From Piromyces finnis finn (Eukaryota > Fungi > Neocallimastigomycota): a stretch of DNA of 64,000 nucleotides. The notes under the pieces are model-generated. The model was not told where the DNA came from. It searched no databases and was given only the letters and a program-made list of their open reading frames with translations. Shown piece by piece: positions 1 through 64,000 of this stretch; the stretch's first letter is position 1, and each line of letters opens with the position of its first letter. The stretch is from the NCBI GenBank assembly GCA_002104945.1, contig MCFH01000038.1, forward strand, positions 124,001 to 188,000, in the 5' to 3' direction. The translations under genes were made by a program, and so were the position numbers.

Positions 1-763
1 TGAAGCAAGTATTAATAATCAAAATATACCCCAATGGCAAAGAAATATATTAAATAGAGCAGCAGCAGCAAATAATGCAAATAATATTAATGCAGATGAT
101 AATAATAACAATAATAATCCAGTTGAAAATCTTAGAGGTATCTATTAATCAATATTAAGATATATAGGCATATAAAGTTATTAAATTACCACTATAAAAA
201 TTAATAATAAAATAATTCAAAAAAAAAAAAATTCATTTTTTAATTATATATATATAATGTCTTGTAAAATACTATCTTTATTAATAAATTATAAAAGGGG
301 AAGCAAGATTAAGACATGCTGAAGAAATTCGTCAAAGAGCATTAGCGAGAGCAGCAGCAGCTAGAGGAGGTATTAAATATTAAAAAGCAAATAATAACAA
401 TGTTAATAATATGAATTTATTAAAAAAAAAGAGAGAGAGAGATTTATATCTAATTAATATTAAAAATTAATTATTATTTATTCAATAATCTTAAATCTTA
501 ATTTGTAAATGAATGTAATATTTTATAATAAAGAGGCCATTAATAATATGGCTGATGTTTGTGATGAAAACGGAGAAATTATTGAGGGAGAAGAAGAAAA
601 TCAAAATGAAGAAGTTCATATAAAAAAAATTGGTAAAAAAAAGGCAGAACATTTACGTAGAAAAGAGCAACGCCAACAATATATGCAGTGGGTTGAAGCT
701 CAAAGACAAAACAAAAAAGAAAGAGAAAGATTAAAGGAAGAAGATGCTAGGTAATAAAAAAAT

Positions 764-805
<42 letters not shown>

Positions 806-1350
806 TAAATAATATATGGAAATAATTATAAGTGAAAATCATTTATATTTAAAAATAATATATTTTACAATAGAAAACGAAAAGCAAAAGAATTGAAAAG
901 AATAGAAAGAGAAGAAGAAAGAATGATGAAAATAAAAGAACAACAACGTAAAAAAGAAGAAGAATTAAGAAAACAACAAGAAAAGCAAAGACAAGAAGAT
1001 GAAAATCGTCGTCAACGTATGATATCTCAAACGTCAGAAATAATATCCTATTTAGAAGTAACTATTTCTTCTTTCATTTTTAATTAATATCATTATATCA
1101 ATTTTTTCTTTTATTTTTTTATTAATATATTTTATTTTACTAATAAATGTATATAAATTCTGTTCTTGTCAAATCATTAAAATCAAATATTAATAGTCAA
1201 ACAGAACTGTTAGTATAGAAGCAGTTGCCTCACATTTTGACTTAAGAGTTAATGTAAATATTATAAAAATTAGTAAAGTGTAAAATATAACTTTCTTTAA
1301 AAAAAAAAGATTCGTAATTATAAATTAATTATAAATTATATAATTATTTC

Positions 1351-1381
<31 letters not shown>

Positions 1382-1734
1382 GTTATTACATAATATATTT
1401 ATATATATATATTAATAATAAATAGGAAACTCGATCATTCATTGAGGATCTCATCAATAATGAAGATATTATTGGTACATTTGATACACAAGGAAGATTT
1501 ATAGCTATCACTAATAGCCAACTTACACAATTACAACATATTATTGAAAGTTCACCATATAATGGTCAAATAAATAATGAAGATTATATTCATATATGTC
1601 AACAGATATTACAATCATCAGAATCTGATGATATATTACTAGATAGTGATACAATAAAAAATGATAATGTTAATCTATCTGATGGTACAGTTACTCAGAG
1701 AAAAAAATGGAAAGGAAAAAGTCCTTTGGAATAA
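1..1734 (+). CDS. DDRGK1: DDRGK domain protein (UFM1-ligase adaptor DDRGK1/UFBP1-like), 5'-partial, about 7 exons in window
   Basis: GT-AG spliced exons give IGKKKAEHLRRKEQRQQYMQW, then a long E/K/R coiled coil, then TVSIEAVASHFDLRVN-ETRSFIEDLINNEDIIGTFDTQGRFIAIT. This resembles the DDRGK1 winged-helix/PCI region (GVIDDRGKFIYIT). Stop TAA at 1732-1734. Confidence 0.7.
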
Positions 1735-2375
1735 TAGTAATTATATTTCTAATATATAATAAAATGAATTTGATTCAATTTTATCATTTATAATAATATA
1801 CTGATTAAAATGAATTCAATGTTTTTTATATTATTTAAAAAATAAAATAAAATAAAATAAAAAAGAATCTATTCTTGTTAAAAAAAAATTAAAATAAAAA
1901 ATAAAAAAAACGTATATATATGTAAAATAATAAACATTCATATTTTTTTTATTTTTAATCCTATATCTTAATCATAGTTGTGTCAATACATAACAAGTAC
2001 TTTCTTTTTTAATTTCTTCATTGATCTAAATATTTTCTAATAAATAAAGTTGTGTAATTTTTTTATCAAAAATTTTTTTTATACAATATACATAATATTT
2101 AAAATGAAAATATCTTTTCTGTTAAAAAAAAAAAAAAAAAGTAAAAATATTATCTTATTATTCTATAAATAAAAATATTAGATTCATATTGTATCTTTTC
2201 TAAAATAAATATATTTACAGAACCAATTTAAAAAAAATATATATATATATAAAGTAATTATTATTTATATTATTATTATATTTATAAATGTTTTCCTAAA
2301 ATTTATTTAAAATATTTCTAATTATTATTACAATAAAAATTCATTTCAAAATTCAAAAAAAAGAAAAAAAAAAAA

Positions 2376-3837
2376 ATGTTTTTTTATTTAGCTTTGATTA
2401 CTTGCGTTATTGCATTTACTATAAACTTCGTTTTAAAGGGAAAACCAAATATTATTGATGATGAAAAAGTTTTAATTTTAGGTGCTTCTAGGTATTTAAT
2501 ATATTATTTAAACTATTTTTTTTTTTAAATATATATATATATAGCATTGCAATTATCAAAAATATTAAATTAGAAAATTACTCAAAGAAAAACACCTTTT
2601 TAATAATATATATAAAGCACAATTGCAATTCAATTAATATTAACAAAGAATAAAATTTATTAAGTATAATAACCAATTTTTTATAATTTTAAATATATAT
2701 ATATAAAAGTGGCATTGGTAAGCAAATTGCTTTACAATATGCTTCTCGTAATGCTAATATTATTTTAGCTGCTAGAAGAACTGAACTATTGGAACAAGTT
2801 AAAAAAGAATGTCTTGCTTTAGAAAAAACTAAAGTAGTTGAAGTCATTAAATGTGATATTACTAATGAAGATGATTTAATAGCTGTAGTTGAAAAGGTCA
2901 AAAAAGTTTTTGGAAAACTTAATACAGTCATTGTCAATGCTGGTATTTATTTATTGTTTGTTTATAGTCATTTAAAATACTAATTAAATGAATTTAGAAA
3001 TTTAAAAATTATATATATATTATTAATTTCAATATTAAATATATAATAAACTTTTTTAATATATATATGTAAACCTATATTTTTATTTATCATAAAGGTG
3101 TTATTAATGTTCTTTCTTTTGAAGATTTACTCAATAATGACAAAGGAATTCAAGGAAAAGACAGTGATTCCTCAAAAGCTATTGATAAAATATTTAAAAT
3201 TAATACCTATGGTTTGTAAAAAAAAATTTTTTTTTTTTTGAATCTTAATAATAATTCTAAAATTAACAAACTATGAAATATATATATATATATATTTTTT
3301 TTACAAGGTCCAATTTATGCTGCAAAATACTTTATTCCTCTTTTAAAAGAAACTCAAGGAAGATTTGTTGTTGTTTCATCTTTAGCTGCTTTAATTGCTG
3401 CTCCAACTCGTGCATTATATGCTTCTTCAAAACATGCTTTAATGGTAAATATATTTAAAAAAAAAGTGATTAAAATTATTTTATTTTTTAGCCAGAAAAA
3501 AAATAATTTTTTAAAATTTAAAATATATATATATTTTATTCAAATAGGGTTTCTTTAATTCATTAAGAATGGAACTTGCTGATACTGGTGTCTCTATTAC
3601 TTTAGTTTGTCCAGGCTCTGTATCTGATACTGATCTTCGTTCTTCTGCTATTGATAAGGCTTCTTCATCTGCAACTGATAATGCAACACCAGTTACTATT
3701 TCAGAAGATAAACCAAAGAAAGAAAAGAAATCATTATTCTCATTCCTCAAAATTACACCAGCTCAATGTGCTAAAGCTATAATTGAAGCTTCTGACTGTA
3801 AGAAAAAAAAAAAATTTTTTTTTATTTATATAGTATT

Positions 3838-3872
<35 letters not shown>

Positions 3873-4073
3873 AAATTTAATAAATATATATATATTATAT
3901 ATTATCTAATTCGAATCTTTTATAATTTAATGAATATATTTTTTTTTTTGTATGTAGGGAGAACAAAAGAAGTTGTTGTTCCAAGAGTATATAAGGTTGC
4001 TGTCTTAGCCAATTCTCTTGCTCCTTCACTTATTGAACTTGGTGCAAAATTAAAGTATCATTTTAAAAAATAA
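2376..4073 (+). CDS. Membrane-anchored short-chain dehydrogenase/reductase (11beta-HSD1/DHRS7-like), 6 exons
   Basis: N-terminal hydrophobic anchor, LILGASS/GIGKQIA (Rossmann GxxxGxG split by intron 1), VIVNAG, and YASSKHA (YxxxK). All introns are GT-AG. Confidence 0.9.
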
Positions 4074-6139
4074 ATGATTGTAATAGACAAAAAACAAAAA
4101 ACAAAAACCAAAAAACAAACAAGCAAACAAACAAAAAATAAATAAAAGATAATAGCATTTAAAAATTTCATCTATAAAAATAATAAATTAATTATTGATG
4201 GAAATAAGAAATTTTAGGATTAAATATAGCAACTCTATAATAATGCTCTATAGAAATATGAAAATATAATAATTAATGTTATTATTTTCATTACCAATAT
4301 TTATATTTTACTGATTATTATTATTTTTTTTTTATGAAACATTATTTTAGTATGATTATCAAGAATCTTTAAAAAGATACTTATTTTCACACTTTTATAC
4401 TTAACATTATTGTTAACTGTTAATAAAAATTAATATTAAAAAGTTAATATGTGATAGACATAATAATTAAGTATAGATAGACCTTATAGTAACTATTAAT
4501 AAGTTTAGTAAATGAAATGTTTTTCGTATTTCCATTTTTACTCTTTGAAGTTAAAATAGTATTAATTGAATGTTTGGTAAATAATATATACTATACATAT
4601 ATTATTATACTTATTAACAATATTTCATATATAAAATAATAAAGAACATTGTATATTGATTTCAATTAAGAATATTTATTTAGATTATAGATTATAATAA
4701 GAATATATAATATTAGAACACAAAGTACTCGTAGAAAAAGAATTATGTAAACCTATTTGTAAAAAAAATAAGTCAAGTTTGAATTTAGATTACAAGGATT
4801 ACAAATATATATTAACTTTGCCTTAATAATAATTGTATTTAAATCTTTAACTCGAGATTCTAATGTACACTTGATTCGGTTAAATGAGATGTACAAATTT
4901 GAAAGATATTAGTAACAATAACATTAAAAATTGATAAAATTACTTTTTATTCTCATTCCTCTTTATATTTTACTCTATATCTATATCTATATAGTTATTT
5001 TCACCTTTTAAAATGCTTCCTGATAATAATTTTGTAACAAACCTTGATAATTATTAAATTTTTTTATTATTTAGAATAACAACGTATATAAATATAATTT
5101 TGATATAAAGCCACAACATTTATTATTAATTAAAATCATTGTAATTTCTTTTTTTATTAAAAATAAATAATAAAAACAGAGCATATTATTATATTAAAAA
5201 AAAAAAAAAAAACCTTTTTATAGTTTAAACAACGATTTAAATTAAATTAGTACAATATATTCATTATTTATTTATAATAATACTTAATATTTAGCCACAA
5301 CAATATCCTACCAAATATTATTCTTAATTTTAAAGATATTTTTAATATATATGTTTCACTTATTATCCACTTATTTTGTAGAAATATTATTGGATTAAAT
5401 AAATTAAAAAAAAAAAAAAGTTGATTTGATTTTTATTAAACTCAACACTTTATTTTTTGAAAATAAAAAAAAAAAATATATAAAAAGAATGAATAGAATT
5501 TTCTTTTCTTTAATATGATCTTTAGTTAATAAATATTTAAAATCGATAATAAAAACAATATTCACCTTTTTTTTTTTTAAAAGGTGAAATATTAAGCTCT
5601 ACTTTTAATAATGTTAATTTTTTTTTTTTTTTTTGAATATCAATTTATATAAATTTAATAGTTTACTTTTCATTCATACACAAACCTTGATAAAAAGTTT
5701 AAACTTTTTTTTTAATATGGAAAAAGTTTTATTATTATTGAATTTTATAAACTATTTTAAATATTATGATTTTAAAATTTATTTTTTTTAGTTATTAATA
5801 ATTTTTAGATTAAGATAATGAATGTTTGATAATTTTTTTTTTTTTTTTTTGATAGTTTTAACTACATTTCAGAGAGTTAATATATACTATGATATTTTTT
5901 CATTATGCAATTTTATAATACAAATAACATTATTAAATTATTATTATTACTGTTATTATTGTTTTTGTTTTTTTTAATAATATCATTTTCTTTATTAGTG
6001 TTTTTTTTTGTTTTGTTTTTGTTTTAAAATAATGATAAAATAATGATAATAATAATAAAATTATTCTTTTGAAAAAACAAATAAAAAAATATTTAGATAG
6101 TCTTGGCTCTTGCATAATATAACTATTATTATTGTTGAT

Positions 6140-9100
6140 TTAGTAACGATAATATTTAATAGAACTGGTGAGTTGGGGAACATCAGCATTTTGTTTTTGA
6201 CGATTAGAAATGTTTTTCATGAGTTGCATAAAAAGTTTATTAGAACTAGCATAATATACAAAATCATGTTTTTTATTATCTTTAATATGGGTATCAGCAT
6301 TTTTAAGAATTAATAATTTTATCACTTGTTGATATCTTTCTATACGATGTCCATCCTCTATTTTGTTCATAATCTTTATAGCTTTCACAAGTGCTGTTTC
6401 TAAATGATTATTCTGAATATTACAATTAGCATGAAGATAAAGAAGGGATTTTACAATTTTTGGTTGGCCACTACGTGAGGCAATAATTAAAGCAGTATCA
6501 CCGTCATTATTAGTTTCATCTAAAGAAATAAAACTGTAGGGAAGAATAAGATCTTCGCATTGACGCATATTTAATTTGTTCTTTTTTCGAAGTGAAAGCG
6601 CCTTCACAATATTACGATTTGTGACATAAATACTAGAAAATTCTAATAATAATTGTGCCATATCTTCATGATGTGATAAACTAGATACCCACATTAATGC
6701 AGTATTGCCTTCTCCATTTTTCAAATTAATATCTGCATGATGGAATAAAAGTTGACGAACAATATCTTGATGATTATTAAAAGCTGAAATATGAAGAGCT
6801 GAATTACCTGCATTATTTCTAATATTAACATTTAAAGATTGGTTATTAAGAAATTCTTGAACAATGTCTGTGTATTCATATTTTTTCTGACATAGATATA
6901 TGAGTGCTGTATTTCCATTACGATCTTGTATATCCATATCAAGAGGTTGTTTTATAAGAATACGAATAATTTCTTCGTTAACGTGACGACAAGCAATAAT
7001 TAATGCTGTTTCACCTCTATTATTTTTGATATCTGTATTAGCACAATAACGCAAAAGTAATTGTATTGCCCTAACACAGCCATAACGAGAGGCTATAGTT
7101 AATGCAGTATCACCATTCTTATCTTGACGATTAACTCGAGCACGATTCTCCAATAACAAACGAATAATATCTATATTATCATTTTTGCAGGCTAACATTA
7201 ATGCGGTTAAACCATTATTATCTTGAAAATTAATATTAGAATGATATTCTAAAAGCTGCTTTACAATACCATCTTCTTGTTTTTCACATGAATACATTAA
7301 TGCTGTTTTACCGAGATAATCTCTGGTATTAACGCTCGTACCATATTTTAATAAAATTGGGACAACTTGTCTTAATTTATAAATACAAGCAATTATTAAT
7401 GAAGTACGACCATCTAAATCTTGAATATTAGGATCAGCATCATTCCAGAGAAGAGTTTCTAACATTGTTAAATACTTTGATGCTTTTTGACGAGTTGACT
7501 CGGTACCTGGTTGATCATTTTCATTTATTAGACCTTTATGGAAAGGAATATGTGATATAGTATTACGTTTTTGTCGATTAAGATCACTAGATAAAGTGCC
7601 AGTACCAGATGTGAAACCATTATATCCTGTAAATCCAACAATCTGGGATTGTTTTCTACTTTCCCTTATACCATTATATAATCTATTCGCTGGTGAGTAT
7701 CCAATTCTATTATATGGAGAAAATGGATGATAAGCTATATAACGGTTTTTGATTCGATTTGCATCTAATGTACTTAGCGTTTCAGATCGAGAAGGTTTTC
7801 TTAGCATAGTATCAATAGAAAAACTATCATATGGTATAATACTTTCGGAAAAGGATATATTATCAATTTCGTTTAAATTAATATTACTTTTGCTATAAAA
7901 ATCTCTTGTATAAAAGTCTCTCTTATTTTGGCTTTTCATTTCTAAGGGAAGACTTTCAAATTCAGAATAAGAACTTGAAAATGAATATGATTCGGAATCC
8001 GAGTAATAACTACTTCTTGTTTGAAAAGATTTTTTATCATCTTCATCATCAGATAATATAATAACATTAATATTATGACTATTATCTTCAAATGATTGTG
8101 ATTGAGGAAAATTATTTTTATCATTTACATTAGTAAATGGTTTCGTATCTGAAGTAATGTCAGAATTATTTTTATTATTATAATTTTCTGAATTTAAACC
8201 TGCATCTGAATGAGAAGTAGAATTCACTTCATTATTCATATAAGTAGTTGTGATAGTATTTATAGCATTACTATCATTAGTATTTGTGTTCGTGATAGAA
8301 TTAATTCTGGTGTTAGTATTTGTGTCGTTGTCAATGTTTACATCATTAATATTATTATTAATGTCGTTATTTTTTATGTTATTACTGGTATTTATATTAG
8401 GGTTATTATTATTATACGAATTTACATTTAATTCTTTGTTATCACTTGACTTACTTCTAGTAAATGTAAACTTACGTTGTAATTTTTTACTAAGATCACG
8501 CTTTGATATACCAACAGCATGAATACCTGGTGAAAATGTGAATTTGTGTTTAAGTTTTTTTTCACTTATTGAATCATTATTATTATTTGTAACAACTTCA
8601 ATGTTAGCGACAGTAGGAGTCCCTGATAATCTATTTGCATTAAATATATTATCATTTTTTTCGTTTGGTGAACCAACGTCTCTTAAGGTTATAGAACTAA
8701 CACTTGAACTTGAAAGAAGTGATGATGATGAACTACTTTTATTAATTTTTGTTTCTTTTATTCCTTTACCAATTTCTTTATTACAGTTTTTGTTGAACTC
8801 CTCTTCTAATGATGACTCGATTTCTAATGAACTGAACGAAATACTTTTAGATACCAGAAAATTTTTACGATTATTTGTTTCCGTTGCTGTTATTTTTGTT
8901 GTATTATCACTTTCATATGTATTACTATAACTACTACTACTATTAATATTACTATCATACTTCTTTTTAAGATTATTATTTGAAATATTTTTTCTTTTAA
9001 TAGTATTATTGGCTTCTAAATTATTGTTTTCATCTGAACAAGATAATGATTCTACTAATTTTATTACCGATTTTGAATTTGAAATTATATTTGATTTTGA

Positions 9101-10069
9101 TTCGTCAACATTGGTAGTACCTATCGTTTTATTTTTTAATTCCTCTGATTTTAAACTTATAATTTCATTATTTTCTGAATTTAAATTAGAATTGGTATTT
9201 TTTATGCTATTGTTTGAGGAATTTGAATTTGAATCTACATTTATAATTTCAGTTTCTTGTGAATTTAGATTGGATATTGGTATTTCAGTATTCTCTAGCG
9301 AATTTAAACATTCTTTTTTGTTACTTTCACTAGATTTATTGTTACTATTATTTTCATTTAATATTTCGTTCATAAGTTCATTAACATTAACATGGTTAAA
9401 TGAAATAGATAAGCTATCTAAATAATCTTCATCAACTTCTAATGAACCAGAATCGCCATTTTCAACCCAACTAAAATCACTACTTAAACTTATATCATTA
9501 AATAGACTTTCATCTTTCAATGTTTTCTTTTTTTGTATTTTTGATAGTATTTTATCTTCATTTGATTTTTTATTATTACTAGATTTACTTCGAGGTGCTG
9601 GTTCATTATCATCGGATGAAAAACTATCATCACCATTTATTGAAGAAGCGGTAGCAAACTTAATAATACTTTCATTTAAAACTTCATTGGGTATAGTATA
9701 TTTTTTAATAAGTTCAATAATTCTTATTAATGGAGTTTTACCGTATTTATCTTGTTCATTTACATTTATTTTATTTTCTATCAAAAGTTGTATTATATCT
9801 AAATTATATTTCTGTATAGCTAAATGTAAAGCACTTTCATTTTCTTTTGTTTTATAATTAATATTTAGTTTATTGTTTAGTAATAACCTTATAATTTCTT
9901 CTCTATTTCCTAATTTAATTGCTAATAAAAGTGGAGTATAACTATTCCTATTTTTATAATTTAAATTTATTGATTTTTTTGAATTTAATAAATGATTAAC
10001 ATATTCAATATTATTTTCTTCTACCGCTTGAATTAAACGTTTTTCTCTTGTATTGATAAACAAAGACAT
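6140..10069 (-). CDS. Intronless 1309-aa ankyrin-repeat protein (N-terminal and C-terminal ANK blocks separated by an S/N-rich linker)
   Basis: Single long ORF with many ANK consensus matches (YTPLLLAIKLG, GRTSLIIAC, GLTALMLAC, GDTALTIASRYG, GNSALHISAFNNH). Confidence 0.9.
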   Translation of the reverse strand: MSLFINTREKRLIQAVEENNIEYVNHLLNSKKSINLNYKNRNSYTPLLLAIKLGNREEIIRLLLNNKLNINYKTKENESALHLAIQKYNLDIIQLLIENKINVNEQDKYGKTPLIRIIELIKKYTIPNEVLNESIIKFATASSINGDDSFSSDDNEPAPRSKSSNNKKSNEDKILSKIQKKKTLKDESLFNDISLSSDFSWVENGDSGSLEVDEDYLDSLSISFNHVNVNELMNEILNENNSNNKSSESNKKECLNSLENTEIPISNLNSQETEIINVDSNSNSSNNSIKNTNSNLNSENNEIISLKSEELKNKTIGTTNVDESKSNIISNSKSVIKLVESLSCSDENNNLEANNTIKRKNISNNNLKKKYDSNINSSSSYSNTYESDNTTKITATETNNRKNFLVSKSISFSSLEIESSLEEEFNKNCNKEIGKGIKETKINKSSSSSSLLSSSSVSSITLRDVGSPNEKNDNIFNANRLSGTPTVANIEVVTNNNNDSISEKKLKHKFTFSPGIHAVGISKRDLSKKLQRKFTFTRSKSSDNKELNVNSYNNNNPNINTSNNIKNNDINNNINDVNIDNDTNTNTRINSITNTNTNDSNAINTITTTYMNNEVNSTSHSDAGLNSENYNNKNNSDITSDTKPFTNVNDKNNFPQSQSFEDNSHNINVIILSDDEDDKKSFQTRSSYYSDSESYSFSSSYSEFESLPLEMKSQNKRDFYTRDFYSKSNINLNEIDNISFSESIIPYDSFSIDTMLRKPSRSETLSTLDANRIKNRYIAYHPFSPYNRIGYSPANRLYNGIRESRKQSQIVGFTGYNGFTSGTGTLSSDLNRQKRNTISHIPFHKGLINENDQPGTESTRQKASKYLTMLETLLWNDADPNIQDLDGRTSLIIACIYKLRQVVPILLKYGTSVNTRDYLGKTALMYSCEKQEDGIVKQLLEYHSNINFQDNNGLTALMLACKNDNIDIIRLLLENRARVNRQDKNGDTALTIASRYGCVRAIQLLLRYCANTDIKNNRGETALIIACRHVNEEIIRILIKQPLDMDIQDRNGNTALIYLCQKKYEYTDIVQEFLNNQSLNVNIRNNAGNSALHISAFNNHQDIVRQLLFHHADINLKNGEGNTALMWVSSLSHHEDMAQLLLEFSSIYVTNRNIVKALSLRKKNKLNMRQCEDLILPYSFISLDETNNDGDTALIIASRSGQPKIVKSLLYLHANCNIQNNHLETALVKAIKIMNKIEDGHRIERYQQVIKLLILKNADTHIKDNKKHDFVYYASSNKLFMQLMKNISNRQKQNADVPQLTSSIKYYRY

Positions 10070-10291
10070 TTTATTTTATATATATCTTGATTATATTAAT
10101 TAGTAAAAAAGTATCCGTTAAAGAATATGCATTTATGTAAATATATTGATTAAGAACTGTTTATTAATAATTATTGTGAATAGATGAATAATTTACTTTT
10201 CAGTTGTTATTTTAAAGTTTACTTTCATCTGATAGCAGCAAAAGTAAATATAAGAAATATTATGAGGAGTTAAAAAAGAGTTTTTAAGTGT

Positions 10292-10330
<39 letters not shown>

Positions 10331-11150
10331 TATAATTTACTTGATTTAATTTTATAATTACAATGTTCTTAAAAAGAAAATAATATATATTAATTGTTAT
10401 TTAAACAATAATATGAAATATTTTAAAGGTACTTTTAAATTAAAGTTTAATATTGAATAAAATATGATTATTAAAAAATTGAAAATATTGTCTGTTGAAA
10501 ATTGATTTTATATTGAGCTTTAAGTATATTTTTTTTTTAAATAAATACATAAATAATAGAGAAACTATATATAAATTAATAATAAAAATCTACATTTTAA
10601 ATCTATTTTGTTTTATAAAAGTCAGTCTTTTTAATAAATATTTACATAATAAAATATAGAATTATACTATTTTTTTTTTTTTTTTTTAATAAAATATAAA
10701 AAAATATAAAAAATAGATATAAATAATAAAAAAGTTTTTTTTTTTAATAAAACTTTCTACTCCTAAATAATTTAATAAAATAAATAATACAAAGTTTTTA
10801 ATAAAAATATAAAATAAATCATCAGTCCATTTATTATTAATTGATATTATTCATATATTGTTGAATAACAAAAAAAAAAAGATTTAGAAAAATTTTAACA
10901 AAATAAAATAAAAAAAAAAAATTACATTTTATTTTATGCAGATATTTTAATATAAATTGGTGTATAGTATAATATATAATAATTTATTGCTTGTATATAT
11001 TAATTTATATTAAAAAACTACTAGATAAATAATATTTTTTAATTACGCTATATTAATTATATTGTTTTAGAATACTATATATTAAAGGTTACACGATACA
11101 ATGACAAAAAAAAAAGGTAAATCTAATAGGTAATATAAATAAATAAATGA

Positions 11151-11252
11151 ATGGATAGATAAATAACTAAATTATTAAATAAATAAATAAATAAATGGAT
11201 AGATAAATAACTAAATTATTAAATAAATAAATAAATGGATAGATAAATAAAC
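11151..11252. repeat. Minisatellite, ~40-44 bp unit x ~2.4
   Basis: ATGGATAGATAAATAACT starts at 11151, 11195 and 11235, separated by AAATTATT(AAAT)n. Confidence 0.85.
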
Positions 11253-13510
11253 TTTAAGATAGTAAATGTTCAACTATTCCTTTAATATAAAGAATAGCGT
11301 TTTAAAAGAAAGATATGAGAAAATAAACATGAAAAAGATTAAAGTCATAGCTTTATTTTATCTTTTGCTTTAGTATCAAAAAGATGTTTTATATTAAATT
11401 AAAAAAATATATAAAGTCAACTTGTTATATTTCCATAACCCTTAAATATGAATGAAAATTATAATTAAAATATTTAATTAAAAAAAAATAAGCTATTAAT
11501 AAAAAATTTTGAATATATTAATTTTGATATTAAGAGTTTGAAAGGTCTGAAAACAAAACGAAACGAAACGAAACACGGAATGGAAATGGAAATTGAAATG
11601 GTATTATTATATACACAAAATCAAGGATAAATTGTTATTGTTTGTTGAGTAGTATAAATAATAAAAATAGTCATTATTACTTAATATATAATTCCTTTTA
11701 ATGGAAAAATAACATATCTATTGGTATCATTACTACAGGATAAATAAATAATTATGCATTTAAAATAAATCATTTAATTTTATCTTTATTTTAATATTAA
11801 CACCTTACTTTTATAATATAAAAAATTGACTTTTTTTTTTTAAAAAAAAAAAAAAAAAACCTTAATGGTATTGATAAATAATTAAAAGAATGAACTATTT
11901 CATTTCTTATATTAATAATTAAATAGAAATAGATAAAATATTTAAATAAATATAATAAATGAGAATTTAAATGGATAGTATTAATATTGTATTTGATTTT
12001 TAATTAAATATTTACATTAGTAAATAAATCCTCTTAATAATCAATCATTTTTAATATTATTAGGTATATTTAGGACAAGAAAATTGAATCTAAACATATA
12101 GGATTATTATTGTATAATCATTAATCCTGTATAGTATTTATTATATAGTGATTATTTTATATCAATTAAAAGACTTTTGATATTATTTTTACTGTGACTT
12201 ATAAAGTTCATTGAAATTAAATGAATCTCGGATATTATTATACTATTTTGCTCTATAGACTAGAATACTCACACGAAATATATATATGAATAAATTTAAA
12301 AGGATTTTGAATTATAATTTCAAATACTACCTCATTTATTAATCAACTGAAAGAATTGATATATTCCCCCTAATAGGAAGAGGAAGACTAGAATGTTAAT
12401 AGAAAAACGTTCATTACCTATATCTTTTCTACACTATTATACTATCTATGTTTGTTTAAAAAAAAAAAAGCACCAAAGACATTTATACATTATAATGGGG
12501 AAAACAAATAGTATAAGTCTATGTGGAATTATTATTGTAGGAAATTAATTCCATAATAAAAATATATACTACAAACTAAATTTCTTTTATAAATTAATTT
12601 TAATATATTTTAAAAATTTAAATGAATATAAAATATTAACTAGATTACTCTATATAAATATATTTAGTCTATAAGTATAGAATAGTTAATAATAATAATA
12701 ATCCTTTATCTTTTCCTTATTAATTATGTATATAATTGTTTATGATACATATTATTTTATTGTTATAAAAGTATGATGGTTATTAATATTTTCTTTCAAA
12801 TTTCTTTTTTTTTTATTTTTATTATTATTGATATTATTGTGATCGTTATTATAACTATGTTAGCGATGATGAAGGTAATGTTATCCTACGTTTCCTACTA
12901 GAACTACTAATACAATATAATTACAGTTTTTTTTTTTTTTTTTTTTCCTTTTATACATCCTTTATTATTATTATTTATTATTTATTATTTTGATAAAGAA
13001 AGAATGGCTTTTTTATTGATAAATACCAAAATCAACCCACATAAAACAACTAACTACTAAAAATGAACTAAAAATGTAAAAGTCATTTTATATATATTTT
13101 TAAATTGCTTAAAATCTTGAAAATATAAAAAAAAAAAAAATACAATAAAAAACCGCCTTAAAATGAATATTATGTATTAAAAAATTATTATATATATAGA
13201 TTATGAAATTTTTATTATTTTTTTTTTTTTTATAAAAAATAGTGGATTAAAATAATTATAAATAAAAAATTTTTAAAAAAAAAATGATTTTTTAAAAAAT
13301 ATTAAATTTTAAAAAATATTTATCATTTATTATGTGGAAATAATTACATGACTATAGGTTTTAAGTTTTATTGAAATTAAACAGATTCTCTATATGTATA
13401 TGTTTATATATATGCTTTTTTTTTTTTAAATCGTTTTTCATTTTCCATTTTTAAACTAATTTAAAACTATTTAAAAAAAAAAATTTTTTTTTAATAGAAT
13501 TTTATTTGCT

Positions 13511-16251
13511 TTATAAAGAACAATAGGATGGAATACCACACCATTTTCCATTTTCAACACCCCAAGAACCTTCATCTGTAATAGCATAGACAGCACAACC
13601 TATACAACAGTTATATCCTTCTTTAAGAGACCAACATCCATTATTAGCAGCTGCATTTGAAAGAACGGAATATTTCTTACTGATTTCACTATAGGTGGAA
13701 ATACCACACCATGTCTTTTTAACGAAATCATAACCCCATTTTCCATCAACATCTTCAGCATAGACTTTTTCGAGAGATTCACCTTCACAACATGGATAAC
13801 CATGAACAGATACCCAACAGGTATCATCATCAGATTCATCACCTTTAATTTTTGAATTAATATTGGTATTAATATTTGAATTTTCTATAGTTAAATTTAT
13901 ATTAGAAGCAGAATCTACAGCTTGACTAGTACTAGCATTACTAACAGCAGTAGTTTCAGTAGTTATAGATACTGCATTATTATTACCTTCATCTTCTTCT
14001 AATTCATCGGCATCGTCTTTAGCTACATCTTCAAAACCAGCTTCTTCCTCTTCAGCTTCGGCTTCAAGATCGAAATCATTATTATCAGGATTTGAACAAT
14101 ATCTTACTTTATTTTGACATACACCTCCTTCTACACAAACGTTGTTAGTATCCATATAACAACTTTCAACTTCATCAGCAAGGTGAAGTTCACCCTTTAA
14201 ATTAGGATTGTTTGATACATCGCTGTTAAATTTAATTTTTGATACATTGATTATGCAAATGTATAATAATAAAAAGTTTTTAATCAAAATTATTATATCT
14301 TAGTTTTTTTATCAATTTATTTGCATTTAATGACTTTTTTATTTTTTTGTTTTCTAATCCTACTTACATATAACCTAAATAAGCTAATCTTTTAAGTGCC
14401 GTTGGAACACTACTAAATTTATTATTACTTAAATCGCTACACATAAAAAAATATTAAAAATCAATAAAAACATCATATTTCATAAATAATATATTAATAA
14501 CATTCAAACTTACAGGTAAACTAAATACTTTGATTTGGCAATGTTACTTGGGAAGTCACCAGTAAATTTATTACCAGCTAATGAACTATTATATTATAAT
14601 ATATTGTTTATTTTATGAAAAATATAGTAAATAATAAATATATAATTTTTTATTTTTTAAATCTATTAAGAACTTACAGCCATTCTAAATTTTGAAGGAA
14701 ACCAATGGATGATGGAATTTTGCCTTCAAACTTATTATTCGTTAAATCTCTGCATTTATTCATCGATAAAAATCACAAAAACAATTATAACAACAATTAA
14801 AAATCAATAATTGGAATTTCAAAGATTAAACACATATATAATCTATAAATTATTATATTTACAATTCAGATAATACTGAAAAGACACCAATATCTCTATC
14901 TAATCTACCAGTGAATTTATTATTATTGAAATATCTATTTTATAATGTAAATGTATATAAATATATAATTTTTATTAATGCATTACTATTTTAAAATTTT
15001 AAAATATTAAAAATAAATTAACGATGATAAATAAAATTTACCCATGTTCTAAAGTATACATATTATAAAATTCTTCTGGGAGATCTCCAGAAAATTGATT
15101 ATCTGATACATCACTATTTATATTGTTAAAAAAAAGAAAGGTTAATTTTTTGCCCCTTATTATTAATGCTTTGATTTTAAATTTATATATATATATATTT
15201 TTTTATTATTATTACAATGATTTAATGCTGAAAAGGTTGTCAAGAGAATGTGGAAGTTCACCGGATAACTGATTGGAATCAATAAACCTTAATGTTTAAA
15301 TATTGATGAGGTTAAATTTATACTGATATAAAGATTTTTTCTTTTTAATAATATCTACTACTTACAAGCCAGTTAAACTACCAATGTTTCCCAAAGATTC
15401 TGGGAATTCACCAGTTAAATTGTTTTTAGAAAGGGTTCTTTTTTATTTTTATTGGTATATAAAAATATTTTGTATTAATAGACTTTTTCCTCTATTATAT
15501 TAAATATATAAATTTGACTATTTTCTTACAATTCTTTTAAACTGCTTAAATTTTCAATATCCATTGGAATACTTCCAGTAAGAGCGTTATCACTTAAATT
15601 ACTTTTTTTATATCAAAAATTATATTTGTAATTAATAAACCTTTATATTTTAAAAAATTAGAATTTTTAAATATATATTACAGATATTCAAGTGAGGTTA
15701 ATGAAGTAATACAGGATGGAATTTCACCCATTAAACCATTATTCATAAGTTCTCTATAAAAAATAATAATAATAATTTTAATTATTAAGTTACTTTGAAT
15801 TGACTAATATTTTACTTTTAGCAATTGGATTAATTATTTACAATGATATTAATTCATTAAATTTGCAGAACTTTTCATTAATACGTTTATTTTCTAAATA
15901 TAAATTGGTTATATGTCTATTATTTTTGGAATATTATTTATATTTAATCAATAAATATAATAATAAAAATTAATAAATATACATTTAATTATCTTTTTTT
16001 TTTTTTTCTATTAGTGTTTTATATATATATTGAATAAATTACATTTTTATAATCTCGTTATTTTGATTGCAGTTAATAATTACTGGGTATTCAAAATCTT
16101 TATAAGCAGTACAACAATCATTTGTTCCTAAATTCCAGTATACGTCTATTCCATAATCTAAAAATATTTCACTTAAAGTGTTACAATCTTGTGCCGATAC
16201 AACACCACCAAGAATAGTTAAACCTGATAATAATAAAATGTTAAATAACAT
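13511..16251 (-). CDS. Secreted leucine-rich-repeat protein with two C-terminal fungal dockerin (NCDD/CBM10-like) domains, 12 exons, ~546 aa
   Basis: Exon 1 (16251-16043) encodes a signal peptide and a Cys N-cap (DCC...C). Ten phase-2 exons (75, 8x72 and 69 nt) encode LxLxxNxLxGxIP repeats. The last exon (14222-13511) has a Cys cap, acidic and S/T linkers, CWVSVHGYPCC...WGY...WCGI and CWSLKEGYNCC...WGVENGKWCGI. The spliced total of 1641 nt is in frame. Confidence 0.85.
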
Positions 16252-17271
16252 TTCTGTAACTTTATTGATATTTGAATTGATATAGATATAACCAGGTTAA
16301 AGATAGTAATATTTCCTAATAAAATTTATTGAATATTATTAATTACAATTAATAATTAACAGATAATTAGTAATTATTTTATCGAAAATAATACTTAGAA
16401 ACTATTTTATTTATAATATAATTTCCACTTTTTTATATATGCCATTCGACTTTAAATTTATTAATTTATTATAATATTTATTGCTACATGTATATTTTTC
16501 GAGTATAAAGTATTTGTTTAATAAATTAAAAGATTTATAAGACTATTATTATTAAATTTAATAATGCTACTCTATATTTTAAACTTTTTTAATATTGGTA
16601 ATATGTTTAAATTCTTTCCCTTTTTCGTTATTTAAGAGTATGTCTAAATATACTTACAATAAATATATTATTTTCTTATTATTATTATATTAAATATAAA
16701 AACAATTATTATTTTTTAGATATTATTAACAACACCTTTTATTAATTTCAATTCAAAATTATTTACATAAATTTTTAAATAAAGATTAAGGTTAATTTTC
16801 AAGTTTTAAAATAAAAAATCAAAATAATTTTTTCTAAATTTTTTTTCATAATCCAAAGTTTATTTAATAATAAATATAGAAAAAAATATGGTTACATTTT
16901 TTAATATACCATATATATTAAATTCTAATGAATTTAATAAATTAATATATGATTTAAAATTTTTATGTGCTATTTAGTCAATGTTATATTATTTCTATTT
17001 AATATTCATTAATTTACATTTAATTATGATTTATAATTAATATATTAAAATAAAAAGTTTTTTTTGTGTGATATGATATAGTATAACTAATTATTAATAA
17101 TAATAAAAAAACATTTAAGAACATCAAAACAATATTAGGATGAATTTTTATTACCATCTAATATTTAATAATAAAATATAAAAATATAATTATTTTTTAG
17201 TTTTATACAAAAAAATAAATAATATGTATTATTATTAATAATAATTTTATTTTATTTTTATATCATTTTTA

Positions 17272-17365
<94 letters not shown>
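17272..17365. repeat. (TAT)n microsatellite, ~31 units
   Basis: Directly visible, uninterrupted trinucleotide run. Confidence 0.95.
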
Positions 17366-19810
17366 GGCATTAATCATATATTCAATAATATAAAAAGTAT
17401 TAAAAATAGATTAATGATTATATTCTTAATATGTTTTGATTGTATTAAATTCATTACTTTTATAATATTATCAGAATTGAATCAAATAAATTATTCATTT
17501 TATTCTAATATAATAATTAATTAAATGGAAATTTGCGGTCAATTTAATTCAAATTATTTAAACTTTAATTAATAATAAAATATAGATTGTAATTTTAATA
17601 AATATTTATGGAATAAACTATTAAAAAATTATAATTAAATAATTATATATTAATTATCAATTTATTCAATAGTGATAGTTAATACTTCCCATTATTCTTT
17701 TTATTATTAAAAAATAGTTGTAAAAATACTATAAAATATAAATATAATAATAATAATAATTAAATTGAATAGTATGCAAAAATTCAAGAGCTAATGGAAA
17801 TTGAGTATTATGGGTAATTATTAATTAGAAAATTGAAATATAGAACTTTACTTGATATTATATTCTCAAATTATTAATTCAATTAATTCGAAACTTACAT
17901 ACAAATAAAATAAAATTAATTCATTTATAAAAAAAATTGGCATTTTACTAAAAAAAAGTGAAAAGCCATAAATTTATTGATTTGGAACATTTATAATCAT
18001 GATGTTCACATGATTATTTATAGATTTTTTGAATGAAAAAAAAAAAAAAGCACAAACAAATTGTATTGAAGAACAGAATTATTGTTAAAATGTGACGTGA
18101 AAGTAACAAAATTATGTACTACAATAAAATTGATATTTAAAATTTAGGAATAATTTTATATACATAATATTTTATATATTGAAAGTTATATATAAATTTT
18201 ATAACTACTATACAAGAAATTTGTAATGAGGTAGAAAAAAATTATTTTGAAATAAAATAGATCCATTAAATATATATACAAATAAAAATATATAATAATA
18301 ATAAAGAAAGAATTATGGATAATAAAATATGAAAAGATGGTGGATTAAAAACAATGAAAACAATGGAATAGAAAAAAAAAAAAAAGAAAAAATTTAATAA
18401 ATAAATAAGTTGTATTAAAAAATAAATTAAAAATATGGTAATTACTACTTAGTTTTTCCTCTATATTTTAATGAAAAATATAAAATTTGAATTTATAATT
18501 GCTAGGCTTTAAAAGTTTAAAATATATGAAAATGTTAAGGACAACTTTTTATAAATATAATATCTATTATATAGTTATAGCCATTACTTTTACTGAATTC
18601 ATTATTATTATCTTTATATTTAATTAATATAAGAAAAAAAAAATACATTCAATTTATTAAAAGTATTATTATTATGCTTATAAAATTTTATTTATGAGAG
18701 AACTATATAGAAAAATGATATAGATAATGAAAAAATTTGACACAAAAAAAAATATTAATAATATCTCTGTAAATTCTGTAAATGATTTAATCGATAAATG
18801 AAATAAAAAAAAAATAGTTGAAATATTATTTACTTAAATTTTCTATTATCTTTTTATTGTATAATCTCATTATGTTAAAAAGAAAGTTTAATTATAGATA
18901 GCACAAAACGTATTTATAGTTATTTATATAGAGTATGATAATTAATAATTAAATATTAGTAAACATATTATGGCGCAGTACATATATGTATATACAAATG
19001 CAAATGTAATTAATCATGTATTAATATAAATATTAAATGTAATCAATAGATAATAAAAAAAAGTCCTTTAATCAATAAACTTAATAATAAATGTTAACAC
19101 ATTACAGTAATATTTCAAAATTTTATTTTATATTTTATTGAAATATTTATTAATTTTTTTTAACTATTTAATTAACCTTTTTTTGACCTATTAATTTTTG
19201 TATTACATCGATTAAATCGAGAAATAGATTCATTATTTTTATTTTTTACAGTATGCCTTAATACAAAATTTTTATGGGTGTATAGCATATAGTGTGATGT
19301 GATAGTGCATATTATACCTAGATTTTTTATATATTATTTTTAATTTAATGAAGAGTTTATATAACAATTTATAAAATTATTTATTTAATAGATTTGAATT
19401 AATATTAGATAGTAAAGAAAATATATTAAAATTTTTCCATATAAGTTTTAAGTTTTAGATATATAATTTAAATTTTTCTTTCTTGACGTTTTTTCTGTAT
19501 GCATGATAATAATAAATAAAACAATACTATTACCTATTACAGAATGTAATAGTATAATATTATATAATATTAATGGAAGAAAGATGTGGTATTATGCTTT
19601 ATTGTATTAAAATGATTAAATAATATAGCAATTATATAGTAATATATTAAAAGCCAAATTTGAAAAAAGAACATAAAAGGAATAAATTTTGACTTTTTTA
19701 AAACAATTATTCTTAATCTGTATTATTTATATAATAAAAAAAACACTCATTGTAATAAAATACTTTACGAGAATTGAACGTCATATATAATATAAACAAA
19801 AAAAAAAATA

Positions 19811-21604
19811 ATGTCTCCGGAAGCTCCTTTACAATCCTTTCCACCAGTTTCTTCTACATTAAATTCAAGAAATCCTTTGGGTTATAATTTTGTATTAAAA
19901 GACTCGAATGCACCTTTCTACGGAAATCCAAGATATGATCTGTTACCTCAATCTCCAAATAATTTAGTATATCCATACTATTCTAATTTATATACAAACA
20001 GTAGTCTCTATCCATCAACGAATTACATAATGAATAATAGAAGTAATTTTATGGAAATGAAAAATCCTCTTCCATTGCTAAATAATTCAGTTAACCCATT
20101 TATTATAAAAGAAAGTCTCGCCAATCCTTTTGAAAATTTGTTAAGCTCACCTACTTGTCCTCCGGTTTTGAAAAGAAATCCATTATTATCAAATGAACTA
20201 AACTCACCTATTTGTCCTCCGGTCTCGAAAAGAAATCCTTTATTATCAAATGAATTAAACTCACCTACTTGTCCTCCGGTCTCGAAAAGAAATCCTTTAT
20301 TATCAAATGAATTTCATAGTAATGCTGAAATAAATAATACTGGGATAGTAAGTCCTATAATACTTTCTGAAACCAGAAATAATGTAAATTTAATTAAGAA
20401 AAAAGAAAAAGAACAACTAAAATATATATCTCCAATAATGTCAGAAAATATCAAGAATTTCGAAAAGAAAAAAAATGGAAATTTTGAATCTTTAACAAAT
20501 TATGAAAAACAATTATCAATTGAGGTTAGAAAAAAAGTAAATCAATTAAAAAATAGAACAAAAAAAGAAAGGCTAGAAAACAATATAAAGAAGGAGAATG
20601 ATTTAATTTATAATATAAATCAAAAATCAAAACAATACTATTATCCAATAAACACTAATAAAATTAAAAAAAATGTAAAAATACTTTTTTGATTATTGAC
20701 ATAATGTTTTTTTGAATTATAGTTAATTGAAAAAATACTAACATTTTAAAATTTATAATTTTATATATATGCTATTATAGTCATTCTCTAATTTGCCGCT
20801 AAAAGGTTCCTTTTCGATAATAGAAAACTCTAGTCCAGTACTAAACAACACCTACTCACCTTCATTAATTAGTACACCTTTACTTAATTCACCATGTTCA
20901 TCATCAAAATCATTTTCATATGATGATATCGCCTCTAATTCCACTTTCTCTGACGACCATCAGTATCAATCGTGTTTATGTTCAACTATATATTCAACTC
21001 CAAATACAAATTTGAATACAGCGATATGTTCAACCCCAAATACAAATTTGGATACAACTATATGTTCAACTCTAAATTCAAATTCAAATCATTGTGAAAG
21101 TCCAGCTGCTAGTGTAAGTTCTTCATGTTCAGACTCAATCTCTACTGTTATTAATATCTCACTTAACAAAAAACCCAAAAGAAGAGGCGGAAACTCAAAA
21201 GGTCGTAAACGCCCAAATCATCCTCACAAGGTTACAAGAATATTAAAGGAATGGCTTGCTAATAATTCATACCCTTATCCTTCTAATACTGAAAAGAGTC
21301 GTCTTTGCGACGCTACTGGTCTAACAATGGTAAGAAATTTATTATTAATATTAATTATTTTATAAAATAAATGTATAGGTCTATATTAACAATATTTCTT
21401 ATTATATTTTCCATTACATAATACAAATGTATTTAAATAATTAAATATTAATTATATTAGACTCAGGTATATATTTTAAGTAATTCTAAATTATTAATTA
21501 TAATAATATTTATTAGTACTACTTTACTAATTATTAATTATATACCAATTTAATAACTATAGCTCAATAACTGGTTCATAAATGCTAGACGCCGTTATAT
21601 ATAA
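19811..21604 (+). CDS. TALE-class homeodomain transcription factor with a C-terminal homeodomain; exons 19811-20674, 20781-21329, 21461-21466, 21563-21604
   Basis: [57 protein letters not shown]. PYP and WFINARRR are TALE hallmarks. All splice sites are GT-AG and in frame. Confidence 0.85.
20147..20313 (+). repeat. Coding tandem repeat, 57 bp (19 aa) x3, in the homeobox gene
   Basis: SP(T/I)CPPV(L/S)KRNPLLSNE occurs three times with near-identical nucleotide sequence. Confidence 0.9.
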
Positions 21605-22850
21605 TTTAATGTACTTTTAAAAAAAAAAAAGGAATTATTATTATATGTTTTTATAATGTACTATTAAAACCTTTCAATTATTTATGTATATTCATTTATT
21701 TATTTGTTCCTTTTTCATATATATACTATTTACTACATTAAAATATTGAATTTTTATATCATTCAAATATTAATAAATTCAAAATAAAAAAAAAACAATA
21801 TTAGTGTTTTAAATTTTTGTGTTTTTTTTTTAAAAAAAAAAAAGTTCTACATCTATATAATTATTATGAAAAGTAGTATTTATATTTTTTTAATTATTAA
21901 AAACCTAGAAAAGTAATAAACTTTAAACTTTTGAAAAGCGAAAAACAGATAAACTAAAAATGATAATAATAATAAAAAGTAAATCCTTTAAGTATTACTA
22001 AACAAACAAATTTTTTGTTTTGTTTTTTTTTTTTGTTTTTTTTTTTTACTAAAATAATTCTTGCTCTTTAAAGCTACATTTTTGGTAAATTTAGTATGTA
22101 ACGAAACTTCATACACCGAAAAGAAATATTCTATGTACAACAAGAAGAATATTACTTAAAATATATCATTATAATCACAATAACATTTAAATTTTCCATT
22201 CAATTTCCAAACCTTTACACATTTATTCAAAACATTATAAATAAAAAAAATTAAATAATATTAAAAATTAAGTATATTCTGGCGTTCACCGCAATTACTA
22301 CTGTAAATTCATTTGATAATATTTAAAAGAAGGATTTAAACATTAAATTTTTGAAAAGTTTTATGAAAAAAAAAAAAAACATAATACTTTTTTATTTTTT
22401 CTTGATCCATAATAAATTTACTTTATTTTTCTATAAAGGAAACTAGAGAAAAAAAGGGAGAAAAGATATTAAATCATTATAAATATTTTTAATAATTACT
22501 AATTTAAAAAAAGAAAAAAAAAACAGCACTAAAAATTAAAATTTTTTATGATGACAAACCTCTTTCTTTTTTTTTTTTTATTTTTTTTTTTTTAGAAATG
22601 ACTACCAAAATGGATTTAGCAGGATTTGATTTTGAATATCCATTTTTAATATTTATAAAAATTGAACATCATTACCAATACAAAAAAATATCAAAAAAAA
22701 ATTATAATTTATAATTTAAAAAGTAAAAATAAAAATTCATTATTACATTTTGAATGAAAAGCAGAAAAATAGAAAATATTAATCATCTTTCTTTGATTAT
22801 TTAATTAAAGAAAGATGATTAAAATAATAAAATTTAAAAATAATTATAGA

Positions 22851-23105
22851 ATAACACCGTTACATTATGCCTTTGGAAGAGGAAGCGAAAATATTATTTA
22901 ATACTTGATTGAAAATAGGACAGATCATATATAAATATCAAGGATAATTGTTATAAAGCATCACTATATTATGTAAATTATGCATATTTTAGAGAAAAAT
23001 AAAAAAAAAATAATACAAAAAAAGAAAATGATGAAGGAAAACTTGAAAAACCAATATATTTTGTAGATAATAACGAAGAATTCATAAAACTGGTAGTAGA
23101 TTTTC
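22851..23105 (+). pseudogene. Degenerate ankyrin-repeat gene fragment
   Basis: Reads ITPLHYAFGRGSENII*YLIENRTD (in-frame TAA at 22899), then after a frameshift INIKDN, and later ENDEGK...NEEFIKLVVD. These are ANK consensus pieces broken by stops and frameshifts. Confidence 0.55.
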
Positions 23106-26100
23106 CAAAAAAAAAAAAAAAAAAAAAAAAAAAGAATTCTGATGAATTAATATATATTAATTCATCATCAATAGATTATTTAATGGAATAAATGAATAAA
23201 TGGATATATACACCATTGTAACTAATTTCAAAAAATAAAAATAATTTTACTAATTAATAATAATTAAAATTTCAAAAAAAAAATGAATTAAATTCTATTA
23301 AATTAATTTTTTTTATAATTAAAATATCATATTATTCATATAAATATTTCTTGATATTTGTTTAAAAATAAAAAATTATTTAAATATTTTATGAATTTTC
23401 ATACTTTCTTTATCATTATTTTTCTTGATTCCTCATTATAAGAAGGTATATTGTTCATCAAATTCTTAAAAAGTAATCATTAATTATTTACTATCAAAAC
23501 CTATCTTAATATAGAAATCTAAAGTTTAAATAATAGTATTCAATCTTCTTTATTTATATTAAATAAAGTTTAGTCATATAAAAATTTTTAAATTAAATAT
23601 AAATTAAAAACTGATAACATTAAAGCTTATTTATTAATAAATTTTCATTTACTCATAATAAATACATAATAAATAGGCATAATAATAAAAAAAAAAATAT
23701 AAACTAGATATAAAAGGAAAATTATGTTAAGATAGAAATGTAATATTATATTTTTTTAATAATTTCTAGATCTTATTAAGCAGTCTATTTGCAGAGTTAG
23801 GTTATATTTTTTATAAATATTAAATATATCTGAAGATGGTTGAAGATGGTAATGTTAAAACTTTACAATAAAAGAAATTCACTTAAAACTTTAATGGATT
23901 ATAATAAACTATATTATGATTTTTTTAATAGTTGTAATATAAAAGTTTGTTTTTATTGCTTTTATTTTTTTTAAAAAAAATGATCTATTAACCTTTAAAT
24001 GAATATTGAAATATTATTTAATAAAGTTTATATCTATTACTATTTGTACACTTTTATGTTTTATGATAAATAAACAGCTCTATAGCTTTTTTTTGAAATG
24101 AAATAAAATTTTAATTGTTATTATATATATTAATTTTACCACAAAGAAGGAGAATTAATATAATTGTATACAATTATATATACAAAAAATAAACAATGTA
24201 TATACTTCACATCTTTAATTTATAAAACATGTACACAAGTTTGATACAGATAGTATGTCTCACTTAATACTACATTGTTATTTTATAATGTTTTTTTTTT
24301 TTCAAAAAAAAGATATTATTTAAACATGTATATGATCTATGTTATTGAAATTCTTAATGTATTCACTCGTATGTTTTTTTTTATTATTTCTTTTATAATT
24401 ACTCTTTCTATCTAAAGATATTATTTATTAAAGTTTATTATGTTTTTATTAGTAATATATTTTAAATCATGTATAATATATTATACAATTATATTAAATT
24501 ATTGATAATATAATATATTCATATAATATTAATTAAAATTGAGGGAAATTTAATACAATTAATTTGAAAAGTATGTGTTTTCATTATACTCAAATATATT
24601 ATAATATATTTATAATATATAGAATGAATGCTTTTTATAAATATTCTTTTGTATATATGAGAAAAAAAACATTTTTTAAACCACATTTTAAACAAAAAAG
24701 ATGTATGAAAGGGAATAAGAATAAAATGATTAATAAGTTTTTTTTTATTATTATAATAGAAAATTAAAATGAATAGGTGGTTATTCTATTTATTTATTTA
24801 TTATTATTAAAAAGATTAAATTCAATAATAAACTATCTAAAATATAGAATTTCACATCATTACTCCACTATTACATATAAAAAGTATTCATAAATAGATA
24901 TATATGATATAAAAGTAATTTTTTATTTATTTTACTGATAATTTCCTTTTATGATCATTCATTGATGAATTATGGTTGTTGTACTTTCGTGGTCAACGAT
25001 AATGTTTTGTTACAGAAAAATATTAGCATCTTTTTAATATATATTAATAAAGTTTATATTTTATTATTTTATGTTTTATGCTTTTTTTTTTGTGTGTGTA
25101 TGTGGTTGTGAATTAAAAAGATTTCATTAAATAGAATATATTGTAATATATTGTAATATATTGATAAACTAATTTAATTTATATTAAAATTTTTTATAGT
25201 TTTTTGGAATAGAATTTTAAATTTTAATAAATTAATATAATGGTTAATATTATATTAATATATTATTCTATAGTTCTATATTAATTATTCTTTAAAAAGA
25301 AAAGAAAAATGATTTTTTTTTTTAAATATTTATTATATATAATAATAAATAATTTATGTAATTACTTAAATTTAGAATCTATTAAATTATATTTCAATTA
25401 AACTGTTATAGTAGTTTGTTATAATAACAATAATAATAATAATAGTGTAGTATAAAGAAAAATAATTTTAAATTTCATTATATCTATATTATCATCATAA
25501 AAAAAACTAATTCTGTTTTTTTTTTTTTTTTTTGAACACTATTTTAAGTAGAATTTTAAACTATTCTTTATATTATTATTATTATTATTATTATTATTAT
25601 CATTATTAATTATAAATTCATTTATTTAACATTAAATTATTCCAATACGCATATCTTTAATAAAAATAAACAACAATTATTTTTGAAAAGAAATAATTGT
25701 TGTATAGAATTAAGAATAATTGTAAAATTTAAAAAAAAAAAAAAAAAGTCAATTATAAATATATATATTATTATTCAATTTAAAATAGATCTATAGAAAA
25801 AAAAAAAAAAAAAAAGAATTGTGTTAGAATCTTTTGAATTATCATATACATATTTAACACTGTATATATTAAAGTCATCGACTTTTTAACAAAAAAAAAA
25901 AAAAACTTTTTTTTTTGGCTATATATATAACACAATAATTAAATTATTTTCTTCATATAAGAAAAAAAAGTAAAAAAAGAAGCTAATAAAATTTTTTGCA
26001 GGCATTAAATGAAAAACTAAATTTGTATATCTTGTTTCTATATATTAAAAGGTATTTATTTTTCTTCACATTACAATTTTTATGCATTGATTTATAGAAA

Positions 26101-26291
26101 TAATTATTAAAAGTAATGGTCTTTATTAATTCACAATTCAAGAAAAATTTAAATGTTAATAAATATGCTCTTTTTTTTTTTAAATATATACATTATTAAA
26201 AATAACAGACCATTTATAAGTATTATTAATATATATTTAAAACAATTTAATATTTAATCTAAATTTTATATTATATTAAATATTTAATAGT

Positions 26292-29200
26292 ATGAACAAT
26301 ATTAAAAATTGTGACAATGCTGTTAACAATAGCTTGTCTAATAATAATACACCTATAACAGAAGGTAAAGTAAAACCTTCTTATTCTAGTGTTGTCAGTA
26401 ATGCGCATAATTCAATACGTAATAATAGAAATATACTTCAATTACAACACGAACTATTAAAAACAAAAAATTTAAAAAATATAAATAATAGTGATAACCT
26501 TAACGACAGTATTCCATCGCCAAATAATATTATATCTTTGAATGGTTCAACAAATATAATTTCTTCATCAACGCCTTCTCCAGAAAAGTTGGAAAAGGAA
26601 AAAGAAACTAATAATAATAATAATATAAAACAATCAAATTCAATAAAAAATAAATTTATAGGATCAAGGATTCAAACTGGAAATGATTTAGAAAAAAAAC
26701 CATTGTCTACTCCAAATGATTTTAAACAGGATGAAAATTATGAAAAAGAAAATTCATTGTTTCATTCAACGTCAGAACTTTTATCACCAATAGAAAAAGT
26801 TGAGGATAGTTTTTATAATGTTAATGCAATAGTGACCTCTTCTTCAACACCTTCAACATTAAATCAAATTTTATCTACAAATCTATCGTTATCTGAATCA
26901 TTTGAATCATCAGGATCTTTTTCACCTCCACTTTCACCTCTTTCTTTTGAAAATAATAATGCTTTTGGCAACAAAATAAATATAAACGATTCTGTAATAA
27001 ATGATTTATCTTATTACATTAGATCAAAAATACAAAAAGGATTATTAAAAATATACAAGGTATTTTTTTTTATAAAAAAAATTCATTAAAAGTAGAAAAT
27101 TTATTATAGATTTTTATTACTTTTACTATAGAAAAATAAGGTTTTATATATTTTTCTAAATCATTCATTGATTTATATTAAGAATAGAATAGATATTTCA
27201 AAATTATGATATCTAAATAAGCAAATTAAACATTTTTAATTTATATTAATTAAATTTTATACTCCATATTCTAGGATATACAACCAACGAAAGAGAGTAA
27301 ACAAAATCGTTTAATATTATTACAAAAAATACAAAATATTTTTGAAAGAGAATTTCCAGGTAAAACTTTAAAAGCTAATTTATTTGGATCTTCTGTAAAT
27401 GGTTTAGAAACCGTATATTGTGATGTCGATATTTGTTTGACAACACCTTCTAAAGATGAAACCTATGGTTTAGATCGTATGGATAATATTGCAGCCATAC
27501 TGGAAAAATATAATATGACTGATATTTATACTGTACAGGAAGCAAAGGTTCCTATTTGTAAATTCATAGATCCAGAAACCAAATTATCTTGTGATATAAA
27601 TGTAAATAATACTGTGGCTTTACAAAATTCAATGATGGTAAAAACGTATACTTCAATAGATGAAAGGGCAAAGCAGCTTATTATACTAATAAAGCATTAT
27701 GCAAAACGTCGTATGATCAATGACGCAACTGGTGGTACATTAAGTTCTTATTGTTGGGTTAATATGGCTATTAACTTCTTGCAACAACGAAAGCCTCCAA
27801 TATTGCCTTGCCTTCATGAATTAAATAAAGAATCACTTAAAGAAAATAAAATCTTTATTGATGGTGTCGATTGTTCTTTTTATCATGATCTTGATACCTT
27901 AAAAAGTTTTAGCTTTTCTAATAAAGAATCATTAGCAGATCTCTTCTACGGATTCTTTAAAGTCTATGGAGAAGATTTTAATTATAAAAAAGATGTTGTT
28001 TCAGTAAGAAAAGGTACATATATTAAAAAAATAGAAAAAGGTTGGGATCTAGATTCGAAAAAAACTCGACTCAGAAATAATTATTTCTGTGTAGAGGAAC
28101 CCTTTAATCCTTCTCGTAATTTGGCCAACAGTGCTGATCATTCTTCAGTGAGCGGTATTAGAGATGAATTTATTCGAGCTTTAAATACGTTAAAGAAAGA
28201 TGGTGATGTGGAAAGAGTCTTTGAACAATATCGTCCATTTAGACGCCCAATAAATCCATATCCTTTTAACAATAATGGCTATGAAAATTCAATAAACAAT
28301 AATAATCATAACTATAATAATGGTCAAATGTCACCAACCTTATTATATACACCTTTTATTCTTCCTTCACCAACTTATTCAGGTTATAACCAATATACCT
28401 ATCATCCTGTATATTTTGTTCCACAACCTAATAGCTCATTTTATTCTTATCATAGTGGTGGCGAGGAGGAAAATCATTATAATGGCTATCATACTGATCC
28501 AAATAAATCTTATACTTATGGCTTTAAATACCATAAATACAATAATAAAAATAAGAAGAAAAGGCATACCAATAATAAAAAGCATCATAAAATGAGTTTT
28601 AGTGATTATGAAAAAGGTAAAAAAATAATGAGTATAAGAATTTTGAATTGCATAGTTACTTTTTTTTTTTATCTAGTATAGTAAATATAATTTTTTTTAA
28701 AATATATATATGTATATTAATATTTTATCACCCTTATTATTATTATGATGATGATGATGATGATGATGATGTCTACACTTTTATTATCCAAAAAATATAA
28801 AGAGCCAATGTCACCAAATTCAAGATATAATGATAAACTAAAGAATAATCATTACAATACTTATCAAGCTAATTATAATAATAATAATAGCATTAATGGA
28901 AATGAACAGTATCTATATAATGGAAAATCAAATTATTCTATAACATCGCCAAAAATTGTCACAAGTAATACATCGATTGAACCTATAGCCTATTCCTATG
29001 CCTCACCTATTCTTTCACCAATATCATCTTTTTCATCTGTTAATTCAATGTCATTACCTTTGATACCAATATGTACAGGCGATGATGATAAATCACCACC
29101 TGCAAATCTAAATGAATCACTTAATAAAACACAAAATGAAAATGAAACACTGAATAATAATATGAATAATAATGAAAAAGGTATTTTAAATGAAATAACC

Positions 29201-31120
29201 AATAAAGATTTTGACTTTGATATTAACAATGAAAAAGAAATTAATGAAATAGCGCATTCCCAACATTCCCAACTCAATAAAAATGAATCTTTATCGCACT
29301 CAACATATAAAAACGAACCAATAACACAAATATCATCAAATGACAATACCAATAATGATCATACAAATGATGATTCTACCACAATAAAATATCAAAATGC
29401 TACTAATGATTTCACTAAAACTAATCATATTTCATATACAAATAATAATACTAATAGTAATAGTGATCATCAGTTTTTACGTAATAATAATTATCGAATT
29501 CCAATAACCAATAATTTAATCTTTTCATATTCAATGTCAACGCCGACGCTCAGTACACTAAACAATAATATACTTTATTCAAGTGAACTTCCATCAAGTA
29601 ATGAATCTTTTTCATCTAATAGTCACTATTTGAACAATAGTTTCTCTAGCGTTGGTACTTCAATGACAGATAATATATTTGAAATTGAAGAAGATTTTAA
29701 AAAACAACACTTTTTAAGCTCTAGTCCACTTCTTTCCGATCATCAAATAGATTCTGAGATAAATGATTACGGAAAAGAAAATTCTTTTTCCAGTTCTTCT
29801 AAGGATTTCTTAGTTTCATTAATGAATCAACCTCATTCACCAGAAATGAATATCACTCCTGTCCAAAAAGAAATAGAACAGTCTATTAACACACCGAAAA
29901 AGCTATCAACTTTTGAAACAGGAATGAAACAGGAAGAATTTGAAGAGCAAGTCGCCAAAACGAAAGAAACAATCAAAGAAGAAAAAGATACCATTACTTC
30001 TTCTAGTAATAAAAAGTTAAAAATTATTACCAGTTTGACATCTCCTACTATGTCAATACTTTCACCTTCACCAATTAAAAGAAAGTCTTCTTCAAAGCCT
30101 ATACCCACCGGATTCGATTCCATAAAATACCCTTCTATCTTGAAAATTAATAATAAAAATTTTAGTGAAGATGAAGAAACTGATTCTATGATTATGTCTC
30201 CAATATCTGATACTGCTTCCCTACCACAATCTAAAGTGGTTAGTATTAATGATCAACATCATCATGAAGAATCCAAACAAAGCAAAACAAATAATACTAA
30301 ATCCAATAAAAATATAGAAGAAGAAAGTACTAAAGATAAAAAAAATAAAATAAAAGATAACAAAGACAAAACAAATAGAAATAAAGATAAAAAAGCTATG
30401 CCAACAAAAAATACAGATTTTTTATTAAAATCTATATCTGCTCTTCTTAAAAATTCTGAATCTAATAATAATGAAGAAATTATATCAAGTACTACTAGTT
30501 CTATCACTAGTTCTATTACAGAAAGTAATACTAAAAGAAGTAAAAGGGCTAAACAACCTTCAAATAGTATTCTTTCTACTGATTCTAAGACATCTTCAGT
30601 AACTTCACCTAGCTGTTCAACAAGAAGAAAAGAAAAAAAATCAACAACACCTTCTATCATTAAACAAACCAATAAAGAACTTGAAAAGGAATGCGATAAG
30701 AAGTCTAATCTTGAAAAGGAGAATGAGCAAGAGGTTACAAAGAAAGAACAAATAGAAAAAGAATCCATTATTAGATCATGTTCAAAGAAGAATGAAAAGA
30801 AAGCAGAAAATGATACTGGAAAAGAAGACCTTCCGGAAACTTCAGAAGCACCAAAAAGAACACGTAAAAGTCAAACAAAAAAGGCTAGAGAAAGTATACG
30901 TGAATTAAGTAAAACAGCATTTGAAAAACCTAGAACAGTAAATGATATTCTTAATATTTTTAAAAATTCTAATACCTTAAAAAAGGAAGAATTAATTAAA
31001 AAGGAGCCAATATCTTATGCAAAAATGTTATCAAAAAATATTCAACAACCAAAAAATTCATCTGTAGAAATAGAACATAAATTATTAAAAGTTCAACCTA
31101 AAGAAGAAAAAAATTTATAA
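26292..31120 (+). CDS. Cid1-family non-canonical poly(A)/poly(U) RNA nucleotidyltransferase; exons 26292-27059, 27275-28616, 28803-31120; ~1475 aa
   Basis: LFGSSVNG...CDVDICL (Pol-beta NTase GS/DxD motif), AKVPICKF, CDINVNN, GGTLSSYCW, and the PAP-associated motif CVEEPFNPSRNLA, with long low-complexity N- and C-terminal regions. Confidence 0.92.
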
Positions 31121-32123
31121 TTTAAATAAAAAAAAGATAGCACTGTAATAAAAAAAAAAAAAAAAAAAAAATTAAAAAGAAAGATATAAATAATTTTTTT
31201 TTTTTTTTAAAGAAATTAATTTATTTTCTTTTTTTTTTTTTTACAAAAATAATAAAAATAAATAAATGAAAATAAATATATATATATATATATACATTAT
31301 AAATAGTATTGGTACCTATTAATATTCAATATCCCAAAATATATTTATATTACTAATATGTAGACCATATTGAAATAATCAAAATACCCTGATATGAAAA
31401 TATATATCTAAAATGATAGAAAAATAGTATTACTATTTGTGGTAATAGAATGTAAAATAATAAAAAGAACCATATAAATATAATGAAATAACAAAAAAAT
31501 AAAATAAAATAAAAAGTTAGTTTATAATTGTATAGATAATCTATAGAACTTTTATATTTTTATCCTTGTTTTTTATATAACGTTCAAAAAAAAAAAAAAA
31601 AGTATTTAAAATTTAAAACATAATATTTATTTTCATCACACTAAGAAACTAAATTATGAAAGGTTTTACTCTATATTATATATAATTTTAAAATGATAAT
31701 TAAAAAAAAAAAAAAAAGTCTAAAAATGGATTGTAAAAATAAAATTGCTTTAAAAGCTCTTTATAAAAAAAAATTATATTTTATTTACTGTTACACTGTT
31801 TACTAAAGTAGGTATTAAAGAATAAATTGGGAATATTATAAAGCTCATATTATATTACAAATATTTAAAAATAGATTATATATTTAAATAAATATAAAAT
31901 TGTATCTTTTTCTTTTTTTTTTTTTTTTTAATAAATAAAAATTATACAATAATTATTACCGATCATAAACTATTTAATTTTTATTATTAAAGTTATGTTT
32001 TATAATATCATAAAGTATTAGAATATGTTGTTGTTTAAAAAAGTATATTTTAACATAAAAGCACACGAATTATTTATATATCTAACCTATTTTTTCCTAA
32101 AGACCACAAGACTTATTATAAAA

Positions 32124-34160
32124 TTATATTAATTCATGATTCCATGCTCTAAATACAGGAATAGAGCTATTTGTAGTAACAGAAGAAGATGTATCACTAT
32201 TTACTTTTTGTCGATTACATTCAACTTGAAGATAGTCATCAGCTAATATAATATGATCAAGACTACGAGGTTGGAAGGTGGATGCTGCCTTATTACGTAT
32301 TTTTTCCATTACTTCCCAATCATTTACTATTTTTTGTTTATCGATGGTAAGTCCATGTTCATTAACTTCTTGTAATAATTCTTTTTCCTTTTTGGAAAGA
32401 AGATCTCTTTTAGAAACATTATTAGGTAATTGGGGTGGTAAGGATTGGGATGAAACTGTGGATTCTTGGTATATACGTTCAACTTCAGCTTTTATGTTTT
32501 GATCATTCCAATCTGGTTGTAAAATAGCATTATGATTAAGTGAAGCATATCGACTACTAAAATGATTTAAAATTAAATATTGAGCATTAAGTTGAGACGC
32601 AAACGCACCTGCCATTTCTGGTGTAGAATGACCACGTGATATAACCTTTATACGATATTGTTCTGAAGCATTTAAATTGTTTTCATTATTTATATCATCA
32701 GATTGAGTCTTTTCACTACCTTCATACATATTAGTAGCTTCATGTATAAGAATGGTTGAATTTTGTGCTAATGGTGCAATTTTTGAAGGATTATTTGTAT
32801 CTCCTAATATTACTATTTTACGCTTTTCTGTTGGTGTGATGACATCTTTTGGGTCTAAGGTGGTACCATCAGGCAAATTTAATATTTTTCCTCTTTTTAA
32901 TTCTCTAATTAAAGAAAGAGGTTGGGTTATACCTTGAGCTACTAAGGAATCCTTATTACGTAAAAGAGCTGGCTTAACTAATTCCATCCTAATATTTCCT
33001 TCTAAACCATATTCTTCTAATACATAACCTAAAGCAGGTACTGAATGTTTAATGTAGGAAGCATGAACACATATTTTGTCTTTCACTGGATCACCTTTAA
33101 ACTTTTTACTATTTTTATTATCGGAGGATGTTTCATATTTCTTTTCAATTTGAAGAAGATCTCGGAATAAGCCATCATCATCTGGTTGAATATCTTCTCC
33201 TAATAATTCATCTGGATGAAGAACATCTGATTTCAATTGTTGACTGAATCTTTCTCTCATATCTAAAAAATTTTGTTTATCAGGTGATGTATTCCCCTCT
33301 TCTATTTCTTTAGACTCTTGTTCAGGTAATACTAACTCATGAACACGATAATATATCGGAAGCCTCGAATAAGAAAAAGTTAATGCACTTCTTAAATAAT
33401 TTCTTAAGCCTACGGGTCCATATATTTCAAGACAAGGTGTATTCTCCGGGTCTTTCGTTGTATCTTCTTCATCCCAATTTCGATCCATATGATTTTGTGG
33501 ATTTAAAGCCGCTGTTAAAGTACAAACTAAACCTGGAAGACCATAAATATGATCCTATATGATATAATAATAATATAAAATTAATAAATAATCAATCCAT
33601 TTTTATTTTTTTTTTTTTTTTTTTTTGCTAAAAATCTAATACCAGTTCTATTTTAAAATAAAATAAGCATAAATATCATATAAATACAAATGAAAAAGAA
33701 AATATATAATATTTAAAAATTAAAATATTATTTTAATTGATGCAATTAAAATTTCCTAAATTTTGAAATTAATTTTATGATTTTTATAGATTTTTTGAAA
33801 TTATAATTGCATCAATTAGTATAAACATATTTTATATTTAAAATAATTATTCTGCTTATTTGTAAAAGAAATTTTATCAATTTATTCATTGTAATTAAAA
33901 ATTGATATGCTAAATATAAAAATGAAATTTCGAATTTCTAAATTGGATTTCAAAAATACCCCATGTAAATGAGTAATAAAAACTTTATTGACTTTTCCTA
34001 ATTTTAATGTACTATACATTAATTGACGTTGAGTTCCTTCTCCTGCATCAAAAAGCCACACTGTTCCATTAACACGAACCCCTAAAGAACTATGATTTCT
34101 TGTGGTACTTGGTTGAGCGCTACTTGTCCCTAGAAATGTAATATCAATTGTATTTGCCAT
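32124..34160 (-). CDS. ELAC1: Short-form ribonuclease Z (tRNase ZS, ELAC1-like); exons 34160-33960 and 33554-32124; ~543 aa
   Basis: FLGTSSAQPSTTRN, WLFDAGEGTQ, THLHG/DH (HxHxDH across the intron), ILGDT, IHEAT, GHSTPEMAG and NHFSSRY. Only one metallo-beta-lactamase domain is present. Confidence 0.88.
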
Positions 34161-35012
34161 TTTTTGTTGTTGAATCGAATAAAAATAAATACGTTCTATT
34201 GAATTGATTTATATATATATATAGTGTTTCTCTTTTTTTTTTTATTTTATTATTATTGAAAAGAAAAATCAGTTAATTTATATTTTTAATATTGAATTAT
34301 ATATTTCAATATAAAAAATATAAAAATATCATATTATTTATTAATATTTATTATTAATATTTATCATAAAAAAAAATAAAAAAAAAAAAAAAGAAAATGA
34401 ATGGAACATGAATAAAAAGTAAAGTTTAATGTATTTACATTATTATTAAAAAAAGTAAAAAGTATAACAATATATTATACTAATATTAAAGATTTAATCT
34501 TAAAATCTTAATCATAAATTCCAAATATATTACTTACATATTTACGATAATTAGAAATAGATTGCTTTATAATATATTAATTTTTTGTTCGCTTATTTTT
34601 ATATCAACTATATTAATCGAGATATTAAATTATTATAAATATATATAAAACACTTTTATAAATATTATTATTTAATACTGTTTTTTTCTTTTTTTTTTTT
34701 TTTAATTGTATATTAATGATACTTTTAAAAAAAATTTTTTCCATAGCAAATTTTTTATAACCTGAATTTTATTCACATAAAAATTATTATAAAATGAATT
34801 CTAATAAATTTTTAATTAGAATTGCGTTAGGCTTAAAAATACTAAAAAAAAAAAAGAGAGAGAGAGACTAGCATACACTTGACAAAGATAATAAAAATAA
34901 ATAATGAATTTATTAATAAATAAAAATTTTAATTAATTTTATTATAATTATGTTTTTTAATTAGGTTTTTATTATATCTTTAACATATTAATTTTTTTTT
35001 TTTGTGAAAGTT

Positions 35013-36581
35013 TTATCTTTTGAAAATATTGTATGAACTCTTTTCAAATTGATTAAATAAAGAATAATGTACGATAATTAATAGAATTATCATCACAACA
35101 TAACGAGCAATATCAAATAAATGATTTGATTTTTCAACAATTAATTCATCTGGTAGGTCACTATCTGGATAACGAACAAAACTGTAATGTTCATACTCTT
35201 CATTCATTTTATTGAAAAGTTGAATAATAACTTGGAAATCTTCATCTACATAATTCAATAGCTCTGTAAATGGTGATAAAGATCTAGGGATATTATTAGC
35301 ATCTTTATTCTCTTTAACTAAAAGTTGGCAAAAAATTGGTATATCTTCTATTTTATTTTTATAAAAATATTTGTTATTATAATAACCTAAAAGCAAATAC
35401 ACGAAGGTAGATTCTACTAAAGTTACTAAATTAGTTCTTAAAAATTGACTTCTATTTAATATTGCCTGAGTTACCGCTATTAGTGCTGCTAAACTTAAAC
35501 ACAAATATACTTTATTTAATCGACTAAGAATATCTTTAAGTTTATCCATATCAGTGTTTTCTTCAAATTCCATTTTGTTTATTATATTCATGAAAATTGA
35601 AAGAGTTAGAATATAGCCTAAAAATTCTTCTTTCTGACTTCCATTAATGTTTGATCTATTCCATTTCTTTTCATTTTCTGAGAAAAAACTTTCTAAATCA
35701 AATTTTGATTCATTAATTTTTATAGGACTATTACTCTTGAGTCTTTTTTTTATTTTCTCAAGCTCTATTTTCATATTTTGTTTAAGATTTTTAAGATCAT
35801 TTGCTGTGAGTAATGATTTTAATCCTTTTTTTTCATGAATCACACGATTCAATTCATTTAAACCATAATTGAAACCTAGTATATTTTCTGAAACATTTTT
35901 TTCCTTATCGTCATTATTTATGTTCGATACTCCATAGAAAGTGGCTAATGAAGTTGTTTTAAAATTTTCAATATCTAAATTAATACCCTTTTCATTTTTA
36001 ACTAATTTATCGTATTGTTCTTTGCTTCTTTTCATAATTAGCTTACAAATTTGTATCATAGTATAACGACTAGTTATAATTATACCTTTATGTTGATTTA
36101 AACTTAAAATATCTTTACTAAAATTACCTTTCCACAAAAGGGAATTTAAAGTAAAGATTAAACAATTTGGATCTTTTAAAAAAGATTTAGTAATACTTTC
36201 TTCGTGATGCTGATACTCATCACAATTTATAAATATTTTTTTTAAAAATTCCTTATCGCTATTCATTTTGTTTTTCCACTCTAATACTGAACTTAATTTT
36301 TCTATTATAGAAGAAGCATCAAGATATGAAGGTAGTTCCTTACTTTTACGTAAGCCTATTTGTACTGAATAAGCCTCTATAATATTTTTATTTAATGGAT
36401 ATATTTCATTTACTATAACAGCGCTTTTATCAATTTCTATTTTTGAATATGATTCATAATATTCCTGTATAAATCCATCTAGTCCTAACTCTGAATAAAG
36501 AGTAATAAATATGTTATAAGTTAGATTTTTAAGAATTTCGTCTATATTTTCTTCTTCATTATAATTTTTACATTCATTCAT
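35013..36581 (-). CDS. Hypothetical intronless protein (~522 aa from ATG 36581), no recognisable family
   Basis: A >1.5-kb stop-free frame in very AT-rich DNA with protein-like composition. ATG 36581 follows an A-run like other starts here. The upstream in-frame extension to 36647 looks non-coding. Confidence 0.7.
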   Translation of the reverse strand: MNECKNYNEEENIDEILKNLTYNIFITLYSELGLDGFIQEYYESYSKIEIDKSAVIVNEIYPLNKNIIEAYSVQIGLRKSKELPSYLDASSIIEKLSSVLEWKNKMNSDKEFLKKIFINCDEYQHHEESITKSFLKDPNCLIFTLNSLLWKGNFSKDILSLNQHKGIIITSRYTMIQICKLIMKRSKEQYDKLVKNEKGINLDIENFKTTSLATFYGVSNINNDDKEKNVSENILGFNYGLNELNRVIHEKKGLKSLLTANDLKNLKQNMKIELEKIKKRLKSNSPIKINESKFDLESFFSENEKKWNRSNINGSQKEEFLGYILTLSIFMNIINKMEFEENTDMDKLKDILSRLNKVYLCLSLAALIAVTQAILNRSQFLRTNLVTLVESTFVYLLLGYYNNKYFYKNKIEDIPIFCQLLVKENKDANNIPRSLSPFTELLNYVDEDFQVIIQLFNKMNEEYEHYSFVRYPDSDLPDELIVEKSNHLFDIARYVVMIILLIIVHYSLFNQFEKSSYNIFKR

Positions 36582-38926
36582 TTTTTTTTTTATTAATTTA
36601 GTAAATTTAATTAAAATAAAAATAATAATTAATGAAATAATAAACATTTAAATATGCGATTTTCCACGTGCACATTATGTAAAAAAAGTAAATTTTTTTA
36701 TTAAAATTTATTAAAATAGATTTTTTTATTATTTATTAAAATTTAATTAAAAATTTTTAATTTATTTTATACCAACTTTATTTAATTTATCAAAATGGTT
36801 TATTTTTTTTTTTATTAACCCTTCTATAATATTTAACATAGAAAAAAACCTTTTTGTTTAAAGTATAAGTTAATATTTAAAGGATAATTATTGATAATAT
36901 TATTTAGTATTCATCTTTAAAACTTAAAAATGTATTAAATATCCATATATGATATTATTAATATAATAAAACTATTTTTCAAAATTATTCTAACAGTAAA
37001 AAATTAATAATTTTTAAGATAAAATTTGAGATTTTCTTTTAAAAATATTTTAGAAAACAGTACTTACTTTCTTTATAATATTTTTAATATAATAATTTAT
37101 GTTTTATTTTTAATTAGTTAAATGAAAAAAGAAATCCATTATCAAAAGCATTTTAAATATTAATTGATTTAAAATGCTTATAATAATACGAAAAAAAAAA
37201 TAATAATTTGTATAAAATTGAAAATGTTATTAACAATAATATGATTTTATTTAATTATTTAAATAACTAAACTAATAAAAAAAACAATAGATTAAAACAA
37301 TAATAATAGCTGAAATGATTATAAATAATATTTTTTTATATATAACTATTTTGTAAAACAATTCCAAAGGTTTATTAACTTTTCTTTTTTAATAAGAATA
37401 TATAATCATTTTTATTTTTTATAATGAATAAGAAATTATTTTCATAAATAAAATAAAACTTTTTAGTATATTTATAAAAAATACTTTTTTTTTTAATAAT
37501 GCTTTTATAATTATGAAATATTTAGATAAAAAATGTTGAAAATTATTTTTTATTATTATAAAAATTCATATATAAAAATTTTAATATATTTCTACAAAAC
37601 ATATCATTTACAAATACAATTACATAAATATAAATAAATAATAACTTTTTTTTACTATTATAGATAAATGTAATATTTTTAATATATACTATTTATTTAT
37701 TATTATTATTTATTATTATATATTATAAAATTTTAATTTTTCAAATTTTTTTTTTTTAATACTTTATATATAATAAAAATAAGTGTTAATATTACAGAAA
37801 TAGAAATCAATTTCCATTTTATATTAACACATTTTAACATTTATTAATACTTTATAAATATTTCAATATTTTTTTTTTCTTTTATATAAAAGAAAGATAT
37901 TGAAAATTTATATAATATTAATTTATTAATAGAATATATATATTAAAATAATTCATTTACACTTGGTTTAAAAAAGAAATAAGTAAATTTACTGTTTTAA
38001 TCATAATATTCGCAATAATCTAAATATGTTTTTATGATAAATAAAATAAGAAAAATTACAAAAATTCAAATAACAAAAATAAAATAGAACAAGAAATAGA
38101 AATATAAAATCAAAAAGAATAATAATTAATCATCAAATATATAACCAATTTTTAAATTTTAAAGATTAATTATAATTATAATTGTTCAAAAAATAATAAT
38201 AATAAAAATAAACAAAACAGAAAACAGAAAACAAAAAAAAATATTCAAATAATGGAAATATTTATAAAATATACAAAGTGAACTGTAAAATTAAGCAATA
38301 AGAATTAATATAAATATTCATTTGTAAATATTACAATTATTATACAATATTTATGTTTTTAAAAATCATCGAAATAAAATTCTAAAATTTCTTAGTATAT
38401 AATAATATTAATAATTATTAAGATATATAATAAATTATACTTTCAAGTAGCGTATAAAATTAATATTTTCACAAAAAAAAAAAAATAAAAAAAAATCATT
38501 AATATAGTTAAAAATTTTAGTAAAATTTAAAAATAATCAAAAAATATTTATTCCATCTTTTAAAATAAAAACAAAGAAAATAGTAAAAAAGACATCAACA
38601 ATAATAATAATAATTTTTATTAAAGATAAAATAAAAAATATAGTATAAAATAATATAATATAACAATAATAATAATAATTAATTTTTTTTACATAATTTA
38701 AGTTAGGATTTACAATAAACAAAATTAATAAAATCAATTATATTGTAAGTTTTATCTATTATATATATATATATTTTTATTTAATAAGTTATGTTTAATT
38801 TCGAAAATTAATAAAAGCGATCGTATAAGCTGTTTTATTGAAAAATATAAAATTAAATTTTCCTTTTATTATTATTTTTTATAATATATATAGACTATAT
38901 ATATAAAATATAAATATATATAAAAA

Positions 38927-39778
38927 ATGTCACAATCATCTTATCCATACAATGGTATGTACTATGCCCCAAATTTATTCCAAAATCAGCAAATGCAATC
39001 AGCCTCACCAAGACTTGATTCTCCAGCAATATTAGGAAGTAATTCACCATATTATTCCATTCTTCAACAACAACAACAACAACAACAGCAAATAATGTCT
39101 TCACCACATCAAATGCAATATACTAGTATAAACAATTCAATGGCAAATGGTAATATTAATCCTACACACTTAAGTAGTATAGCCAATAATTCAAACTCAA
39201 AAAATATACATATTCAAAAGCAATTGGAATTAGCAAAAAAATCAAGAAATTCTTCATCACCACATCATAATGCCAGAGTGGCGGCTGCTGTAGCTCGAGC
39301 TTCTAACTCTACACATGGAAATAATAATAGTAATAATAGTAATAGTAGTAATAATTCAGAAAAGGAAGATAAACAATGGACTGTACTTGATTTCGGTGGC
39401 ATGGCTATCAAAAATATCAGTTTAGAACTTTTTAAATATACATTTTTAACTACATTATACTTAAATCATAATAAATTATTATTTATTCCACCAGAAATTT
39501 CAAATTTAAAAAATCTTAATGTCTTAGATATATCAGGAAACAAGTTAACTTTTCTTCCACCGGAAATGGGTCTTCTTCCTGAACTAAAAGAATTATATAT
39601 GTTTGATAATATAATAGCTGAACTTCCAAATGAATTTGGATTTTTATTTAAATTAGAAATCCTTGGTATAGAAGGTAATCCAATTAATGAAAAAATTGTT
39701 CAACATCTTCAACAAGATGGTACTCAAGGTGTTATAGTATATTTAAGAGATAAATGTCAAGGTAATACTAAAATTTAC

Positions 39779-39816
<38 letters not shown>

Positions 39817-40578
39817 TATATAAAAATAAATAAGATAGAATAATTTTGTATTGAAAATAGAAAAATTCTTATCTACATAATATATATATATATATCAAAT
39901 TAGAAAAGATTATTAATAAATAATTCTTATTTTAATAATAAATAGTACCACGTCCACCAGAAAAAAGAAAATGGATTTCTTTTGATGATGAACAAATGAT
40001 GGGTATATATATATATTTTTTTAATAAACAATAAAATTAAAATTCGGTTTTTTAATTAATTTTTCAACAAAATACTAATATTACAAATCATACAAATTAA
40101 ACAGATGACAGATATCTTGTAATGACATACAATGTTCTTTGTGATAAATATGCTTCTGCACAAACTTATGCTTATACTCCATCATGGGTTCTAAATTGGG
40201 AAAATAGAAGTAAAAAAATAATTAAGGAAATTTTAGAATTTAGTCCAGATATTGTTTGCCTTCAAGTAAGTTTAAAAATCATTAGATGAATAATTTAACA
40301 TTATATATATTTTAAGGTAGACTAAAATATTCTAATTAATCACACATCCATATATAAAAATATTTGAATATTTAAATAACAACAGGAAGTGGAAATGGGT
40401 CAATTCGATGAATTTTTCAAACCACAATTAAGTGAGTATAACGGTGTATTTTGGCCAAAATCAAGAGCAAAGACAATGCAAGAATCTGAAAAGAAAAGTG
40501 TTGATGGTTGTGCTACTTTCTATAAAAAAGAAAGGTATATAAAATTATAAATAGTTTATTTTCAAAATAATTAATATA

Positions 40579-40617
<39 letters not shown>

Positions 40618-41564
40618 TGATGATGATGATGATAATAATAATGATAATAATGATAATAATAAATTTATTAACAATAATTAAAATATTTATCTTTTTTTTT
40701 TTTCTATTTTCTTTTCTTTTTAAATCTTTTTAATAATATTAAATACATTTCTTGGTAAATTTCAATTCAATAATTTAAAGATTTAATTTAATTGAAAAAG
40801 ATTTAATAGAATTTAATCAAACAGCTTCACAGAAACCAGAATACAGGAAATATGAAGACGTATATAATAGAGTAATGCTAAAAGATAATATTGCTGTTGT
40901 AACCTTATTAGAAGATAAAAAAACAAATTTATGCTTAATAGTAGCAAATACACATCTTCACTGGGATCCAGCCTTTAAGGATGTTAAATTAGTACAAGCT
41001 GCAATATTGATTGAAGAAATTGAGAAATATAGTGAACTTTATATGAAGCGTCCATTACGTCAACAATTTACTAAATATTTACAAAATGATGTTACTCGTT
41101 TTCCATTGCTTGTATGTGGTGATTTCAACTCAGAAGAAGATTCTGGTGTATATGAATTCCTATCAAAGGCAAAGATTTCACCAGATCATGAAGATTATTT
41201 AGGACATTCTTATGGTACTGAAGAGGTTACCCATAAATTCCAATTAAAATCAGCTTATCTTGAAATCGATGATTTAGAATTTACAAACTATACCCCAGGA
41301 TTTAAGGGTGTACTTGATTATATATGGTACACCTCTAATACTATAAAGGTTACTGCTGCCTTAGGGGGTATTGATAAAAATTATATGAAGAAGGTTGTTG
41401 GTTTCCCAGAATTCCACTTCCCAAGTGATCATATTCCATTAATAACCCAAATAAAAATAAAAAATCAAATACCTCCACATCTAAATCAAGGCTCCATGAA
41501 TAGACAAGCACAAGCTGTTCAACAACAAACAGCACAACAAAGAAGACAGATGAATATGAAGTAG
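38927..41564 (+). CDS. CCR4: CCR4-NOT deadenylase subunit Ccr4 (LRR + EEP nuclease), 5 exons
   Basis: Q-rich N-terminus, LRRs ([16 protein letters not shown]), [45 protein letters not shown] and FPSDH. Confidence 0.95.
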
Positions 41565-42571
41565 AAGGGAAAGAGACCTTATTCAATAAATAAAAAAAAA
41601 GCCATTATTACATAAATAATAAATATTTTTGTTTTATCCAAAAGTAATAATAATATAATAGTAATATTAATAAATAATAATAACGATAATAGTAAAATAT
41701 ATATATATATTTTTTTTTTCATTAAAGTCATTAGTAAATTATAAATATTAAAAAATAATTTTTTTTTTTTTTCATATATTACATTAATTTAAAAAAAAAA
41801 AAAATAAAAAGAAATAAAATTTAAAAATATAAATAAAGTTAAATTTTTAAATATTAATTGATTTAAATATTTAATATTAATTTAATTGATATAATAATAG
41901 ATAATTATAATTTAAAAAAAAAACGAAAGAAAAAAAAATTGAAAAGTAACCTTTATTTAAATATTGATTTTTGTAAAAATGTAAAAATTAAATTCTTTTA
42001 TATATATATATATATAATATGAAAAAGAAAAACATTTCAATAGTCAGCATAGAAAAATAATATTATAAAAAAATGTAAAAGATAAATAATATAATTAATA
42101 TATTTACTTTTACCTTTACATCTATTACCATAAATTAATACCAATCATTACACAAAAAATTAAAACAAAAAAAAAAAAAATAATAAATAAAAATAAAATA
42201 TAATAAAATATAAAATATATATGTTAATATATTCAATGGTAAAACAGAGTACGGTTTATATATATATATATTAATTTATTATACTTTAAAAAATGTCTAA
42301 ATAATTAAATAAATAGTTATATTTAAAAATAATAATAAAAATAAATTTATTTTATAGTGTAATGTATTAAAAATTATGAAGGTATCTAAAATAAAAATGA
42401 ATTATGAATTGATATATTTATTTTTGAAACTAAATCCAAAATTCAATATTATTTTTATTTAAATCAAATTTTTGATAAATAGTCGAAAAAGTATGATCAT
42501 TCACTTGATATATTGAAATCCGTCTAGAAAAATGATTTCTGTATTTTCCATTAATTTATATGATTTATGAT

Positions 42572-44310
42572 TTATTCATCCATTTCATCATCTTCGGTAG
42601 CACCAAACTTTACACGCTTATTCACATTAAACTTTGGAGGTAATATCATTAAAAAAAAAAAAAAAAAAGTTAAAGATATTAAATTGTAATTAAATTTATG
42701 TATAGATATAAATAATATTATAAATATAAAAAAGGATATTTTTTGAAAAGCTTTTATCAGTTTTTTCTCTAATAGCTTCAATACTATCGTCATCCTCAGC
42801 CCATTCAAGAACTAAGTGTCTACCGTACAAGTGAGTATTGGTAAGATTTTCAAATACATTCTTAGCTTCTTGTTTAGTTAAGAAATCGATAAAACCGAAA
42901 CCACGATGAGAACCGTCAAATTTCTTTGGTAAACGAAGAGATTTGATTTGACCATAAGTACTATTTTATTTATAAACATACATATATATATATTATTCAT
43001 ATATATTAATAAAATTTTTTATATAAATTACTATTCAAATTTATATTAAATACAAATTATTAATTTCATTACCTAAATAATTCACGTAAATCCTTCTTAG
43101 TTGCTTCAAATGGAATATTTCTAACAATTAACTTGGTACTATTTGGTTCAATATGCTTATCAAACTTTCTCTTATTATTGTTATTATTTGTGGAAGATGC
43201 ACCGTGTGAGAATTTTAATGATAATGCGTGACCATCTAATGCAAATCCCTTTTAATAAATATATAGAATAGAGTAATTTAATTAGTAATTATAAAGTTAG
43301 TCATTTATTTTTTTAATAAATGATTGGTTTTATTTCATTTTTCACTTACTTGCATAGATTTTAAAGCGCTCATAGCATTTTCTTTTGTATCAAATTCTAC
43401 AAAACCAAAACCCATTGATAATGGTTTACCTGTTTTCTTATTTGGTTTCATAGAAACACGAGCTGTTCTCATACCCTTTAAATGCTTAAAGGCTTTAGTT
43501 AAACCTTCAGTAGTAGTATCAAAGTTTAAGTTTTTAACAAACAAAGTAACATTATCAGATGAAATATCGTCATTATTTACAGCATTTACATCATGTGTAT
43601 CTTCCTTTAATACCTTTAGTGGAATTTTTTTAGCCTTAGATGGATCGAATTTATCCTTGAAAGTACCAATTGGAGCCCATTCTAAATATAATGGTAAATG
43701 TTTGAATTTTGTGAAAGCTAAATTACGGAATGCATTCTTTGCTTCATTTGGTTCTAAAAATTCAACTAATGCGATAGTCTTAGCTGGTGGTAAAACGATC
43801 TATAATAAACCAATGATATATTTATTGTCGTTGAAATGAGTTAATATTATAAATTAAAAAGTTTATGTATGTATTTTATTATTCTTCTTATTCTTATTAT
43901 TATTCTTATTACTATTAAATGATTAAAACTTACACGTCCTAAAGATCCAAACTTTGACCATAAATTATATAATTCTGATTCTTCTGTATTTGCTGGAATA
44001 TTCTTAACTAAAATTACAGTATTACTACGTTTTTTCTGACCTTGTTCAAAAGCATTTAATGAAACACCTTCCTATTGTCATTAAATTATATTTGAATGAT
44101 CAAACTAAATTAGTTATTTTAATCATTGATAGTTATTTAAAAAAACAATAAAGACTTACATCTTCTAAATATTTTTTTGTTTCATTAATAATGTGTGTTT
44201 CAGCAAGAGCAAGACGAACAGCCATATTATCAGCTTCTTTGTCTAAAATATCTGATTTTTGAACATCTAATTTTTGAGCCATAGATTGTGCAATTGAATC
44301 CATCTATTTT

Positions 44311-44343
<33 letters not shown>

Positions 44344-45978
44344 ATCAAAAAATGTATTAATATAATTTATTATTTACATATAGTATATATATTATTATAT
44401 TACTTACATTCATAAATAAAGAATTCCAGTTAAAGTCACTACCAGCTGAAGCCTTCTTTTTTAATAATTGTTGCTTCTTATATGGTGTATTTTCGTCTAT
44501 TTCTTCCTTTTTCATTGGCTTTTCTTTACCAGGTCTAATATCTAAAATTCTACCTTGGAAAATTTTACCATCCAAACTCATATAAGCATTAATTGCATGT
44601 TCTGGCAAAAGATATAAAATAAAGGCATAACCTCTTGATTGTTTGGTTTCCTTTGTTATAGGAATATGAATCTTTTTTTATAATAATTAATTATTAATTT
44701 ATATAACGATAATTATTTTTTATTTATATTTAAATACAAAAGAAAAAGTTATTAAATTGTATCCATTGAATTGATTAATAATATATATACCTCTGATAAT
44801 GGTCCGAATTTTTCAAATAAGTTTCTTAAATCATCTTCAGTACATGCAAAGGATAAATTTTTAACAAATAAACGTCCTGTATCAGCAATTAATTGTGCTG
44901 GTGGAATATTTTCTTCTTCTTCAACCTTTTTTTCCTTTTTTTTTCTCTTTTTATCAAGCATAGCATCAATATCCTTTTCTTCTTCATCATCGGAATCAAA
45001 TAAATCTACCTTTTTATCTGGTATAATTTCATTATCATCATTTCCTGCTTCCTTTTCTTTCTTATCGTCTTCGCTTTCGTCTTCATCATCATTACTATCA
45101 TCCTCGCTTTCATCTTCATCACTATCATCACTATCATCATTATCACTTGAATCATCACTTGAATCACTATCTTCATTACTACTTGATTCTTCACTACTAT
45201 CATTTTCATCATCATCATCATCTTTTTCTTCTTCTTCTTCTTCCTTCTAAATATATTTTAATTATTTTAATAAATAACAATTAAAGGATATTAAATATTT
45301 TATTATTACTACTTAAGTATTAATAATATGATTTCTCTTAGATAACACTATTCAATTCTTTTGCAATTTAATAAATATAATAAAATTACCTTTCTCATTT
45401 TTGAACGTAAGAAATCCATATGTGAGATTGTAGATTTCTTTTCGATTTCTGGATTATCTTCAATATCCATTTCATTATTGTCATTAATATCGTTTGATTC
45501 ATTTTTTTCTTCTTTATTTGATTCTTCAGTTTTTTTTGGAATATCTTCATATTCGTCATCAGAATCATCAAATGTTAAATGAGTTTTTGTTACTAATAAA
45601 CCTTCACCACCAGGTTTCTTATTTGGTACAGCAATTGCTTGGATTTTTGGTTTACCTCTTATAGTAGCGTCATCTTGTTTTGAGCCATCATCATTTGTCC
45701 ATGTTTTAGCATGTGAACGAGGTTTCATTACATTTAAATATTCTTGTAATTTTTCATCTGTTTCATCTCCGTAAATTTCAGATAAAAATTTTTTTTTTCT
45801 TTCTAATTCCTTTTCAACTTGAAGTTTATTTCTTTGACGTTTTTCTTCTTTTTCTCTTTCTATACGTTTTGCTTCATTTTCTTCATTTATTTTTTTCATA
45901 TATGCTGAACTACCTTGTGAATATTTACTCCAAGGTCTTACAAGTGTTGCATCACCAATCTTTATATATATTGTTTTA

Positions 45979-46013
<35 letters not shown>

Positions 46014-46623
46014 TAAAAAAAAAAACATTTTTATATTCGTATATTTGGAAATTTTTAATATTAGAAATCAATATCAATATTCGTATATTAATTAATATGA
46101 AATGTTTATTATCATATGTAATTAAAGTTTTCATTATTATTATTATTTTATTTATTACATTATATTATTTTAAAATGTACTTACTGTTTTTGCAATTTCA
46201 ACTTTAATTTTAGAAGTATCAATATATGTATTATCAAAATATTTTACAGCCTTTTTTGCTTCCTTTTCACTTTTATAACCGATAAATCCAAAACGACGAA
46301 AAACACCATCTCTTTTTATAATGTTAAATATATAATGTTTTTAATATATTATTCTTTTAAAAATATATACATTTAATTAAAACTCTATAACCAATTTAAA
46401 GTCATATTTACCTTGTAAATGCTAATTTTGAGTCTGTTATTTCACCCTTTGCTACAAAATGCTCACGGAATCTTTCCGCAGTTAAATGTTTTGGTAAATT
46501 CTTAACAATAATTCTTGAAGACCTTTAATATTAATGTCATTTATTAAAATATAATTAATACTCAAAATTTAAATTTGAAATTGAAATTTAATTAATTTAA
46601 TTTTGTTTTGATAATATTTACAT
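42572..46623 (-). CDS. MRD1: Multiple-RRM pre-rRNA processing protein Mrd1/RBM19 (5 RRMs)
   Basis: [11 protein letters not shown]...[43 protein letters not shown]...MGFGFVEF, and HRGFGFIDF...[12 protein letters not shown]. The start codon is split by intron 1 and the last intron is AT-AC. Confidence 0.93.
42640..42739 (-). other. U12-type (minor spliceosome) AT-AC intron, 100 nt, in MRD1
   Basis: Minus strand: exon ...TCA AAA A|ATATCCTTTTT..., branch-like TCTTTAAC (42676-42669), ...ATATTAC|CT CCA AAG. There is no GT donor in the interval. Removal restores the frame to give ...[24 protein letters not shown]. Confidence 0.85.
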
Positions 46624-47399
46624 TTTCCTTTAAAAGTTTTAATTTTTAATACTTCTTATATACTCCTTTCTTCTTTTCTACTTATTTAAATCAACAATTA
46701 ATAATATATTAAACTATATTGACATAACCGGATATTTAAATTAGTTGTTTTTTTCTCAATATTATAAAACTTTTTATTTAATAATTTAAAAAAAAAAAAA
46801 AAATAATATTTAAAAAAAAAATAAGTTAAAACAATTTTAACCAATCATATATTTTTATTGAAGTTTAAATATAATAATATAATATCAATGATGGGTTAGG
46901 TTTAATTATTTTATATTATTTTTAATTAGCATTTATAATTTAGTTTTCGTATAAAAATATTAAAAAGTTCCAATAAATTAAAAAAAATAAACATTTTTTT
47001 ATTTTTTTTTTATAAAATATATAACTATATAATATTTATATAATATTTTTAAAAACGACAGGATTAGAATTTATAATTTTAAAAGATGTTTTTATTTTAA
47101 TTAAATGTTACACAAAAATATTTCATGTCATTTTATTTAATATTAATTTTTTAACACTATCTTTTTTAATTTCTTAAAAGGTATTTGCATATATATAAAA
47201 TGAAAATATATATTATTTATATAATTAACAATAGTTTTTATAATTCGTTATTAGAACGCTTGGTTTTAATTTCTAAATGATAATAATATAAGAACCCAAA
47301 AATAGTAATTTATTGTAATAATAATATCGAGAGGTTTCCTTTCTTGTTACATTTAAATGTATATTATTAAAAACTGAATAAAAATTCAAAAAGTAGTAA

Positions 47400-47465
<66 letters not shown>

Positions 47466-48600
47466 GGATTACATATTATAAAAATACAATTATTTTTCAG
47501 ATAATAACTATTAATTATCAATATTAATAGGTGTTTGCTAACTTTTAATATTTAAGAAATTCATATTCATAATAATTTTGTTTTGAGTAAAATTTAAAGT
47601 ATTTAAAAATAGAACTTTTAAATAATATAAAATTTTAATAAATAATGATACATAATATATTATATGTAATATATAAATATAATATATATTGAATATATTA
47701 TAATAATGAACTTATTAATTATATATATTTAAAAATTTAAACAAAAATATTTGATGTTTTAATAACATTTTCTAAAAATAAAATTTAAACATTGTTTTTT
47801 ATAATAAAATTTAATGTAAGAATTGTGATTATTTCATTTAAATAATTGAAAAAGAATTTTAAAAGATTGAAAGAACAATTTTTATATGTAAAATTTATTT
47901 AAAAAAGGTATATACATATATATTATTATAATATGAAATTAAACATAAATATTGTTTTTATTTAATAACTTTTTTTTAATAAAATTAAAAATTATGTAAT
48001 TGAAATTTACTAAAATTTTAAAATATATTCAATATCCATATAAATAAATCTTATAAAACATTTTAGATAATAAATATAAATTAAAAAAATATAAAAATAA
48101 TTTATACATTAAACGATATCACCATACTAATTTATTATAATTATTATTAATCAATAAAATTACCATACATTATATCAAAATATACATTATTTAAAAAACA
48201 TACATATTTCTTGACAATAAAACATAAATTAATACAAATAAAATATAATTAAATATACTAAATCAAATTTTAGAAAAATGATTTATAAAAGGTAAAAATT
48301 AAAATAATTAAAAAAAGTGATATTTAATGTAAATAAATATTTGTATTTAATGATATTAATAAAAATTAAACATTTCAAATGTTTATTTCTTTAATATTTA
48401 TAAATATATATATGAAGAAAATAAATTAAGAGTTTTTATTTATATATTCTTAATGTCAAATTAGTAATTTTATATAAAACAAAAAATAATATCTAAATAA
48501 AATTTAAATTTTAATAAAAAGTTGATTTCAAAATTACAATTTTTATTATAAATACCGATAAAGACTTTTTACCTTTTTTTACTCCTCACTAAATATAAAT

Positions 48601-49682
48601 ATGGCAAAGCAAAGAATTTCATATGTTGTTCGTGAAAATTATGATGAAGCTGGTCATAATTCTGGTATAAATTCACTTGCATTAGATGTCCAAACTCCTG
48701 GAGGTTTATTATATACAGCTGGAAAGGATTCAAAAATTGTTTCTTGGGATTTACATTTAGATGATGTTAATAGTAATCCATATTATGTTAAAAGAGAAAA
48801 TATGAGTAATATGGAAAATTTAAATAACCCTCAAGAGTATTCGTCTTTTGTTGATATAAATCACGAAGAAATAAATAATAAAATGGAATATAATGAGTCT
48901 TTTGATAGTCAGAGGGATTTCTCATTGGTAAAGAATTACCATTCTGAAGAAATAACGAAAAATAATTCATATAACCATAGTTGTTCATTAAATAATTCAA
49001 CAACAGGAATAACAATAAAAAGTAACATTCAAAAATTAAAACAAAAATATTCACAAAATTTTGATTTAAGAAGAAGAAAGGTTTTTATTATAAATATATA
49101 TATATATATAATTCAATAAGAATAATATTTTAAATAAAAATAAATATTATTTTGATATTTATATATATAAATAGTGCATAACTCAAACACCTACATTCAA
49201 TACAAATTATTGGTATCACTCAGATTGGGTTAATGATATAGTATTAACAGAAAAAAAGGATCATTGTAAGCACTGTATTTTTTAAAAGAGTTATAAATGT
49301 ATCAAATGTTTATTATTGTTAATATTTATTGATGCATTTTATAAAAAAAAATAAATTTTTATTATTATACATAAAAAAGTTATATCAGCTTCATCTGATA
49401 GATCCATTTACTTATGGGATGTTAAAAATAAACTTCCTTTATCTCGTATTGGATTTCATAAAGATGATGTAAGAGTCTTAGCATATTCTTCAAAGCGTAA
49501 CTGGGTTGCATCAGGTGGTTTTGATCAAAGAGTACTTTTCTGGGATTTAGGTGAAGGAAGAGTAAAACCAATATGTAAATATTAAAATAAATATATTATA
49601 ATTTTAATAAAAATAGTATTTTATATTTTAAAAATTTCAACAACAATAATATCAACAAGTAAAAAAAAAAAAATAATAATAA

Positions 49683-49747
<65 letters not shown>

Positions 49748-49762
49748 GTAATAATAATAATA

Positions 49763-49816
<54 letters not shown>

Positions 49817-52800
49817 TAATTATTAGTTACATCCGATGATTCTTTAACTCAAGCTTCTATTTATTCTATCGCTACAAATAATGAAGGAAATGTTTTAGTA
49901 ACAGGATCTCCTGAAAGGGTATTTTTTTTTTTTTTTTAATTTATTCATTGAAAATTAAACTAATAATATAAAAAATGTTTAAATTAATTAAAATATATAT
50001 AAAGATTGTTAGAATATGGGATACAAGACAAGGAAAACAAGTGTTAAAATTAACAGGTCATTCTGATAATGTTCGTGCATTAATCGTTAGTGAAGATGGA
50101 AAATGGGTAAATATCAATTATAGTAATATACATATTAATAAAATGTATTTAAATGTAATATTTAAAAAAAAAAAAAAAAAAAAAAAAAGAATAAATAAAT
50201 AAATAAATATATATATATATTAAATATAATGTAGGTTCTTTCAGGTTCTTCAGATTCTTCTATTAAATTATGGTCTATTGCAAATGTTAAAAGATGTGTT
50301 ATGACATATAATCATTATTCTGATTCTGTATGGTCATTAACATCAAATGATCCATATTTAAAAACCTTTTGGGCAGGTGGAAGAGATGGTTGCATTACAA
50401 AAATTAATCAATCCTCAAATTATGATTACAATAATCAGTACGACAATGATTATGGTGATTGCGTATTAGTATGTAAAGAAAATGCTGGTATTGTAAAGGT
50501 AAAACAAAGTTAAACATAACTTAATTAAATAAACATAGAAATTTTTAATGATATTTGTATTCATATACTTTATTTTATAAATTTATTAAATATAGCTTGC
50601 AGCAATTAATAATGGATATATATATGCAGCAACAAATTCATCCAACATAAATTGCTGGGTACTTATAAATAATAAGATTATTAAATATATGCATATTATA
50701 ATAATAAGTCAATTCCTTAACTATTATATTATTCTATAATTTTAAAAGAGAGATATTCCTTTAAGTTCACAATCGTTAAATTTATATAAAGATCAAAATG
50801 CAAATGACTTTGAAAGAATAAATATTCCAAAATCATCTGTAATCACCCAACCAAATGATATAATTAATGATTCTCTTTATACATTTAATCAAATTCAATC
50901 TGTCGCTTCCGTTGATACACGGTCTATAAGTTTAAATGATAATTATATTGATTATGATTTTTCAAATCGTTTAGCTTGTGAAGATTATGTTGTTCCGATT
51001 TTTTCAAAGCCAGAAGCAACTATTCAAGGTAAACCCCCAATAATTAAATTTACAATGATGAATGATAGAAGACATGTGTTAACACAGGACTCTGACAAGA
51101 ATATTGATGAATGGGATATAATATTGTGTAAAAAAAATAAAAGTTATGGAAAAGCTGATTATGATAAAGTATTAAAAGAAACAAATAAGAAGATATCGAC
51201 TGAAAATTGGTGTTCAGTTGATATACATACAGGAGCATTGACAGTTTCTATGATTCCAAATAAAGTATTTGAATCATTGATATACTATGATGAATGCATA
51301 GAAGATGAGCTTGTTCCTGATAGCTTACTAGAATCCAGAGTTAATATTGGAAGATGGGTATTAACAAATTTATTTTACAATTTTATTATGGCAGTTAATA
51401 ATAAAGATCCAAACATTGATGAAAAAAATAAAGAATTATTGAATGTAGTAAATAACAACAACAACAACAATAATAATAATAATAGTAGTAATAATAATAA
51501 CGAAACTGAAAATGAAAATCTTAATTTAGCAAAAAGTAATTCTTCAATACGTTGTTTAACACCGCTATTAACTGACGATAATTGTTCTGTACCAGAGTCA
51601 ATTGGTACACTTTCTATGACTTCTCTTAATAAAAATGAATGTGTAAAACTTACAAGTTTAAGTAGAATAAATAGTCAAAAGGTTATTGTTAATAAGAACA
51701 AGACCCCAATGTTTCCAGAATTAAAAAATAATTATAGTGATGAAGAAGATGATGCCGAAACTAATGATAATTCATCATATAATGCACTTTCACCATGTAA
51801 CCAATCCAGCAATGATGGTCATAGTATAAATGGTGAGGTACCTGAAGGTGGCTTAACTCAAACACCAGATCTTAATAAAGATGATTCTAGTAATTATTTA
51901 ATACCATCTGATACTGCAGGTATTAATAGAGAAGCAAGCAGTAACAATAGTTCTGTTTATTTAAGTGTAAGTTTTTGTTTAATTAATAATATATTAGTAT
52001 TAGTATTAATAAAAAACAATAATATTGACTTTTTTTTTAGTCCCTTTCAACATTATCCAAAAATAACTCAGTAAGTACTTCAAACAATTTACTTTTAACA
52101 CCACTAACACCGTTGTCCAGTAATAAAGAAAAATCAGGTTCATCACTAAACAAATCAAATTCTTATAATGAAAATACTAATAACGAAGAAAAGCGTAAAT
52201 CAGTGTCCAATGAAAGTTCCAGTCAATTAAAAACAAAAGAAAAAAGTTTTATTCGTAGAATTCGTTCACATGTTCATAAGCGTTCACCCTCATCTTCACG
52301 TCAAAAAGATTCTAAAAAAAGTATAAGTAGTGGTGGAATAAGTTCAAAATCATCCATTGTAACGAATACAACTCTTGTTACAACATCAATAAATTCAAAT
52401 AACCCAAGTAAAACTAAAGCTGTGCCAGAGCCAAAAACTGTAATAAATATATTTAATATTACAATTATAATAAAACAAAATTACAAAATTAAAATATTAT
52501 AATATTTTTATTTAAATTTTAATTTTATAGGATGGACCAATTAATTTTGCTGAATGTCCATATGTAAAATTACCACGAGAAGTTCCAATAATTATTAGTA
52601 GTCTTGAATCCGATGATGCGGTAACTTATATAGATCAAGATCGTGAAACCGTTGGATCTCTTGGTGAACCAAATACTACTAAATATTTATGTAATAGTTC
52701 AATATTACCAAAGTGGGTATACGATTGTGTTATTAATGTAAGTTGTAAATTTATATAATATTATTTTCTTTTCATATTACCTATTGATTTTCGATATAAA

Positions 52801-53427
52801 TCTTTCTTTTGTTTTCTTTTTTTATGAAATTTATTGGTATAGAAAAAAATACCTGCTATTGAAGCTAAAAAAGTTAATTTTGTTTTAAAACCATATCCGA
52901 AAAGTGATATGCCTGAATTCCCAACAGGGTAATTAATAAATAACTTTATAAATTTACATATAATTTATTTTAAATATAAAATAAATAATAATACATAATA
53001 CTTATTCAAATATTTTGTATTATAAAAACTTATATAAGCAATAATCATTTATGTGCCAATAGAATGTTAAGAATTAGAAAAGTTATAACATATGTTGTAG
53101 ATAAACTAAACTTATCCAAAACAACATTATCAAAGGCAAATAGAGCATCTTCTGTTAGTTTATCAGAAATAAATACATCAAATACTGGAGGCATAAAAGC
53201 TGAAAATTGGATTGAAATATTATGTAATGAAGAGGTAATTATAATAATCTTTAATATATAAGAATATATAAATATATTATACTTTTTATTAATAATTATT
53301 TTATTAAAAAAAAAAAAAATAGGTTCTTGATCCATCTACAACTTTAGCAACTTGTAAAAACCACTATTCAAAAACTAGTGGAGATGTTGTTCTTTATTAT
53401 AGATATATCATTAAAGAAATTAAATAG
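48601..53427 (+). CDS. WDR48: WD40 deubiquitinase activator WDR48/UAF1 (Bun107/Duf1-like) with a C-terminal DUF3337/SUMO-like region, ~12 exons
   Basis: RISYVVR...GINSL...LYTAGKDS, HSDWVNDI, LTGHSDNVRAL, NDRRHVLT, NWCSVDIHTGAL, RVNIGRWVL, ANRMLRIRKVITYV and EILCNEEVLDPSTTLAT. Confidence 0.9.
49629..49820 (+). repeat. Short element: 32-bp head + poly(A) + (AAT)n, copy 1 (inside a WDR48 intron)
   Basis: TAAAAATTTCAACAACAATAATATCAACAAGT followed by A-run and long (AAT)n; the same head occurs at 53627. Confidence 0.75.
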
Positions 53428-53626
53428 AATAATATATTGAAGTTTTTTTTTTATTTTTATATATGGAAATATAATTTATTTCCTCCAAGTTACACAAATT
53501 AAGAAATAAAATATAGTTATAAATAATTGTTTATATTGATGAAAAGATTACTAAAATAAAAATCTTTATATCTTAATATAAACTATTAATTAAAATAATT
53601 TCCAAAAAATAGTAATACTTATAATA

Positions 53627-53859
<233 letters not shown>

Positions 53860-54399
53860 CATCCTGTTTTACTGTTACATATCTTTTTTTAAAAAAAATA
53901 TAATAAATTATAATAATCTATTAAAAAGAATTTTTGCTTGGTGAAATTTAAAAAATAAAAAAAAAAGAGTTTAGAATGAAAAGAATGAAACTTAAATAAT
54001 TTTAATTCATATAAAAATATTCTATTTTTATTTTAGAGTTTTATTCTTTTCTTTGGACTTAAATTTTTATTATAAATTATAAATACTACAAATGATATTT
54101 TTATATTTTTAATTTTTATAATAATTATAATTATGATAATAATAGAAAAATACCAATAATAATATAATAATAATATTGGTAAAATAATATTTTTAGAAAA
54201 TTATTAAACTAAATTTGGTATTACCAAAATTCTTATAATAAATTAATAAGTTTTAATTAGGAAGTTTTTTTTCTTTATTTTATTAAAATTATAAAAGAAT
54301 TTTCTTATTTTATAATTTTTTTATTTTTCTTTATTAAGTAATTTAGATAAAAAAAAAATTTATTAAAAACTATTTATTTTAAATTTGAATATTAAATGT

Positions 54400-57300
54400 A
54401 TGGGAGGAAATAAACAATATAATGGAATGGATCAACCTGATCCATATAATATTGAAAAAACTGCTGTAGTTAATATTCCTGGTAATATTGATTTGTATGA
54501 TTGTCCCGTTAACAATGAAAGAAAAGAATCTACAGCATCAAAAAAAAGTAGAGTTCCAAAAGCAAGAGGTGATTTTAAATGTAGAGATTTACCATTTCTT
54601 ATTTTATTCATTATATTTTGGATTGGATTAGTTATAATTACAATAAACACATTTAGAGTTTCTCCATATGATTCGTATGTTGAATTTTTAAACATAATAA
54701 CAACAATATATTGATTTATAAAAATTTTTTAATCTTTAGTATTTAAATATTTTTGTATAAATCAATAATTAAACCATTATTATATATTACATCAGGCTTT
54801 TCTATGGTCGAAATAGTGCAGGAGAATTGTGTGGATCTGGAAACTATACAGATTATAAATATATTGCTTACTTTATGAGTACTGAACAAGTAAAGAATGC
54901 AGAAAATCCAATAAAATATAAGGTATGTGCCAATTACTGTCCAGAAGATTATCTTTTATATGAAGGGGATCTATATAAAATTGATCCAAATACAAATGAA
55001 ACTTTATCATATATACCATATATGGATATAAGAAATACTACATATGAAAAAAATCATTTATTAGATGTTAGAAAAAATTTTGAAAATAAAACAATATATG
55101 AAGTTTATGATAAAATATCAACATTATATAAATATGATAACTATTTGATTCCTTCAGTGAATGGTAACTCAAAAAATAATAATAAATAATAAAAAAGTTT
55201 AAAAAAAATTTAAACTAAATATTTAAAAATATAGTTTTTAATAGATGTATTCCAGATCTTTCTGTTTTCGGTATAGATATAGGAAGAAATACTTGGTCTG
55301 ATATGTTACAGGGTGGTATTAATTTTTCATCTAGAATATTTCAATCTGTACTTAATAGTCTTGATATTATTTTAATGTAAATATTATATATTAAATGAAT
55401 ATTTAATCTTTATATAAGAATATTAAATTATTTTTTAAATATTAAATAAATAGGGAAGCTGGTATTGCTTTAGGTTTAACTGCTGCATGGTTATTATTTA
55501 CATATTATTTTACCGGTTTATTTGTATGGATAACTGTTATTTTAAGTATAATAGCTATTGGATGTGCAACACTATTTTCATGGTATATTTATATGAAAGC
55601 AGGTGCTGATGAAATTCCAGTCATTTTAGATACAAAAAATCCTTATGTTAATAAATATTTATATAATGAAAAATTCTTCCTTGTTCTATGTATGTTCAAC
55701 ATAAAATAATGAATATGTGTGATATAAATATTAACAAATATATATATATATAATATAGCTATTATTTTATCAATTGTATTTTTTATTATTATATTGTTCT
55801 TCCTTTTTGCTAGAAAAAGAATTAATCTTGCTATAAAAATTATTAAGGAATCTGGAAAGTAAGGAATAATTATTTATAATTTTTAAAATAAATGCATATT
55901 AACAATTTTTTTCTCATTAAATATTTTATAATAATATAAGAGCAATTAAAAAATATCCATTATTATCACTAATTCCATTAATCCAATATATTATGATCAT
56001 TATTATAATAATATACTTTGTATTAATATATATGTAATGAAAATAATAATATTTTTCATATTAATTATACATATTATTATATTTTAAAAATAAGAAAAGC
56101 AAAATACTAAGTAACTTTTTTGATATAAATAAATTAGTCCTGTTACAATTACTTCAACTGATGAAATTTCAGCAAATACTCAACAATATATTTCAAAGTA
56201 TGTTCCACTTAAGGAAGAAGATCTTTCTGTTAAATGGTAAATTTAAAATCAAATTTAAATAATGATATTATTGCTTTTTAATTCATTTATTAATTAACAA
56301 TATAAATTATATGATGTTATAAAAAGGTATAGTATAATAATTCAGTTATATGTTGTTCTTGGATTTTATTGGACTTACTATTTTGTTAAGGCTATTGGAA
56401 AAACAACTATTGGTGGTGTTGTTGCAACATGGTATTGGGCACCAACAAATGATTACGGAAAAAAGGTTAATACATTATATTTCATAGTATTCTAATAATA
56501 ATAATAATATTTATTGTTGATTGTAAAAATAAATAGGTATATCAACGTAATGCTATTTTAAAAACGTTCGCTCGAGTTTGTTGGTATAATTTAGGAAGTT
56601 TAGCGTTAGGATCTTTAATTCTTGGTATTATATCTTTGATAAAATACATACTAGCAAAGATTCAAAAAATGGCAAAGAAGAACGGAAATAATGCATTTGT
56701 TAAATGTCTAATTGGATGTTTAAGATGTTTTATTGAGTGCCTTGATAGAATAGTTAAATATATTACTAAAAATGCTTATATAGAGGTAATTATATAATAA
56801 TATTAATTATTATATATTATTATAAATAATAAATAATTGTAATTAAATAATTTATAGATTGCAATTTATGGATACAGTTTTTGTAAAGCATCCTACAAAG
56901 CAACAAAATTAATATTAAGAAATGCCTTCAGGTACAAAATAATATAATAATATATTAAAAAATAAAAAGAATTAAGTTAGATAGAATAAAAAATTAATAA
57001 TAAAAATATTAATTATGTAATAAACAGGGTTGTCATCATAGATAGAATTAGTTCTATTGTATTCATTTTAGGAAAATTACTTGTAACCGCAGCTACTGTA
57101 TTTTTCACTTTCCTCCTTTTGAAAAATAAAAATATTAATGATACTTATATGTTATCTATTCCCCTTATAGTAAATATTAAAAACTTAGTTATAATTTTCT
57201 TTTAGTTGTTTATAAATTAATATTCTTTAATATTTATAATTAATAATTATGTATAGATTTCATTTTTATTAGGTTTAATGATTATTTCTATATTTATGTC

Positions 57301-57564
57301 CGTATTAAGTACTACTATCGATACCATTTTCGTTAGTGTTTGTAAGTATCACTCTCTCTATTTATAAAGTAACATAATATTTATTTATTAAATCAAAATA
57401 AATAAAATTTATATAATTTTTTATAACTAATTAAAAAAGGTGAAGATCTTGAAAGAAACGATGGTTCTAAAGAAAAGCCATATTACATGAGCAAATCTAT
57501 TAGAAAGGTAGTAGTAAAGAATGGTAGTAGATTAGAGCAAGATGAAGTGGCTGCAAAAGTATAA
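54400..57564 (+). CDS. Choline transporter-like (CTL/SLC44 family) multi-pass membrane protein, ~12 exons
   Basis: KCRDLPFLILF, RLFYGRNSAGELCG, VCANYCP, GRCIP, YNLGSLALGSLI, YITKNAYIEIAIYGYSFCKA and TIDTIFVSVCEDLERNDGS. All introns are GT-AG. Confidence 0.9.
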
Positions 57565-59318
57565 TTGTTGATATTATAAAATAATATCTTAAATAATACA
57601 CATAAATAATGAAACTGTATATATATTAAAGATTCTTTAATTTAATAATATTAAATTATATTTTATTATATAAATTAACAAAATATTGTATTTAAAATAA
57701 GATGTTTATTTAAATTAATTGTAAATATTCTATATACAATAAAAAGAAGTAATAATAAAAATTAAAAACAAAAATAAGTCTTTATATAATAATTCTTTAT
57801 TTTAATTATTAACTGTTGATATTAAACTTACAACACCAATAGTAAAGTCAAAGTTTTATTTAAAAAAAACTTTTTTTACATATTAATCATAAGATTTTTT
57901 TGTTGTTTATTTTAGTCGTTAAGATGAATTGCCTTTTTATATATTATTAAAAAAAATTTATATATTTATATATTTGTATATTTTTATTAATATATTTTAT
58001 TGCACAAATTATTTATTTTCTTTTTTTCAAGATTTAAGATTGAAATTTTTTATTAATAATAGTTTATTTAAACTGATATATGTTGTAAATAAAATTTGAA
58101 TAATTTTAAAAATTAATCTATATCTATGAAATGATATTATATTTCAATTCATTCATTATCATTCTTTATATTGGAACTTTTTTATTTGGTCTTATAATAA
58201 ATGTATAATATAATATTGTTTCTATAAAAAATTTTCTACTGATTTAAATTTACACAATATATTAATAATAATTATTCTCCAAAAGTAATACAGACTGATA
58301 TATTTTTGAATAATATATTATTTTTAATAAATAATGAATTCTGGGATTTAGATGAAAAAATAAATTTAAAATAAAATAAAATACGTTTTATAATTAACAA
58401 ACAAATCTCATTAAAACTCTCAAATAAACTCTTTATATTTTTAAAATTATTTTTTTATTATGTTAATATTATAATTTTATTGTCTGTCTTTTTAAAGAAG
58501 AAAATTTATCTTCTTTATATACATTTTTTATTTATTACATGTATTATTATTTTTAACTATTAAATATTATTATTATTTATTAAAATTAAAAGAATAAACT
58601 AAAATTATACTTGAGTATTATAAAATACTACTTATTTGATCTTCTTTTCAAAATGTTTAAAACTAAAAAATTATTATCATTAAATGTATAATACCTTAAA
58701 TAAAAATTTAAAAATTTAAAATTAAAAGAATATTAAAATAAAACTAAAATAAAATTATAATAAAATTATAACAAAATTAAAATATTAAAGGTATCAATTA
58801 TTATTAACACTCATTTTATACAGAAACATAAAAAAGTTCTGGATTTTATCTTAAAATCGTTATTATTGTTCTATTTCCAGGTTTTAAGTTTATCATTTTA
58901 GTAATAATTACTCAATTAGTTATCTATTAATTTATAAGTTTAAAAGAATTTCTAAAGAACGCTTGGATAAAACACTAGAATTAATAATTTGATGTATACC
59001 ATTTTATTTTTAGTTTATTTATTCATTTTTATTTATTTATTATTATTTTATTATTTTAATACATTATTGGATTAAGTCGTTTTATTTTATTTAATAATTT
59101 ATTTTATTATTATCACTATTAGGTCGTTTTTACTCAGAATTTATTATATAATAAAGAGAATATTATTTATTTAAAGAAAGGGTTATATTTTCATAAAATT
59201 ATTATTCATTCATCTTTAAGGGTTATTATCGTTTATTTTTATTATAAGTTACTATGGGTTAAGTCGTGTTTATTCAGCTAGTTTTTATTATGTTTTTATA
59301 TGAGTAGCGTATAAGAAA

Positions 59319-60511
59319 TGATAAATAATAATTATAAATATATTATAAATTTGATATTAGTAGATAATTTTATTATAAAATAATTATTAAATAATTTTAT
59401 ATAGTTTATTATAAAAATATAATTTACATAAAATCAAATATTTTATAAATTTATATATTTGATTGGGTTAAATTATAAAAATAATTTTTAATATAAAGAA
59501 TAATAATATTTTTTAGTAGAAAATGAGAAGACTTAGATTATTAATAATAAGTTAAATTTTAATAATAGTTAATATAATTAATTAGTGAATACATAATAAT
59601 ATTTAAAAGACAAAAATAAGTTTTTATATAATAAAATTTATTGTTAAAAAGAACGTAAGAACAATAAATAAAAGAAAATATAAAAACGAAATTAAACTTG
59701 TCTAATTTGTAATTATTGTGTTAATAATAAATAATATTTTATAGAATAAATCTGGTGTTATTATTCTATATAAATATTATTAAAATAATAAAACTATTAT
59801 AATTATAAAATAACTTAAAATAAATTAATAAAACTAGTAGATATTGTTAAAGCTCGTACAATAGCTGTCGAGATAAAACAATATAAGATAACAGAAGAAG
59901 TAGTTAAAAAGTTGTAATATAACTACCAATCCGTGTCGTTCCAGTTTTTATCCTGGTTGTTAAGGCGTTTCCTTAGCATACATAAGGCTTCTGGTTCGAC
60001 CCCGCAGATGTCAGTGCCTGTGGATTTTCCCACTGGGTTTGCCATGGGTTGGGTTATGATATTCAGGTAAGTATAAATGAACTTTCTAATTTACTACTAT
60101 GATAATAACACTGGTCTAGCCGGCCTGAGAGGGTCTAGTGTACATGGTACATTCCAAATTAGAACTTAATAAGTGGTGACTTAGGCTATGCCAAAAACAC
60201 ATAATATTCCTTAATCAATTTAAGTGTAAACATTAGGGGGCGGTTGACACGTGATCAAATTGACTATAAGAGGCTTAGCATTGTAGTTGTGAAATATCGT
60301 ACAACGACATGCATCTAATGTACATGGATTAAGTGAGCGTCGAAGCTGAAGAAACAGTATGACAGACCAGGAGGGTCACAACCACCTAGCGATAGGAATG
60401 AGCCAACGTTTCTCTAAGAACCACCATTGGAGCTAACTCTGATCGATGGGAGAAATGCACTCGGAAGTTAAAAAAAAAAAAAAAAAAAAAAAAACTACCA
60501 ATCCGTTATCA
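59319..60511. mobile_element. Solo-LTR-like (or short-TIR) element B, ~620 bp net of the SINE, termini TGATAA...TTATCA, 4-bp TSD GAAA
   Basis: TG...CA ends with a 6-bp terminal inverted repeat. GAAA lies at 59315-59318 and 60512-60515. The empty site AAAGAA^TGATGCG is at 62750-62762. Confidence 0.6.
59935..60492 (+). mobile_element. tRNA-derived SINE-like retroposon with poly(A) tail and 14-bp TSD
   Basis: Direct repeat AACTACCAATCCGT at 59921-59934 and 60493-60506, A-tail 60470-60494, A-box-like TCCTGGTTGTTAAGGCG and B box GGTTCGACCC near the 5' end. GC content is much higher than the flanks. The empty site appears in inverted element B at ~63858-63880. Confidence 0.8.
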
Positions 60512-61572
60512 GAAATGATGCGTTGACCGATATATTTGTGAATAATATAATGTTTTTAATAAATAATAAATTCTATATTATAATGATGAAACAATAAATT
60601 TAAAATAAAATAAAATATGCTTTATAATTAACAAATAAATCACTCAAAACTCGAAAATAAACTCTTATTATGTTTTAAATTAAATCTTTATTATATTTTA
60701 TAATTTATTTATTATCTGTTTATGGTCTTTTTATTCTCTATTTATTATCCGCCCTTTATAAAGAAGAATTTTATCTTCCTTTTATACATTTTCATTTATT
60801 ACATGTATTATTATTTTTAACTATTAAATGTTATTATTACTATTGTTATTATTTATTAAGATTAAAAGAATAAATTAAAATTATGTCTTAGTATTATAAA
60901 ATATTATAGAATATTACTTATTTGATTTTCTTATTACTTCAAAATGTTTAAATTTAGAAAAATTATTATAAATTATCATTGACTATCATTAAATGTATAA
61001 TACCTTGAATAAAATAATTAAAATTTAAAATTAAAATAATATTAAAATAAAATTAAAATGAAATTAAAATATTAAAAGTATCAATTATTATAAACACTCA
61101 TTTTATACAGAAACATAAAAGAGTTCTGTATTTTATCTTTGGAATTGTTATTATTGTTCTATTTCCAGGTTTTAAGTTTATCATTTTAATAATAATTACT
61201 CAATTAGTTATTTATTAATTTATAAGTTTAAGAGAATTTCTAAAGAACACTTGGATAAACACTAGAATTAATAATTTGATGTATATCATTTTATTTTTAG
61301 TTTATTTATTCATTTTTATTTATTTATTATTATTTTATTATTTTAGTACATTATTGGATTAAGTCGTTTTATTTTATTTAATAATTTATTTTATTTAATA
61401 ATTTATTTTATTATTATCACTATTAGGTCGTTTTTACTCAGAATTTGTTATATAATAAAGATAATATTATTTATTTAAAGAAAGGGTTATATTTTCATAA
61501 AATTATTATTCATTCATCTTTAAGGGTTATTATTGTTTATTTTTATTATAAGTTACTATGGGTTAAGTCGTG

Positions 61573-62700
61573 TGTAAAAGTTTTACTAAACTTATAATTT
61601 AATATTAAAATATCAAATTAAATAAAAGGTTAAAAGATAACTAGGTTAGAAAAAAAAAATGTTTTATTAAAATAATCTTAATTGATTTATAAATGGATAA
61701 TTAAATTATATATTATGGTTAAAATAATTTCTTTTATTTTATTTAATAATATATTGCTAAAATATAATAATAAGATTATTTAGTAGTAATACTCATTAAG
61801 TATTAATTATTATTAATAGTTAATAATTTCTAGTTAATAATCTTTAGTTAATAATTTATAGTTAATAATTTAATAATTTATGGTTAATAATTTTTGGTTA
61901 ATAATTTTTACAAAGATTTTAATTTCATAACTATTCTAAACTATTTATACTATTTGTAATTTTACATTTAATAATAAAATAACTTTTCAATACATGATTA
62001 TATTCATAATATATTTTATAATACTTAAACTAAACTTAAGACTTATTCCTAGTTATTAAAAAATAACTATTGTTTATAATATTCATAATATTAATTATTT
62101 CTTAATTATAATATAATTCATTGAATATAATATTAATAATTATAATCTTCTAGTTCAAAGATTATAAAATATGTTATTGAAATAATTATTATAAAATAAA
62201 GTTAATTAGTTCCGGAAAATAATTTTAATTTAATTAAACAATAATTTTTATACTTTGAGTGAATGATTTATGTTTGATATATCAGGGGTGATCATTCTCT
62301 GAATAAACAATTAATCATTGCTAACAAAATATCTTTAAATTGGAATATCTCGTGAACCAGCAGAGATATTGACCTGATTTTAAGATATGTTGTTTGTCTC
62401 GAGCGTGGCTTTCTAACGAACGTAATTATAACCAAAATATTTTTATTCAAAAATCGTCATTCGTTGAGGAGATACGCGTGTTTTTTCTTATTCCATTTTA
62501 ACGATAAGGGTTAAAGTTATTTATTATAAAAATTATTAAGGGTTAAGGTCATATTTTAACCTTTTCTAAATTTTTAAATATTTCTTAATAAAATTTTATA
62601 ATTTATTTGAAAATAAAATATTTGTTGATTTTGAATTTTCATAAGTGATTTCACAATTCCAAGTGATCTTGAAATTGTAATTTCACTAGTATTCGTGACA
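61573..62700. mobile_element. Solo LTR (element C), 1128 bp, TGTAA...TGACA, 5-bp TSD TCGTG
   Basis: TCGTG at 61568-61572 and 62701-62705 flanks a TG...CA element, and the host repeat GGTTAAGTCGTG^TTTATT resumes exactly after it. An internal 14-bp tandem repeat lies at ~61818-61908. No coding capacity is visible. Confidence 0.72.
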
Positions 62701-63857
62701 TCGTGTTTATTCAGCTAGTTTTTATCATGTTTTTATGTGAGTAGCGTATAAAGAATGATGCGTTGACCGATATATTTTTGAATAATATAATATTTTTAAT
62801 AAATAATAAATTCTAATATTTATGATGAAACAATAAATTTAAAATAAAATAAAATATGTTTTATAATTAACAAATAAATCACTCAAAAACTCGAAAATAA
62901 ACTCTTTTTATTATGTTTAAATTATCTCTTTATTATATTTATAATTTATTTATTGTCTATTTATTGTCCGCCCTTTATAAAGAAGAATTTTATCTTCCTT
63001 TTATACATTTTCATTTATTACAGGTATTATTATTTTTAACTATTAAATGCTATTATAACTATTGTTATTATTTATTAAAATTAAAAGAATAAATTAAAAT
63101 TATGTCTTAGTATTATAAAATATTATAGAATATTACTTATTTGATTTTCTTATTACTTCAAAATGTTTAAATTTAGAAAAATTATTATAAATTATCATTG
63201 ACTATCATTAAATGTATAATACCTTGAATAAAATAATTAAAATTTAAAATTAAAATAATATTAAAATAAAATTAAAATAAAATTAAAATAAAAATTTAAC
63301 AAAATTAAAATATTAAAAGTATCAATTATTATAAACACTCATTTTATACAGAAACATAAAAGAGTTCTGTATTTTATCTTTGGAATTGTTATTATTGTTC
63401 TATTTCCAGGCTTTAAATTAATCACTTTTAGTAATAATTACTCAGTTATTTATTTGTTAATTTATATATATAAGTTTGAAAGAATTTCTAAAGAACACTT
63501 GGATAAAACACTAGAATTAATAATTTAATGTATATCATTTTATTTTTTTAGTTTATTTATTCATTTTTATTTACTTATTATTATTTTATTATTTTAATAC
63601 ATTTTTGGATTGAGTCGTTTTATTTTATTTAATAATTTATTTTATTATTATCTCTATTAAGTCGTTTTTATTCATAATTTATTATTTAATAAAGAGAATA
63701 TTATTTATTTAAAAGAAAGGGTTATATTTCCATAAAATTATTATTTATTCATTTTTAAGGGTTATTATCTTTTATTTTTATTATAAGTCGCTATGGGTTA
63801 AGTCGTGTTTATTCGGCTAGTTTTTATTACGTTTTTATGTGAGTAGCGTATCAAGAA

Positions 63858-64000
63858 TGATAACGGATTGGTAGTTATATTACAACTTTTTAACTACTTC
63901 TTCTGTTATCTTATATTGTTTTATCTCGACAGCTATTGTACGAGCTTTAACAATATCTACTAGTTTTATTAATTTATTTTAAGCTATTTTATAGTTTTAA
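63858..64000 (-). mobile_element. Second copy of element B, inverted, truncated by the window end
   Basis: The reverse complement matches 59793-59934 + 60507-60511, with two visible substitutions and no SINE. It begins TGATAACGG directly after ...GCGTATCAAGAA. Confidence 0.75.

What the first reader, a model, noticed from the sequence alone, without database searches (positions are those of the whole stretch)
13511..16251. Non-catalytic cellulosome-type component: plant-type extracellular LRR solenoid fused to two dockerins
Seen: signal peptide, Cys N-cap, ~10-11 LRRs of the 24-aa LxLxxNxLxGxIP class, a Cys C-cap, acidic and S/T linkers and two fungal dockerins, with no catalytic domain. Known: fungal dockerins tether proteins to the scaffoldins of anaerobic-fungal cellulosomes, and this LRR class is typical of plant receptors and PGIP-type inhibitors. 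Inference: a cellulosome-displayed binding or decoy protein, possibly recognising plant defence or inhibitor proteins, proteases or partner microbes. I cannot verify whether this architecture has already been catalogued.
Basis: partly seen in the sequence, partly recalled or inferred. Interest (0 to 1): 0.7.

Follow-up and report, generated by a model that had tools for sequence, protein, structure and literature searches.

The report
LRR protein docked to fungal cellulosome
This is a real, intron-rich gene of the gut fungus Piromyces finnis for a secreted, non-enzymatic leucine-rich-repeat protein with two cellulosome-docking modules; it is conserved across gut-fungal genera and already catalogued, but nobody knows what it binds.

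Summary
Window 13511-16251 (minus strand) holds a 12-exon, 546-aa gene. It encodes a signal peptide, a 4-Cys N-cap, 11 LRR units (9 canonical 24-aa plant-type repeats, one per 72-nt exon), a 4-Cys C-cap, an acidic linker, an N/S/T linker and two CBM10 fungal dockerins. The last LRR, the C-cap and both dockerins share one exon, so the fusion does not depend on the splicing model.

An orthologous locus keeps all 22 splice sites. mRNA-like metatranscriptome contigs read straight through every junction.

The architecture is already catalogued:
- The protein is NCBI "L domain-like protein [Piromyces finnis]".
- It is constructs Celsome_114/155 of mBio 2025 (PMC12421816).
- That paper's Table 1 lists a paralogue as "Leucine-rich repeat, CBM10, CBM10".

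Orthologues exist in Anaeromyces and Neocallimastix.

The LRR part is under purifying selection (dN/dS 0.16). Its concave face is more conserved than its convex side, the opposite of an arms-race receptor or decoy. My best reading is a cellulosome-tethered binding module for a conserved, still unknown ligand. The PGIP-like decoy idea is not excluded but is weakened.

Other agents of this scan noted the same one-LRR-per-exon family elsewhere in this genome.

The parts
16043..16251 (-). Exon 1: start codon, signal peptide (aa 1-20, cleavage probably after VSA) and 4-Cys N-cap (C23, C46, C47, C61)
   Evidence: The motif C..W..CC..C is invariant in 7 orthologues and 3 paralogues. Pfam has no match.
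15842..15916 (-). Exon 2 (75 nt): irregular first LRR unit, with a conserved Cys87
   Evidence: It is conserved in L018 at the same splice sites.
15682..15753 (-). Exon 3 (72 nt): LRR
15530..15601 (-). Exon 4 (72 nt): LRR
   Evidence: (LRR_1 E=0.032)
15366..15437 (-). Exon 5 (72 nt): LRR
15216..15287 (-). Exon 6 (72 nt): LRR
15042..15113 (-). Exon 7 (72 nt): LRR
14863..14934 (-). Exon 8 (72 nt): LRR, with Asp in place of the usual Pro
14678..14749 (-). Exon 9 (72 nt): LRR
14514..14585 (-). Exon 10 (72 nt): LRR
14368..14436 (-). Exon 11 (69 nt): LRR lacking the Gly
13511..14222 (-). Exon 12: last LRR unit, C-cap, linkers, two dockerins and the stop codon, all in one open frame
   Evidence: One uninterrupted ORF physically joins the LRR end to the dockerins.
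14093..14173 (-). 4-Cys C-cap (aa 327-353; C331, C339, C345, C352)
   Evidence: All four Cys are invariant in 8 homologues. The same C-x6-N-[IV]-C pattern appears in paralogues L012 and L014.
13985..14092 (-). Acidic linker (aa 354-389, 53% D/E)
   Evidence: It is partly conserved in L018 and P0025.
13841..13984 (-). N/S/T-rich linker (aa 390-437). The NCBI model (498 aa, = Celsome_114) removes it as a 144-nt in-frame GT-AG intron at 13843-13986.
   Evidence: The frame is open here and in the orthologue.
13688..13825 (-). Fungal dockerin 1 (CBM10)
13514..13642 (-). Fungal dockerin 2 (CBM10)
   Evidence: It matches P. equi Cel45A dockerins 2J4M (E=1.5e-10) and 1E8P.

Best explanation
The gene encodes a secreted, non-catalytic subunit of the Piromyces finnis cellulosome.

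How it probably works:
1. After signal-peptide cleavage, the C-terminal tandem CBM10 dockerins plug into cohesin repeats of the fungal scaffoldin. This step is inferred from the family.
2. A flexible acidic plus N/S/T linker holds out a disulfide-capped, PGIP-sized solenoid of 11 plant-type LRRs.
3. The conserved concave face of the solenoid binds a specific ligand that is the same across gut-fungal genera. The ligand is inferred and its identity is unknown. It is most likely a protein or peptide, or possibly a cell-wall polymer.

The protein would therefore act as a recognition or adaptor module. It would bring a partner to the cellulosome, or the cellulosome to a partner, rather than serve as an enzyme or a fast-evolving decoy.

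Shown here: the gene structure, the domain architecture, the physical fusion, conservation in at least 3 genera, and purifying selection on the concave face.

Inferred: secretion, scaffoldin binding, and ligand binding by the concave face.
For: - Gene model and one-exon fusion of last LRR, C-cap and dockerins.
- Two CBM_10 modules. They match the solved P. equi double dockerin 2J4M/1E8P, with the GY Tyr, the TD/ED Asp and the WCGI Trp present in both modules. That these residues are important is recalled from Raghothama et al. 2001.
- A P. finnis C-terminal double dockerin is enough to attach foreign enzymes to native P. finnis cellulosomes. Double dockerins are the commonest arrangement (PMC7015840).
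- The LRR domain folds confidently: pLDDT 83-98 over residues 21-350. It matches only plant LRR ectodomains in the top 50.
- Orthologues with the identical architecture occur in Anaeromyces robustus, Neocallimastix lanati and several metatranscriptomes.
- Purifying selection: dN/dS 0.16 with 85% aa identity in the LRRs against the L018 orthologue.
- Concave positions are no more variable than the rest in that pair (6/45 vs 23/170). Across 8 homologues they are significantly more conserved than convex or loop positions (0.67 vs 1.29 bits, p=1.1e-4).
- Relatives in the same genome carry the same LRR type on other anchors: a TM helix (L012), a probable chitin-binding module (L016), and dockerins again in a paralogue (L014).
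Against: - No ligand is known.
- There is no direct evidence here that this protein is in the cellulosome fraction or binds scaffoldin. I could not read Haitjema et al. 2017.
- Constructs of this protein (Celsome_114/155) were made, but they were not among the 17 soluble proteins studied.
- The conservation analysis rests on 8 sequences.
- The dockerins were poorly modelled (pLDDT <50).
Confidence: 0.55

Rival explanations
1. PGIP-like inhibitor or decoy. The cellulosome-tethered LRR solenoid binds and neutralises plant defence or inhibitor proteins, plant or microbial enzymes, or proteases, and so protects the complex.
For: - PGIP is the best size-matched structural neighbour (8ikw_A, TM 0.82 by target).
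- Inhibitor-type passengers do ride on fungal dockerins. Serpin+CBM10 proteins were among the hits (P0006, P0013, P0015).
Against: - The concave-face residues are conserved, not diversified, and dN/dS is 0.16. Targets in an arms race usually leave hypervariable xxLxLxx positions.
- There is no closer kinship to PGIP than to plant LRR ectodomains in general. PGIP is absent from the best 60 sequence matches and ranks 32 in Foldseek.
Confidence: 0.2
2. Substrate or cell-wall adhesin. The LRR face binds a plant or fungal cell-wall polymer and helps position the cellulosome on fibre.
For: - The conserved concave face is rich in Tyr/Trp/His and Asp/Glu/Asn.
- Lysate containing the paralogue Celsome_082 gave a weak positive on carboxymethyl cellulose in a DNS assay (PMC12421816, Table 2).
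Against: - LRR solenoids of this class are known chiefly as protein or peptide binders.
- The DNS result is lysate-level, at 90% confidence, for a protein without a catalytic fold. It concerns the paralogue, not this gene.
Confidence: 0.12
3. Not cellulosomal. The CBM10 modules act as cellulose-binding modules or bind other glycoproteins, so the protein is a free secreted or wall-bound LRR protein.
For: Pfam describes CBM_10 as a 'cellulose or protein binding domain'. Bacterial CBM10 modules bind cellulose.
Against: - The modules match the fungal dockerin structures 2J4M/1E8P.
- They occur as the typical C-terminal tandem pair.
- The genome holds more than 200 such modules, largely on long open reading frames typical of dockerin-bearing proteins.
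Confidence: 0.08
4. Gene-model artefact. The LRR exons and the dockerin exon belong to separate genes.
For: None was found. The only model uncertainty is the optional 144-nt in-frame intron in the linker.
Against: - The last LRR unit, the C-cap and both dockerins lie in one ORF.
- The orthologue keeps all 22 splice sites.
- mRNA-like contigs of homologues are contiguous from signal peptide to dockerins.
Confidence: 0.02

Closest known systems
P. finnis paralogue Celsome_082 / UniProt A0A1Y1VM89 (PMC12421816, Table 1: 'Leucine-rich repeat, CBM10, CBM10')
   Same: - Same genome (G000:C156, locus L014).
- Same architecture: signal peptide, Cys N-cap, plant-type LRRs mostly one per 72-nt exon, and a last exon holding the last LRR, the C-cap and two CBM10 dockerins.
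   Different: - It is a diverged paralogue. Only the dockerins of its last exon match ours.
- It has no acidic linker.
- It was soluble in E. coli and was modelled in that paper, whereas this gene's constructs (Celsome_114/155) were not taken further.
Plant LRR receptor ectodomains and PGIP (e.g. FLS2 4MN8, ERL1/TMM 5XJO, PGIP 8IKW)
   Same: - 24-aa LxxLxLxxNxLxGxIPxx repeats.
- About 40% identity, ungapped, over 200 residues to FLS2.
- All top 50 fold matches are of this kind.
- PGIP-like size, with a Cys-capped solenoid.
   Different: - The protein is fungal.
- No plant LRRNT_2 domain is detectable.
- It has its own 4-Cys C-cap type.
- It has no TM helix or kinase, and dockerins take their place.
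- The concave face is conserved rather than hypervariable.
LRR-dockerin proteins of bacterial cellulosomes (Ruminococcus flavefaciens FD-1; PMC2930009)
   Same: - SIGN-LRR-Doc architecture.
- 28 LRR modules occur among 222 dockerin sequences.
- They are non-catalytic cellulosome passengers of unknown function in a gut fibre degrader.
   Different: - Bacterial dockerins are a different, unrelated fold family from fungal CBM10 dockerins, so this is an analogue and not a homologue.
- The bacterial LRR type was not compared here.
Celpin-type serpin-dockerin proteins of anaerobic fungi
   Same: They are non-CAZyme, protein-binding passengers carried on CBM10 dockerins (PF00079+PF02013 hits).
   Different: The fold and mechanism differ. 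A serpin inhibits proteases as a suicide substrate, which an LRR does not.

Membership tests
Fungal dockerin-domain protein (DDP) of the anaerobic-fungal cellulosome | One or more CBM10-type fungal dockerins with the conserved Cys pattern and the Tyr/Asp/Trp positions | tested here: met
   CBM_10 occurs twice, above the gathering score. It aligns to P. equi dockerins 2J4M/1E8P, with GY, TD/ED and WCGI present in both modules.
Fungal dockerin-domain protein (DDP) of the anaerobic-fungal cellulosome | N-terminal secretion signal | tested here: met
   Tested by inspection only, as no predictor was available. Residues 5-18 form a hydrophobic core and VSA precedes Q21. A hydrophobic N-terminus is kept in all 7 full-length orthologues.
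Fungal dockerin-domain protein (DDP) of the anaerobic-fungal cellulosome | Binds scaffoldin (ScaA) cohesin repeats or is found in the purified cellulosome | not testable with these tools
   This needs proteomics or a binding assay. The primary catalogue paper (Haitjema 2017) is not held.
Plant-specific (PS) class of extracellular LRRs | Tandem 24-residue repeats with the consensus LxxLxLxxNxLxGxIPxx | tested here: met
   Alignment of the exons. The repeat profile hits FLS2 at 2.7e-104, followed by other plant receptor kinases. The whole protein gives 7.8e-116 to FLS2.
Plant-specific (PS) class of extracellular LRRs | Plant-type N-terminal cap (Pfam LRRNT_2, PF08263) | tested here: not met
   There is no Pfam hit on exon 1 or on P0023. 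An N-cap profile of 10 fungal sequences finds nothing in the PDB at E<=10. Only a motif-level resemblance exists (C..W..CC..C).
PGIP (polygalacturonase-inhibiting protein) | A roughly 10-repeat capped LRR solenoid of about 310 residues | tested here: met
   Foldseek 8ikw_A: E=1.1e-13, TM 0.82 normalised by PGIP.
PGIP (polygalacturonase-inhibiting protein) | Closer sequence kinship to PGIPs than to other plant-type LRRs | tested here: not met
   PGIP is not among the best 60 PDB sequence matches. Receptor-kinase ectodomains rank above it in both searches.
PGIP (polygalacturonase-inhibiting protein) | Inhibits polygalacturonase | not testable with these tools
   This needs a biochemical assay.
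Bacterial LRR-dockerin cellulosome proteins | Bacterial-type dockerin | tested here: not met
   Pfam finds only CBM_10 in the C-terminal part. The resemblance is one of architecture only.

The most novel reading that the evidence does not exclude
Anaerobic-fungal cellulosomes carry a dedicated, genus-spanning receptor subunit. It would be a plant-type LRR module whose invariant concave face recognises one specific plant-derived or microbial molecule, for example a plant wall protein, a plant enzyme inhibitor or a partner microbe's surface protein. Substrate or partner recognition would then be coupled directly to the enzyme complex. It would have been drawn from a large fungal family of LRR genes built from 72-nt phase-2 exons and displayed on interchangeable anchors (TM helix, chitin-binding module, dockerin).
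Probability: 0.15. Interest if true: 0.7.

Novelty: already known. Interest (0 to 1): 0.35.

Why it matters
About a fifth of fungal cellulosome passengers have no assigned role. An LRR binder conserved from Piromyces to Neocallimastix, and mirrored by unrelated LRR-dockerin proteins in rumen bacteria, suggests that cellulosomes do more than hydrolyse. They may also recognise, recruit or shield. Finding the ligand would add a functional class to the fungal cellulosome parts list. It would also give a natural, swappable binding module for designer cellulosomes. As a sequence feature, however, the gene and its architecture are already public, so the value lies in the untested function and not in the discovery of the gene.

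Tried and rejected
- **Pfam on single 23-aa LRR exons.** It gave only sub-threshold LRR_1 hits. The issue was resolved with the repeat profile and the database protein P0023.
- **Exon 1 against Pfam and an N-cap profile against the PDB.** Nothing was found, so homology of the N-cap to plant LRRNT_2 is not shown.
- **The C-cap part of exon 12 in the own genome.** It has no paralogue match; only the dockerins repeat.
- **LRR arrays near dockerins on C1 (L015) and C197 (L016).** I suspected further LRR-dockerin genes. I rejected this because the dockerin ORFs there start with their own signal peptides, 2.5-4 kb away.
- **Haitjema et al. 2017.** It could not be read, so proteomic detection in the cellulosome is unverified.
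- **Literature searches** for 'L domain-like' + dockerin and for Neocallimastigomycota + leucine-rich repeat found no dedicated study.
- **Origin of the LRR (plant or bacterial transfer versus vertical descent).** I left this open. After the gut-fungal orthologues, the next hits are plant receptor-like proteins and bacterial secreted LRR proteins at similar identity, and repeat proteins make poor trees.
- **The joined 546-aa model.** I never sent it to a search tool. Exons were searched by reference, and whole-protein searches used P0023.
Full report
**What is there**

The window is 20% G+C. It is G000:C165:124001-188000 of a 56.46-Mb, 232-contig genome. The encoded protein is identical to NCBI 'L domain-like protein [Piromyces finnis]' apart from one linker segment, so the organism is the anaerobic gut fungus Piromyces finnis.

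On the minus strand between 16251 (ATG) and 13511 (end of the stop codon) I built a 12-exon model.
- All 11 introns are GT-AG, 77-145 nt long and phase 2.
- Exons 3-10 are exactly 72 nt, exon 2 is 75 nt and exon 11 is 69 nt.

**How the spliced model was handled**

Exons were searched one by one by reference, and the joined-model search step was left out. Inside scripts the joined translation was used only for anatomy and for pairwise comparison with the orthologue. Whole-protein searches used P0023. The word search returned this database protein, and it equals my model minus 48 linker residues.

**Anatomy**

| Residues | Feature |
|---|---|
| 1-20 | Hydrophobic signal peptide ending VSA |
| 21-69 | N-cap with four Cys (23, 46, 47, 61) in a C..W..CC..C motif, invariant in seven orthologues and three paralogues |
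| 70-333 | Eleven LRR units: nine canonical 24-mers, an irregular first unit, and a last unit that runs into the cap |
| 327-353 | C-cap with four Cys invariant in all eight homologues |
| 354-389 | Acidic linker, 53% D/E |
| 390-437 | N/S/T linker |
| 443-486 and 503-546 | Two CBM10 dockerins |

No catalytic domain is found.

Domain scores:
- CBM_10 x2: E=2.6e-14 on exon 12 and 2.9e-12 on P0023.
- On P0023, LRR_1 scores 1.2e-25, LRR_8 1.3e-18, LRR_14 1e-15 and LRR_4 8e-12, all above the gathering scores.
- The dockerin pair matches the solved P. equi Cel45A double dockerin 2J4M (1.5e-10) and 1E8P.

**Is the fusion real?**

Three lines of evidence say yes.
1. The last LRR unit, the C-cap, the linkers and both dockerins lie in one open frame (ORF 13511-14287).
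2. A 14.9-kb metagenome contig (L018) carries an orthologue with all 12 exons and AG/GT at the same positions. Exons are 76-92% identical, while introns are 38-56% identical, close to background for such A+T-rich DNA.
3. A homologue (P0025, 57% identical) sits on three independent ~1.7-kb contigs, each with an unbroken 508-aa ORF and A/T-rich ends, so they are mRNA assemblies. It shows no indel at any of the 11 predicted junctions. A 350-aa partial transcript (P0003) likewise runs from LRRs through the C-cap into the dockerins.

**What kind of LRR**

- A profile of the nine canonical exon-repeats hits plant receptor-kinase ectodomains first in the PDB (FLS2 2.7e-104, then GSO1, MIK2 and PEPR1). 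Leptospira LRR proteins and SHOC2 fall far behind.
- P0023 aligns without gaps to FLS2 over about 200 residues (single-stretch E 1e-32).
- An AlphaFold model from an 8-sequence alignment is confident over the LRR domain (pLDDT 83-98 for residues 21-350). It is not confident over the linkers and dockerins.
- All 50 best Foldseek matches are plant LRR ectodomains. The best size match is PGIP (8ikw_A, TM 0.82 by target), followed by TMM.
- The plant N-cap family LRRNT_2 is not detected.
- The C-cap pattern (C-x6-N-[IV]-C...) is shared with other P. finnis LRR proteins and differs from the plant cap pattern as I recall it, which was not tested here.

**Already catalogued?**

Yes. File S1 of Jin et al., mBio 2025 (PMC12421816) lists this exact protein twice among 173 synthesised P. 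finnis 'celsome' constructs. Celsome_155 is the full form, and Celsome_114 lacks the N/S/T linker, like the NCBI model. The set was collated from dockerin-fused and transcriptionally up-regulated proteins of earlier studies. Neither construct was among the 17 soluble proteins examined.

A paralogue, Celsome_082 / A0A1Y1VM89, was examined. Table 1 of that paper annotates it 'Leucine-rich repeat, CBM10, CBM10', with best fold match 5XJO. I located that paralogue at G000:C156 (L014). It has the same build, including 72-nt LRR exons and a last exon with the last LRR, the C-cap and two dockerins.

In bacteria, SIGN-LRR-Doc proteins are abundant in Ruminococcus flavefaciens FD-1 (28 LRR modules, PMC2930009). 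I found no paper that studies the fungal LRR-dockerin proteins as such.

**Distribution and selection**

Full-length proteins with the same architecture exist in three places:
- Anaeromyces robustus (P0019, 483 aa);
- Neocallimastix lanati (P0020, 490 aa);
- several metatranscriptomes (P0021, P0022, P0024, P0025).

They are 54-63% identical to the P. finnis protein.

Against the L018 orthologue, the LRR part is 85% identical with dN/dS 0.16. The solvent-exposed concave positions (the x of xxLxLxx) are no more variable than the rest in that pair (6/45 vs 23/170). Across eight homologues they are clearly more conserved than convex or loop positions (mean entropy 0.67 vs 1.29 bits, Mann-Whitney p=1.1e-4) and nearly as conserved as the structural core (0.51). 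The conserved face is rich in Tyr/Trp/His and Asp/Glu/Asn.

This pattern is the reverse of what I recall for plant immune receptors and PGIPs, whose concave faces are hypervariable.

**Mechanism**

The best-supported reading is a cellulosome-docked recognition or adaptor subunit.
- The dockerins anchor it. This is inferred from the family. A P. finnis C-terminal double dockerin suffices to load foreign enzymes onto native cellulosomes (PMC7015840).
- The linkers act as spacers.
- The conserved concave face binds one conserved ligand.

Relatives in the same genome carry the same LRR type on a TM helix (L012) or next to a chitin-binding module (L016). This fits the view that the LRR is the working part and the anchor is exchangeable.

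The conservation pattern weakens it. A carbohydrate-adhesin role and a non-cellulosomal role for the CBM10 pair are minor rivals.

**Context**

The neighbours are unrelated: an ankyrin-repeat protein at 6140-10069 and a Ser/Pro-rich protein at 19811-21365. No other LRR or dockerin lies in the window.

**Verdict**

The feature is real and accurately described, and its architecture is already in public catalogues. The function is unknown.
- the comparative validation of the gene model;
- the orthologue group spanning three genera;
- the conserved concave face;
- the link to a genome-wide family of 72-nt phase-2 LRR exons.

Other agents of this scan also noted that family on other pieces of this genome (s1-185380, s1-176515).

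Noticed in passing
G000-wide; e.g. L017 = G000:C177:240001-249000 (minus strand, 2667-5313), L015, L016, L014: The genome holds a large family of plant-type LRR genes built from arrays of exactly 72-nt exons. Each exon encodes one LRR and is flanked by phase-2 GT-AG introns of about 80-110 nt. The repeat profile gave 624 first-look candidates. All 150 scored had E<=0.01, and nearly all lay in open frames of only 25-70 aa. L017 has about 17 consecutive such exons. Comparable 72-bp phase-2 LRR exons are described in brown-alga ROCO genes (PMC11378527), and 90-bp ones in Tetrahymena (PMC6564038). I found no paper describing this for gut fungi.
   Followed up: partly
L016 = G000:C197:88001-97000, minus strand: LRR exons 6008-7382, ORF 5441-5653: A Chitin_bind_1 (hevein-type) module (E=2.8e-7) lies about 350 nt downstream of an LRR exon array on the same strand. 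It is probably an LRR protein with a chitin anchor. I did not prove that both belong to one gene.
   Followed up: partly
L012:1150-2679 (+) = G000:C156:155389-156918: This is an intronless 509-aa relative. It has an Asn/Gln-rich repeat region, the same C..W..CC..C N-cap, LRRs, a Cys C-cap, one TM helix and a short tail, which makes it a receptor-like protein without a kinase.
   Followed up: partly
window 13843-13986 (minus strand): This is a 144-nt in-frame GT-AG segment inside exon 12. The NCBI model and Celsome_114 splice it out (498 aa), while Celsome_155 retains it (546 aa). It has no stop codon here, and the orthologue's longer linker is also open, so it is coding in at least one isoform.
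   Followed up: partly
window 13985-14092 (aa 354-389) and the same region of L018 and P0025: The acidic linker just after the C-cap (NDFD.EAE.EE.AGFED..DDA.E) is partly conserved in the Piromyces-like orthologues. It is absent from the Anaeromyces and Neocallimastix proteins. Its role is unknown.
   Followed up: no
PMC12421816, Table 2 (paralogue Celsome_082, locus L014): The LRR + 2xCBM10 paralogue, which has no catalytic fold, is listed as experimentally active on cellulose in a lysate DNS assay. dbCAN predicted 'xylan' from its dockerins. This looks like noise or an indirect effect and deserves a purified-protein control.
   Followed up: no
window 6140-10069 (-) and 19811-21365 (+): The neighbouring genes are a 1309-aa ankyrin-repeat protein and a Ser/Pro/Asn-rich protein with repeated 'CPPVSKRNPLLSNE' units followed by a second ORF. 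They are unrelated to cellulosomes, so there is no gene cluster.
   Followed up: no

Follow-up and report, generated by a model that had tools for sequence, protein, structure and literature searches.

An AT-AC intron with U12-type signals and an unusually distant branch motif in the MRD1/RBM19 gene of the gut fungus Piromyces finnis

In animals and plants, AT-AC introns of the U12 type carry the signature ATATCC ... CCTTAAC ... AC; a spacing of about 10-20 nt between branch site and 3' end is usual, and a pyrimidine tract is usually absent. The major spliceosome, too, removes AT-AC introns of a small class; these U2-type AT-AC introns have the same AT and AC termini but neither the 5' ATATCC nor the branch CCTTAAC signal, two signals of the kind found in the last intron of the P. 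finnis MRD1/RBM19 gene. The MRD1 intron shares with the animal and plant U12-type introns its termini, the 9-nt 5' consensus and a phase other than zero, as well as a branch motif that is alike except for one C-to-T change, and its genome contains candidates for the whole set of minor snRNAs. It differs from them in a branch distance of 30 nt (38-59 nt in its orthologs) behind a long T tract, in a G+C content of 9%, and in the altered 5' splice-site pairing boxes of the P. finnis U6atac and U11 candidates.

Minor introns have been described in this lineage before. P. finnis is named among the species that possess them (Larue & Roy 2023, PMC10639083), and a survey that reports a well-defined constraint on the branch distance of minor introns lists 129 of them in Neocallimastix californiae, with U4atac only putative and divergent in the Neocallimastigomycota (Olthof et al. 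NAR 2024, PMC11347168). The MRD1 case resembles these published introns in species, phylum, intron kind and snRNAs; a working minor spliceosome in P. finnis and its phylum is already published, and the MRD1 intron is one verified instance. The text and parts of the supplements of these two papers hold no mention that we could find of the MRD1 intron, its conservation, the wrong public protein model, a well-paired U4atac or a long branch distance, and literature searches returned neither a further paper linking the minor spliceosome with Neocallimastix nor one linking RBM19 with a minor intron. What is new here is the corrected MRD1 gene model and the unusually distant branch signal, and the remaining interest lies in the long branch distance seen in four orthologs and in a single U6atac gene with a divergent 5' splice-site box.

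The MRD1/RBM19 locus and its last intron

The window analyzed is a stretch of 64,000 nucleotides with a G+C content of about 20%, taken from a P. finnis genome of 56.46 Mb in 232 contigs. Judging from sequence comparison, the minus-strand gene at approximately 45959-42572 is the ortholog of MRD1/RBM19. Its exons were searched singly, and L006, a natural metatranscript of a close relative, served as a stand-in for the full-length protein. The best PDB matches of the exons are RBM19 RRMs (2cph, E 4.8e-20; 2cpf; 1whx), full-length homologues are named MRD1 or RBM19, the L006 open reading frame contains at least four RRM_1 stretches, and the last RRM and the EWA tail match RBM19/Mrd1. The features discussed below are the following, in window coordinates.

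42450..45959, minus strand: MRD1/RBM19 gene, as covered by transcript contigs and named from its homologues
~45959 to 42572, minus strand: MRD1/RBM19 coding span
42740..42960, minus strand: penultimate exon, encoding the second half of the last RRM and 22 more residues (2cph match, E 4.8e-20; limits from transcript contigs)
42640..42739, minus strand: U12-type AT-AC intron, the last of MRD1, 100 nt, phase 1 (sequence and contigs of runs X1, X2 and X3)
42731..42739, minus strand: 5' splice site ATATCCTTT, with further T after it (sequence; identical in A. robustus, L093 and L097)
42696..42698, minus strand: stop codon met on intron retention, at which the public P. finnis model ends
42669..42676, minus strand: branch-site motif TCTTTAAC (consensus TCCTTAAC), intron positions 64-71, 29 nt to the intron end
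42651..42668, minus strand: T18 tract between branch motif and 3' splice site (sequence)
42640..42643, minus strand: 3' splice site TTAC, the first AC 3' of the branch motif (sequence and transcripts)
42572..42639, minus strand: coding part of the last exon, (T) plus 21 residues, stop at 42572..42574 (transcript contigs)

The 3' UTR reaches at least to 42450, and all five of the other MRD1 introns with a listed joint in the transcript contigs are GT-AG on the gene strand. One of these, at 43800-43933 (minus strand), shows a depth of about 71 in X1 versus 2-8 in X2-X4, a pattern that points to intron-retaining contigs in a single study. Tail-to-tail with MRD1 lies a plus-strand neighbor (38927-41564) whose ORF translations resemble an LRR region followed by an endonuclease/exonuclease/phosphatase part (CCR4-like); it thus looks similar to the downstream neighbor of A. 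robustus MRD1, also on the opposite strand, which is an LRR and Exo_endo_phos gene with CCR4-like domains.

The AT-AC intron begins with ATATCCTTTTTT and ends with AATGATATTAC (...ATTAC); its G+C content is 9%, and it contains a single G, no GT and no AG. Unspliced, the reading frame continues for 14 codons into the intron and stops at 42698..42696, while removal of 100 nt restores the frame in phase 1 and yields a tail of ~22-23 residues that stops at 42574..42572. Located exactly at the transcript-defined exon boundary, ATATCCTTT conforms to the U12-type 5' splice-site pattern [A/G]TATCCTT and matches the consensus at nine of nine positions, and the branch motif TCTTTAAC agrees closely with TCCTTAAC. 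On its own the ATATCCTTT 9-mer does not exceed chance, with five matches in the window versus 3.3 expected; the sites at 7858, 28258, 44969 and 45291 were set aside as chance matches, located within coding sequence or a GT-AG intron. An exact exon boundary, a branch motif, a terminal AC and a restored reading frame are nonetheless found together here, a combination far above chance. The original prediction, made from the letters alone, had proposed a U12-type AT-AC intron at 42640-42739, on the grounds that no GT donor was available and that a branch motif, an 18-nt T run, a branch distance of about 30 nt and an AC end were discernible; each of these details is present in the sequence where it had been placed, and the exact 100-nt excision by which it recovered the frame and the C-terminus coincides with the transcript junction.

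The original prediction had called for a comparison with Mrd1/RBM19 orthologs. In genomic DNA, an AT-AC intron interrupts the same codon position in A. robustus (L086) and in L093 and L097, which represent two metagenomic gut fungi.

P. finnis (window): 100 nt; 5' ATATCCTTTTTT; branch TCTTTAAC; 29 nt after the motif; tail 76% T; TTAC
A. robustus (L086): 140 nt; 5' ATATCCTTTTAT; branch TCCTTAAC; 37 nt after the motif; tail 70% T; TTAC
L093: 222 nt; 5' ATATCCTTTTTT; branch CCCTTAAC; 39 nt after the motif; tail 74% T; TTAC
L097: 135 nt; 5' ATATCCTTTTTT; branch TCCTTAAC; 58 nt after the motif; tail 78% T; TTAC

A ATATCCTTTT start, a [TC]C[CT]TTAAC motif and a TTAC end are common to all four orthologous introns, and the chance of encountering a motif of this type in one AT-rich intron of such size is ~0.006, as estimated from intron base composition. 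No intron was found at this MRD1 site in Spizellomyces punctatus, Basidiobolus meristosporus, Phycomyces blakesleeanus or Amborella, nor in several long metagenomic contigs (other eukaryotes). On the taxa sampled, the intron thus appears to be confined to the Neocallimastigomycota, reflecting either a gain or an ancestral presence followed by repeated loss.

Among metagenome contigs of one gut-fungus species, L092 harbors a 119-nt version of the 222-nt L093 intron from which the block comprising poly-A, branch motif and poly-T is missing. Five sister contigs of L092 and L093 break at the intron poly-A, and for this reason the short intron is suspected to be an assembly collapse; it may also be a natural deletion variant.

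Position of the branch site

The short branch distance and the lack of a pyrimidine tract that are usual in U12-type introns are not seen at this locus: the distance is 30 nt in P. finnis and 38, 40 and 59 nt in the orthologs, and the intron tails of all four are 70-78% T, with no AC or AG ahead of the terminal AC. The distance rule would be kept if the intron were U12-type but branched within the 3'-proximal TTTTTAATGA, at an adenosine ~10 nt before the intron end, with G-U wobbles in the pairing to U12. Such pairing is possible in principle between UUUUUAAU and GUAAGGA, the final ~12 nt (ATGAT.TTAC) are alike in P. finnis and A. robustus, and the shorter L092 intron lacks the distal motif. 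Nevertheless, the predicted duplex of the U12 candidate with the proximal site is weak (-2.8 kcal/mol, versus -7.9 kcal/mol with the distal TCTTTAAC), no adenosine is conserved at one 3'-near position across the four orthologs, whose sole conserved internal block is the distal motif, and L092 may have collapsed in assembly across its T/A runs. We therefore regard a proximal branch as unlikely. Since TTTTTAATGA pairs poorly and lacks an adenosine conserved across orthologs, these predictions favor the distal motif as the branch, with the first AC downstream of it as the acceptor.

A genome-wide search for the pattern ATATCCTT...TCCTTAAC returned 35 matches versus 28 for the reversed control, indicating that the pattern alone cannot count minor introns. 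Among 30 matches examined, a filter for phase-consistent open frames on both sides, applied to the unjoined sequences, left 10-16 plausible introns on the strength of genomic sequence alone. The ten strict candidates (L098, L099, L101, L114, L116, L117, L118, L120, L124 and L125 of G000, with L118 on the contig of the window) are likely to be further AT-AC minor introns; in them, the first AC or AG follows the branch motif at distances of 10, 11, 12, 12, 12, 17, 28, 42, 63 and 81 nt. Canonical and long branch spacings hence seem to coexist in the P. finnis genome.

Candidate components of the minor spliceosome

The existence of U11, U12, U4atac and U6atac in this genome had been proposed together with the intron. 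A search of the P. finnis genome with Rfam models supplied one candidate for each of the four, with those for U11 and U4atac falling 1-4 bits under their cut-offs.

U12 candidate: 66.6 bits, above the Rfam cut-off of 53
U6atac candidate: 52.1 bits, above the Rfam cut-off of 33; L002:1501-1649 (G000 C112:211500-211648, +)
U11 candidate: 38.2 bits, 0.8 bit below the Rfam cut-off of 39; L003:1501-1615 (G000 C152:317514-317628, +)
U4atac candidate: 49.2 bits, below the Rfam cut-off of 53; L004:1501-1639 (G000 C90:253883-254011, +)

The U12 candidate retains GUAAGGA and the Sm site, and the U11 candidate retains the AUCAAGA loop and the Sm site. Approximately 550 nt downstream of the latter, on the other strand, lies a SNORD14-like box C/D RNA (L003:2162-2325; 52 bits versus a cut-off of 64). 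In the U4atac candidate, CGUCCUUAUCU is the exact complement of AGAUAAGGACG in U6atac, with GGGAU/AUCCC next to it, so that stem II of the U4atac/U6atac pair comprises 11 bp plus 5 bp. The predicted duplex energy is -37.2 kcal/mol, versus -23.7 +/- 4.2 kcal/mol for shuffled sequences, of which 2 in 500 reach -37.2 kcal/mol. This complementarity and the duplex score lend support to the U4atac candidate, and the pairing has presumably been kept by compensatory changes on both sides relative to human.

In contrast to this intact pairing with U4atac, the U6atac gene reads GUAUGAGCCGAGAGA where the consensus is GUAUGAAAGGAGAGA (over a longer stretch, GAGCCGAGAGA versus GAAAGGAGAGA), with GCC for AAG at positions 12-14, so that three of the bases that should pair with CCUUU of the 5' splice site are changed. 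No second U6atac gene was detected, as a BLAST search of the genome with the candidate matched only the candidate itself; four genomic occurrences of TGAAAGGAGAGA, considered as possible copies with a canonical box, turned out not to be snRNA genes. The U11 candidate, in turn, starts with AAGAAAAGUUUU rather than AAAAAGGGCU, presenting one G where three are usual. As read from these candidate genes, the changes in U6atac and U11 would both take away G residues that should pair with the CC in ATATCC, and the introns still keep ATATCCTTTT. Textbook pairing of U6atac and U11 with the 5' splice site is accordingly predicted to be weak.

A search for minor-spliceosome proteins had been suggested by the original prediction. 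Two adjacent exons at locus L005 correspond to the ubiquitin-like domain of SNRNP25 (PF18036), one matching its first half and the next its second, and provide an SNRNP25-type gene. A U11-48K-like CHHC zinc finger occurs once, although this family is not specific. PDCD7/59K (PF16021) had no match in the genome, a weak negative given that the control likewise returned no match.

Removal of the intron by the major (U2-type) spliceosome would be in keeping with the long T tract ahead of the 3' end, as in U2-type introns, and with the divergent 5' splice-site boxes of U6atac and U11. However, all nine positions of ATATCCTTT follow the U12-type consensus rather than that of U2-type AT-AC introns, the four orthologous introns have kept a branch motif of the CCTTAAC type, and the genome encodes the minor snRNA candidates and the SNRNP25-type gene; we consider removal by the major spliceosome very improbable. 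The interval 42739..42640 is, with high confidence, predicted to be a genuine U12-dependent (minor-spliceosome) AT-AC intron, the last of MRD1/RBM19. In the splicing pathway that we envisage for it, U11 would bind ATATCCTTTT and U12 would pair with TCTTTAAC, leaving the branch adenosine bulged; U4atac/U6atac.U5 would then take the place of U11, and the TTAAC branch adenosine would attack the 5' site. The 3' splice site would be the first AC after the branch, ~30 nt on; the intervening T18 spacer contains neither an AC nor an AG that could compete with it.

Transcripts, gene models and implications

Four public runs (X1-X4) contained about two thirds of the sampled MRD1 words; they consist of assembled contigs, not raw reads, and splicing efficiency and retention are consequently not readable from their depths. 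The contigs extend to ~3 kb with every intron spliced, which identifies them as transcripts. In contigs of X1, X2 and X3, from three studies, 42740 is joined directly to 42639, the very adjacency by which the original prediction had proposed to check the intron. In X1, 42740-42960 corresponds to record positions 2586-2806 and the piece ending at 42639 to 2807-2996; in X3, the same two pieces occupy record positions 150-370 and 1-149. Furthermore, in each of the four runs the depth in the bin 42572-42693 is 68/122 of that of the contigs, the value given by exon-only coverage, which implies that the 3' half of the intron is uncovered. Some extra depth is present in X1 in the bin 42694-42815.

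The intron is preceded by A and its last base is C, whereas its first base is A and the base following it is C. Because these flanking bases differ, the junction cannot slide, and the termini supported by the contigs of the three studies are AT and AC. The L006 metatranscript presents the identical junction, with TCAAAAA joined to CTCCAAAG; over the penultimate exon, L006 has 99% protein identity with P. finnis and many synonymous differences. An artefact, be it cDNA template switching, an assembly error or a deletion variant of the genome, is scarcely credible. In its favor it could be said that the runs are assembled contigs only and that the joint is missing from the joints table of the contig alignment, because of the T run; but the two boundaries show no microhomology, the junction recurs in three studies and in the transcript of another species (L006), and the restored frame yields a tail conserved in relatives. 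Mature transcripts lack exactly these 100 nt.

As the original prediction had anticipated for gene models at this locus, the public P. finnis protein P0002 (NCBI "RNA-binding domain-containing protein [Piromyces finnis]", 907 aa) reads into the intron and ends in the read-through frame of the window; the C-terminus of this MRD1 model is wrong, being translated intron. The Orpinomyces sp. model P0003, which ends in ...KNFSKNILF..., contains an equal read-through error, and its ending in translated intron points to the same 5' site in Orpinomyces. The A. robustus model P0001, on the other hand, is spliced correctly and carries the true tail, beginning with (T). This last-exon tail, also found in L006, is basic and then acidic, and protein comparison shows it to be conserved in chytrids and Mucorales as well. 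Retention of the intron would, as had been foreseen from the sequence, exchange the C-terminus of the protein: 14 codons would be translated before the stop, replacing the ~22-23-residue basic/acidic tail. Since this is the last intron of the gene, the retained-intron mRNA would probably escape nonsense-mediated decay.

The MRD1 models of P. finnis and Orpinomyces hence need correction, and the MRD1 locus provides a transcript-verified minor intron, conserved in four taxa, that is usable as a positive control in an AT-rich genome. Beyond this locus, we tentatively raise the possibility, which we hold to be somewhat less probable than its converse, that the minor spliceosome of gut fungi is relaxed, accepting branch sites separated from the 3' splice site by 30-80 nt with expandable T tracts, together with the first AC that follows, and that its U6atac and U11 have lost most of the G residues that read the CC. 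If this were true, recognition of the 5' splice site would rely to a greater degree on proteins or the T run that follows ATATCC, and, if general, it would show how far the rigid signals of minor introns can drift at 20% G+C.
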